From assembly GCF_963921235.1 (NCBI RefSeq), contig NW_026948219.1, positions 310,001-374,000 of the forward strand: a DNA stretch of 64,000 nt. The letters run 5' to 3'. The position numbers and the translations under genes are program-made. The notes under the pieces were generated by a model. It was given only the letters and a program-made list of their open reading frames with translations, was not told the origin of the DNA and did not search any database. Below are positions 1 to 64,000 of this stretch, in pieces. Positions within the stretch are counted from its first letter, which is position 1. Each line of letters opens with the position of its first letter. This DNA is from Mobula hypostoma. Its lineage: Eukaryota.

Positions 1-3000
1 CACCCGTCCCACTGCGTTACATTTATTGGAAAAGGCAATGATCAGTGTCTGGGCTGAAATCCTGGGATTCGATGGTGAGGAACGGAAGGAATATTTCATC
101 AAAAATTTTGAAGATCAGTCGGTGGCGGCAGATGTTTTCAAACACGTGAAGGAGAACGAGATCCTGTACACCATGAGCTACAACCCTTCCTACTGCCTGT
201 TCCTCGCTCTGACACTGGGCCCCTTCTTCACACAAAGAGACGGGGACTCGCAGCCATTTCCCAAGACCATCACCCAACTGTACTCCTACTATATTTACAA
301 CATCCTGAAAAACCACGGCCGTGAGATTGAGAACCCCCGTGATGTGTTACTCAGGGTTGGTCAGATGGCCTTCAGAGGAGTGTCCGAGAAGAAGATTGTG
401 TTTACAGGTGGAGATTTAATCAAAAACAATCTGCAGCCTTCCCAATTCCTGTCCGGGTTCCTGATGGAGCTTTTGGAGAGAGAGGATTCTGCCCGGAGCG
501 TGGTGTACACATTCCCTCACCTCACTATCCAAGAGTTTGTAGCTGCCGTCGCACAATTCCTGAATCCACATCCCGGGGATATCCTGAAATTCCTCACTGA
601 ATCCCATAACACGACAGATGGTCAATTTCATGTATTTCTTCGTTTTGTTGCTGGTCTCTCCTCCCCAATGACAGCTCGGGGCCTGGAGGAGTTTCTGGGT
701 CCATTTCCTGAACAAACAACCTGCCGGGTGATTGACTGGGTGAAGAAGGAGGTTAAACGTCAGAGTGGAAACACATGGAGTGAAGCTGGTAAAAGGAGCC
801 TCCTGAACACATTACACTACCTGTTTGAGTCTCAGAATTGTGAGGTCGCACTGGGATCTGTGAAAAAACTTTCATTCAGTGGAATGACACTAACCCTGTT
901 TGACTGCGCTGTCCTGTCTCATGTCATCGGACTCTGTGATACAATAAAACATCTCAATCTGGAGGACTGTCACATTCAGTGTGAAGGAATCCAGCGGCTG
1001 GGACCCGGGCTGTACAAGTGCCAGGAGTTGAGGTAACTTGATTTATCTCTCACTCTGAACTGTGAAACTGTTCCATTGTGTTGTTTCAATGTAAAGGGAT
1101 TCAGGTGAAACTACAATAAGTCAAATTGTGAATGCCCAGGGTATCAGTCAGTAATTCCGCAAGGACGGGAGGGTTCTGTGGTTCCTTGTGAAGGGATGTT
1201 GGAGACTTCATCAGATCAGTGAACAACGGCCATTGGTTTAGTGGTAGTAAATCACAGAAATGGCCCTGTTTCTCACTACCTGTGACACGTACATTGACAA
1301 TGTTCATTCTCACTGTTACTGACACCCGGACCGGCACTGACTGCAGCAGGTGGGTCAGAAATTCACACCCCCTTCCCGGTCGGGACAAGAGACCGTCAGC
1401 AGACTGGCCCAGTGAGAAGGAAAGAAATACCATTGTGAGATTGTCCTCCCCTGCCCTTCCCCGTGTGTGACTATCACCATCAGTCTACCTGTGTGACTGT
1501 GCTAAGTAGCAGATACCCAGACCCCATGGGCACATCTTCTCTCTCGATTATGATCCTCGGTTCAGACCCAACCCTCCCGGACAATCTATTACTGCATCCT
1601 CTCTTCTTGTAGGATAATCGTTTCCCCTCAGACCCTCTTGTGGAACCTCTCATCCCCACTCCCCTTCCTTTCTTGGGGATCTCTTCCCCGTCCCATTCCT
1701 CCTGCGGGCTCTCTCATCCCCATCCCCCTTCCGTTCCTGGGTTTCTCTCTTCATCGCCTTGTGTATCTCTGTTCTCCATCTCCGTTCATCCCGTCCGATC
1801 TCTCTTCGCCATCTCCCTTTCTCCTGTGGGATCTCTCTTCCCCATTCCCCTTCCTCCTGAGAAATCTCTCTTCCCCATCTCCCATCCTCCTGTTGGATCT
1901 CTCTTCTCCACCCCGCTTCCTCAGGTGGGGACTCGTACATAGTCTCTCATCGACACTTTCAGATTAACAAATCTTCCTCGCTGTTGGACTTACTCTCATT
2001 TTCCAACTCTGCCCCTTCCGACCTTCTCAGGTCAGGGAGACTTTTCCAACCATTGGGAAATGACACAGAATATGTGGAGTTTACAGGGTCGCACCAGCAG
2101 GTTAAATTACTAACATTCGGTGAATACCCTGGAGCTGGGCAGTGAGGGACATTGACAATGATGGGAACTCCGATCAGTGATTTACTGAGTATCTGAGTGA
2201 GAGAAATTCCCTCAGACCCACGGTTTGAATCACTTTGTTCATCATTTTTTTTTTCTGTTTGTGTTTAGCCTTGGGTGGAATAAACTGGAAGATTCAGGAG
2301 TGAAACTGGTGTCTGCGGTTCTGAGGAACCCGGAGTGTAAAATACAGAAACTGTGGTAAGTACCAGACTGTGTGAGATTGTGTTTACAGTCACTGGGTGT
2401 CTGACACTGAACATTAAAGTGATCAGTAATTGTGTTACTGATAAACTCTGGGGATTTGTACCGTCTCCTGTCTCTCTGTGTCCTTCACCCCCACTCTCTC
2501 TCATCTCCAGGCTAGACAATGTCGGTCTCACAGATTCTGCTGTCGAGGATCTCGCCTCCGCTCTCAGTACAAACCCATCACTGACGGAGCTGGATCTGGG
2601 TGCTAATAAACTGGGAGATTCAGGAGTGAAACTGGTGTCTGAGGCTCTGAGGAACCCGGAGTGTAAAATACAGAAACTGGGGTAAGTACCAGACTGTGGG
2701 AGATTGTGCTTACAGTCACTGGGTGTCTGACACTGAACATTAATGTGATCAGTAATTGTGTTACTGATAAACACTGGGGATTTGTACCATTTCCTGTCCC
2801 TCTGTGTCCTTCACCCTCACTCTCTCTCATCTCCAGGCTAGACAATGTCGGTCTCACAGATTCTGCTGTCGAGGATCTCGCCTCCGCTCTCAGTACAAAC
2901 CCATCACTGACGGAGCTGGATCTGGGTGCTAATAAACTGGGAGATTCAGGAGTGAAACTGGTGTCTGAGGCTCTGAGGAACCCGGAGTGTAAAATACAGA

Positions 3001-6000
3001 AACTGTGGTCAGTACCAGACTGTGGGAGATTGTGTTTACAGTCACTGGGTGTCTGACACTGAACATTAATGTGATCTGTAATTGTGTTACTGATAAACAC
3101 TGGGGATTTGTACCGTCTCCTGTTTCTCTGTGTCCTTCACCCTCACTCTCTCTCATCTCCAGGCTGAATGACGTCGGTCTCACTGCTAATGGTGCCAAGG
3201 ACCTCATCTCCACTCTCAGTACAAATTGATCACTGACAGAGCTGAGTTTGAATGATAATAATCTGGGAGATTCAGGAGTGAAACTGTTGTCGGACTCACT
3301 GAGGAAGCGGGAATGGAAAATACAGAAACTGTGGTAAGTACCAGACTTTGGGAGATTGTGTTTACAGTCACTGGGTGTCCGACACTGAACACTAATGTGA
3401 TCAGTAATTGTGTTACTGATAAACAGTGGGTATTTATATGGTCTCCTGTCTCTCTGTGTCCTTCACCCTCTCTTTCTCTCATCTCCAGGCTGTGGAATGT
3501 CGGTGTCACAGTTTCTGGTGCCGAGGATCTCTCCCCTGCTATCAATACAAACCGATCATTGACCGAGCTGAAGCTGAATGATAATCAGCTGGGAGATTAC
3601 GGAGTGAAACTGGTGTCTGCGGCTCTGAGGAAAGCGGAGTGTAAAATACAGAAACTGGGGTAAGTACCAGACTGTGGCAGATTGTGCTTGCAGTCAATGG
3701 GTGTCTGACACTGAACTTTAATATCATCAGTAATTACGTTCCTGATAAACTCTGGGGATTTGTACCATCTCCTGTCTCTCTGTGTCCTTCACCCTCACTC
3801 TCTGTCATCTCCAGGCTGAGGAATGTCGGTCTCACAGATTCTGGTGTCGAGGATCTCGCCTCCGCTCTCAGTACAAACCGATCACTGACGGAGCTGAACC
3901 TGAGTGCTAATAAACTGGGAGATTCAGGAGTGAAACTGGTGTCTGCGGCTCTTAGGAACGTGCAGTGTAAATTACAGAAACTGTGGTAAGTACCAGTCTG
4001 TGGGAGATTGTGTTTACTGTCTCTAATCGACACTGAACATTAATGTGATCAGTAATTGTGTTACTGATAAACACTGGGGATTTGTACCGTCTCCTGTCTC
4101 TCTGTGTCCTTCACCCTCACTCTCTCATATCCAGGCTGTATGATGTCGGTCTCACTGCTAATGGTGCCAAGGACCTCATCTCCACTCTCAGTACAAATCG
4201 ATCACTGACAGAGCTGAGCTTGAATGATAATAATCTGGGAGATTCAGGAGTGAAACTGTTGTCGGCTGCGCTGAGGATCTCGAAGTGTAAATTACAGAAA
4301 CTGTGGTAAGTACCAGACTGTGGGAGATTGTGTTTACAGTCACTGGGTGTCTGACTCTGAACATTAATGTGATCAGTAATTGTGTTACTGATAAACACTG
4401 GGGATTTGTACCGTCTCCTGTCTCTTTGTGTCCTTCACCCTCACGATATCTTATCTCCAGGCTGAGGAATGTCGGTCTCACAGATTCTGGTGTCGAGGAT
4501 CTTGCCTCCGTTCTCAGTACAAACCCATCACTGACAGAGCTGAACCTGGGTGCTAATGAACTGGGAGATTCAGGAGTGAAACTGGTGTCTGCGGCTCTGT
4601 CGAATTCGAAGTGTTGTATACAGAAACTGTGGTCAGTACCAAACTGTGGGAGATTGTGTTTAGAGTCACTGGGTGTCTGACACTGAACATTAATGTGATC
4701 AGTAATTGTGTTACTGATAAACACTGGGGATTTGTACCGTCTCCTGTCTCTCTGTGTCCTTCACCCTCACTCTCTCTCATCTCCAGGCTTTTTGATGTCA
4801 GTCTCACTGCTAATGGTGCCAAGGACCTCATCTCTACTCTCAGTACAAGTCGATCTCTGAAAGAGCTGAGTTTGAATGATAATAACCTGGGAGATTCGGG
4901 TGTGAAACTGGTGTCTGCGGCGTTGAGGGACTCGGAGTGTAACATACAGAAACTGTGGTAAGTAGCAGACTGTTGGAGATTGTGTTTACAGTCACTGGGT
5001 GTCTGACACTGAACATTAATGTGATCGGCAATTATCTTACTGATACATACTGTGAATTTGCACCATCTCCTGTCTCTCTGTGTCCTTCACCCCCACTCTC
5101 TCTCATCTCCAGGCTGTGGAATGTCGGCCTCACAGATTCTGGTGCCGGAGATCTTAACGCCACTCTCGGAGGAAACCCATCACTGACGGTGCTCAATCTG
5201 AATAATAACAAGTTGGAAGATTCAGGAGTGAAACTGGTGTCTGCGGCTCTGAAGAAATCACGTTGTAAATTACAGGAATTGGGGTAAGTACTAGTCTGTA
5301 TGAGATTGTGTTTACAGTCACCGAGTGTCTGACACTGAACATTAATGTGATCAGTAATTGTGTTACTGATAAACACTGGGGATTTGTACCGTCTCCCATC
5401 TCTCTGTGTCCTTCACCCTCACTCTCTCTCATCTCCAGGCTGAGGGATGTCGGTCTCACAGATTCTGGTGCCAAAGATCTCGCCTCCGCTCTTAGTACAA
5501 ACCGATCATTGATGGAGCTGAACCTGAATGATAATAAACTGGGAGATTCAGGAGTGAAACTGGTGTCTGAGGTTCTAAAGAAGGCGAACTGTAAAATCCA
5601 AAAACTGTGGTAAATACCAGAGAGTGGGAGATTGTCACTGCATATTTGACACTGAACATTAATATGATTAGTCATTATATTATTGATTAACAGTGTGAAT
5701 ACGTACAGTTTCCTGTCCCTCTGTGTTCTTCAACCTGATTCTCTCTCTTCTCCAGGCTGCGGGATGTCGGTCTCACAAATCCTGGTGCCAAGGACCTCGC
5801 TTCCGCTCTCAGTTCGAACCCATCACTGACGGAGCTGAACCTGGGTGCTAATAAACTGGGAGATTCAGGAGTGATACTGCTGTCTGCGGCTCTGAAGAAT
5901 TCGGAGTGTAAAATACAGAAACTGTGGTAAGTACCAGACTGTGGGAGATTGTGTTTACAGTCACTGGGTGTCTGACACTGAACATTAATGTGATCAGTAA

Positions 6001-9000
6001 TTGTGTAACTGATAACACTGGGGATTTGTACCGTCTCCTGTCTCTCTGTGTCCTTCACCCTCACTCTCTCTCATCTCCAGGCTAGACAATGTCGGTCTCA
6101 CAGATTCTGCTGTCGAGGATCTCGCCTCCGCTCTCCGTACAAACCAATCACTGACGGAGCTGAGTTTGAATGATAATAAACTGGGAGATTCAGGAGTGAA
6201 ACTGGTGTCTGCGGCTCTGAGGAAGCCGGAGTGTAAAATACAGAAACTGTGGTAAGTACCAGACTGTGGGAGATTGTGTTTACAGTCACTGGGTGTCTGA
6301 CACTGAACATTAATGTGATCAGTAATTGTGTTACTGATAAACACTGGGGATTTGTACCGTCTCCTGTCTCTCTGTGTCCTTCACCCTCACTCTTTCTCAT
6401 CTCCAGGCTGAGGAATGTCGGTCTCACAGATTCTGGTGCCAAGGATCTCGACTCCGCTCTCAGAACAAACCCATCACTGACGGAGTTGAACCTGAGTGGT
6501 AATAAACTGGGAGATTCAGGAGTGAAATTGGTGTCTGAAGCTCTAAGGAACTCAGAGTGTAAAATACAGAAACTGTGGTCAGTACCAAACTGTGGAATAT
6601 TGTGTTTACAGAGACTTGGTGTCTGACACTGAACATTAATGTGATTTGTAATTATATTACTGATTAACAGTGTGGATATGAACAGTCTCGTGTCTCTCTG
6701 TGTTCTTCACCCTCACTCTCTCTCATCTCCAGGCTGCAGAATGTCGGTCTCACAGATTCTGGTGCCAAGGATCTCGTCTCCACTCTCAGTACAAGCCCAT
6801 CACTGATGGAGTTGAACCTGAATGATAATGAACTGCGAGATTCAGGAGTGAAACTGGTGTCTGCAGCTCTAAGGGACTCGAACTGTGAAATACAGAAACT
6901 GTGGTCAGTATCAAACTGTGGGAGATTGTGTTTACAGGCACTTAATGTCTGACTCTGAATATTAATGTGATCAGTAATTGTGTTACTGATAAACACTGGG
7001 GAATTGTACCGTGTTCTGTCTCTCTGTGCCCTTCAAACTCACTCTCTCTCATCTCCAGGCTCAGGGATGTCGGTCTCACAGATTCTGGTGCCGGCGATCT
7101 CGTCTCCGCTCTCAGTACAAACCGATCACTGACGGAGCTGAACCTGGGTGCTAATAAACTGGGAGATTCAGGAGTGAAACTGGTGTCTGCGGCTCTGAGG
7201 AAATCGGAGTGTAAAATACAGAAACTGTGGTAAGTACCAGACTGTGGGAGATTGTGTTTACAGTCACTGGGTGTCTGACACTGAACATTAATGTGATCAG
7301 TAATTGTGTTACTGATAAACACTGGGGATTTGTACCGTCTCCTGTCTCACTGTGTCATTCACCCTCAGTCTGTCTCATCCCAGGCTGTATGATGTCGGTC
7401 TCACTGCTAATGGTGCCAAGGAGATCATCTCCACTCTCGGTACAAATCGATCACTGACAGAGCTGAGTTTGAATGATAATAAACTGGGAGATTCAGGAGT
7501 GAAACTGGTGTCTGCGGCTCTGAGGGTCTCGGAGTGTAAAATACAGAAACTGTGGTAAATACCAGACTGTGGGAGATTGTGTTTACAGACACAGGGTGTC
7601 TGACACTGAACATTAATGTGATCAGTAATTGTGTTACTGATAAACACTGGGGATTTGTACCGTCTCCTGTCTCTCTGTGTCCTTCACCCTCACTCTCTCT
7701 CATCTCCAGGCTGAGGGATGTCGGTCTCACAGATTCTGGTGTCGAGGATCTCGTCTCCGCTCTCAGTACAAACCCATCACTGACGGAGCTGAACCTGAGT
7801 TATAATAAACTGGGAGATTCAGGAGTGAAACTGGTTTCTGCGGCTCTGAAGAATTCAGACTGTAAAATACAGAAATTATGGTCAGTAGCAGAATGGGGTA
7901 GAGTTTGTTTACGGTCACTGGGTGTCTGACACTGAACATTAATGTGATCAGTAATTGTGTTACTGATAAACACTGGGGATTTGTTCCGTCTCCTGTCTCT
8001 CTGTGTCCTTCACCCTCACTCTCTCACATCTCCAGGCTGATGAATGTCGGACTCACAGATTCAGCTGCTGGAGATTTTGTGTCCGCACTCGGTACAAAAA
8101 CTTCACTAATGGTGCTCACCCTGAATAACAATAAACTGGGAGATTCAGGAGTGAAACTGGTGTCTGCGGCTCTGATGAAATCACGGTGTAAATTACAGGA
8201 ATTAGGGTAGGTACCAAACTGTAGGAGGTTGTGTTTAGAGTCACTGGGAGTCTGATACTGAACATTAATGTGATCAGTAATTGTGTTACTGATAAACACT
8301 GGCGATTTGTACCGTCTCCTGTCTCTCTGTGTCCTTCACACTCACTCTCTCTCATCTCCAGGCTGAAACATGTCGGTCTCACAGATTCTGGTGCCGGCGA
8401 TCTCGCCTCCGCTCTCAGTACAAACCCATCACTGACGGAGCTGAACCTGAATGATAATCATCTGGGAGATTCAGGAGTGAAACTACTGTCGGCGGCTCTG
8501 AGGAAGGCAGACTGTAAAATACAGAAACTGTGGTAAATAGCCAACAGAGGGAAATTGCCACTGGGTGTCTGACACTGAACATTAATGTGATTAGTAATTA
8601 TGCTCCTGCTTAACACTGTGGATATGAACAGTCTCGTCTCTCTTTCTGTCCTTCACCCTCACTCTCTCTCATCTCCAGGCTGGAGAATGTCGGTCTCACA
8701 GATCCTGGTGTCGAGGATCTCGTCTCCGCTCTCAGTACAAACCCATCACTGACAGAGCTGGACCTGGGATTAAACTCGCTGACAGACCGATCTGTCCCCG
8801 CTCTCCGCCACCTCATACTGATCCTCCCAAGTCTGGAGCGGATCCTGTGAGTGTTTGTGTTAATGTTCAATGTGATAAAATATCAGCGGATCCGCGGGTT
8901 TTCTGGTGATATTTGTCTGTGAGTGTTGTTGAAACATTAACCCCAGTCCCCTGTTACTGACACTGTTGTGTAATCTGTTTATTTCATCTTTATTCTCCCA

Positions 9001-9098
9001 TCTGTTTCAGGCTGTACGGGAATCAGTTCAGTCAGACAGGGAGGAAGGAACTGAGATCTCTGCAGGAACCCAGACCCGGACTGACAGTGGATCTGTGA
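1..9098 (+). CDS. NLR (NACHT + RI-type LRR, NLRP3/NLRC3-like) gene, 5'-partial, multi-exon; LRR exon 3 contains a premature stop
   Basis: Exons with GT-AG boundaries, all phase 2: <1-1032, 2269-2355, 2511-2681, 2837-3007, 3163-3333 (TGA 3227-3229), 3489-3659, 3815-3985, 4135-4305, 4461-4631, 4787-4957, 5113-5283, 5439-5609, 5756-5926, 6081-6251, 6407-6577, 6733-6903, 7059-7229, 7384-7554, 7710-7880, 8036-8206, 8362-8532, 8679-8846, 9011-9098 (stop TGA 9096-9098). Confidence 0.9.
2..1032 (+). CDS. Large NACHT-associated exon (sensor-1 TRP, HD1, WHD, HD2, first LRRs)
   Basis: Frame from position 2: [12 protein letters not shown]...EILGF, YNPSYC, winged-helix [30 protein letters not shown]. Ends at AG|GTAACT donor (1033). 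Confidence 0.93.
1600..1930. repeat. Degenerate pyrimidine-rich minisatellite in the first NLR intron
   Basis: Recurring GGATCTCTCTTCCCCATCTCCC-like units, about 33 bp. Confidence 0.6.
2356..8846 (+). repeat. Tandem array of ~326-bp intron+LRR-exon units (about 20 units)
   Basis: Unit = GTAAGTACCAGACTG...CTCATCTCCAG intron (~146-155 nt) plus a 171-nt exon encoding [57 protein letters not shown]. Confidence 0.97.
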
Positions 9099-9750
9099 AC
9101 ATCTGAATGTGTGAACATCCCAGCCTGCGGGATGGGGACATTTTGGCCGATTCCCAGCCCTCCCCTTTAACTCCCCCCTTACCTTTAATGGCCGCGTGCC
9201 AGGTTTAATTCCCAACGGTTTTAACGGATCGGGCGCCACGCTCGCGCTGTGTGTCATTCATTGCGCTCCCGTAGTGACGTATTTCTGCCTGTTGTACCGC
9301 GGCGCAGCTTCCGCCGGATGTGCGGGTTGAGACCCCGCCCACGTGAGACCCTGGGGAATTACGCAGTCAGGAAGATACCGGAGGCCGGGGCTCAGTCTGG
9401 GACACCGGTGTCCCGGGGTGGGATTATCCCGGGAGAGAATCCTTTTGCTCCCTTTGCTGAGGACGGTGCATTCGGCAGTCTGGCCGATATAATGATGTTA
9501 AATAGACAAATACCTCGGCAGTGACCCTGGATCTGCAGCGATCCCGGTCACGGCCCTGAAGTGTGATTTTATTATCATCGGTTCCCCGATGCAGAATGAC
9601 AGTGAGAAACGGGACTGATTATTCAACCGGTCACCCGTTGTTGCCGGTCAGTTAATTGTGTGTGACTGTGAGTGAGTCGGAAGCAGTTTATTTATTCCCG
9701 CATGTCAGCAGCTCACACATTGTTTAATTTACATTTGTCATGATGAAATC

Positions 9751-9756
9751 AATAAA
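9751..9756 (+). terminator. Putative polyadenylation signal of the NLR gene
   Basis: AATAAA ~650 nt after the stop, followed by a T/GT-rich tract. Confidence 0.65.
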
Positions 9757-9857
9757 CCAATGTAACTTTCTGTCTTGCTGTCAGACTTGAGTTTTATTTG
9801 AGGTTTCTGCTGCCCACCTCAACCTGTGCCCTGAGCTCCTCACACTGCCACAGCAGC

Positions 9858-9923
9858 GTCTCATCTCTGGGCTGAGGAAGGCCGGACTGGCAGAATCTGG
9901 GTGGCCAGGATCTCATCTCCACC
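9858..9923 (+). pseudogene. Decayed orphan half-LRR exon downstream of the polyA site
   Basis: TCATCTCTGG|GCTGAGGAAGGCCGGACTGGCAGAATCTGG...GGATCTCATCTCCAC resembles TCATCTCCAG|GCTGAGGAATGTCGGTCTCACAGATTCTGG...GGATCTCGTCTCCAC; acceptor AG lost. Confidence 0.6.
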
Positions 9924-10081
9924 AAAGCCTCTTCCTCGCTAACTGTCCCCCTTCTGCCCGCCCCCAACCACCTCCCCCCTACCCCGTCACGGCAGATGGT
10001 TAAAATCGACTATAATATCAGACATAAGTACACTGATGTCCTGACTACAAGAGGGATGGGGGATGGAATACCAGCGTTAAA

Positions 10082-10200
10082 TACAGAGTGAATCTCATGC
10101 CACACTAACCCATCACACACTCCCGGGGTCGGACACAGAGTGAATCTCCCTCTATACCGTCCCGTCACTCACTCCCAGGATTAGACACAGAGTGGAGCTG
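10082..10200. repeat. Two copies of a ~51-bp satellite unit
   Basis: ACAGAGTGAATCTC...CCCATCACACACTCCCGGGGTCGGAC repeated. Confidence 0.7.
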
Positions 10201-10249
10201 TGCTGAATGAGCTGGGAGAAATCGAGGAAAAAACCGTTGTATTAAGGTC

Positions 10250-11570
10250 GTGAGAAACTTTGGAGGTGGTTCGAAATGTCTCTTGGACATGTGAGTGAGT
10301 GGTTGGGTTAGCGTGGAAGCTTCGTTTGGAGTTTTTCTGCCAGTTTGGACTGGGTTTGTTCGTGGCTGCTAGCTGCATAACTCCCAGCTGCGGCCGCTGG
10401 CAACTCGCCAGGAAGCCGGTTCACTCCAAAAACTGGAGACAAACGCCGTTGTTCCCCCACTAACATCAGGACAACGTCCTTCCATCTTCATCGCCGTGAT
10501 TATCGTTCGGTGCAGGAGCCGGAGGATCTGTTGAGATGTCTCGACCTCTCACGGCCTGGGAGTTCTGCAGGACCGACGGAGCTTTTACTGGCATTGGAAT
10601 TTCTGGCGTCGAGCCAGCAAGGTACTGTCGAGTACAAACTTTTCCGGCCAGTTACTCTACTCGATCCAGGACATTATAACCGACATCGCTGTATATTTCT
10701 CGATTCGGACATACTGCCAACATGCCGGACCAGTCTCCAGGCCTTCGGGGAGTTATGAAAAAGCGGCTGCCTCTCCAACTTCGGACAACGCCCTGTTTCG
10801 GTCGGTGAATATCCTGGAACTACTCTAGAAAAGTGCGCGGAAGCCATGGAGGACCTGGTGGGGAAGGATGGTATTTTGGCCACCGAGAAAGAGTTCGGGA
10901 AGGCAGAGTTTTATCTGAGAAATGATGAGTTGATGCATCGGGCTCTCAGTAGGGGGATAACGGTGGAAAACATCTTTCTACAGATGGAGCTGGTGGCAGC
11001 TCCCACGCAAGGTATCGTCCTCCGTCACGTTAAGCCTTCCATCCTCAACGAGGACCTGCTTCCTGCACTAGCAAGTAAAGTCGGAGATAACTGCCATCAG
11101 GCACAAATTTAAGAGATGCACCCTCCGTACTGTAATCTCTTTCCGGCGTCAGGTATTCATGCAGCTGGAACGGGAGGACGACGTTGGGGTCCGGTTTACT
11201 CTCCAGCACGAAAGGGTAGACTATCAGGTGTATTGGAGCTCTGAGCGCCCACGGTGCCATGCGTGCAGGGAGGTGGGGCACTTTCGGAGGGTCTGTCCTA
11301 ACACCCGAAACCCTAGGAAGTTCACTTCGGGCACCAGTGCCCCAGCTACCTCTGCCCCTGATCCTATCCCTGTGCCTGCATCTGCGTCTGCCCCTGACGC
11401 TGTCCCTATCCTTGACCCTGCACCCAACCCCTGTCCCTACTCCTACGTCTGTTTCAGTCGCTGCTCCTGTCCCTGCGGTTCAGGCGGGAGATCTTGAGGC
11501 TACATGCAGACAGATTCAGGCGAGGGAAGGGGTGGAGCCTGTGCGGGGCAAGAAAGCGAAGAAGATCGCA
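10250..11570 (+). mobile_element. L1/Tx1-type LINE 5' part: disrupted ORF1 with CCHC zinc knuckle
   Basis: CAEAMEDLVGKDGILATEK...; RPRCHACREVGHFRRVCP knuckle followed by a Pro/Ala-rich linker; frameshifts. 5' boundary approximate. Confidence 0.7.
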
Positions 11571-11574
11571 TGGA

Positions 11575-13252
11575 TGAATTACAACAATTGTTCACCCTAG
11601 TTTGGCAAAAGAATAAATCAGGGAAGGTAGTGCACCCGTGGCTGACAAGGGAAATTAGGGATAGTATCAATTCCAAAGAAGAAGCATACAAATTAGCCAG
11701 AAAAAGCGGCTCACCTGAGGACTGGGAGAAATTCAGAGTCCAGCAGAGGAGGACAAAGGGCTTAATTAGGGAAGGGGGAAAAAAAAAAAGATGATGGCAG
11801 GGAACTTAAAAACTGACTGTAAAAGCTTTTATAGATATGTGAAAAGAAAAAGATTGGATAAGACAAATGTCGGCCCCCCTACAGACAGAGACAGGTGAAT
11901 TGATTATGGGGAGCAAGGACATGGCAGACCAATTGAATAATTACTTTGGTTCTGTCTTCACTAAGGAGGACATAGATAATCTTCCGGAAATAGTAGGGAA
12001 CAGAGGGTAAAGTGAGATGGAGGAACTGAGGGAAATATATGTTAGTAGGGAAGTGGTGTTAGGTAAATTGAAGGGATTAAAGGCAGATAAATCCCCAGGG
12101 CCAGATGGTCTGCATCCCAGAGTGCTTAAAGAATTAGCCCAAGAAATACTGGATGCATTAGTGATAATTTTTTAAAACTCTTTAGATTCTGGACTAGTTC
12201 CTGAGGATTAGAGGGTGGATAATGTAACCACACTTTTTAAAAAGGAGGGAGAGAGAAACCAGGGAATTATAGACCGGTTAGCCTAACATCGGTAGTGGGG
12301 AAAATGCTAGAGTCAGTTATCAAGGATGTGATAACAGCACATTTGGAAAGCGGTGAAATGATCGGACAAAGTCAGCATGGATTTGTGAAAGGAAAATCAT
12401 GTCTGACGAATCTCATAGAATTTTTTGAGGATGTAACTAGTAGAGTGGATAGGGGAGAACCAGTGGATGTGGTATATTTGGATTTTCAAAAGGCTTTTGA
12501 CAAGGTCCCACATAGGAGATCAGTATGCAAATTTAAAGCACACGGTATTGGGGGTAAGGTATTGGTGTGGGTGGAGAATTGGTTAGCAGACAGGAAGCAG
12601 AGAGTGGGAATAAACGGGACCTTTTCAGAATGGCAGGCAGTGACTAGTGGGGTACCGCAAGGCTCAATGCTGGGACCACAGTTGTTTACAATATATATTA
12701 ATGACTTGGATGAGGGAAGTAAATGCAGCATCTCCACGTTTGCGGATGACACGAAGCTGGGTGGCAGTCTTAGCAGTGAGGAAGATGCTAAGAGGATGCA
12801 GGGTGACTTGGATAGGTTGGGTGAGTGGGCAAATTCATGGCAGATGCAATTTAGTGTGGATGAATGTGAGGTTATCCACATTGTTGGCAAAAACAGGAAA
12901 AGAGATTATTCTTTGAATGGTGGCCGATTAGGAAAAGGGGAGGTGCAACGAGACCTGGGTGTCATTATACACCAGTCATTGAAAGTGGGCATGCAGGTAC
13001 AGCAGGCGGTGAAAAAGGCGAATGGTATGCTGGCATACATAGCAAGAGGATTCGAGTACAGGAGCAGGGAGGTACTACTGCAATTGTACAAGGCGTTGGT
13101 GAGACCACACCTGGAGTATTGTGTGCTGTTTTGGTCCCCTAATCAAAGGAAAAATATCCTTGCCATAGAGGGAGTACAAACAAGGTTCACCAGATTCATT
13201 CTTGGGATGGCAGGACTTTCATATGATGAAAGACTGTATCGACTAGGTTTAT
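11575..13252 (+). mobile_element. CR1 LINE ORF2 (reverse transcriptase), degenerate
   Basis: PWLTREIRD; KADKSPGPDGLHPRVLKE; YLDFQKAFDKVPH; GVPQGSMLGPQLF; FADDTKL; in-frame stops upstream of 12295. Confidence 0.93.
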
Positions 13253-13254
13253 GT

Positions 13255-14305
13255 AAACAACAGGAATTCTGCAGATGCTGTAAATTCAAGCAACACACAT
13301 CAAAGTTGCTGGTGAACGCAGCAGGCCAGGCAGCATCTCTAGGAAGAGGTACGGTCGACGTTTCAGGACGAGACCCTTCGTCAGGACTAACTGAAGAAAG
13401 AGTGAGTAGAGATTTGAAAGTGGGAGGGGGAGGGGGAGATCCAGAATGATAGGAGAAGGCAGGATGGGGAGGGGTGGAGCCAAGAGCTGGACAGGTGATT
13501 GGCAAAAGGGATACGAGAGGATCATGGGACAGGAGGTCCGGGAAGAAAGACAAGGGGTGTGGGGGGAATCCAGTAGATGGGCAAGGGGTATATACAGAGG
13601 GACAGAGGGAGAAAAAGGAGAGTGAGAGAAAGAATGTGTGTATAAAAATAAGTAACAGATGGGGTACGAGGGGGAGGTGGGGCATTAGCGGAAGTTAGAG
13701 AAGTCGATGTTCATGCCATCAGGTTGGAGGCTATGCAGACGGAATATAAGGTGTTGTTCCTCCAACCTGAAGTGTGGCTTCATCTTTACAGTAGAGGAGG
13801 CCGTGGATAGACATGTCAGAATGGGAATGGGATGTGGAATTAAAATGTGTGGCTACTGGGAGATCCTGCTTTCTCGGGCGGACAGAGCGTAGGTGTTCAG
13901 CAAAGCGGTTTGCATACCAAGGGGCTGGAGACTACCTAGACGATATATGAAGTGTTGCTCCTCTAACCTGAGTTGAGCCTCATCATGGCAGTAGAGGAGG
14001 CCATGTATGGACATATCTGAATGGGAATGGGAAGAAAAGTTGAAGTGGGTGGCTACCGGGAGATCCTGCCTGTTGTTGGATGGAGTGGAGGTGCAATCCT
14101 CCGCAACTTCTGCCACCTCCAAAAGGACTCCACCACTAAGCACATATTTCCTTCTTCACCCCTCTCTGCTTTCCGCAGGGATCGGTCCCTCCGCGACTCC
14201 CTTATCCGCACATCCATCCCCACGGATCTCCCACCCGACACTTATCCCTGTAAGCGTAAGTGCTACAGCTGTCCCTACACCTCTATCTCTTGCCACCATT
14301 CAGGG
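13255..14305 (-). mobile_element. Penelope-like element 3' region (GIY-YIG end) with a tandem partial copy and an inverted segment at ~14090-14305
   Basis: Minus-strand HDEAQLRLEEQHFIYRLGSLQPLGM; plus-strand AFRRDRSLRDSL...CKRKCYSCPY; terminal TCTGCAGATGCTG motif and a hammerhead. Confidence 0.85.
13351..13390 (-). ncRNA. Minimal type I hammerhead ribozyme (Penelope-associated)
   Basis: Minus strand AGUC-CUGACGA-AGGG UCUCG UCCU-GAAAC-GUC-GACC: CUGANGA and GAAA cores, stem II, GUC cleavage triplet. Confidence 0.75.
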
Positions 14306-14309
14306 TGTA

Positions 14310-14812
14310 TAAATGGACTGTGCAAGGAAGCTTCACTCATGTCTGATTCCGGTAGTGTGCGCTGAAACAGTGTGGAGGGCGCGTCACCGTGTGTCAGATC
14401 GTGGTAGGGAGTGAGGGGACGATGCGGAGTTAGCTTCAGTCTTTGTCTTACCCGGGGAGTGTGTGATGGGCAGATGTTTTCGCCAGCCGCAGGAGCAAGC
14501 TTTCAAAGATATCCGTGGTGGAGGAGACATCAGCAGCCAGCAACTCCACTGGCTGCTATTGAACTCCCCGCCACTTCTCCAACGAGTAGAAGCAGGGTGA
14601 GCCACGGTCCAAATCCTGCAGCTTTTGGATCCGAGACCTCACGTACGCACCTCGGGACTGCTGGAGCTGCAGTTTCCTTAGTGAGTCCTTCTTCGCCTGG
14701 TATTCCTGCCATAGCTGTTGGTCTCCAGCAGTCGGAACGAGACGGGCCTGCAGGTCAAGCAACGCTCTCTCAAGCAGCTCAATCTCAGACCCCCGCCTCT
14801 TTGTCGACCCCC
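14310..14812 (-). mobile_element. L1/Tx1-type LINE ORF2 fragment (EN-RT linker)
   Basis: ELLERALLDLQ...QSRGAYVRSRIQKLQDLDRGSPCFYSLEK. Confidence 0.75.
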
Positions 14813-14819
14813 TAGTGTA

Positions 14820-15010
14820 CTCCCGCACTCCCAATGGACCCCACCCCTTCCCATTCACTCCCATCGTCCGCACTCCCAATAGACTCCACCCCTTCCCATT
14901 CACTCCGATCGTCCGCACTCCCAATAGACTCCACCCCTTCCCATTCACTCCCACCATCCACACTCCCAGTGGACTCCATTTCTTCCCATTCACTCCCATC
15001 GTGTGCGCTC
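14820..15010. repeat. 45-bp minisatellite, about 4 copies
   Basis: CGCACTCCCAATAGACTCCACCCCTTCCCATTCACTCCCATCGTC repeated. Confidence 0.9.
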
Positions 15011-15339
15011 TCAGTGGGACCTCTTTCCGTTCATTTCCAACGGGACTGAGATCCTGGAAATTAGCGGGTGTCACCTGAATTCCCCGTTTTCCACAGGAGC
15101 TGGAGATGAGGATGTCGGCATGGTCTCCAGTGTTTACGATATATTTATTATTTGTAATAAATAGTCTGCGCAATCGAGTGGAGGGTGGTCGAGCGTGTCT
15201 GTTCTTCGAGGGGCTCCTGATTAGAAATGGTGAATGAGGAGGGAACGACGCAAGGATGCAAAAGACGGAGTGAAAGGCTCACTGAACATGGGCTCCAAGG
15301 AGGAATCCATGGGATGCACGTAAATTAGTGTCACGGAGT

Positions 15340-17250
15340 GAACTGAAAGTCGTCACTGTTGTATAAATGGTCACTCGGGAGGCAGTCACGAACGGAGTTG
15401 AGATGTCCGGGGTCACATACTTTAATGTAGCCGGCAGGGAGGCAGTGATACACTGACACGACAGGGGGAGTAACAAGCCGAGTTAAAATGGCCGACAGGG
15501 TGGATATGATTAATCGAAAATGTTCTCCAGTTCGACAGTTGTGTGCTGATTAAAATGGGAGACAGGGAGGGATTAAAGCCAGAATATAAAATTATCAGCG
15601 GGGAGAGAGTGACATGACATTGTCACCGGGGAGGGAGTGACTCGCGGATTGAAATTGGTTACCCGGGAAGGAGGGATACACTGACGCCAGGAACGGAGAG
15701 CCACACTGACAAGTCAGAAGGAATGGCGGACTGACCGGAAATAGTCGCTGTCTCCTTCGTTATAATGGCCGACTCGGAGGGAGTGACGTAAAGCAGACGA
15801 CAGGAGGTGAGGGCCCCACCGGGACAAAATGGCCAAAACGGATGGAGTGACACATTAATGGGTCGATTTAAAATTGTCGACTGGGAAGGAGTGACGGTCT
15901 GACCTCACCTGGCTGCTGACGGGGCGAGAGTTCCTGTAACAAAATGGCGACCAACATGGATAAGATAATAGCGGGGAGAGGAGGAGCGGAAGGACAGTTA
16001 GGTAGTGGAGTTATGGGATGGTGAGGAGAGGGACGGTGGTGAGTGTGGGTGAGTGAGTGTGCAGGATGGGTGGGTGGTGAGAGTGCTTTCTTCCGAGATC
16101 ACCCGCTGACCAGCATAAGATGGACGGCAGCAAGTTGGGGTGGGTGGGGGGAGGGAGCAGGGGAAAAGGGAGACTGATGGGGTCGGTAACGCGGTCAGGG
16201 TTGATGGGACAGAGTGCTGAGCACCTGATCCCCTCCACGCCATTATTCCCCTTCCCCCTTCTTTGATTGAGTCACTGCTCGACTGTCACTGTCCCTTCAC
16301 TCCTCAGCCGGTCCCTTTACTCCTGAAACACTCGGCTCTCCGACCCTTCGCTATCCTCTCTATCGTCGCCATCTTGTCCCGGCTGGCACCGAGCGAGTTG
16401 CTTAATGACGGAGGGAAGTTGCGGGAGGGGCAGCGAAAGTTCCCATCAGAAAATATTCCCCACCCAGGATGCGGTAACGCCGGAGAGAGGGCGAGGTTCC
16501 AGGGAGTGGGGAGTGACGGGACTCATGGGAATAATAAGGGAGCGGGCGGCAGAGGGGCGGAGTGCTGGGAGAGAGGGGTGAAAATTGGCATCACGAAAAG
16601 TCTGTCAACCAGGGAAAGATGCACAACATTGAGGCGGTGTGTGGAGGGGTGAGGGAGGGTACTGGTTTGCAAGTGACCGGCGCGAAGGAAAGTGACGCCG
16701 GTGAACGTGAGGGAGTGACTCACCTACTGGCGGAGAGGTGGGTGGGAGGGTGGCACTTTCGGTCACAAATGGCTGCTGGCAGAAGTTTAGACGGACGGCT
16801 GAGCCAGGGGAGCGATGGAAAGCAGAGTATGGATGGGGTAGTTGGAATTGCATAAAGAGGGAGAGGAGCGTGTGGACGGGGAAAGTCAGGCAGTAACTCA
16901 TTCTACGATAGTAGGGGAACCCAGCCCAAAATGGCCGTCAGACAGGATGAGATGGAGGCGATAGAGGGGTTAGCGAGTGGACAGAGAGCGGTGTGTTTCA
17001 GGAGTAACGGGACGCAGAGATGAGTGACAGGACTGTGAGCGTGGGCAGGTGTCTCACTCAAAGAAGGAGGAAGGCAATAATAGGGTGAAGGAGATCAGGA
17101 GTGACGGGACGGTGAGGGTGGGGCACTGACTAAGGAAGGGGGAATGGGGGAGGGATGAAGGTACGGCCAGATTCCCGTCACAAAATGAGAACTGGCTGAG
17201 AATGCGATGCGTGACGAGTAAAGACGAGCCGATGGTGACGGGATGGCCAG
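15340..17250. repeat. Highly decayed repeat tract rich in AAAATGGC and GAGTGAC motifs
   Basis: Degenerate unit approximately AAAATGGCCGACNGGGAGGGAGTGAC recurring irregularly. Confidence 0.5.
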
Positions 17251-18310
17251 GGCGAGGTGAGTGGGTGGGGGTCAACTCACACCATGGCTGGAGCTGGGGT
17301 ACATAACGGGAGGAAGGTGGTTACGAGGAGAGACTGGAATCCTTACCCCGTCTCCAAATCCCGCTCTACTATTCTGCTGTCCTTCTCAGGCCGTTCGACG
17401 CAACTGCATCAGGCTGTCCCATGGGGTGAGGAAGGGATCGTCACAGCGTTCCGTCAAAGGCTGGAGTGGAGGCGTGTATTCTGGAGAAGGTGGACGCGAG
17501 GTCTGTAGTTGCGGACTGGTTGGTGTGGGTGACAACAATCCACTGCAGGGGGAGATGGGGGACGGTCAGAGATCGCGGAGCAGAATGGTGAAAAAGAACG
17601 CGTGGAGAGAGGGGACAGGATATAAAACCACCATCACCCCGGTGTCAGCTATCACCCCACTTCCCTCCCCCTTACTCGCTTCCTCTCCACCGTCCCACTC
17701 CCCTCGCCCCTTTCTTCATCACACCCTTCTCTCATATCTCTCTCTCTCTCCATTTCTATCACCCTCTCTCTCTTCCATCTCTCTCCCCATCACTGTTTTG
17801 TATCTCCGCCCTCCTTCACTCTTCTCTCCCCACGTGCACCGCGTGCACGCAAAGATCCCACTCACACAGCTTCTGCCGTGAATCATTCGATGTTCTCGCA
17901 ATTGACGATGGAGATGAGGACGGGCATCACCAGATATTCGGAAACAGCTCATCACAAAAGTCACCGTGAACCCGCTCACGATCCTGTGTGTGTGTGGGGG
18001 GGGGGGGTTGGGGTGGGAGTCGGGAGAGGTTGGAGGGGGAGATGGAGCGGAGGGACTCGGCGGGGAGAATGGAGGGAGGGATAGACCGAGAGGCAGAGAG
18101 GGTGGGGGTGGAATAGAGAGATATCGTAAGATACGGTAGATGGGGAGCGAGCTGGGAGAGAGGAAGGTGGGGAAGAAGGGAGAGAGAGTGTGAGAATGGT
18201 TTAAGTGAACGTTGAGACAGATCTAGAGGAAGAGGGATGGGGAGACAGAGGGAGAGTGGGGTTAAAAGACAGAGAAAGAGATAGAGGTGAGAATGGAGTG
18301 TCCTATCCAC

Positions 18311-19440
18311 TGTGTGGGCGTTATTAGTCTGTCCTGTGACATCAGGGGATTGGTCGATGTCGCCGGCTTCTCCATCTATCGATCCCCGTTTGACCTACTA
18401 ACTCTGTGCGTGTGAACATGTTCTTTTTTCTGCGTGATTACGAGTCAAGCAGACCTTTTCGGCTGCACTGGACACGATTAATGTTCTTACGTCAAACAGT
18501 GGTGACGGGGATGGGATCTGTGACACTCGCTCTTTTGGAATCGATGTTCACATTTGAACAATGACCATCATTGGACAAGTTCAGGAATATTATGATTCAC
18601 AGACCACGGGAAGGTTTACGTTGAACGTTTTGACTAGCTTTCCCCAGCAAACAACATCACCGAGCCCAATCAAAATGTTACCACCTTGCTCAGTTTTTGC
18701 CGTCCGGAAAACATACAATATCGTCCGAAGTTTGATGAATTCCGATTTGCTCTCTTCGAAATCTTATGAGGAATTTCTGAGGTTTGATCTCATTACAATC
18801 CTAAACCATTGGATATTGTGCAGCGCGTTAGATTCAGCTCTCGTTTTCAGTTAGAAAACGAATCAATAGCAACGCTTTTTGCTGAATTAAGAAAACTGAC
18901 TGAACTTTGTGTTTACGTTGCTGTTCGAGAAGTTATGATACGAGTTCGCTCAGTCGTCGGCGTGATGTTCGCATTCAGCGTCGCTTATCGGCAGAATCAG
19001 AGCTCTCACTTCAGTCAGCTTTTGATATCGCAAATGGCATGCAAGCGGCAGATTAAAACGCAGTTTTGTCGCAAGAGTGCCAAGTACAAAGAGCGGTGAC
19101 ATCTCCATCACCTACAACTGCCGCAGATTGTACTGACGCTGACAAAGTGCCCCCAGCTAAGAATCAGAAGAATTGTACTCCGGGTTTTCCGATGTTACCT
19201 TTGCGCTGAATTTCACCGGAAGCCTCCTGACTGTTGACACCGAGACTTATTCCGCTTTACTTGCCAAAGAAAGGACACTTGACCAGAGTTTGCCGATCTC
19301 GACCTCCATCCAAACCAAAACGTCCCACAGCATCTGATCTCTTCTTATTGATCATGACGTGTCTGACCAAGCTACGTTCTGGACAATGGGAACCAACGTC
19401 CACTTTCCTCGGGTGTTGATAGTGGGACACTCATCAAATC
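18311..19440 (+). mobile_element. Ancient Gypsy-type LTR element: short LTR, PBS-like site and decayed gag
   Basis: TG...CA segment ending ~18498 followed by GTGGTGACGGGGAT; RFSSRFQLENESIATLFAELRKLTELC; knuckle remnant CQRKGHLTRVC. Confidence 0.65.
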
Positions 19441-19489
19441 CAATGCAAAAAAGAGGTGTTGAAATTCACTGTTGATGTATGTCACCATT

Positions 19490-20600
19490 CCATAAATGCG
19501 GTGCGATCTGAAAGCTCGAAAGCGCTGGACGCTGCTGCCTTGAAAGCCGGATCCAGCCGTCGGGGTCCGGGTTGGAGACCCGAGGACGAGCCAATTGCCG
19601 GCGCGGACATAGAGGCGATTCTATGTGGCGGAACAGAGGCGAGCGGAGGCGAGGCAGAGACCGGCCCCGCGCCCGACAGCGAGGACCGATCCGAGATTTG
19701 ATCGATTTTAAAGTGGGGCCGAATTGGAAAGATCGGAACGAGCAGAATCGAGGCGGTGAGACCAGGCTGGAGAGAGTATCGAAGCAGCAGGGCCCGGCTC
19801 CGAAAGCGAGGAACGACGCGATGTTCGGACGTTTTCAACGACGGACCAGATGGCCAGATTGGGCGATAGACGGGACGCTTCGGCTCGGTGCTCCGCGACG
19901 TTTTCTCGGCGCTACGTTCAACAGAGGCAGGGACATGTTCTTGAATCGGTTGCTGCAATACCTGGCTTCCGAACTGTGGGGGGACTCAATTTTCTCAACT
20001 TCAGTTCTAAATGTTATTTGGTAAAGTTTATCGTTTGAAACTTTGGTCTTTTTGGTTTATTTTCTCTCCGCACATCTGGCATTTGACGATTTTCTTTCTT
20101 AACCGGTTCTATTGGTTTTCTTTGTTTTGTGGTTATTTGTAAGGAGACGAATCTAATTGTTGAAAGAGTATAATAAATGCACTTTGTATTTTGAACTGTA
20201 AACAGGTACGTCTTCCTCGACGGGTCAGCAGAGGAAAGTCCGAGGAGCCTCCATTTCCCGTGGATCCACAGCTCTGTAGGTGATGAGTTGGAGATGAAGA
20301 ATTGATGCAATTACGGAAAAGTCTGAGAAGATTTGTGATGTACCCCGGACAGTGTGCGGGCTGTTGCATCCCGTCAGGTGTGGAGGCGCTAATGCAGAAG
20401 ATCGGAAAAAGCCACAACGTGTTGTAAAGTCAGTCAGCTCCAGCAAAGGCATCAGGCTCCCCGCCATATTCAGAAAGCAATGTCTGAAGAGACGGCATCC
20501 ATCATTGAGGACCCTGAAGATCCGGAACACTTTGCATTGCTGACATCAGTAAGCAGGTACCTGGTCACAAGACACACCCTGAACGTTTCACTAACACATG
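19490..20600 (+). mobile_element. Unclassified GC-rich repeat with AATAAA tail (~20200), followed by a Rex1/Babar LINE 3' relic
   Basis: Tail AATAAATGCACTTTGTATTTTGAAC; decayed DRKKPQRVVKS...RKQCLKR. Confidence 0.5.
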
Positions 20601-20619
20601 ATCGCATAATGCATACAGC

Positions 20620-21200
20620 AATGTGGCATCGTAGACACTCGGTTGTGCCCACGTTTTAGTCCATTCCAAGATCAATCTGACCCTTTCCTACTACATCGCC
20701 CTCATCTTTCCCATTCATCCACCTGCCTATCTGAGAGTCTGTGGAATGTCCATAACGGAAATGACGCCACGCCGCTGATTACAGAGCGTCACACGTACAC
20801 ACCCCTCAGTGTGTAAAAGAAATGCCCCCGCCATCACCACAATACCTTCCGCCCAACTCCATAAAGTTATGTCTCCGTGTATTCGCCATTTCCGCCTGGG
20901 AAACATACAGTATCTCTTGCTGTACAATCGACCGCTGCCTCTTATCATTGTGTACACCTTCCCAACATCACAGCTCATTTTCTGTCCTCCTAAAGCAAAA
21001 CCTTAGCTCGGTCAACCGCTCTTCATAATCCTGGCGTCATCGCAGTGAATCTCCTCTGCTCGATCTCTAACGATTCGACATCCTTCCTACAATGTGACCA
21101 CCGGAACGGAACAGAGGACAGGAAGTGCGGATTCAGCGGGGTTTTCTAGGGCTACAAAATTATTTCACGGCTCTTACCCTCATTCCTCCCTCTAACGAAG
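20620..21200 (-). mobile_element. Old CR1 LINE 3' end
   Basis: Similar to the younger CR1 tails in this window (e.g. 53950-54430). Confidence 0.55.
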
Positions 21201-21998
21201 ACCACCGCAGCCTCTGCCTTCTGCGGCCAAACCAATTCTGAATCCACACGGGTAATTTCCCCTGGAATTCGTGCCTCCTACCGTCCTGAGTGAGCTTATC
21301 GTTGGGCGAACATATCATACTATAATCCATATTCACAACCTCCAGTCCTCGGTTTTAATCAGTCTGTCTTGCCAATTCCTCACGGTATTCAATCATCTTC
21401 ATGAGACATGTTCTGCTCTTCTGAAAGTCCTGCCGACTATCCCTAATCAGACTGTGCTTCGGCAAATCAATAGGATACAATGGAACTGTATTGTCATGGC
21501 TGAAGACAACAAAATGGCGGCGCTGCTCCAGACCGCGCTAAACAGATATTTGCAATGCGTGCGGTCCGGATTCATTCAAACAAGAAAGAACCTGTATTTA
21601 CATACACAAATGATTTCAGTGACACTCAAAGGCCATTGGCAAGGCAGGGTGTTGCTTTATTCAGCACAACAACGGCCCTCGGGATGAAGTTATTTCCGTC
21701 TAATGCCATGGCGAAGATGTTTCCCTCTCTCCTACCAGAGGGCAGGAAATTAACCAGACAGTGTCAGGGATCGGATAGGTCTTTACTGTTGCCGTGGGCA
21801 TCCAGAGTCCAATTGTCTCCTGGTCCGGTAGTTCGGAGCCGTCCTAATCAACCCTTTGAGTGGTTTGCAATCTGTCTCGCTGCATCTGGAGCACAGCACT
21901 GCCATTCCGTGTGTCAGTCTGCTCTCTATCGCACATAAAATGTTGACCAGCTATTTCTGAGACAGATTAGCTCTCCCTAATCACCTCATATAGTATAG

Positions 21999-22375
21999 TC
22001 ACTGTTGTGCTTTCGCTGCTAACGAGGTTTTGCTGACGGGCCGAGAGAGCTCCTCAGTGATATTCATCCCCAAAAACCTGAACCTCTGAACGCTCCCCAT
22101 TACTTCACCATTCAGGGATAGGGGGCTTTCGACACTTCTTGCATTTTTGAAGTCGATTACCATTTCTATTGTCTTCTTAATGCTGGTCGAAGTTTGAGGT
22201 TCACCCTCTCTATATACAGATTCATCAGCCTCTGTGATGAGGCCAGTCACTGTTGTGACCTCTGCGACTATGATGACTGAGTTTGTAGCAGAAGCGGGAG
22301 GGCAGTCATGGGCGAAGCGAGAGAGTAGAGACGTGGCTCTGTACACACCACTGCGAGACACCTGCGCTGAAGTTT
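21999..22375 (-). mobile_element. Rex1/Babar LINE RT fragment
   Basis: TTVTGLITEADESVYR...KKTIEMVIDF...FRFLGMNITEELS...AKAQQ. Confidence 0.75.
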
Positions 22376-22479
22376 TGGGGGTTTGATGCGCACTTGCTTA
22401 GTTTCCTCGTTTGGGTACGATGAGTGAGTTCCAATTACAGGTTGATGTGCCGAGACTTCTGGAGCTACTAAACGTCATC

Positions 22480-23450
22480 TCCAGAAATTCTCCCCAATTA
22501 TCCCCATCTCTGAAGTAAGTAATTGGTCTATCATTCCAAGGGTTAATCCTGGTACGTTTCTTGAACAAAATAATGATATTTGTCAGAACCTCCCACCGTC
22601 TAATCCTTCGCACCTATTCCTGTCCAGTGAGGACGCACATGTCATGACCAAAGCCGAGGCAATCTCTTCCTACGCATCCATTAGTAACATGTGCGATATT
22701 TCTTTCGGTCTCGGGGTCTTATCTATCCTCATGCTCTTCAAAATCTCCAATGCATCTTCCTTCGAAACCTTGACATATTCCAGTATATCAGGCTGTTCTC
22801 GCTGCCCCCACATTCATCAAGTTCCCTCTGGGATTCCTACTCTGTGGTCTACGGAGTCCTGGCTTAATAGTGCTGATCCACGGCATCAGATCTGTCGGGA
22901 AGCTCTGCACTGGTGAATACTGGAGCAAAACATTCATTACCGACCCGCACTACCGCCCCCGTCACCAGGCGCATGTTTCTTTCCTCTTGTATCCTTCATC
23001 GCTTCTACCCTCTCGTCCTCCTGTTCTCCTCCTCGCCAATGCACACTCCTAACACTAATGTCCGCTGTTTGGCTCCATCTTGACGACCTCGTAACTCTCC
23101 AGAACCCTCTCTGATGATTTCGGCTTCTTAACCCTTAAGCATGCTTCTTTCTTCCTCGGGAATGGATATTCCTCATCTCGTCACAGCCGTGACCACTTCG
23201 AGTTAGCATACTTTCCCTACCTCAGCGGGACAAACCTTCCCAGAACGCCAAGCAAGGGCGCCCGAAACAACCTTCACATTTCTGTTGGGCATTTCCCTGA
23301 ACGCATCCGTTCCCAGTTCACATCCCCAGGGTCCTGCCTCAGAGCGTCATGATGGGTACTCCCGCAAATTAAACACGTCCCAATATATTCTGCTCATATC
23401 CTTGTCCATGGCTCTGTAAAAGTTCAGGGAGTTGTCGTCAGTATCTCCAA
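22480..23450 (-). mobile_element. Decayed CR1 fragments, with a possible small hAT-type MITE at ~22829-22906
   Basis: INPWNDRPI (NPGNYRPV-like) and other CR1 ORF2 remnants; short insert with imperfect terminal inverted repeats. Confidence 0.5.
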
Positions 23451-24154
23451 AATACTCGCTAAGCCTCGTATATCTTAGTTGAGTTTATTCTCTTCAAGCA
23501 TCGGCTTTCTAAATTATTTCTAAACTTTTCTAAATTAAACAATACTACGTCACTGTTCGCATTCTTTTGGCGCTCCCTCTCTTGTTTATTTATTTATTGT
23601 TTATTTCGGTGCTTTTGGACGTATTGCACTGTACACACATTTCACGGCATTTACTGGAGACAGTAAACGTGATGCTGGTTCCGATTCTGATGATGGAAAT
23701 GAGGAGCCGGTGATGATCCATAATATGCACCGTCATTTACTGAGACCGTATTCGGAGCCGGAAAACCCGATGCACATTCGGTATCGGGAATATTTGTCAC
23801 AGAGGTTATTATAGAGATTTTTAACCTTCAATGTCAAAAAGCGGGAATTACTTCAATACATTCCGTGCTGCCCTTGTCAATCTTGCCCGCACACTGGGCT
23901 GCTGAGTTCACTGTGACTGAAGAAGTATGGACAAAGTTGGAATAAGGTGATGGAATCCGTGTGGTCTACAATGACACTGGGCAAATAACGCAGACTGTGC
24001 AGGCCCGCTGTAAAGTTCATATAATGTGGGATTGGTTTCAGGATAAATTGTGAGATCGCTCAGAGCTAACATTTGCTTTGAGAGATATGGAGCGAGATAT
24101 CACACAATTAATATAAAACAAAATGAATGTGAAGGCAACAATAGAAGCAGATAC

Positions 24155-24229
24155 GAGAAAATCTGCAGATGCTGGAAATTCAAGCAACATACATAAAATG
24201 CTGGTGGAACGCAGCATTTTGTGTGTGTT
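24155..24229. repeat. Fold-back derivative of a Penelope terminus
   Basis: TCTGCAGATGCTGGAAATTCAAGC, then arms AACATACATAAAATGCTG / CAGCATTTTGTGTGTGTT. Confidence 0.7.
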
Positions 24230-24464
24230 AATATAAGTAGGTGATAGGTCATGACTGGCATTTCAATCCTGAGTGCGGGGAACAGCTTTAAAAACTTTCT
24301 GATTGTCTACTTTACTAGACGGTGTTATGGACTGAGCTTTAAGTATTCCCCGCGGTGCCGAGAGAACACAGAAGTAGAAACGGCGCCTTGTTTGTTAACT
24401 GACTGTAACTAACCCGAGTTATTGTGCAACCTCTGTGTTTCTCTCACCGGGGTATAGATTAATG

Positions 24465-24471
24465 TATAAAA
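24465..24471 (+). promoter_or_regulatory. TATA box of the GPCR gene
   Basis: GTATAAAAGGGC ~80 nt upstream of the ATG at 24546, which has a good Kozak context (AAAATGG). Confidence 0.7.
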
Positions 24472-24545
24472 GGGCAGCGAGGTCAGAACGCAGGCGAGTG
24501 GCTCTCAGTGCTAGCAGTGCGGTACATTTTGTACATCACCCGAAA

Positions 24546-27535
24546 ATGGCTCTACCAACAATCCGGCATGTGAGCATTGTATTTTACCCTATTCTCGCAG
24601 CTTTCGGTGTTCCGGGTAAGTCGACACATCCTCTGTCTGAAATGTTAGGGACGGACTTCTATTAACAGTCATTTCACTGGGTGTTGTTTACCGGCGAAAC
24701 CGACCCAGCGCGGAGACACGGCAGACTACCGCTGCTGAACGGTTCGTCTCCGCTCCACACGCTGATGCAGGGTCAAGTTCACTGTCACCCGACCCCCCAT
24801 CCCGCCCCCAGAGTTCATCATAGACGATGCTGCTGAAATTCAGGGAGATCAATCCTCTCCGCTGTTCACCACTGTCAGCGTAAATTTGATACCGGGATTG
24901 ATGCAGATTGAAATGTATTTTCTGATCTAACTTTTGGTGAAAGAGCAGTAGAACAGTACGATCTGTGGGAACGTTGCGGATTGTACCAACTGCCACCGTA
25001 GTTGAATTTTTTCTCTCTCTCTCTGTCCTCTCTCTGTCTCTGTCTCTGTCTCTGTCTCTCTGTCTTTCTGTCTCCCTGTCTCTCTCTCCCTGTCTGTCCT
25101 CTCTCNNNNNNNNNNNNNNNNNNNNNNNNNNNNNNNNNNNNNNNNNNNNNNNNNNNNNNNNNNNNNNNNNNNNNNNNNNNNNNNNNNNNNNNNNNNNNNN
25201 NNNNNNNNNNNNNNNNNNNNNNNNNNNNNNNNNNNNNNNNNNNNNTTTTTGGATTTCCGATCAAACCTTTGATTATATGTCTTTCCCGTACCAGTTGCGA
25301 ATTATAGTAAATATAGCTAGCATAAGAATGGGGTGTCCAGCTGGAGATTTGAATTAATTTCTCCCTATCGCACTTTTAAGATGATAATGAATATGATCAA
25401 AAATAGCGGATATATCCAAGTGAGAGTTTATTTATTGATAGACGTTTCGGAAACTATCCGAGTTTAAGCTAGATTGCGTACAAGCGACACTAGACGAGTC
25501 AGTGAAGTCCGATTCTGTTGACCAGGCCCTGCGCTCGTTCATTGACTAAACGGAGGGAACGAGTGCATCGGCTTCACCCTGGGGCTGATGACCGACAGCG
25601 GGCACGGCCCCACTTACTCCGGGCCTGTACCGGCTCAATAATAATGAGTTCCGTTGGGTGGATTCTGTCGACTGCACATCAGCCGATCCTCCTACAGCCA
25701 CTGTGTTCAGCTGTGTCACGGCTCTCATTCACTACGGCTGGTGTCTGAATGGGGCTTCGAGGGTAAGAGCCATTGAAATGACGATCCCAGGGGTAGGGAA
25801 AGTAGGGCGCAAGGGAGATATGGGAGAAGATGGTGATCTCCCCTATTTTTCTGGGTTGTGATGGCGAATGAGCAGCAGTGCTGCCCCCTCTCGGTTACAT
25901 CGCCTAAGTGACAACGACAGCACGTCACCAGCAACTTAACCAGGAGCAGTGCTGCCCCCTCTCGGTTACATCGCCAAGGTGACATCGCGAGCACGTCACC
26001 AGCAACTTAACCAGGAGCAGTGCTGCCCCCTCTCGGTTACATCGCCAAGGTGACATCGAGAGCACGTCACCAGCAACTTAACCAGGAGCAGTGCTGCCCT
26101 CTCTCGGTTACATCGCCAAGGTGAAATCGAGAGCACGTCACCAGCAACTTAACCAGGAGCAGTGCTGCCCCCTCTCGGTTACTTCGCCAAGGTGACATCG
26201 AGAGCACGTCACCAGCAACTTAACCGGGAGCAGTGCTGCCCCCTCTCGGTTACATCGACAAGGTGACATCGAGAACACGTCAGCAGCAACTTAACCAGGA
26301 GCAGTGCTGCCCCCTCTCGGTTACATCGCCAAGGTGACATCGAGAGCACGTCACCAGCAACTTAACCAGGAGCAGTGCTGCCCCCTCTCGGTTACATCGC
26401 CAAGGTGAAATGGAGAGCACGTCACCAGCAACTTAACCAGGAGCAAATGCGCAGTTCGGCTGCAAACCGTTTTAGTTCACTGAATGAGGAGTTTTGATTC
26501 TTTCTTGGAACATATTTCCCCGGTAATTTTGCCCATCACTGTCGGAAAAGTATTTTCACATTGAATTCCAAGAACGCTTCTCCTCGCCCTGTTTGTAACT
26601 CACAAATTGTGACTCTTTCCCTAGCGAACCTATTGACAATGGTGGTCCTCTTCCGAGGGAATTGCGGCCTTTCCAAATGTATATCGCTCTACATGGCTTT
26701 CATGGCAATGGCTGATCTCCTGGTGATGATCGTCTCTGTAATTGCGTATCATATCGTCATGTACCAGTTTCCAAAATCCTTCCTGTCCTATACATCCGTC
26801 TGTAAGTTCGTCCTGTACTTCAATTCGACCAGCCTGCAAACCTCGGTCTGGTACACTGTCCTGTTTACAGCCGATCGGTTTGTAGCAATCTGTTTTCAGA
26901 AGCTTAAAATGAAATATTGCACGGCGAGGACAGCTGTTGCCGGCATTATAACCGTGTCGCTCCTGATGCATTTGCAGAACGTCCCGTATCTATTAGAGTA
27001 TAAACCTGTGCGTGTAGTTAACGGTATTCAATGGGGCTCTCAGCCGAGCTCGTGGTTCCTTACGTCTCTTGTGGGCGTCGCATTCTCCTTTCTGCAGAGT
27101 ATTTTAACAGTTATATTACCTTTTGTTCTGATAACCCTGTTTAACTGTCTGACGGTAAGGCGCATTTTATTAGCCAGTAAATTGCGCCGTGGACTGCGTG
27201 GTCACAGCAGTCAAACACAGAAGGATCCGAAGATGGAAAGCCGCCGGAAATCCATCATTTTACTCTTTAGTGTGTCCGGCAGTTTCATTCTGTTGTGGCT
27301 GACGGCCGCCGTGAGCTTTCTGACCACCCGACTCACAGCAACCGCGCATTACGACGGCGATTACACCGACTCTGCCTATGTCGCCACTGAAGCCGGCGAC
27401 ATGCTCATGTATCTGAGTTCCTGCACGAACGCCTGCATTTATACAGCGACCCAGGCTAAGTTTAGAGAAGAATTGCGGCTGGTGTTAAAATACCCTTGGA
27501 CTTTATTTTTAAAATTGGTTACAAAACACGGGTAA
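24546..27535 (+). CDS. Class A GPCR, GPR139-like family; exons 24546-24615 and 26625-27535, 326 aa
   Basis: Exon 1 MALPTIRHVSIVFYPILAAFGVP|GTAAGT joins in phase 1 to CCCTAG|CG AAC (ANLLTMVVL). TM2 MAMADLL, TM3 VCKF...TADRFVAIC, TM5 LPFVLITLFN, TM7 SSCTNACIY. ATTAAA at 27658. Confidence 0.9.
25011..25245. other. (CT/CTGT)n microsatellite running into a 140-N assembly gap (25106-25245)
   Basis: Seen directly. Confidence 0.97.
25873..26445. repeat. 71-bp tandem repeat, 8 copies, in the GPCR intron
   Basis: GAGCAGTGCTGCCCCCTCTCGGTTACATCGCCAAGGTGACATCGAGAGCACGTCACCAGCAACTTAACCAG starting at ~25873, 25944, 26015, 26086, 26157, 26228, 26299, 26370. Confidence 0.97.
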
Positions 27536-28899
27536 AGCAAAGCACATATTCCTGAAGGTCGAATGTTCATTAACTACTAATTCTTCGCATCGGGAATCTG
27601 TTATTGGGTCGCGATGTACATCTGGGTTTTATGTGTTTAAGTATAATGTGTCTCGCTATTAAATTGACATGAAATGATATAACACTCCATTTCCGTGTAG
27701 AAGCGTCCTTGATAGCCGTGACGTCATCAACAATCCTGGTATCCGATCACTCAGTTGATTTCAGTCACTCGTTGCGTTTGACAGCTCCATTGACACTCAG
27801 GGCTCATTTGGCCGCAGCGTAACTCGGGTAAAGGTGGAGCCATCGGAATGTCTTTTACACTGGCAGTGGAGATTCGCTGCGGTCAGCGCTGTGACAGAGC
27901 TACCTTCTTGTAGATTGCAGTGCGGAATCAATATTGCATAGATTCTGCCCCAGCTCGACTATGGCGACCTATGCCAATCCCCAGAGCCATAATACAGCCC
28001 GTATCCCTCTCTACCTTTGTTAACCAAGGGTTATCCAGACACATTTCCATTATTTGAATATCACCTGCATCCAGCACGTCTGCTGTAGACATAACCACGC
28101 CGCAATGGGCGAGAAAATGAATGCCTTCAGATCTGTGTATGGACGTGCCACTGCTGACATAGGGGAAGACAAATTTGTTGGATATCTGTACAATATAAAC
28201 CTCCTCATAATTGTATAAACTTTTACAGGGACCCTTCACTTTATTTTCTATTTCAGACAATCAAACTTCTCCTTATAGTTTATCCCCTTCCCCACAGTCC
28301 AGGAAACAATCTGGTGAATTTTGATCTTCCGTCAGTTCTTACAACATCCTTCCCATGGCGTGGCAATCAGAATTGCACCCATTGCTCTCAGTCTGTTATC
28401 ACCAGTGCTCCGTATAGCTGTAAGACCGAGTCGGAATTCTTCCACTCAAATCCTCGGTGAACAATGCAAGAATAACAAAATCCACTTTCGCTGTACTGTC
28501 CTCCTGCATTCAGAAAGGTATGGCCTAGCGTTGCAAGGTTACAACTAAAAACGACCCTCCAAAGGTCTATATGTCCTCCCAGAATTTTACTTCACAATGT
28601 GGATAAGTCACATTTTGTTTCACATACTCTTTTACAAACAATAAAGGACCCAGCAGCAAATCTACAGCTCGCCGCTTATTGCCGGCGTCCGGGAGGAGAG
28701 ACACGCTCGCACACTGCCATTCGCATCCATTTACCAAGCTAATTGTGCGACCAGTTTGCCAATTCATCTCCGCGTCCCTGTATCTGCCATGGATGCCTTG
28801 TTAGAAACATTACTGAAGGCCATCCAAACTCTATCTACCTTCCTGCTTCGTTAAATCGTCGAGATTGTTCCTTTAAAAGCACAATCATATTTGTGACAC

Positions 28900-29018
28900 A
28901 TGACGCCGCCGGCACAAGACCACACGGCTACGGCGCAGGGATCCGCATAGCTCTGCGTATGGGTCGCGGCGACGCCGTAACTACGGCGTCGATTTGACGC
29001 AGAAGTATAAATAAGCCT
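28900..29018. mobile_element. Probable PIF/Harbinger-type DNA transposon terminus
   Basis: Minus-strand AGGCTTATTTATACTTCTGCGTC terminus plus a subterminal hairpin CGACGCCGTA-AC-TACGGCGTCG (28970-28991); family assigned from recall. Confidence 0.5.
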
Positions 29019-30588
29019 TGACTCCTTATTCGCTTCGTTGAACTGCCTTCCGAGCTGTATATACATATATTCTGTTAACCGGAATTTTCTGCCATGCCAT
29101 TTCCATACCGATATAAAGAGAGCTGATCTCAATATTCAGGAAATGAAGTGATAAGGGGAGCGATGTGGAAACGGTGAAGAAGTGAGAAAAAAGATATTTA
29201 AGGAGGCACAGACGGTAAACGACGTTTGGGGGATAAATTGAAGACGGGTGTTTGCATAACTAATGACACAACTAAATCGAGATGGCTGGGTTTATAATTC
29301 TATGCACTTGTATCCAAATCACTGCAAGGTCCCGTCCAAATCGGTCCCATGATCCCAGAGTTCAGCGCTCTTTCAGTCACGCCCGCACGGCCCTCCCTCC
29401 ACCGCGGACGTCCATCCTTCAGCTACCCGAGGTGAAATTTCCGCAGTCCCATCCGTCGGCTCAGTAGCCTGTCCATTCCTTCCACTTTGGAGCATTCTCT
29501 CAGTGGAAAACTGGGCGAGATACGCATCCCGTCAACAACTCATCCACAAGAATGCTCCAAGCCATATGGTAATGGACACGTAACTGAAAGTGTTCCAGGA
29601 GAACGAAACGGGGCAAATAGAGCAAAGCCTCCTGGGTAATAACTGGGGAATAGCGATCACACTGTGAAAATTCGCGAAAATCCGAGTGGACATATGAAAT
29701 ACAAGCAGAAGCTATTCCTTAATGAGAGATTATCACGACTAATATATTCCCACGAAGAAGTATTTCCTTTTTCCGCATCTAAACTCATTGATTTATATTT
29801 AAAAAAATGAATATCTTGACGTATTTCAAAGAGTGAGCCGTTGCGGAACTTCGGGTGTAAAGTTGCAAGCGTTCACTCCATTTCCTGAAGGGTATTCTCC
29901 CCGTCACATTTCCAAATTATCCCTTTTCTTAACACCACACCTGGGAAAAATTCCCTCTGTCCGTTCTTTTGTATCCTGTCGTCAGTGTGGAAGTTTGATT
30001 CAGTTCATTTCTGTCTCTTGTATTCACTCCATGGATCTCCTCAGCTCCGGCCTCCTGCATCCGTTCCACACCCTCACACTCCTCATTTGGAGCTTCATTC
30101 CACTCTCACAGTTCCCATGTCTCCGCTGTACTTTTCCAATGTTGGAAGATTCTCCACACAGGTTTCTCTGAAGTTCCGTCCCTCTGCCACTGGAGAGAAA
30201 TTCCTTTCTGCATCTCAGTTATTTCCTCTGCATGTTCTCCCCACACCTCTCCCGAATTCAGCACGGTGAGATCCGCCTGGTCTTCATCCTCTTCAATTTC
30301 TATTAATCAGCAAGATTCTACCAACCTTCATAACTCTCTTTATTTTCTCTGCCATTCCACGCCTTTCAGCATTTTGAAGGGAACATTTTTTTTACGTGAT
30401 TTTCTGAACTATTTGGCCCTCGTCACCATTATGTCCTGGTCCTGGATGAGACACATCCACTGTGATCCAGGGACACAGAGCTGAGCAAAACAGCGGGCTG
30501 AGCGCTGGCGAAATTCTTGGCCGTCTCTGGAGTAGGTCTCTCTGCTGTGGGCCGAAGGGCCGGTAATGTCCTGTCAATATCTATGTTC

Positions 30589-31433
30589 TTTTTCAATCTT
30601 TTTATTAAGTTTCAAAATTAAACATAACAATAATAGTAATGATACATAGAGATCGGGATACAATAATAACAGTTAGCATGTACAAGCACAAATTCCAAGT
30701 AGCAAATATAGTTTAGCCTCTAAACCTCAAAGTAATTCACCATGAAAATGATATTTTATAAACAGTGAAAAAGAAAACCCCCTAAACTAAAAAGAAACTA
30801 AACTAAACAAAAACACAAACAAAGCTTGGGCTGTCATATTACATCGCTAAACATATTTGTTGTTAACTCCGCTCCCCTATACATGAACAAAAAAATTACT
30901 ACAAAGGATTCAGAAAAGGTCAACTTACATCATATGAAAACATTGAATAAATGGCCTCCAAGTTTCTTCAAATTTAACCGAAGGATCCAGAGTACCACTC
31001 CTAACTTTTTCCAAGTTTACGCATGCTATCGTTTGGGAAAACCATTGAAATGTAGTGGGGGAATTAGAATCTTTCCATTTAAATAAAATGGACCTTCTGG
31101 CTATTAATGTAACAAATGCAATTAGACTGACATGGATAAACGACTAGAGTTTATCACTGGTAGTTCAAAAATTGCAGTAGTAGGATGAGGTTGTAAATCA
31201 ATTCGTAGAACTACTGAAATAATATCAAAAATATCTTTACAATATTTTTCTAAAAGAGGACAAGACCAGAACATATGTTTCAAGGAAGCTACCTCAGAAT
31301 GACATCTGTCACAAACAGGATTTATATGGCAATAAAAACGAGCTGACTTATCCTTGGACATATGAGCCCAGAGAACCACCTTGAACTGTATCAAGGCGTG
31401 TCTGGCTCACATTGAGGAAGTATTGACTAATGT
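30589..31433 (-). mobile_element. 5'-truncated L1 LINE (ORF2 C-terminal knuckle, 3' UTR, A-tail) inserted in a CR1 tail
   Basis: IQFKVVLWAH...CDRCHSEVASLKHMFWSCP; T-rich tail on + strand; possible TSD TCTATGTTC at 30580-30588 and 31434-31442. Confidence 0.85.
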
Positions 31434-31672
31434 TCTATGTTCACACAGTTTTCTCACTCCATCCAGAGACAACAGTAATGGAGAGGTACAGCTGTTAATT
31501 TTGTGTACTACATTGAATGTTTAAAGACACGTCGCCTGTGTTCTGGACAAACGACAGGCGGATCAGTAACTGCTCCTGCTAATCGCCGACCTTTCTGTTC
31601 CTGCCACTTTAATTCTCTATTCCTTGTAAGTTCTGATCTTTATGTGTCTGGCCACATGCACTGATATACGGG

Positions 31673-33140
31673 TGAAACACCCTGGTTTCCTTGGCTGCGT
31701 GAGTCTAAGGAAAATACTCTGAATTCCCGCCAAACTGGTGAGACTGGGACGGCTCGATCCCATCCCAAACCCCGGGTTGTGTGGGTGCTGTGTAATTTGC
31801 TATCCTGTGACAAATAACAGACTGTACACTGCATACGATTAAAGGGATTATACTTATGAATCTTAACTGAAAAGTTAGTGAAGAATAACAAAAATAAACT
31901 GCCTAATTCCAATCAAACAGTCACACGTGCACACGTTGGAGCTCATCTGGAACTTCTCTGTCACTCGGGCGCTGGGTCCTCGGTCAACGTGAAAGCTCAC
32001 ACCACCTTCCGAACGGCGCTCGCAATCCACCTCGAACAAACGGGTCTCCCGCCGGATCCTGTGCTTCGACCGGTTCTCCACAGCGTCTTCTCTCCCCATC
32101 TCCTGCCGAACAAAACCCAGGCCCAACCTTAGTGTCCCTCACCAGAGAAACATCCCCTTAATTCAACCATCCTAATTGGATAGCGCACATTTCTCCTCAT
32201 CTCTTATGTTCAACCATCAGCCAAACAAGCTGAAAACAAGCTGCTTTTACAGAACTGCCAATATGAAATACATACAGCACAACAGTAAGTGTAATAACCA
32301 GGGCATTACACTCTCCCCACACCGAAATAGTCATGTAATCATGACTTGGAAATAATTGGTCATCTCACGTTAATAACACCGCTTTCAATGGAATTTCGTG
32401 AGGTCAGCAACTCCAATCCATTTGTAAAAGGTAGTGACATATCTCACTAGGGGGGTAGTCGGAGCACTCTGTTACCCTGGTCCTACATAGGCAAGCTGAT
32501 TCTTTGAGACCTCCTTACCCCATCAACTACTTCAGTTTCAGACACTCCTTGGGATACCTCTGGTGTAGATGACGAGGGTTCCCCCGGTCTATCACTCGTG
32601 CCTTCCTGCAACCCGGATCCCTCTGCTCGGCTTCATCCCCAGTTACTCTGGAGCCGAGACCCGCTCCTAGTCCAGCTGCAAGCCTGCCTGAGCACTGCTA
32701 ATCCCCCACACAACCCCACATCCGCCCCCCGCCCAGGTCACCTGCCCCAGCGAGAGAAAGGATGGGAATCTCTTCATCATTTTTGGGGAGTTGGCGAAAG
32801 GCAGCATATACCACAACCCCTTTACCTCATCCTCCGAGTCCTTCAGTCACTCTACGTTGCGGCAGGGTCCTCTTACTAGGTGTAGGGTCCAGGCCAGGCT
32901 CTGGGTTAACACGCACCTCTTGCCCCAGAGATAGAGGGTGGTTCCGATGCAGAATCCTGACAGGTCCATTACCATCCTCTGGGATCACCCAGAAAACTAG
33001 TACATTTGGCATTTGACTCTCCATTACATAGGCCGTAGCTTCCCAGCGGTCAGCCAACTTATACTTCCCTGGTAGACCCAAATTCATTATGAGGACTCGG
33101 TTTCCAGGCATGCACTGGGAGAACCTAACTTTTCGATCAT
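31673..33140 (-). mobile_element. Gypsy LTR retrotransposon 3' part: LTR 31673-32310, PPT, integrase C-terminus
   Basis: LTR ends TGAAACACCCTGGTT / AACCAGGGCATTACA; adjacent CTCTCCCC (PPT on minus strand); NLGLPGKYKLADRWE...VRILHRNH. Confidence 0.85.
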
Positions 33141-33144
33141 CTTC

Positions 33145-36100
33145 TCCATGTGCCTTGCGTGTTACACGCTTGGGCGATCATGGCTTTCCACGTCGCAGCG
33201 TCAATGATATCTCGCACATTTAGATCTGATCTTTCACAGTGTCCATATATCTTCTTCCTTGCCTTTCTCTTCCGCTTTTCCCAGGCATACGGCCTTGTAA
33301 TATAAGACATTCTATTTCTCCCTTTCTGATGACATGGCTCAGGAATTTAAGTTTCCTCTTATTTAATGTTCTCATTAAAGATCTTTTCGTAAGGGCAAGT
33401 TGGAGTACTGTCTCATTAGTTACCATATCTCTATATGATATTTTCAGCATTCTTCTAAGAAACCACATTTCTGTTGTTTCTAAGTTTCTTTGGAGTTCTG
33501 GTGTTATAGTCCGTGTTTCGGAAGCATTCAGCAAGATTGACCAGATGTAACATTTTAATAGCCTAAGCCTTGTTGTCAGAGAAATGTGTCTGTTGGTAAA
33601 AATAAGTTTCACTTTTTGGAAGTTGGTTTTGGCAAAGGCAATACTTTTTTTTTATTTCCACTTTACTTCCAGCATCTTGTGATATAAACTACCAGGGTAA
33701 TTAAAGCTGGCCTTTTGTTCAATCTCTTGGTTACCGATGTACAATTGGAGGTTGGGAGTATCCTACTGTTTTGATATTGCCATACATTTGATATTTTTTT
33801 TACAGTTGGTGGTTAGACCAAAATCGGCACTTGTTTGTACTACTTTGTCTAGGAGAATGCGTAGGTCTTCTACAGCACTTGCTATTATGGTGGTATCGTC
33901 TGCATATCTTATATTGTTGATGTTAACACCTCCAATTGTTATCCCATCTAGGTCTTCTATTTCTCTGAGAACCATTTCATTATAGATATCAAATAATTTC
34001 GGTGAGGGAACGCATCCTTGTCCAACTCCTCTTTGAATTTTAGACCAACTGCTCATATTATCATCAATTTTTACCGCAGCTGCTTGATTCCAATATAAAT
34101 TTTGAAACAGTTGTTGGTCTCTTCCGTCAGTGTTTAGTTTAGCGAGAATTTGAAATATATTTTCATGATTCACTTTGTCGAATGCTTCAGTGAAATCAAT
34201 AAAACATAAAAAGACATCATTCTGATTTCAATTGTCCTTTCTGAAAGCATTCGTAGTATGAAAATTGCGTTCCTAGTTCCTCTACCCTCAATAAATCCAT
34301 ATTGCAGTTTGGAAGTTTCTGGTCCTGTTTTTAATTCGACTCAGAATAATTCTCAACAAAAACTTTATTATGTGACTTATAAGACTGACTGTTCTATAAT
34401 TTTCAAAGTCAGTAGTTCCAGGAATTTTTGGCAGTTATAAATACTGATTTCAAGAGATCGTCAGAAAATATAGCAGACTCATATATGACATTAAACAGTT
34501 CAAAAAGAATATCTATGCTCAGATCCTACAGTGCTTACTGAAATTTCATCAGGTCCAGTGGCTTTACTATGTTTTATGCTTTTCATTGCTTTAGTTATTT
34601 CTTCTTTGGTAATAGGTGGGCCAGGATTAGGGTGTTTAATATCTGGGTGTTCCCCTCTATTTTCTTCAAAAAGCTGATCTATATACTGAATCCACCTCTT
34701 ACATACTTTATCTGGGTCTGTTAGTATGGATCCGTCTGCTGATCTTATGCATCCTGTAGAGGTTTTCTTAATTACATTAATTTCCTTAATTTTCTTGTGC
34801 ATTTCTTTGCTGTTGTTAATATGACTTTCTACTTCACTGCATTTTTGATTCAGCCATTCTTCCTTTGCAATATTGCACAATTGTCTGGTCTGTCTGTCTC
34901 GCTCTCTGTATTGCACTTCATTATTCTTCACTAACCTTCTTTGTTCCATCAGATCCAGAATTTCTCGGGTTATCCACCCCTTGTTGGTGTGTTGGATTTC
35001 TTGTACTGGAATTATCTCCACTGCTGATTGCTGTATAGCACATTTAAATCCGTCCAAAATAGGTGTTGTTTCGTTTTCGGTGAGGTGCTCTTCTACAGCT
35101 GTTTTGAATTGTTGCTGAAGTATGCTATCATTTTTACATTCTCCCAACATATACTCCATTCTCTTTTTTCCATGTTTCAGTTTCTTTAATTTTGTTTTAA
35201 TGGTAGCTATTACTGGATGGTGATCTGAACCACAGTCTGCTCCTGGGTAGGCTTTAGGATTTGTGATATTGCTTCTAAAGCGTTAATTGATGGCAATGAA
35301 ATCTATTTGATTCCCTGTTCTATCTACATGGATGGTTTTTATACCAAATATTAGTGATCACTTGGTGGTTTCTGACACACCAATCAGTAAACCTTTCTCC
35401 ATTTTCATTTTTCTCCACAAATTCAAAAGGTCCTATCATGTTATCAACGCTTTCCTGCTGTCCACTTTGGAGTTAAAATCTCCCATGACTAGCTTTATAT
35501 CGTGAGATTTACATTGCTCATAAGCACTGTCGAGATCTTCATAACTTGCTGATATCTTCTTCATCCGCATCAGTTGTTGGTGCATCGGCTTAGATTATGC
35601 TAATATTAAAAGGGTTACCCCTAAATTTAACTGAAAGCAGCCCAATACCCCATAACACATTCTGATACTTGTTTGTTTAAAATAATTCCAACTCCATACA
35701 TACGCTGTTAACCTCCAGAATACATTATCAGAGAACTATTCTCAGCGAATTTGCCACTGTCGGTCCACCTAATTTCTGACAGGCCTAAGATATCAACTTA
35801 CAACCTTTTCATTTCATTTAATGTGTTCTCCAACTTTCCTTTCTGATAAAGTGTATGGATGTTCCATGTTGCTCCCCTTAGCCTTTCCCTATTGCTTACA
35901 GTCTCTGGATGACGGTCTGGTGTCACCTGCAGCACATGACTACCCCGACCGAGCGAGGTGTTGTTCTGTTCATTAGAATCAACCCCATTCACGCTGTTGT
36001 CTGGTTTCCTTCTTTTGTTTCTTTTCATGATTGACGAGGCAGAAATTTCAACAGTGGTTTGCCGTTGCCTCCTGTTGCCGCAGTGCTCATCTAACTAGAG

Positions 36101-36430
36101 CATTTGGCCTCTACTGGTGTTCCCAACTGGAATCATACACTGGACATCGCCCTACCTTTGCTGTTGTTGTACAAAGACAATCCTCCTCCACAGCTTGGAA
36201 TCAATCTCCCTGCTGCCGGAGATTTCAGTGAGTTTAGGTGACACCACCAGTGTCGGTCTGGTTATTTCTCTGGCGCCAAACACTCGCCATAGACAGAGCT
36301 CCTTCAGCGAGACAGGGTGCACCCAGACCTGAGCCCGACCTGAAGGCGGAGTTGTCTTGGGTGGCAGAAGCTATATAATCGCTACTGGCATTTCCTGATA
36401 TTTAGTCAGGACCCAGCCACCCCGTACATC
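33145..36430 (-). mobile_element. Near full-length RTE-clade LINE, degenerate
   Basis: EN start ATWNIHTLYQKGKLEN; KATGPDEI; GVGQGCVPSP; NNIRYADDT; RLLKCYIWSILLNASET. Confidence 0.9.
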
Positions 36431-36444
36431 CACATTGCTTAACA

Positions 36445-37575
36445 GGATAAAATTCAGAAGAAATACTGGCATGGATAGAGGAATGGCTGACAGCCAAGAG
36501 GCAGCGAGTGGGAATAAAAGGAGCCTTTTCTGGTTGGCTAACAGTGACTAGTGGTCTTCAGGGGTCAGTATTCGGTCCGCTATTTTTCACATTATTTGTC
36601 GATGATTTGAATAATGGAATTGATGGCTTTGTGGCAAGGATTCCGGATGATACAAAGATAGGTGGAGGCGTTGGTAGTGCTGAGAAAGCAATGTGATTGC
36701 AGCAGGACACAGACAAATTTGAAGAATGGGCAAAAAAGTGGCAGATGGAATACAATATTGTGAAATGCACGATCAAGCATTTTGGCAAAAGGAACATTAG
36801 TGAATTATTATCTGATTGGGGAGAAGGTTCAAACAACAGAAGTACAGAATGAAATATGAGTCCTCAGACAAGACTCCCAGAAGGTTAATTTACAGGTTGA
36901 GTCTGTGGTAAAGAAAGCAAATGCAATGCTGGCATTTATTTAAAGTGAAGTAGAATATACAAGCAAGGAGGTAATGCTGGTACTTTATAAGACACTACTT
37001 AGGCTGCACTTGGACTATTGGGGACCCATATCTCAGAAAAGGTGTGTTGTCATTGGAGAGAGTCCGGAGGATATTCAAGAAGATGATTTCGGGAATGAAG
37101 GGGTTAAGATATGAGGAACGTTTGCCAGCCTTGGGCCTGTACTCCTGCACTGACCTATGTTTAATAAACGCGGGTGGGGAGGGGGTGTTAAATCTCACTG
37201 AAACCCACCGAATGTGGATAGATCTCAATGGGTGGATGAGGAGAGGACTTTTCGTATGGGGGGGGGGTAGCCATAACAGAGGGCACAGCCTCAAAGCTGA
37301 GGAGCGACCTTTTAGAATAATTAAGGAGGAATTTATTTAGTCGGAGAGCAGTGAATCTGTGGAATTCTCTGACACAGACGGCGGTGGTGGCCAAGTCTGT
37401 GAGTACATTTAAGGCAGAAGCTAACAGTTTGCTGATCAGTCAGGGCATTACAGGATATGCCGAGGAGGCAGGCGCATGGGGTTGAGTGAGAACCGGGATC
37501 AGCCATGATAGAACGGCGGAGCAGACTCGATGGGGCTGAATGGCCTAATTCTGCTCCTATGTCTTATGGTCTTAT
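36445..37575 (+). mobile_element. CR1 LINE 3' part
   Basis: QGSVFGPLFF, DDTKIGG, YEERLPALGLYS; 3' tail CCTAATTCTGCTCCTATGTCTTATGG. Confidence 0.88.
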
Positions 37576-37579
37576 ACTG

Positions 37580-39265
37580 CTGGTGTCTAACACAGTGAAG
37601 ATTGACACAAAATACTCAGTACATTCAGCCGCTTTTTCCTTGCTCTATGAGGAAATCGCCAGCACCACCTTCCAGCGGTACAATATCAACTCTTGCCTCT
37701 CTTTTACTCTTCATATATCTGAAAAACTTTTGATACTTGATATTATCGGCTCACTTACCCTAATTTTTCACCTTGTCTCTCCTGTGTGTGTGTGTTTTTT
37801 TTTTGTAGTTGTCTTCTGTTGGTTATGTAAAAACATTCCAATCCTCTAACTTCCCACTGTTTTCTTGCTATATTATATGACCCACTTTTGTTTTTATCAA
37901 AAACAGGAGAAAATCTGTGAATGCTGGAAATCCAAGCAACACATACACAAAATGCTGGAGGAACCTAGGAGGCCAGGCAGCATTTATGGAAATGGTAAAC
38001 AGTCGAGGTTTCGGGCCGAGACCCTTCATCAGGACTGGGGGGAAATTGAGACGTCAGATGAAGAAGTATAGGGGTGAAAGGGGTGGATGAAGTGGTAGGT
38101 GATAGGTGAAACTGGGAGAGGGGGAGTACTGAAAGAATAAACTTCTTAGGATATAATTTCCTTAACGATTCTCAATAGATCATTGCAAATGCCTCCACAT
38201 CTCTTCAGCCACCTCTTTCAGATCTCTGGGGTGTACACCATCTGGTCCAGGTGACCTATTTACCTTCAGACCATCTCCGTTTCCCAAGAACCTTCTCCCG
38301 AGTAACGTAACTTTACACATTCTGACCACTGACATCTGGGACTTCCATATTCCCGCCAGTGTCTTCGACAGATAAGAGTGATGTGCAATACTTATTCAGT
38401 TCATCTGCCATCACATTGCACCCCCACCCCATTACTACCTCTCCAGCATCATTTTTCACTGGTCCAATATCCACTTCCTCCTCTCTTTTACACTAAATGT
38501 ACCTGAAGGAAAAAATGGTATCCTCTTTAATATTACTGGCAAGCTCACCTATGTATTCCATCTTTTCCTTCTTAATTATTTTAGTTGCATTCTGTTGGTT
38601 TTTAAAAGCTTCCCAATCCTCTAACTTCCTGGTAATTTTTTGTGCTGTGCCCTCTCTTTGGTTTTTATGTTGTCTTTGGTTTCTTTTATCAGCCACGGTT
38701 ATGTCACCTTACCTTCAGAATACTATTTCCTCTTTGTGATGTGTTCATCCTCTGCCTTCCGAATTGCTTCCAGAAATTCCAGCCATTGCTACTCTGTTTT
38801 CATCCCTGCCCGTGTTCTTTTCAAATCAATTTTGACCAATATTTCTCTCATGCCTCTCTAATTCTCTTTATTCCACATCTGACTTTAGCTTCTCCTTCTC
38901 TAATGTCAGCGTGAATTTGATCGTATTAAGATCACTTGCCCCTGAGGGTTCCTTGAACTCAAGTGACCCAATTAATTTCGGATCATTACAACACCCAATC
39001 CAGAATAGCTGATCTCCAAGTAGGCTCAACCACGAGCTGCTCTAAAAAAGCATCTTGTAGATATTCTCGGAATGCCTTCTTCTGAGACCAACCCCATCCT
39101 AATTTTCCAAATCACCTGCATGACAATCCCCCATGACGATTGTAACATTGCCCTTTTGGCACGCATTTTCCAGCTCCCATTGTAATTTGTGGACAACATA
39201 TTTACTACTGTTTGGGGGTCTCCATACAATTCACATCAGGGTTTTTTTTTACACTTGCTGTTCCT
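37580..39265 (-). mobile_element. CR1 ORF2 5' fragments interrupted by a Penelope terminus (~37900-38140)
   Basis: EDWEAFKNQQ...KEKMEYIGELASNIK; Penelope-type terminus with hammerhead. Confidence 0.75.
37999..38038 (-). ncRNA. Minimal hammerhead ribozyme motif
   Basis: Minus strand CAGUC-CUGAUGA-AGGG UCUCG GCCC-GAAAC-CUC-GACUG, with stem I CAGUC/GACUG. Confidence 0.7.
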
Positions 39266-39267
39266 TA

Positions 39268-42200
39268 TGTAACACTCGCTTTGCCTAGTGGCATGATCGC
39301 GGGGTGATAACACCCCCTGCCCGGCCAAGCCTTGGCACTCTCATTTGGGTGGATGCTGCGTGCGATGTCCCCTGTGTAAAACCAGTACCCCATAATAACC
39401 AGCAGTACACAATGTGCGGTTAAACGATCAAGATTTTATATTTAAGTATGGGGTTAGTAGAGAAACAAAAGAAAAGAAAAATCATATAAAAGGCGCCAAT
39501 AATCTCATGAACATGTCCAGTGCACAAACGTTGGAGCTCACGGATTCCCTTTTGATGATCCTCCTTCGCTGTTCGTCAACCCCTGGGTTCCCGCACCGAG
39601 CCCAGTCCCAGCGGGTCCGGCAACCGTCTCCTCAAGCCACCTCTTCTCTTTTCATCCTCAACACGCCTTCTCCTCAAAGCCCGCGCAAACTAACAGCTTT
39701 CACACAGACAGAAAGAATAACATCTATCCCAATCGGTTAACAGATGAATACAAGTCCCGTTATCACTAATTATAACCCAATCATGCTGCTATAGAGAACC
39801 ACTGCCTTAGCAATTAACCGTACAGAGAAGCCAGTTTATTATAATTAGCATGTACATAAAAGTAACCCCTGCACTCTCCCCCCACCAAATTTAGTCATTT
39901 CCTCACGACTTCTAAATAATTCGCCGACCCTTCCTGCAGACACAAAACCCAATCCAGATACAAACAGTGACATCGCTCCCCAAACAATAGACCTTACCCC
40001 TTGTTCCCCAGGCGCTACATAGGCCAACCTATCTTTGAGTTTCCTAATCCTCTAAGACCTCTGTACCCCCCTCACCTAAACCCTTCAGGCTCAGACACTA
40101 CTGGGGATACCTCGGGTCTGCTCGCCGAATCCTCTTTCAATCTCTCACTCATGCCTCCATGCAACTCGGAGCCTCCTGTCCTGTGTCCAGGCACCCCTGT
40201 CTCTCCTTCAGGGTCCTGCAGTCACCCAGGCTGCCTACAGCTAGCCCACCCCCCACCTCCCCTGACTCAGTGGGAGAAGGGCCAGGGGTCTCTTCATCCA
40301 ACAAGGGGAAGTGAGCGTAAGGCAGCCTGTACCACACCTCCATCTCATCATCTTTCGAATCCGTATTCTTCCCCTCTTCCTCGATTGGTAGCTGTTGGTT
40401 GGTTGTCTCCACGCTGGAGCACTTGGCCTGGGCTGCTTCTGCAACCTCTTCAGCCTCCTCTAATCGAGACGACAACTTCGTCTTGGACCCCTCCAACTCT
40501 CGCCACAGTCTCAGCAGTTCTGACTCACGCTTGTTGGCCATCTCCATCTGGGACGCAGTTTCTCCACCAGCTTCTTCCACCCAGGCTTGGTATTCCTTAA
40601 ACTTCCTCTGAAGAGCAGCAGTTAGAGATTGTGCAGCCTCCAGTTTAGTGTCCACTGAGCTTATCTCCAGCTTTTTTTTCTTGATGACTTCTTCCAGGTC
40701 AACTTTCAGTTTTTCCATTTCATTTAAACTGTCGATGGTCATCTTCAGGTTCCCTTCAAGCTTCCACTTCTCTCTTCCGAGATCTGTCCGCCACTGCTTC
40801 ACCTCCTCGGAAGTGTATTCAAACTGCCCTCTCTGGGCTCTCTGTTTTCTGTCAGACAGACAGCTTTCTTTGTCCTCCGCAACTTGCAAGTCTTCCAATC
40901 TGTTCTGGATCAATTTCTCCAGGAACTGTTGAAGAACACTCACAGGCTGCGACCTTCGCCAGACCTGGCCCGTTTCCAGAGAAAATGTTAACTCTTTAGT
41001 TCTCTGCCGCTCCTACAACAGCCTCGCTTCATATTCTTCAGAGGCAGATCCAAATACTAGGAGATCATCCAAATGCAGCAAACTTCAAACAATTCCACAT
41101 CCCCCACCATCTTCCTCATGCCCCGCGGGAAGGTTGCAAGGGCTCCGGATATGCCCTGGGGCATCTTTTCGGACTGGAAGCATCACAGGGGACCTATAAC
41201 GGCCGTCTTCGCCTTGACGGCCTCACTCGTCGGGATCTGGCAACATCCACTCCTCAGATGCCGCACATTAAACCACTTTGCACCACTCAGACAGACCAAC
41301 GCGTCTTCGACCCTCGGGCCCGCATACTGGTCAGGGACGGTGCGCCTGTTCAGAGTCCTATCATCCGCACACTCGCTCCCTACATCTCCCACGTCTACAG
41401 GGGCCAGTCGCCGCGACCTCTCTCTCACTGGGACCTCTTCAGCTGTCAACTCCCCGCTTCGCGGTATTTCGGAGCGTCCACTAAGAGAGCGTCACGTTCA
41501 GATACTCCCCCCGGGCCGTACCACCAACGGCTCTCGTTTATCTTCGGTGCCGGCCCGAAGCTGCCATACACGCCCTCTGCAGCAGCTCGAAACGCTGGTG
41601 CACAGACAATGTCCCCAGAGAGCTCTCACCCGCCTTCTCCTGGCAGGCCTCCTCACAAGCGGGGTGTGGATCCCCTCCCGAGTCGAAACGCTGCCGGTCC
41701 GGACACATCAACACTGACGACTCACCAACCTCAGACACCCACACCTTGGCCTCCGAGAACTCCAGTTTCACTGACAAGTAACCATCGTCTGGATAACTCG
41801 GAATCACCAGACCCTGAATGGTGTCAAGGATAAATGCGTCAAATACCGGTTGTAGAACGAACTGCAACCCAACTCGACCTGCGCCCCGGTGTCGAGGAAG
41901 GCCTTAGCATAGATTCCCTCTATCCGTAATGACACACGGGAGCGTGGTCCCACTAAGCCCGCAGGAATAGGGTCTTTTCCTTCCGGGAGTTCCTTGGTAC
42001 ATTCCTGGGAACGTGTTATCCCAGAGACTTATCCCAAGCCGTCCCCCCACTGGGTCTCCATTAAGTTTCCCGACACCTCTCTAATCAGCTGAACAACTGA
42101 AGGAGGAGCTGATCCCCCTGGCACCACAAGCAACTTAGCTGCTCCCCTAGCCAAAGAAGATACCTTGAAAACTTTTTCCCAATCTCCTGACATCCTGACA

Positions 42201-42970
42201 CAGGTACGGAAAGCCCCCCAGGTGCTGTATATTACTTCCATTCGAAGCAAACGCATTTCCCCCGCTTTCATATGACTGGCAGCGGCCACTACGGGGTAAC
42301 TGAACCTGACAGTTCCGACACCGTCAGCAGCCCGCCTACTCAAACTTTCAACCAATCCCTGTCGCTCTCCCTCAGCCGAGCACTGCCACTCATCTAACAA
42401 CCCCGCCCACGTCCCGTACGCCTCCGCCCCTCCAGGGGGAGGCATGATTCCAAAGGAAAAGCAGAGCCTACCATAGCGGGAACATCCGTTCGCCAGAGAA
42501 ACACAGGCAGACGCTACCTCGAAATTCTCCCTCTCCACCGGGGGACGAGGACTGGTTAGACATCCCAACTCCACACACTCTTCCCCCTCCCTCCTGACAG
42601 TAGGGACAGCCCCTGGCCCCGCCTCACCCGGGGCACCAACGGACACTGGCGATCCCACCTCCGTGACGTCAGCGCTACAGCCAGGACTGAGCCCGCCGTT
42701 TCATCAAACTTTCGCGCCACGATTTCAAACTCACCATCAGCTTTAAACATACTCATAAATCGAACAATTCATCCAAGGTACGAATATCTACCCCACTCAA
42801 CCCGTTACTGACCCCAATCCCACAGAGGCACACATTACTAACCGCAAGCCCACAGAGACAAATCAGCACTGATTTAAAATCGCTGCAATAGAGAACCACT
42901 GCCTCGGGAATTAACAGTACAGAGAAGCCATTTCATTATAGTCAGCAAGTACATAAAAGTAAACCCTAAA
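39268..42970 (-). mobile_element. Non-autonomous Gypsy LTR element (PNMA-like gag, protease, partial RT) carrying a myosin rod insert
   Basis: 3' LTR ~39268-39872 with PPT CTCTCCCCCCC; partial 5' LTR 42880-42970 matches 39786-39870; gag LDEWQCSAEGERQGLVESL; protease AFLDTGAQV at ~41880-41902; RT LNRRTVPDQY and [10 protein letters not shown]-like motif at ~41050-41080. Confidence 0.85.
40377..40910 (-). pseudogene. Captured intronless myosin heavy-chain rod fragment (MYH16-like) within an open 264-aa frame (40149-40943)
   Basis: LEDLQVAEDK; KLEGNLKMTIDSLNEMEKLKVDLEEVIKKK; LQRKFKEYQA; EEAGGETASQMEMANKRESELLRL; KLSSRLEEAEEVAEAAQAKCSSVE are sarcomeric myosin rod signatures. Confidence 0.8.
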
Positions 42971-43109
42971 CTTAATTCTACCCACAGATTCTACACCTTG
43001 CAACCCTATGCCACCTCTTTCTAATGATCTTATTTAATATTTTACCAACAGAGCCACACAACCCCACTACCAGCTTGTTTTTTCAAGAAACATATAAGTT
43101 TCTGGGAAA

Positions 43110-43237
43110 CAAAAGGACCTGCAGATGCTAGCGATCTAGAGAACTACACACAAAGTGCTGGAGGAGCTCAGCATGTCAGGCAGCATCTATGGATGGGCAT
43201 CAATATTTCAGGCCAAGACCCTTCATCGGGACTCTTG
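43110..43237 (-). mobile_element. Penelope terminus with a degenerate hammerhead
   Basis: CTGCAGATGC...GGCAGCATCTATGG; minus-strand core CCGAUGA...UGAAA is mutated. Confidence 0.6.
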
Positions 43238-46200
43238 ATATCCACATATCTGGAAAATCAACAAGCAAAGACAACAAAAAGTAGTGCAAAGTCGGGAAAA
43301 CCTTTGACAAAATTTAGTTCAAGGCTTAAAAAACCTGCCAAACAGAGCGTAATAGTTAATAAATGCAACAAAGGGAATAAACACTTTCATCAATACCGAC
43401 TTTGTTTTTTTTTAATGAAAATATCTTGGTCCTATTTCAACCAGTAAAATTTACAAAGATTAATAAGAACTGAAATGACAACTTTAGAAAATACTACTTA
43501 CACTCAGCCCCGCTCAGATTAACACTACCTTGGACAGAAGGAGGAAGAGGAATAACACACATGAAAAAAAGATCACACAACAGTCAGATAAAACTTCTAA
43601 GTATATATTTTCATCAAAAATGAACAGGATTCAGCACTCCATCTGTGTATATGCAATTGTGATAAGAAATACAGACCAGAAAACTTAAGTGAGAAGCTAA
43701 CTCAGAAAAAAATGAATCATCACTATGAAAGAAAACATTAACCAGTGGAATGAGTATGACCCTCCATGGGAAACATCCCAACAATCTGAGATGTTGACAG
43801 GGAAGCATCGAGGACCTGAGAGTTGGAGCTTCTTCCCAGAAACAGAGGAGTTCCTTGCAGAAATACAGGACAAGGTGGTTGACGAAAAGAAAAAAAAATC
43901 AAAAAACACATGAAATACAAACAAACAAGGCAATAAATGCAGAAAATGCCAAGAGAAACCAGACACAATCCAACACATTCCAGGATCCTGCAGCAGTTTA
44001 ACTCAATCTGATTACATATGCAGCTACAATCAAGTGGCAAATATCATTCACCAAAATCTTGCTTTAAAATAGAAACACATGAATGACCACAGTAACTTCA
44101 TTAAGACACCATAAATTCAAGCCTGATACGGTTAGGGACAGTATCTCACAATTTATATGATAATCGATACATTGTTACAGATAGGACAATCGAAAATGAC
44201 CATCCGGATATAATATTACAGGATAAACAGGCAGGAACAACGCCCTCAATAGATAAAACCATTCTCAACACACACGTACCTCGACCATTGGGGCACCTCA
44301 CCACAGGCATTGTTTGTGTCAGCAGTCAGACAACCGAATTATTTTCTCTGCCAATCAGCTTCCAAATGTTGCTACTCTGTCATTTATTGCCACACCCCAC
44401 TGCTGATTCCCTTCTCATCATCATACATTCTTACCCCAACCATCGTCCAGAGCCCCAAACTCTGCTCTGTGCAGACCCGCCTCTGGTTTCTGACAGTGCT
44501 CTGTTGAACATCCAACTAATGGTTTCCCATTCTGCTTTCAGTCTTTAGAGGACAGTGGTGTTTTCTAACAACCCTTTAGAAGCAGGGAAAATGACCCATA
44601 ATGTGGAAATGAGTCGTGAACAAGGAGGTTAACTACCAATGTCATTCTTCCCCAGCCCAGAGATTAGAGGGGCAAAGAACATCTCAGACAGAAATGCAGT
44701 CAGCCCGACTTCTTCAGTCGGCAGAAAATTCAAGGGAAACCTCTTCACCCACAGAGTGATGATTGTTTGGAACCCATCCCACGAGATGTTGACAAGGAAG
44801 CATCGAGCACCTGACTGAGAGTTGGAGACCTCTTCCCGGAAACTGAGGGTTCCTTGCAGAAAACAGGACAAGGTGGTTAACAAAAAGAAAAAAAAAAATC
44901 AAAAATACAAACCATACAAAGTAACAAGGCAATAAATGCAGAAAATGCCAAGAGAAACCAGACACAATCCAACATATTCCAGGATCCAGCAGCAGTTTAA
45001 CTCAATCTGATTACTTACAAAGGTACAATCAAGTGGAAAATATCATTGACCAGAATCTTACTTTAAAATACAAACTCATGAATGCCCTCCATCCATAAAG
45101 GCACCATAAATTCAAGCCTGATCCAGTTTTAGAGTCAAAATCATAGGGACTCTTGATACCCACATATCCGGAATATCAACAAGCAAAGAAAGTAGAAACT
45201 ACTGCAAAATAGGGCAAAACTTTGAGAAAATTTAGTTCAAGGTTTAAAAAAACCTGCCAAATAGAGCTCAATAGGTAACAATTACAATAAAGGCAATAAA
45301 CACTTTCACCAATACTGACATTGACTTTTTTTATATATATAAAAATAACTTAGTCCCATTTCAATCAGTAAAATTTACAAAAATAAATAAGAACTTCAGA
45401 AAAATTTAGAAAAGTGTATTTACACTCAAACCCACTTAGATTAACACTACCTTGGACAGAAGGAGGATGAGAAATAAGAAACATAAAAAAATCACAGAAC
45501 TGTCAGATAAAAGTCCTAAGGAAAACTGAACAGGATTCAACAGTCCATGTGTGTATATGCAATTGTGATAAGAAATACAGACCAGAAAACTTAAATGAGA
45601 GGCCAACTCAGAAAAATAAATCATCAGTATGGAAGAAAACATTAACCAGTGGAATGAGTATGACCCTCCATGGGAGACATCTCAATGATCTGAGCAGACG
45701 AGATGTTGACAGGGAAGCATCGAGAACCTGACTGAGAGTTGGAGACTTCTTCCCAGAAACAGAGGGGTTCCTTGCAGAAATACAGGACAAGGTGGTTAAC
45801 AAAAAGAAAAAAAAAATCAAAAATACATGAAATACAAATAAACAAGGCAGTAAGTGCAGAAAATGCCAAGAGAAACCAGACACAATCCAACACATTCCAG
45901 GATCCTGCAGCAGTTTAACTCAATCTGATTACTTGCACAGGTACAACCAAGTGGCAAATATCATTCACCAAAATCGTGCTTTAAAATGCAAACTCATGAA
46001 TGCCCTCCATCACTCCATAAAGGCTCCATAAATTCAAGCCTGATCCAGTTTTAGAGTCAAAATCTGAGAAATTATATGATAATCAATACTGCACATTATT
46101 TCAGAGAGGACAATCCATAATAACCATCTGGGTATAACGTTACAGAATAAACAAGCAGGTACAACTCCCTCAATAGATAAAACCATTCCCAACACACACA

Positions 46201-46700
46201 TGTTCCTCGATCAGCGGAGCACCTCACCACAGGTATTGTTTGTGTCATAAGTCAGACAACCAGATTATTTTCTCTGTCAATCAGCTTCCAAATGTTGCTA
46301 CTCTATGATTCGTTGCCACGGCCCACTGCTGATTCCCTTCTCCTCATCATACGTTCTTACCCTGACCATCGTCCAGAGCCCCAGACTCTGCCCTGTGCAG
46401 ACCCGCCTCTGGTTTCTGACCCTGCTCTGTTGAACATCCAACTAATGGTTTCCCATTCTGCTTTCAGTCTTCAGAGGACAGTGGTATTTTCTAACAACCC
46501 TTTAGAAGCAGGGAAAATGACCCATAATGTGGAAATGAGACATCAATAAGGAGGTTAACTACCAATGTCATTCTTCCTCAGCCCAGAGATTAGAGGGACG
46601 GAGAACATCTCAGACAGAACTGCAGTCAGCTCCACTTCTTCAGGCTGCAGAAATTCAAACCTCTTCACCCAAAGAGTGGCGACTGTTTGGAACCCATCAC
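43229..46700. repeat. Local tandem duplication (~1.9-kb period) with a triplicated ~340-bp block
   Basis: GGACTCTTGATA(T/C)CCACATATC at 43229 and 45147; block GAGATGTTGACA...AAATTCAAGCCTGAT at ~43788, 44783 and 45700. Confidence 0.9.
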
Positions 46701-47101
46701 CACAAGGAGAGCAAGAGGGGAACAGCAGGGGAGGATTTAAAAGGACTGTTGTGGAACTGAATCACTGGCAGTGTCCAGTTGGCTTGAGTTGACTCTCTGC
46801 TAGGTGCGTTATAAATTCACTAATTACCGGAGATAGAGTTTAAAATAGAACTGATTTATTTGCCTCAGATCCAGAATATTAAACTCTAGTCCCATTAAAG
46901 GTGAATATACAGCAGAAGAAACTCCTCCCATGCCCAGTGACCAGGGTGCAGAACTGGGTGTGGTGAGCAGCAGCAATAATTGCAGAGTTCAGCACCGACA
47001 GTCACTCTCGAAATTGCATTCAGCAATGGCGACAGACAAATATCTAGCATGAAGCTCACTGAAACTTTCTCCCCAGTGTGAACCCGGTAGTGTGTCACAA
47101 G

Positions 47102-47579
47102 TGTAACATGCTGTAAGGTTTCACTGCTCATGTAATGGCCTCTCTGTAACCACTGCTGAGGTAATGGTTTCTCTGCAGCAGAAATCTGCAGTTATCTCTA
47201 GTCGTAACCCTAATGCGAGGTTACGACTAGAGATAACAGGGTTTTGGAGTGCGGGGCTATCCAATGAGAGAAATGTTTTACCTTGTGAGTCTGGAAGACA
47301 GATTTTCATGGTCTTTTGCTGGGGAGAGATGAGAAGATGCGAATGGAGAGAGTGGACCCTTTTTCTTTTATTTGTTTACTTCACTAACCCCATAGTCAAA
47401 GTAAAAATTATGAAGCTCAATTGTATAATTGCATGTTGTGTACTGTTTGTTATTTCGGGGTACTGATTTGTAACAGGGGACATATCACGCAGCATCCACC
47501 CAAACGGGATTTCTTAAGTTTGGCCGGGCTGGGGGGCTATCACCCCCTATATTAAGCTGCTAGCCGAGGGAGAGTTACA
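47102..47579. mobile_element. Solo LTR in decayed ZF sequence; the paralogous copy is at ~58680-59313
   Basis: TGTAAC...GTTACA termini; flanks CAAG/TAAG; present at the same site in both duplicate copies. Confidence 0.75.
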
Positions 47580-47687
47580 TAAGCTTAGATTATTGAGTGG
47601 ATCTCTTCCCACATTCACAGCAGCTGAACACCCTATCAAGAGTGTGAACCTGGTAGTGTGTGATAAGGATAGATAACTGAATGAATC

Positions 47688-48535
47688 TGTTTACGTACAC
47701 ACAATGGTCTAAATGAACCAGCAGCAATAGAGCACACCTGGAGTCTGGTTTTGTTATTAAAAATCACTATTTATTAGTAACTACTCAATATAGTAACTTA
47801 AACCAGGTAAATCAAAAGTTAGCAATGTTATGCATATATTTGTGTGTAAATACAATTCTCAAACTTGTTAAAGCTCGGGTGACAAGAGTTAAAGTCTTAC
47901 GATGGTAATGCAAGGAAGTTCAGTTCAATCCATGGAATTGGTGTGTGAGAGAGAGAGAGAGGTATTTGTAATCCAAGGTGAAAACCACACTAGAAGAACG
48001 AGTAAACAGGTCCCGTTGATCTTCCGTTGTCAGGCTCCGAATCCACTCTCGAGTCAGCCAAACACAGCTTATCACTAAGGGTACCGTCTTCGAGGGTGAA
48101 CTACCACCCAGGCAAGGGTAGATACACCGGTAGCCTCCACAGGGTCAGCCCTTCCACACACCGTGACATACTGATTAATTCCCCTGATCGATCCTCAACC
48201 CACGCTTGTGGGCACTCGAAAGTCCCACCCAATGACTCCTCTGTCACTGGCTTCCTTTCACTGACCGGTTGCCTTAACCAGTGTTCCACTGTGTGTCTCT
48301 GGGACAGTCATCTGACCTTGCTTAAATAAACACGCTGTGAAGCAACTGTGAACATCGAACTGTCCATCACATAACTCCACCTCTCTCTCACCATGGCAAC
48401 CAAGCAACTGTGAACATCGAACTGTCCATCACATAACTCTGCCTCTCTCTCACCATGGCAACCAAGAAGCAGGCAGCAGTACTGAAGACAGTTTTTCTCT
48501 CTCATTTAAAGGCACAGTCCATGTCCACCGCAAAT
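47688..48535. mobile_element. LTR-like insertion specific to ZF copy 1
   Basis: Absent at the homologous site in copy 2 (GAATGAATCCTTTACCAC ~59413); begins TGT; contains an internal ~60-bp duplication at 48341-48465. Confidence 0.65.
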
Positions 48536-48801
48536 ACTTCACCACATTCACAGTAGGTGATCGGCCTCTCCCCAGTGTGAACTCAGTGATGCACAAATGG
48601 TTGATTTGGCTGAGAGAATTTTTTCCACAGTCTGAGCAGGTGATCGGCCCCTCCCCAGTGTGGACTCGCTGATGTTCCTTCAGTTGAGATGACGTAATAA
48701 ATCCCTTCCCATAGACAGAGCAGGTGAACGGCCATTTCCCTGTGTGTCAGCAGGTGAAATGACCAATTGAATCCCTTCCCACAGACTGAGCAAGTGAATG
48801 G

Positions 48802-49926
48802 TCACTCCCTGGTGTGAAGTGACTGGTGTTTCAGTAGATGAGATGACCGAGTGAATCCCTTCCCACAGTCTGAGCAGGTGAACGGCCTCTCCCCAGTGTG
48901 AACTCGCTGATGTACCTTCAGTTGAGATGACTCTACGAATCCCTTCCCACACACTGAGCAGGTGAATGGCCTCTCCCCAGTGTGAACTGACTGGTGTCTC
49001 AATACAGCAGATGACTGAGTGAATCCCTTCCCACACACTGTGCAGGTGAATGGCCTCACTCCAGTGTGAACTGACTGGTGTCTCAGTACAGCAGATGACT
49101 TTGTGAAACCCTCCCCGCAGTCTGAGCAGGTGAACGGCCTCACCCCACTGTGAATTCGCTGATGAACCTTCAGTTGATATGACTGAGTGAATCCCTTCCC
49201 ACAGTCCGAGCAGGTGAAAGGTCTCTCCCCAGTATGATCTCGCTGATGTACCTTCAGTTGATATGACTCAGTGAATCCCTTCCCACAGTCTGAGCAGGTG
49301 AACGGTCTCTCCCTGGTGTGAACTTGCTGATGTGTCAGTAGGTGAGCGAACAGTTTGAATCCCTTCCCACAGACTGAGCAGGTGAATGGCCTCTCCCCAG
49401 TGTGAACTCGCTGATGTACCTTCAGATTAAATGAGCAAGTGTATCCCTTCCCACAGTCTGAGCAGGTGAATGGTCTCTCCCTGGTGTGAACTTGCTGGTG
49501 TGCCTTCAGATGAGATGACTGAATGAATCCCTTCCCACAGTCTGAGCAGGTGAACGGCCTCTCCCCAGTGTGAACTCGCTGATGTACCTTCAGTTGAGAT
49601 GACCGAGTGAATCTCTTCCCACAGTCTGAGCAGGTGAATGGCCTCTCCCCAGTGTGAACTCGCTGATGTTCCTTCAGTGCAGATGACAGAGTGAATCCCT
49701 TCCCACAGTCTGAGCAGGTGAATGGCCACTCCCCGGTGTGAACTGACTGGTGTCTCAGTAACTGAGATGACACAGTAAATCCCTTCCCACAGTCTGAGCA
49801 GGTAAACGGCCTCTCTCCAGTGTGAACTCGCTGATGTACCTTCAGTTTACATGATTTACTGAATCCCTTCCCACAGTCTGAGCAGGTGAACGGCCGCTCC
49901 CCGGTGTGAACTCGCTGGTGAGCCAT
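48802..49926 (-). CDS. Tandem C2H2 zinc-finger protein, 13 fingers (374 aa)
   Basis: 13 CxxC-x12-HxxxH units with HTGERPF linkers; degenerate fingers on both sides. Confidence 0.88.
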
Positions 49927-50319
49927 TAGGTCAGATAACCGAGTGAAACCTTCCCCACAAATTCAGCAGATGACCAGCCTCTGCTCGATGTGAACTGACT
50001 GGTGTGTCCACAGGTGGGAAGACCGACTGAATCCCTTCTCACACACAGAACAGGGGAATGGCCTTGTCCCAGTGTGAACTTGCTGATGTACCTTCACTTG
50101 AGATGACCCGACTGAATTCATTCCCACTGCCTGAGCAGATGAATGGGTTCCCCCCTTTGTTGACGTACAGCTGGGATTTTCTTTTATCTACTGTCAATTT
50201 AAAGTGCCACAGTTTTAAAGCCATGAAAACATTTTCTGCCCAGATGAATGGTTGGTCTGCACAGCTGTTAAAATGAATTAAATGAATATTAGTATTATTT
50301 AATGTTCTTGTCACAGAGT

Positions 50320-53300
50320 CATAGAAAAGTACAACACAGAAACAGGCCCTTTGGCCCATCTTGTTTGTGTTGAACTATTTAAACTGTCTACCCCTGTACC
50401 CCTACCATCCAGGTACCTGTACAAACCTCTTACATGTTGAAATTGAGCTCACATGCACCAGTTGGGCTGTCTGCTCATTCCACACCTGGATGACCGTCTG
50501 TGTGAAAAATTTTCCCCTCGTGTTCCCCTTAATGTTTCACCATGCACCCTTAATCCATGGCCTCTGGTTGTAGTCCCACCAAATCTCAGTGGAAAAAGCC
50601 AGCTTGCATTTACCCCATCTATAACCCTCATAATCTTGGCACACCTCCATCAAATCTCCCCTCGATCTTCTACATTCCAAGGAATAAAGCCCTGTCCTGT
50701 TCAATCTTTCCTTATAACCCAAGTCCTCCAGATTTGGCAACATCCTTGCGAATTTTCTCTGAACTCTTTCAACCTCTTCTACATCTTTCCTGTAGGTAGG
50801 TGATAAAACTGCACACAACATTCCAAATGAGGCCTCACCAATGTCTTGTGCAGTGTGAACATAACATTCATCTCCTGTACTCAGTACTTTGGTTCATGGA
50901 GGCCAAAATGCCAAAATCTTTCTTTCCGTCCCTATTTAACTGTGACACCACTTTCAGTGAATTATCGACCTGTATTCCCAGATCCCTTTCTTCTACAGCA
51001 CCCCTCAGTGCCCGACCATTCACTGTGTAAGACCTTGGTCCCACCAAAATGCAACACCTCGCACTTGTCTCCATTAAATTCCATTTTGCATTTCTCCAGC
51101 TGGTCCAGATCAGACTGCGAGACATTATATTCTTCCTCGCTGTCCACTACACCCCCAATCTTAGTGTCATCCAGAAATCTGCTGATCCAGTTAACCACAC
51201 TGTCATCCAGATTACTGATCTAGATGACAAACAACAACAGATCCAGCACCGATCCCCGTGGCAAACCACTAGTCACAGGCCTCCAGTCAGAGAGGCAACC
51301 ATCTGCTACCACACTCTAACTTCTCCCAAAGACAGTGTCTCATCCAATTTACTATCTCATCTTGAATGCTGAGTGACTGAACCTTCTTGACCAACCTCCC
51401 ATATGAGACTTTGTCAAGTGCCTTGCTAAAGTCCATGTAGACAACATCCACTGCCTTGCCTTCATCCACTTTCCTAATAACTTCCTCGAGAGACTCTATT
51501 AGATTGGTTGGACATGACCTCTCATGCACAAAGCCATGCTGCCTATCCTTAATCTATCTATCCAAATACTTATATATCTGGTTTCTGCACATAAGTTCCA
51601 ATGACTTTCCCACTACTGATGTCAACCTCACTGACGTATGACTTCCTAGTTTATTTTTAGAGCCTTTCTTGAACAGTGGAACAACATTGGCTGTCCTCCA
51701 ATCCTCCAGTACCTCACCAGTCACTAAGGATTATGTAAATATCTGCGTTTGGGCCCCGACAATTTCTGCACGTCTTCCGTAGGGTCCTTGGGAACAATTT
51801 GTTAGGCCCTGGGGATTTATTCACGCTAATTTGCCTTCAGACAGCAAACACCTCCACCTCTGCAATCTGTACAGGTTCCGTGAAGTTGATGCCATTTTGC
51901 TTCACTTCTATAGACTCTGTGTCCATCTCCTGAGTAAATGTGGATGCAAAAAATAATATTTAAAATCCCCCCCATATATTTTGTCTCCTCATACAGATTA
52001 CCATTCTGATCGTCCAGAGTGGGCATGTTTCTGTACTGAACTGGCCAAACTTGATTGGGAGGGGAAACTGGTAGGAATGATGATGGAGCAGCAATGGCTG
52101 GAGTTTCTGGGAGCAATTCGGGAGCTGAGTGATCGATACATCCCAAAGAAGTGGAAGCATTAGAAAGGCAGGAGGACACAACCGTGGATGAAATGAGAAG
52201 ACAAAGCCAACATAAAAAGCAAAGAGAGGGCAAACAAAAGAGCAAAATCTATTGGGAAGCTTTTAGAAAGCAACAGAAGATGACTAAAAAAGATGTCAGA
52301 TGAGCTCAGGGCGTGGAATTATGATATTGTAGTCACTAATGAGTCTTTGTAGCACCCAACAGTCTGAGGCATTTGGAGGAACAAAATATCCGGGGCCTCA
52401 ATATCTCTTGAAAACCAAGGTTCCCTGCACCAGTTACCTTTCAACTTTTATTTTGACAGGCACATACAAACTCTACACCCTCAAAACTTCACTTCTGAAG
52501 GCCTCCCACTTACCAAGTACTCCTTTGCCAGAAAACAGCCTGTCCACACTTGTCAGATCCATTCTGATACCATCAGAATTGACCTTTCTCCAATTTAGAA
52601 TCTCGACCCATGGTTCAGTCCTGTCTTTTTCCATGTTAACTTGTAATCTCATGGCATTATGATCAGGAGATGCAAAGTGTTCCCATACACTAATATTCTG
52701 TCACTAGCCCTGGATTATTTTCTAATAGCTTATTGCACATTTCTATGCTGGGAATTCTACGTGCTGATTAATGGCACATTTGACAAACTCTACCCCATCT
52801 AGTCCTTTTACATACGGGAGTCACGTCAATCTATGGAAATTTGAAATCGCTTGCTATATCAAGCATTAGTGTAGTCTGCGATCTCTCTTGCTAATTTGTT
52901 CCTCCAAATTCCTCAGATTGTTGGGTGCAAACAAGTCCCAGTCATGGCAACAAGATCACAATTCCATGCCCTGAGGTCTGAACAGCATTTGCCTGGTGTC
53001 AAGAAAACAACCTCTCCCTCATTGCCACAAAAACAAAGGAGCTGATTATGGACTACAGAAGGAATGGAGACAGGCTAACCCCTACTTACATCAATGGATC
53101 TGGGGTTGAGAGGGTGAACAGCTTTAAGTTCCTCGGCATACACATCACCGAGAATCTCATGTGGTCTGCACATACCAGCTGTGTGGTGAAAAACGCACAA
53201 CAGTGCCTCCTTCACGTCAGACGGTTGAAGAAGTTTGGTATTGGTCCCAAATCCTAAGAACTTTCTACATGGTCACAATTGAGAGCATCCTGACTGGCTG

Positions 53301-54430
53301 CATCAGTGCCTGGTATGGGAACTGTACTTCCCTTAATCGCAGACTTTGCAGAGGGTGGTGCGGACAGTCCAGCACATCTGTAGTTGTGAACTGCCCATGA
53401 TTCAGGACGTTTACAGGGACAGGTGTGTAAAAGGGGCCCGGAGGACCATTGGGGACCCTACTCACCGGAACCACAAACTGTTCCAAGCTGCTACCATCCG
53501 GGAAACGGTACCTCAGCGTAAAAGCCAGGACCAACAAGCTTCTTCCATTAGGCCATCACACTGCTTAATTCATGCTGATACAACTGTGTTTCTATGTTCT
53601 ACTGACTGTCCTGTTCTATTATAAATGACTATAAACTGCACATTTAGACGGAGATGTAAAGATTTTTACTCCTCATGCATGTGAAGGATGTAAGTAAGAA
53701 ATTCAATTCAATTCACCCCTCTATTATCTGGCATTCTGGCTCCCATCCCCTCTACAACTTTAGTTTAACAGCGCCCCCGCCCCCCCCGCCAACCCACCAC
53801 ACTAGCACAAGCAAGCCTTAACACTAGGATATCAGTCCCCTTCTAGTTCTGTTCCCCTAACTAGCAAATCCCCTATCACCCCTTTGATTTTCCTCTGCCA
53901 CATAATCTTCCCCCGACCCCCCGCAACAGTTTCTAAAGTGGTAGAATGCATAGAACATTAAAAACCCACAGCACAAAACAGGCTCTTCAGCCCACAAAGC
54001 TGTGCCAAACATGTCCCTACCTTAGAACTACCCAGGCTTACCCATAGCCCTCTACTTTTCTAAGCTCCATGTACCCATCCAGGAGTCTCTTAAAATATGT
54101 TATTGTTTCCACCTCCTCCACTGCCGCCGGCAGCCCATTCCACGCACTCACCACTCTCTGCATGAATAACTTATCCCTGACATCTCCTCTGTATTTACTT
54201 CCAAGCACCTTAAACCTATGCCCTCTCTTGCTAGCCATTTCAGCCCTGGGAAAAAGCCTCAGACTATTCACATGATCAATGCCTCTCATTAACTCGTACA
54301 ACTCTATCAGTTCACCTCTCATCCTCCATCACTACAAGGAAAAAAGGCCGAGTTCACTCAACCTATTCTCATAAGGCATGCTCCCCAGTCGAGGCAAAGT
54401 CCTTGTAAATCTCCTCTGCACCCTATCTAT
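50320..54430. mobile_element. Mosaic of CR1 fragments (mostly -) and a Rex1/Babar 3' end (+, 52980-53715), probably intronic to ZF gene 1
   Basis: YMDFSKALDKV, FLDDTKIGG; FKFLGIHITENLMWS with (TTCAA)n tail; CR1 3' ends at 50320 and 53950. Confidence 0.85.
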
Positions 54431-55078
54431 GGCCTACCTGTTGTTGTGGGGGATGGCCACAAGAGTACTCTGCGATGGCTATTTAACCTTATTCCCCTTC
54501 CAGACTCTCACCCAGTTTCCTGCATCCTGCACCTTGGGTGTAACTCACCTCTCTTTATCTCACCCCCTCCGACTCCCGGGTGATACAGAATTCATCCATT
54601 TAAAGCCCCAACTCCTTAAAGTGGCGACACAACATGTGCACACTGAATTTTATATAAATAGGTACTCATTTTAACAGCTAGCAAATCACTGTCAGTAATA
54701 ATTTTGATCTGCAGTCTCACACAACGTTATAAAAAGTCAGATTTTCAAATATCACTCCACTTCTTCCCACTTGCAAATTCTCCAGCAACTTTTGCATCAC
54801 CACAATACACACAGGTAATACAAGTTTCTGTATTGTACATAAATATTTCCCCTGAACCCTCCCCCAGGTGACTGACAGTAGTGAACTCAGTGATGGCAAT
54901 GCCAATGAATATGAAGGGAAGGGCAGTAGTCTGTCTCACTGGAGTCTGGCACATTTGTGATGTGAAAGCTACTTGTTTCGCTGGACAAAGGTGTTTGATA
55001 TCATTATGTACCCAGAGAGAATGGGACAAAACATGTTCTCACGGGTAGAAAAGTCCAGAACAAGAGGGGGTAGAACAA

Positions 55079-55210
55079 GCAACAGACACAAAATGCTGGA
55101 GGAACTCAGCAGGCCAGGCAGCATCTATGGAAAAGAGTACTAATGCTGAGTTCCTCCAGCAATTTGTGTGTGTTGCTTGGATTTCCAGCATCTGCAGATT
55201 TTCTCTTGTT
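55079..55210. repeat. Fold-back Penelope-terminus derivative
   Basis: Arms ACACAAAATGCTGGAGGAACTCAGCA / TGCTGAGTTCCTCCAGCAATTTGTGT. Confidence 0.75.
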
Positions 55211-55329
55211 TGTGACTGGAGGCAGAACAAAGGTGATTTTCTCAACAGCTGATGTAAAAGATTTTGTTCCCTTTCTCCGAGTTCCCGATCCTTGCATTTA
55301 GACAGCTGGAGCTCAGCTCTGTCTGAGAG

Positions 55330-55940
55330 ATCCATCGGTTCCCATTCCCTCATCAGCCGGAAGCTCCCCGGGGCCCGTGTACGGATGATGGGGCTGAGAG
55401 AGAGGGAAGAGAGCAGGACTGTCCCGGGATTGCGGGTCACGGAGTCCGGAGCTCACAGCAACTACCCGAAGTCGGTGTTGAAAACGCCCGCCCGGTGAGA
55501 CCCCCAACCCGGAGATCCCTTCTTACCTCAACCGATCATCCGGGGCCTTTTGTGCACCGCGCGCTGGTGAGCTCGAGCTTGGTCGGTTTAACGGCTGGGC
55601 TACTAATCACGTGACCAGCTCCTCCCCCCACCGCTGTCAACAGAGGATTCACGCGCAGCGCTATTTCCATTGGTGCGAAGCGATGTCAATTACTGCTTCC
55701 AACCAATACCCGAGGCGGACCAGCCGAGAGGGCGTTACCCCCGCTGACACCGTCTCCCAAACTTTCCGTCACGGCGGGACAACCGTCAAAGTAAATGTCC
55801 GCTTTCTGATTTATTTCCATTTCCCTCCGAGGGAAGTTGGGGCGTTTGTGAAGCGTCTCCTGCGGCCGGAGTCTGATGTGTCGCTGAGAGGTAGGAGGAG
55901 ACCGCTCGGCCCGTCGGTTTGATGCCGGTTCCCCGGGGAG
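55330..55940 (-). promoter_or_regulatory. CpG-island promoter and probable first non-coding exon of ZF gene 1
   Basis: CpG-dense; minus-strand donor AG|GTAAGA at 55527/55526; E-box TCACGTGAC 55607-55615; CCAAT boxes at 55669 (-) and 55703 (+). Confidence 0.65.
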
Positions 55941-56044
55941 GGAGAGGGGAATTTTATTGAAAGGATGAAGACAGTGAGAGAGGGAGCGGACAGGATGTTT
56001 GTCCTGTTTATCATCGAGGAAAACAATGTAATTGCCTTCTCTCG

Positions 56045-57370
56045 ACATTCACCTTTGGGTTACAAAGGTAGGGCTCTCAGTACCATTGACCTCTGTTTCG
56101 GGACTGCCGCGGGTGAAGTTTCGCCAAAGCCTTACTTGAAGTATGTGTCTGATATGAAGAAAGAGCTGCAAAGGGCTTATGAGTTGGCTGGGGAGGCGGC
56201 CGCCAAGCAGAACCGGGGGAATAAGAAGAGGTGCGACCAGAAAGTGAAGTTCTCCCAACTCCTGCCGGCAGACCGAGTCCTCATAAGGAATTTGGGATTA
56301 CCTGGGAAGCACAAACTGGCTGATCGCCGGTCGGGCACGCCCTATCTGGTGGAGAGTCAGTTGCCCAATTTACCGATAAGTGACATCCGAACAGACACCA
56401 AAATGTTAGTGTACAAAGCAGTGGTAATCCCAACGCTGCTGTATGCATCAGAAACCTGGACAACATACCGACGACATCTGAAGGCACTTGTAAAGTTCCA
56501 TCTGTCTTCGAAACAACTTAAATATCAGCTGGGAAGATAGAAGAACCAACGTCAGTGTGCTAAATGAAGCAAACACAACAAGCATTGAAGCCGACGTCCT
56601 CAGGAACCAACTAAGATGGAGCGGTCATGTTGTTCGGATGAAAGACAAACGGCCGCCAAAACAAATCTACTCCCAGCTTAAAGAAGGCAAACGTAAAAGA
56701 GGCGGACAGCAGAAGAGATTCAAAGACGTCTTAAAAGCCACCGTGAAGAAATGTAACATCGACATCAACAGTTGGGAAACCAATGCCAAGGACAGGACAC
56801 TCTGGCAAGCCATCATCCGAGAAGGAGCAGCAACTTTCGAAGCCAACAGATGTGCAGAATTAGAAGAAAAGAGAAGAAAATGGAAAGAGAGGCAGCAACA
56901 ACCAAAGCCTGATCTGCCATCTGGAACTACCTGTCCTGAATGTGGAAGAACTTTCAAACCCAATATTGGATCATAAACCATTTGAGAGCCCATAAGTAGA
57001 TCAACAGAACGAAGTCCAATCATCCTGGACCTCAAGGGATAGCCACGATGATGTGGTGGAGAGTCAGTTGCCCAACTTACTGGTTTTCCGAGTGCGGCTC
57101 GAGGATGGGAAGGGGGCCGGTCAAGATTTTCCATCGGAATCATCTGTCGCCCCTGGGGTGAGATGTACAGCTGCAGCGGGAGCCCGAGGTGCCGGCTGCA
57201 CCCAGTACCGGGACTCTGCGTCCATGCAGGGTGGAGGAAGAGCTCACACTGGGAGAGACGGGCCCAGTCCCAGCCCCTGTGAGGGACACTCACTCAGAGG
57301 AGGATGATGACTTGGACGATTGCTGCATGTGGCCGTTTGCTGAGACCCCGTGATGGAGAGGGAGGCTCCT
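56045..57370 (+). mobile_element. Gypsy integrase 3' fragment interrupted by an RTE LINE
   Basis: KYVSDMKKELQRAYELA...NLGLPGKHKLADR...VESQLPN, resuming at 57054. Confidence 0.85.
56374..57053 (+). mobile_element. 5'-truncated RTE LINE with a 27-bp target-site duplication
   Basis: TKMLVYKAVVIPTLLYASETW; QLRWSGHVVRM; CPECGRTF; GATGATG tail; TSD 56347-56373 / 57054-57080. Confidence 0.9.
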
Positions 57371-57998
57371 GGCCAAAATTCTCCCTGCCATAAATCTCCA
57401 GGTGCCGACAACTGCCAATGCATTGGAAGCACCTGACCACAGCAGACTCTGAGTCCGTCCGACAGCTTCGAGTCTCCGACCAGCCCCTCCGATACAGCCT
57501 CCCGAGCACCATCCTCTGCCGAGCGCTTCGACCCCATCCCGGCCACCGAGCAACAAGCAAAGCTGAGGACTCCGGGCCTTCTCCTCCGGAGATTCTGGAA
57601 CACACGGTAGCAGCGGCAGTGAAGAAGGCATTCCAGAAGTTTCTCCAGATGTTCCTCCGTGCTCTCACGTCTGTCTCCATCAAATCAGGATTGTGCACGG
57701 CACCCTACTTGACAGATTACAGATATCACCACCGGAGTGGCCGCTGTGCGCTGCATCGTGCCGCAATCTTCTCCTCCTCCTGCGGATACGGGTGGAACTA
57801 ATCAATGGAGAATTGTTATGCTGTCTTGTATACGTGAGCTCAGCGGGAGTTTGCAGTCTTTTTCGGGAGGCGAGCGAGGAGGACGGACGTGTGAGGAGCG
57901 GACAGCGGTTCCAGGGTGACCGTTCGGATGGTGGCCGAGGGCTCGGAGGGTCATTGTGGATGGAACTGGAGGTGTGAGCTCCAACGTATTAAGACATT

Positions 57999-60635
57999 GG
58001 TTTCTGACCCTGCTCCGTTGAACATCCAACTGATGGTTTCCCATTCTGCTTTCAGTCTTTAGAGGAGAGTGGTGTTTTCTAACAACCCTTTAGAAGCAGG
58101 GAAAATGACCCATATGTGGAAATGAGCCGTGAACAAGGAGGTTAACTACCAATGTCATTCTTCCTCAGCCCAGAGATTAGAGGAGCGAAGAACATGTCAG
58201 ACAGAACTGCAGTCTGCTCGACTTCAAGGGAAACCTCTTCACCCATAGAGTGGTGACTGCTTGGAACCCATCATCACGGGGAGAGCAAAAGGGGAACAGG
58301 GGAGGATTTAAAAGGACTGTTGTGGAACTGAATCACTGGCAGGGTGCAGCCAGCCTGAGTTGACTCTCTCCTGTATACTAGTTGTGTTATAAATTTACTA
58401 AGTACCGGAGACAGAGTTTAAAATAGAACTGATTTATTTGTCTCAGATCCAGAATATTAAACTCCAGTCCCATGAGAGGTGAATGTGCAGCAGAAGAAAC
58501 TCGTCCCATGCCCAGTGACCAGGGTGCAGAACTGGGTGTGATGAGCAGCAGCAATAATTGCAGAGTTCATCACCGACAATCACTGTTGAAATTGCATTCA
58601 GCAACGGCGATGGACAAATATCCAGCATGCAGCTTATTGAAACTTTCTCCCCGGTGTGAACCCAGTAGTGTGTCACAAGTGTAAAATGCTGTAAGGTTTC
58701 ACTGCTAATGTAATGGCCTCTCTGCAATGTTTCACTGCTGAGGTAATGCGTTCTTTTTTAAAATTACTTTATTTACAATTTTCAATTTTACAAAGACAAA
58801 ATATATTGAAGATAAAGAGCACGGACAAAACAAATCGAAAACAGAAAAGCAAAAAGGCTGCCAGACAATTTACTAGATTACTTAAATAAACTTTCAGAAA
58901 AAGAGTGGACACAATAGTAACATCACGGTTTCTCTGTAGCAGCAATGTTTAGGTTACGACTAAAGATAACAGGGTTTTGAATGCGGGGCTATCCAATGAC
59001 AGAAATGTTCTCTCTTGTGAGTCTGGAAGAGAGATTTTCGTGCTCTTTTGCTGGGGAGAGATGAGAAGACGTGAATGGAGAGAGTGGGCCCTTTTTCTCT
59101 TTTTTTTTGTTTTCTTTACTAACCCTATAGTCAAAGTCAGAATTATAAAGCTCAATCGTTTAATCACATATTGTGTACTGTTTGTTATTTCAGGGTACTG
59201 ATTTGTAACAGGGGAGACATCGCACAACATCCACCCAAACAAGATTTTTTAAGTTTGGCTGGGCTGGGGGCTATCACCCCCTATATTAAGCTGCTAGCTG
59301 AAGCGAGAGTTATGTTAGGCAAGATGACTGAGTGAATCGCTTCCACATTCACACCAGGTGAATGGCCTTTCCCCAGTGTGAACCTGGTAGTGTGTCATAA
59401 GGATAGATAACTGAATGAATCCTTTACCACATTCACAGCAGGTGAACGGCCTCTCCCCAGTGTGAACTCAATGATGCAAATTTGGTTGATTTGGCTGAGA
59501 AAATCTCTTCACAAAGTCTGAGCAGCTGATCGGCCTGTACCCTGTGTGAACTCGCTGGTGTCTCTGCAGGTGAGATGGCCAACTGAATCCCTTCTCACAC
59601 ACTGAGCAGGTGAATGGCCACCCCCCAGTGTGAACTAACCGGTGCGCTTGCAGGTGAGAGGACCAAGTGAATCCCTTTCCACAGTCTGAGCAGGTGAATG
59701 GCCTTTCCCCGGTGTGAACTCGCTGGTGTGCCTTCAGTTGGGATGAGCAAGTGCATCCCTTCCCACAGACTGAGCAGGTGAATGGCCACTCCGCTGTGTG
59801 AACTGACTGGTGTCCCAGTAGCTGAGATGACAAAGTGAATCCTTTCCCACAATCCGAGCAGGTGAACGGCCTCTCCCCGGTGTGAACTCGCTGGTGTGCA
59901 ATTAGGGTGGATGACCGAGTGAATCCCTTCCCGCAGTCCGAGCAGGTGAATGGCCTCTCACCAGTGTGAACTGACATGTGTACCAGTAGGTTAGATGACT
60001 GACTGAATCCCTTCCCACAGTCCAAGCAGGTGAATGGCCTCTCCCCAGTGTGAACTCGCTGATGTACCTTTAGTTCAGATGACCGAGTGAATCCCTTCCC
60101 ACAATCTGGGCAGGTGAACGGCCTCTCCCCAGTGTGAACTGACTTGTGTACCAACAGGTGGGATGACTGAGTGAATCCCCTCCCACAGTCCAAGCAGGTG
60201 AACGGCCTCTCCCCAGTGTGAATTCGCTGATGTACCTTCAGTTGAGACGAGAAAGTGAATCCCTTCCCACAGTCTGAGCAGGTGAATGCCCACTCCCCAG
60301 TGTGAACTGACTTGTGATCCAGCAGGTCGGATGACCGTTTGAATCCCTTCCCACAGTCCAAGCAGGTGAATGGCCTCTCTCCAGTGTGAACTCGCTTGTG
60401 AGTCATTAGGTCGGATGATCGAGTGAATTCTTCCCCACAAATTCAGCAGATGACCAGCCTCTGCCCAGTGTGAACTGACTGGTGTGTCCACAGGTGGGAA
60501 GACCGACTGAATCCCTTCTCACCCACAGAACAGGTGAATGGCCTTGTCCCAGTGTGAACTTGCTGATGTACCTTCAGTTGAGATGACCGACTGAATCCAT
60601 TCCCACTGTCTGAGCAGATGAATGGGTTCCCCCCT
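57999..60635. repeat. Segmental duplicate of 46411-50155 (ZF gene plus 3' flank)
   Basis: Colinear near-identical flanks and a shared solo LTR; upstream CR1/Rex mosaic also shared (52010-53220 vs 61700-62980; 51600-52010 vs 63030-63430). Confidence 0.88.
59468..60406 (-). CDS. Tandem C2H2 zinc-finger protein, 10 fingers (312 aa)
   Basis: 10 canonical fingers. The exon probably starts at the acceptor TTTTACAG|GTT (60814), with degenerate fingers and an in-frame TGA (60443-60445) upstream of the ATG. Confidence 0.87.
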
Positions 60636-61139
60636 GTGTAAAATGACGGGAATGCCAGTTGGTCAGATGATCGAGTGAATCCGTCCCCACAATCTGAGCA
60701 GGAAGGATGATCGAGTGAATCTCTTGCTCCACTTCTTAAATATCTGGACAGAGACAGCAAAACTGGCGTGTTGTGTTCGAGATTCCAGTAGACAAATTCC
60801 TTGTCATTTTTAACCTGTAAAAAAAGATTTACAAAATCCATCAATCGGTGTTGGACAACCTTTCAGATGAGGTCACTTGAGTTGTCAAAGTGTATTCTGG
60901 CATCACACTGTTACAGTGAAGTTCAACCCAAGTAGGAGAGCAAAATCATCTTCTAACTGGGCACAGTGCTGGTATCTGGAATGACCATCAATTCTCTGAT
61001 GCTCTTCCTGTCTCTATAATAATGGGGCATTTCTGCCATCTCCAATCTGTGACCTGGCTTAGTATGACTCTCTCCATTGGTATTATTCCCTGTTCCCACT
61101 GAGCTGCATGGGTGCCTGGCCCCACAATAACTGTAACAC

Positions 61140-64000
61140 TCACACAAATAACGGGCAGTTCATTCCATGCACCCACCACTCTCTGTGTAAAAAAACTTAC
61201 CCCTGACATCCCCTCGGTATCTATTTCCAAGCACCTTTAAACTATGCCCCTTTGTGTTAGCCATTTGAACCCTGGAGAAAAACCTCTGGCGATCCACACG
61301 ATCAATACTCTCATCATCTTATACACCAAAAAAGTCTCCAAACATAAACAAGAAATTATACATTGCTTTGAGGATTTGGTAGAAGTATACAAAATTTTGA
61401 GGGTATAGATAGAGTAAATGAGAGCAGCTTTTTCCACTGAGGTTGGGTGGGATAACAACCAGAGGTCATGGGTAAGTGGGGAAGGATAAAATTTTTCTGA
61501 AACATTTGGAAAAGCTCTTTACTGAAATGGTCATGAGAGTATGGAATGCACAAGTGGTGATTATCAGCTCAGTTTCACCATTTAAAAGAAGTTTGGATGG
61601 GAGCCTGGATGGTAGGGGTATGGAGGGCGATGGTCCCGTTGCTGGTAGTTTCAGTAGACAGATTAAAAGTTTTTTCAGCTTTGTCTAGATGGGCCAAATA
61701 GCCTGTTTCCGTACTGAACTTCTCCATGTTTCTATGACAGAGAAGATTGCCAAACTTGTTTGGAAGGGAAAAGGTAGGAGAGACAATGAAGCAGCAATGG
61801 CTGGAGTTTCTGGGAGCAATTCGGGAGCTGAGTGATCGATACATCCCAAAGAAGTGGAAGCATTGGATTGGCAGAAGGACACAACTGTGAATGAAATGAG
61901 AAGCCAAAGCCAACATAAACAGCAAAGAGAGGGCAAACAAAAGAGCAAAAACTGTTGGGAAGCTTTTAGAAACCAACAGAAAATGACTAAAAAATAGTTG
62001 GATGTCCTTGGAGTTGGAATTATGATATTGTAGTCATTTAACAGTCTTGATTGCACCCAACAGTCTGAGACATTTAGAGGAACAAAATATCTGAAAACCA
62101 ATGTTCTCTGCACCAGTAACCTTTCAACTTTTATTTTGCAGTCACGTACAATCTCTGCACCATCAAAATTTCACTTCTGAAGGCCTCCCACTTACCAAGT
62201 ACTCCTTTGCCAGAAAATGCCTTTCCCAAACCACGCTTGTCAGATCTTTTCTGAAACCATTAAAATTGACCTCTCTCCAAGTTAGAATCTGAACCCATGG
62301 TCCAGACCACTCTTTTTCCATATTTACTTTGAATCTCATAGCATTATGATCACTAAATTCTGTCACCAGCCCTGGATCATCAGCCCATTGCACACTTCTG
62401 CGTAAGGAAATCTACGCCCTGTTTAAGGGCACATTTGACAATTCTACCCCACCTAGTCCTTTTACAGTATGGGAGTCCCAGTCAATATATGGAAAGTTAA
62501 AATCACGTACTGAATCAACCTTTGTTTCTTGGCATGGTCTGCGATCTCTCCACAAACTTGTTCCTCAAAATCCCTCAGACTGTTGGGTGCAACCAAGTCC
62601 CAATAATGGGTACAATATCATAATTCCCTGTCCTGAGCTCATCTGGCTTTCCTACGATGCTTCTTGCATTGTGATATACACTGCTCAGCACATTCATCGC
62701 ACCATGCTCAACCATTTGATCGCTGACTCTATCTGAGGTCTGAACAACATCTGACTGGTGTCAAGAAAACAAACTCTCCCTCATTGTCACAAAAACAAAG
62801 GAGCTGATTGTGGACGGCAGGAGGAATGGAGACAGGATAACCTCTATTGACATCAATGGATCTGGGGTTGAGAGGGTGAACAGCTTTAAGTTCCTCGGCA
62901 TAAACATCACCGAGGATCTCACATGGTCTGTACATACCGGCTGTGTTGTGAAAAGAGCACAACAGCACCTCTTTCACCAGAAGCTTGGGATGGGGCCCCA
63001 AATCCAAAGAACTTTCTATTGGCACACACGTTCCAATAAATTTCCCATTACTGATGTCAGGCTCACAATGTATAATTTCCTATTTTATTTTTAGAGCCTT
63101 CCTTGAACACTGGAACAACATTGGCTGTTCTCCAATCCTCCAGTACCTCACCTGTCACTCAGGATGATTTAAATACCTGTGCTTGTGCCCCGACAATTTC
63201 TGCACTTGTCTTCCGCAGGGTCCCAGGGAACAACTTGTCAGGCCCTGGGGATTTATCCACGCTAATTTGCCTTCAGACAGCAAACACCTCCATCTCTGTA
63301 ATCTGTACAGGGTCCATGAAGTTGATGCTGTTTGCCTCACTTCTATAGACTCTGTGTCCATCTCCTGAGCAAAAAAATAAAATCTCCCACATCTATTTTG
63401 TCTCCTCATATGGATTACCATTCTGATCTTGCAGAGTATTAATTTTTCCCTTGGAATCTTTTCGCTCTTAACATACCTGCAGAATCCATGAGCATTCTCC
63501 TTCACCTTGTCTGCTGGGGCAAACTCATGTCTGCTTTTATTTCTTTCATAAGTGTTCACTTGAATTTCCTGTATCTCGTAAGTACCCCATTTGTTCCTAT
63601 CTGCCTGTACCTGGAATGCGCCTCCTTTTTATTGATCTGGCAGATAAAAGCCAAAGGGGTGATAGAGCTGCTTGGTGTGGGGTGGGGGTAGGGGGAGATT
63701 AAACTAAAGTTGCAGGGGGAATGGGAGCCTGAACGAAGAACAGAGAGTGGAGAGGTTGTGGAGACAGATGTTGTTCAGTCCTCAGACAAATTCAGGAATG
63801 AAAAAGTTGAGCATGGTGCAGTGAATATGCTGAGCCCTGTATATTTCAATACAAGGAGCAGCGTAGGAAAGGCAGATGTGTTCAGGGTATGGATCAACTC
63901 CTGGAATTAAGATACTAGGATCTGGCAACCGTGGACTGGGACAGGCTGCTTTATGGAAAAGGGGTGCTTGGTAAATGGGAGGCCTTCAAAGCGAAGTTTT
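61140..64000. mobile_element. CR1 and Rex1/Babar fragment mosaic, probably intronic to ZF gene 2
   Basis: CR1 tails in both orientations; FKFLGINITEDLTWS; CR1 EN start YFNTRSSVGKAD at ~63840. Confidence 0.8.

Follow-up and report, generated by a model that had tools for sequence, protein, structure and literature searches.

The gene of ribonuclease inhibitor (RI; RNH1) has one exon per 57-aa unit, arisen by exon duplication; each unit consists of two leucine-rich repeats (LRRs), and the units have diverged in a stand-alone protein of ~15-16 repeats. NLRP3 introns are long and unrelated to each other. For the LRRs of NLRs the standard is an exon of 171 bp that preserves the frame and has its border within a beta-strand, and skipping of exon 5 has been shown for human NLRP3 (Hoss et al. 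2019, PMC6642158); in mammalian NLRP3 and other NLRPs such an exon covers two RI-type repeats, one of 28 aa and one of 29 aa. The zebrafish NLR-B30.2 (NLR-C) genes are a massive lineage-specific expansion by duplication and gene conversion; each LRR has its own exon, the C-terminal LRRs of groups 2b and 3b are "extensively duplicated", and multi-zinc-finger genes lie scattered among the NLR genes (Howe et al. 2016, PMC4852459). The whale shark genome paper describes an NLR family near the NLRPs that has expanded specifically in chondrichthyans; its accessible text deals with gene counts and phylogeny and does not mention intragenic LRR exon arrays (Tan et al. 2021, PMC8455134). In a different kingdom, the ROCO and NB-ARC-TPR genes of brown algae, candidate immune receptors, give each repeat unit an exon of its own, and these exons share one length and keep the frame (in the ROCO genes, which carry a ROC-COR GTPase instead of NACHT, they are 72 nt long and hold one LRR); exon duplication and shuffling, stop-inactivated exons, variable exposed residues and positive selection are reported, with speculation on combinatorial or somatic diversity (Zambounis et al. 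2012, PMC3341825; 2024 follow-up, PMC11378527). Immune or recognition genes with tandem interchangeable cassettes also include Dscam1, with its mutually exclusive exon clusters, and lamprey VLR, whose germline gene is incomplete, with flanking cassettes (summarised in PMC3341825).

The locus described here lies at the beginning of a 64,000-nucleotide stretch of Mobula hypostoma DNA (the window), the start of which falls inside a large NACHT exon. The part of this exon that is present matches Pfam NOD2_WH (1.6e-12) and NLRC4_HD2 (9.6e-14), has NLRP3 as its best solved relative (4.6e-22) and is 87-89% identical to batoid "NLRP3-like" proteins. An all-against-all search returned 1482 representative proteins at E<=0.001 and a length-restricted word search 987 at E<=1e-50; the close matches are nearly all batoid "NLRP3-like" proteins, from Hypanus, Hemitrygon, Mobula and Pristis. 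A domain search of the relatives' proteins found NACHT, WH, HD2 and LRR_6 and did not find a pyrin domain. The profile of the exons that follow matches ribonuclease inhibitor best (1e-81, seven matches in register, positions 1-56), then NLRP14, NLRP5 and NLRP3. These similarities identify the array as the part of an NLRP3-like (NLRP-related) NACHT-LRR gene that encodes the LRRs. The family of this gene is batoid-specific, very large and hugely expanded in rays; the NLRP-related family of cartilaginous fishes in the whale shark genome paper is probably the same one (PMC8455134). The zebrafish genes belong to another lineage and NLR clade, and the ray LRRs have no B30.2 exon 3' of them, although multi-zinc-finger genes are interspersed in the ray window too.

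The array itself is a tandem repeat with a 326-bp period (Tandem Repeats Finder: 20.0 copies, 84% matches, score 8949, at 2279-8766) in which each unit is a 171-nt exon plus a ~155-nt intron; the 3' 77 nt of the first LRR exon are already part of it. The initial annotation had claimed 19 exons, all of 171 nt and sharing one phase, and this is borne out by the exon table and splice-site check. Its flanking exons, the donor variants that it assigned to individual exons (Table 1) and the residue pairs and quartets that it listed, all found at unit positions 2-3 and 28-31, are likewise accurate. Canonical GT donors and AG acceptors are present at all 23 exon boundaries within the window. On the acceptor side a pyrimidine tract and CAG precede 19/19 array exons, whose first base is G; the 3' ends are TG or GG in 19/19, and the junction codon is Trp or Gly for every exon-exon combination. 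Since all junctions are in one phase, any subset of exons joins in frame, as a combinatorial reading presupposes. Eight of the 19 donors differ from GTAAGT at +3 or +5.

Table 1. Features of the gene (window coordinates).
Feature	Position	Strand	Remarks
Large NACHT exon, 3' part (winged-helix and HD2 helical domains)	1-1032	+	open frame of 344 codons; donor GTAACT at 1033
Intron, NACHT exon to first LRR exon	1033-2268	+	CT-rich 32/33-bp tandem repeats at 1648-1929
First LRR exon, 87 nt, one 29-aa repeat (half exon)	2269-2355	+	array phase; tblastn 86% to P0001 residues 860-888; splice sites
Tandem array, 20 introns (146-155 nt) alternating with 19 171-nt exons	2356-8678	+	
LRR exon 1, clade D	2511-2681	+	donor GTAAGT
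LRR exon 2, clade D	2837-3007	+	weak donor GTCAGT; 1 nt from exon 1, same peptide
LRR exon 3, clade B	3163-3333	+	in-frame TGA; Cys51 to Trp; both splice sites consensus
LRR exon 4	3489-3659	+	
LRR exon 5, near exon consensus	3815-3985	+	
LRR exon 6, clade B	4135-4305	+	
LRR exon 7	4461-4631	+	donor GTCAGT
LRR exon 8, clade B	4787-4957	+	
LRR exon 9, clade C	5113-5283	+	
LRR exon 10	5439-5609	+	donor GTAAAT; most divergent intron (146 nt) directly 3'
LRR exon 11	5756-5926	+	
LRR exon 12, clade D	6081-6251	+	
LRR exon 13	6407-6577	+	donor GTCAGT
LRR exon 14	6733-6903	+	donor GTCAGT
LRR exon 15, near exon consensus	7059-7229	+	
LRR exon 16, clade B	7384-7554	+	donor GTAAAT
LRR exon 17	7710-7880	+	donor GTCAGT
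LRR exon 18, clade C	8036-8206	+	donor GTAGGT
LRR exon 19	8362-8532	+	donor GTAAAT
Terminal LRR exon, 168 nt	8679-8846	+	array phase; donor GTGAGT; homologue of 56-aa exon skipped in P0308
Last intron, diverged relative of array intron	8847-9010	+	14-nt inverted match (8860-8873) to array-intron core
Final coding exon	9011-9098	+	stop TGA at 9096-9098; peptide matches C-termini of relatives P0004 and P0007

In exon size, phase, border and repeat content the ray gene is like the mammalian NLRPs, and it shares the 57-aa two-repeat unit with RI. It differs in number and age: solved NLRP3 chains contain five full-length 57-aa LRR units by the exon profile, against 19 exons here, the array introns are short and 88% alike, and compared with RI there are ~42 repeats, on a NACHT module, in young units (82% nucleotide identity). 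The tail after the NACHT exon is ~1197 aa, whereas among 151 annotated relatives the median is 171 aa and the longest single-gene tail ~631 aa; none of the LRR regions in annotated relatives approaches this length, and the family offers no precedent for a 42-repeat product.

The exons and introns of the array have had different histories. Exon clades B (exons 3, 6, 8, 16), C (9, 18) and D (1, 2, 12) have 97-100% support, but the intron trees are unresolved stars in which these clades are never recovered, and the distance matrix of the exons does not correlate with that of the introns (rho 0.09 and -0.003). Furthermore, variants common to more than one unit make up 48% in exons against 33% in introns (p = 0.014). 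Because the two histories are uncoupled, sequence must have been exchanged between units, during or after amplification. Exon types B and C were not found in the proteins of 276 relatives, and diversification was therefore local to the array or the species.

It is clear that the introns are not nearly invariant, as had been stated; 98/155 (63%) of their columns vary, compared with 106/171 (62%) in the exons, and indels are present in 5/20 introns and 0/19 exons (p = 0.047). Mean pairwise difference is 11.6% for introns and 17.6% for exons. The prominent variation that had been noted at the x positions of the beta-strands is partly upheld: amino-acid diversity is enriched at LRR positions 5, 7 and 8 (permutation p = 0.002) but not over the wider x set of positions 2, 3, 5, 7 and 8 (p = 0.11), and there are hot spots of the same strength at unit positions 12 and 15 in the helix, at position 22, and at positions 48-50 in the helix-to-strand loop. 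Exposed LRR positions are the most variable here, whereas the zebrafish LRRs are "not particularly variable" (PMC4852459). A site-wise dN/dS check across the 19 exons did not bear out diversifying selection, with no site class above 1, in contrast to the brown-alga receptors. Scaffold positions have a pN/pS of 0.28-0.32 against 0.6-0.7 overall, and pairwise variation by codon position is 18.5%, 15.0% and 19.6%. Only one exon bears a stop, where random placement predicts 6.8 +/- 2.0 (P<=0.001), a significance that is overstated because the simulation treated shared differences among the 356 from the exon consensus as independent. In the array exons selection has preserved the open reading frame as well as the hydrophobic scaffold, while solvent-exposed residues drifted or diversified at a roughly neutral rate.

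The one stop is an in-frame TGA at unit codon 22 of exon 3, where the other units have CGA or CCA; the initial annotation's text on the array does not mention it. With this codon, an mRNA that includes all exons lacks full-length coding capacity in this assembly. A CpG-type C-to-T change may have created the stop in this haplotype; a full-length protein would then need in-frame skipping of exon 3, or else the allele would be null or truncated.

Of the possible readings, one germline gene with a young, tandemly amplified LRR exon array, in which an ordinary NLR unit gives an extra-long product, is held with moderate confidence. Alternatively, the array was functional until recently and this copy is now a pseudogene, with exon 3 inclusion leading to nonsense-mediated decay or to a truncated NACHT protein with ~five LRRs. 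The stop lies between consensus splice sites, the near-equal variation of the codon positions and the overall pN/pS point to weak constraint, and big NLR families are prone to pseudogenes and presence/absence variation, as described for zebrafish (PMC11192531). However, the ~3.6 kb that encode the tail and the 1 kb of NACHT exon contain no other lesion, the stop amounts to one CpG transition that could be a haplotype polymorphism, the array exons are free of frameshifts, and the splice dinucleotides are kept throughout; decay is judged unlikely. An inflation of a shorter array by mis-assembly is very improbable. Tandem repeats of 326 bp are difficult to assemble, and units 1 and 2 are nearly alike (8 differences in 326 nt), but no two of the 19 units are the same: exon plus intron, any two are at least 8 nt apart and most 20-80 nt, indels are specific to single units, and the only N run (25106-25245) is outside the array.

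Splice sites paired across short introns favour efficient constitutive splicing. This bears on the proposal that cells or conditions include differing in-frame subsets of the 19 exons, a combinatorial repertoire that is judged rather improbable. It would fit the single junction phase with its constant Trp or Gly codon, the suboptimal donors, a full-length product that demands skipping of exon 3, exon diversity at intermediate frequency beside star-like introns, and the peak of diversity at repeat positions 5, 7 and 8. Human NLRP3 skips one such exon (PMC6642158), and the 56-aa terminal LRR exon is exactly what distinguishes the annotated isoforms P0305 and P0308 of one relative. Against this, 171-nt exons that keep the frame are a general trait of NLRs and nothing peculiar to this locus (PMC6642158), dN/dS gives no support, and the introns (146-155 nt) have strong pyrimidine tracts. 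The Dscam-like docking/selector RNA also fails: the array-intron core has one 13/14 inverted match to the last intron, but 15% of random 36-nt window pieces reach its duplex energy of -17.4 kcal/mol, so that it is no better than random genomic sequence; moreover, Dscam1-style choice of a single 57-aa exon would not yield an LRR domain. Somatic diversification of the DNA, by VLR-like copy choice, RAG-type joining or programmed unequal recombination within the array, is extremely improbable. Twenty near-identical direct repeats are a good recombination substrate, and exon-limited exchange did occur in germline history, but there are no RSS-like heptamer/nonamer pairs (CACAGTG is absent from the + strand of 1033-9100), and no feature here demands a somatic process. 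The cassettes of lamprey VLR flank an incomplete gene and enter it by copying of DNA; those of the ray are ordinary, complete exons with canonical splice sites in an otherwise intact gene.

In the favoured reading, that of a young amplified array, the family's usual block, a phase-preserving 171-nt exon of one 28-aa and one 29-aa RI-type repeat, would have been multiplied together with its ~155-nt intron until there were 19 copies; the 326-bp unit would most likely have undergone unequal crossing-over or replication slippage. The introns, short and uniform with good splice sites, would favour including the exons jointly, though the eight off-consensus donors would favour some skipping. It is plausible that an LRR exon is occasionally skipped in frame, as in NLRP3; a dedicated combinatorial system is not indicated. 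Were a splicing repertoire to exist, one gene would give many receptors with differing concave surfaces and lengths. The amplified array would be expected to give a cytosolic sensor whose extra-long LRR solenoid has ~42 repeats, and it is size that is the unusual feature of this gene, an exceptionally long example of an already known architecture.

All 19 of the 171-nt exons that the initial annotation had placed in the array, each in a common phase, were recovered (19/19) by reading the sequence and by a scan for 171-nt stretches bounded by AG and GT, and Tandem Repeats Finder reports the region as a single array with a period of 326, 20.0 copies and 84% matches. Each array exon begins with G and ends in TG (15 exons) or GG (4 exons), so that any joining of exons leaves Trp or Gly as the split codon. 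The array introns are 155 nt long, save five of 146-154 nt, and the donor variants (GTAAGT; GTCAGT after exons 2, 7, 13, 14 and 17; GTAAAT after 10, 16 and 19; GTAGGT after 18) match exactly those first listed exon by exon. A single phase is kept throughout all junctions of the gene model, whose tail past the NACHT exon comes to 1197 codons, or about 42 repeats; the initial annotation had put the total at about 40.

Positions of the NLR gene model, its LRR exon array and other features of the window
Feature	Position	Strand	Remarks
Large upstream exon	ends 1032		donor GTAACT
CT-rich tandem repeats	1648-1929		32/33-bp period; in intron separating NACHT exon and first LRR exon
LRR exon before array	2269-2355		87 nt
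Tandem array	2279-8766		
Array exons 1-7 (starts)	2511, 2837, 3163, 3489, 3815, 4135, 4461		
Array exons 8-13 (starts)	4787, 5113, 5439, 5756, 6081, 6407		
Array exons 14-19 (starts)	6733, 7059, 7384, 7710, 8036, 8362		
Terminal LRR exon after array	8679-8846		168 nt
Complement of intron core	8860-8873		last intron
Direct copy of intron-core motif	about 8927-8938		
Final exon	9011-9098		ends in TGA
Decayed LRR exon 5' end	9871-9920		
Reverse-transcriptase ORF	12295-13449	+	RVT_1 9.1e-24
(TC)n tract	25012-25105		
N run	25106-25245		
71-bp tandem repeat	25874-26445		8.1 copies, 95% matches
Intronless ORF, 324 aa	26561-27535	+	rhodopsin-family 7TM, Pfam 7tm_1 8.4e-19
C2H2 zinc-finger array	48751-50146	-	84-bp period
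C2H2 zinc-finger array	59315-60702	-	84-bp period

The repeats are of the ribonuclease inhibitor (RI) type. A profile built from the exons finds both RI and the LRRs of NLRPs: RI comes first at 1e-81, with seven matches in register over the full 56 positions, and NLRP14, NLRP5 and NLRP3 follow. Seven RI units can be aligned along their whole length with the 57-codon units, which have the 28-/29-residue alternation. The exon border lies between L-x and L of the LxxLxL motif, i.e. inside the beta-strand. An AF2 model of one exon, of low confidence (pLDDT 55.6) and used for helix positions only, places helices at 8-20 and 36-46, and the 622-aa LRR tail of P0022, the protein of a relative, was modelled as 22 strand-helix units (AF2, pLDDT 70). 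In NLRs generally a 171-bp exon encodes one 28-aa and one 29-aa repeat, with the exon border in the beta-strand and strict preservation of frame (Hoss et al. 2019, PMC6642158). The array exons are like this standard in their 171 nt, their identical phase and their border inside the beta-strand, and the modularity of the array is therefore ordinary; what is unusual is the copy number and the youth of the copies. The architecture is a known one, of which this array is an extreme case.

NACHT-associated domains are present in window 2-1033 (PF17779 NOD2_WH, 1.6e-12; PF17776 NLRC4_HD2, 9.6e-14), NLRP3 chains are the closest solved structures to the upstream exon (4.6e-22 over residues 1-324), and single C-terminal LRR exons match PF13516 LRR_6. 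The window begins downstream of the P-loop; PF05729 NACHT is found at 1e-37 in relatives that are 87-89% identical over the shared exon. Relatives carry NACHT, WH, HD2 and LRR_6. No PYD was detected with Pfam (E<=0.001) in two of them, P0001 and P0004; the N-terminus of this gene lies outside the window, and “NLRP3-like” is the automatic NCBI name.

When 1.8 billion representatives were searched without a profile, 1482 relatives were returned, the close ones being named “NACHT, LRR and PYD domains-containing protein 3-like”, “12-like” or “14-like” and coming from Hypanus sabinus, Hemitrygon akajei, Mobula species and Pristis; sharks match more weakly. Since the best identity to any protein is only 89% among the matches listed, this gene's own protein is absent among them. 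An NLRP-related expansion in chondrichthyans is already described (PMC8455134). In 151 relatives the tail after the NACHT exon has a median of 171 aa, and the longest from a single gene is about 631 aa. “Uncharacterized protein” models of 2000-2150 aa also occur in Pristis and Mobula (P0159, P0162, P0293 and similar); P0159 and P0162 each contain two Walker A motifs and so look like read-through fusions of neighbouring NLR genes, not long LRR arrays.

The array in this haplotype carries one nonsense exon. In exon 3 a TGA stands in frame where seven units have CGA and nine have CCA, a CpG-type transition; the nearly invariant Cys is also replaced by Trp in this exon. Random placement of the 356 differences from the exon consensus, following the observed spectrum, gives an expectation of 6.8 +/- 2.0 stop-bearing exons against the 1 observed (P<=0.001), shared differences among these not being independent. 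Indels are present in 5/20 introns and 0/19 exons (p = 0.047). Few stops together with the lack of exon indels indicate that the exons have been kept translatable. For the whole exon pN/pS is 0.6-0.7, falling to about 0.3 at scaffold positions, and at concave positions it is 0.5-1.0 according to the count used. An excess of nonsynonymous change at the concave positions, as the concave-face diversification proposed by the initial annotation would imply, was not seen: omega is <= 1 there, both in pooled pairwise counts and with variants counted once. The sole class above 1 is a small hand-picked helix set (1.4, few sites). The rate at which the exposed residues evolve is close to neutral, which is to be expected of any weakly constrained LRR surface and is not proof of diversifying selection.

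The introns, described at the outset as nearly invariant, prove not to be so, with 98/155 columns varying vs 106/171 in the exons and a similar number of distinct variants per site (0.79 in introns, 0.91 in exons). The mean pairwise difference is 17.6% for exons and 11.6% for introns; the exons are the more diverged because their variants are more often common to several units (48% vs 33%, p = 0.014), and CpG sites, 7 in the exon consensus and 1 in that of the intron, account for a lesser share of the excess (non-CpG pairwise difference 14.3% vs 10.4%). Variation is not limited to the concave face. Positions 5, 7 and 8 of both repeats (unit positions 0, 2, 3, 28, 30 and 31) are enriched relative to other non-scaffold positions (permutation p = 0.002), with amino-acid diversity peaking at unit position 2, but the wider set of x positions is not (p = 0.11). 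Variability is equally high at unit positions 12 and 15 in the helix, at 22, and at 48-50 in the helix-to-strand loop; the helix positions are taken from the low-confidence AF2 model and the description of RI-type repeats in PMC4598782.

The tree of the exons contains three strongly supported clades, B (3, 6, 8, 16), C (9, 18) and D (1, 2, 12). Trees built from the upstream or the downstream introns are star-shaped, with zero supported inner branches; the three clades were never recovered in intron bootstrap trees, AU tests giving no formal rejection (p 0.06-0.33), and there is no correlation between the exon and intron distance matrices. Exon types B and C were not found among 276 relatives' proteins. 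The simplest reading is that the 326-bp unit would have been amplified first, and that short, largely exon-sized tracts would then have been exchanged among the units. Alternatively, the introns may have been homogenised while exon diversity was retained. Beyond the array, about 770 nt past the stop codon, is the decayed 5' end of an LRR exon, preceded by an acceptor remnant and identical to the exon consensus at 38/50 nt (alignment score 43 vs a shuffled maximum of 25); this relic probably reflects past turnover of units at the 3' edge of the array.

Three mechanisms by which the exons might be sampled were considered. The intron core ACACTGAACATTAA, found in most of the 20 array introns, was shown by repeat search to be 13/14 complementary to a site in the last intron. 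The match count is unusual (P = 0.002, ungapped-match Markov null) but the pairing energy is not, since 15% of random 36-nt pieces of the window form a duplex at least as stable as the local one (-17.4 kcal/mol), and a Dscam-type docking/selector site was rejected; whole-intron duplex energies, inflated by low-complexity CU/GU pairing, were discarded. No RAG-mediated V(D)J-type recombination signal, sought as an exact RSS heptamer plus a nonamer (<=2 mismatches, 12 or 23 +/-1 spacing), is present on either strand within 1033-9100. A VLR gene is laid out in the germline as an incomplete gene with flanking cassettes that have no splice signals; here every cassette is bounded by an AG acceptor and a GT donor, with intact coding exons on the 5' and 3' sides of the array, and VLR-type somatic assembly was also rejected. 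A search of the introns for structured RNA or snoRNA gave only a chance Rfam match (E = 0.88), and the fold of the array intron is not unusually stable (z = -0.71).

The array is real: a set of LRR exons in an NLRP3-like NLR gene of a ray, carried in the germline and amplified recently. The ordinary reading, that of one germline NLR gene with an extended LRR exon array, is probably correct. Some skipping of exons is suggested by the eight suboptimal donors, by the perfect splice sites of the stop-bearing exon 3, and by an isoform pair in Hemitrygon akajei (P0305/P0308) that differs by exactly the 56-aa terminal LRR exon, the one LRR-exon-skipping case among 378 relatives. The shortness and uniformity of the introns and their strong pyrimidine tracts speak against a regulated repertoire, since splice sites that pair across a short intron favour efficient constitutive splicing. 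It is quite improbable that the gene holds a repertoire in which splicing includes varying in-frame subsets of exons and exon 3 is always dropped, so that one NLR locus yields many isoforms varying in the length and exposed surface of their LRRs, with selection keeping the exon types distinct while the introns stay alike. Nothing observed points to combinatorial sampling beyond the exon modularity generic to NLRs. A null or decaying allele, to which the nonsense codon of exon 3 would belong and with which the otherwise translatable exons agree poorly, is unlikely, if less so than a repertoire. Candidate products are one very long LRR solenoid, a form in which exon 3 is skipped, several in-frame isoforms, or nothing (null allele).

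Elsewhere in the window, the two zinc-finger arrays, with ORFs of 374 and 312 aa and 9-13 fingers, are found 40-50 kb beyond the NLR gene on its downstream side. In zebrafish, multi-zinc-finger genes are scattered among those of the NLR-B30.2 family (PMC4852459), and the neighbourhood of this NLR gene is alike in containing them too. The reverse-transcriptase ORF is a retroelement, situated between the NLR gene and the remainder of the window. The 71-bp tandem repeat adjoins the N run and the (TC)n tract.

Combinatorial sampling of the exons, if it occurred, would give jawed vertebrates a new way of diversifying receptors. Three questions become tractable with this array in a cartilaginous fish: whether LRR length is polymorphic between individuals, whether a nonsense-bearing exon is skipped, and whether exposed LRR residues are under diversifying selection. 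If translated whole, it would be among the longest RI-type LRR solenoids on a NACHT module and a clean, young example of how the ligand-sensing domain of an NLR grows, by amplification of an exon-intron unit together with sequence exchange limited to the exons.
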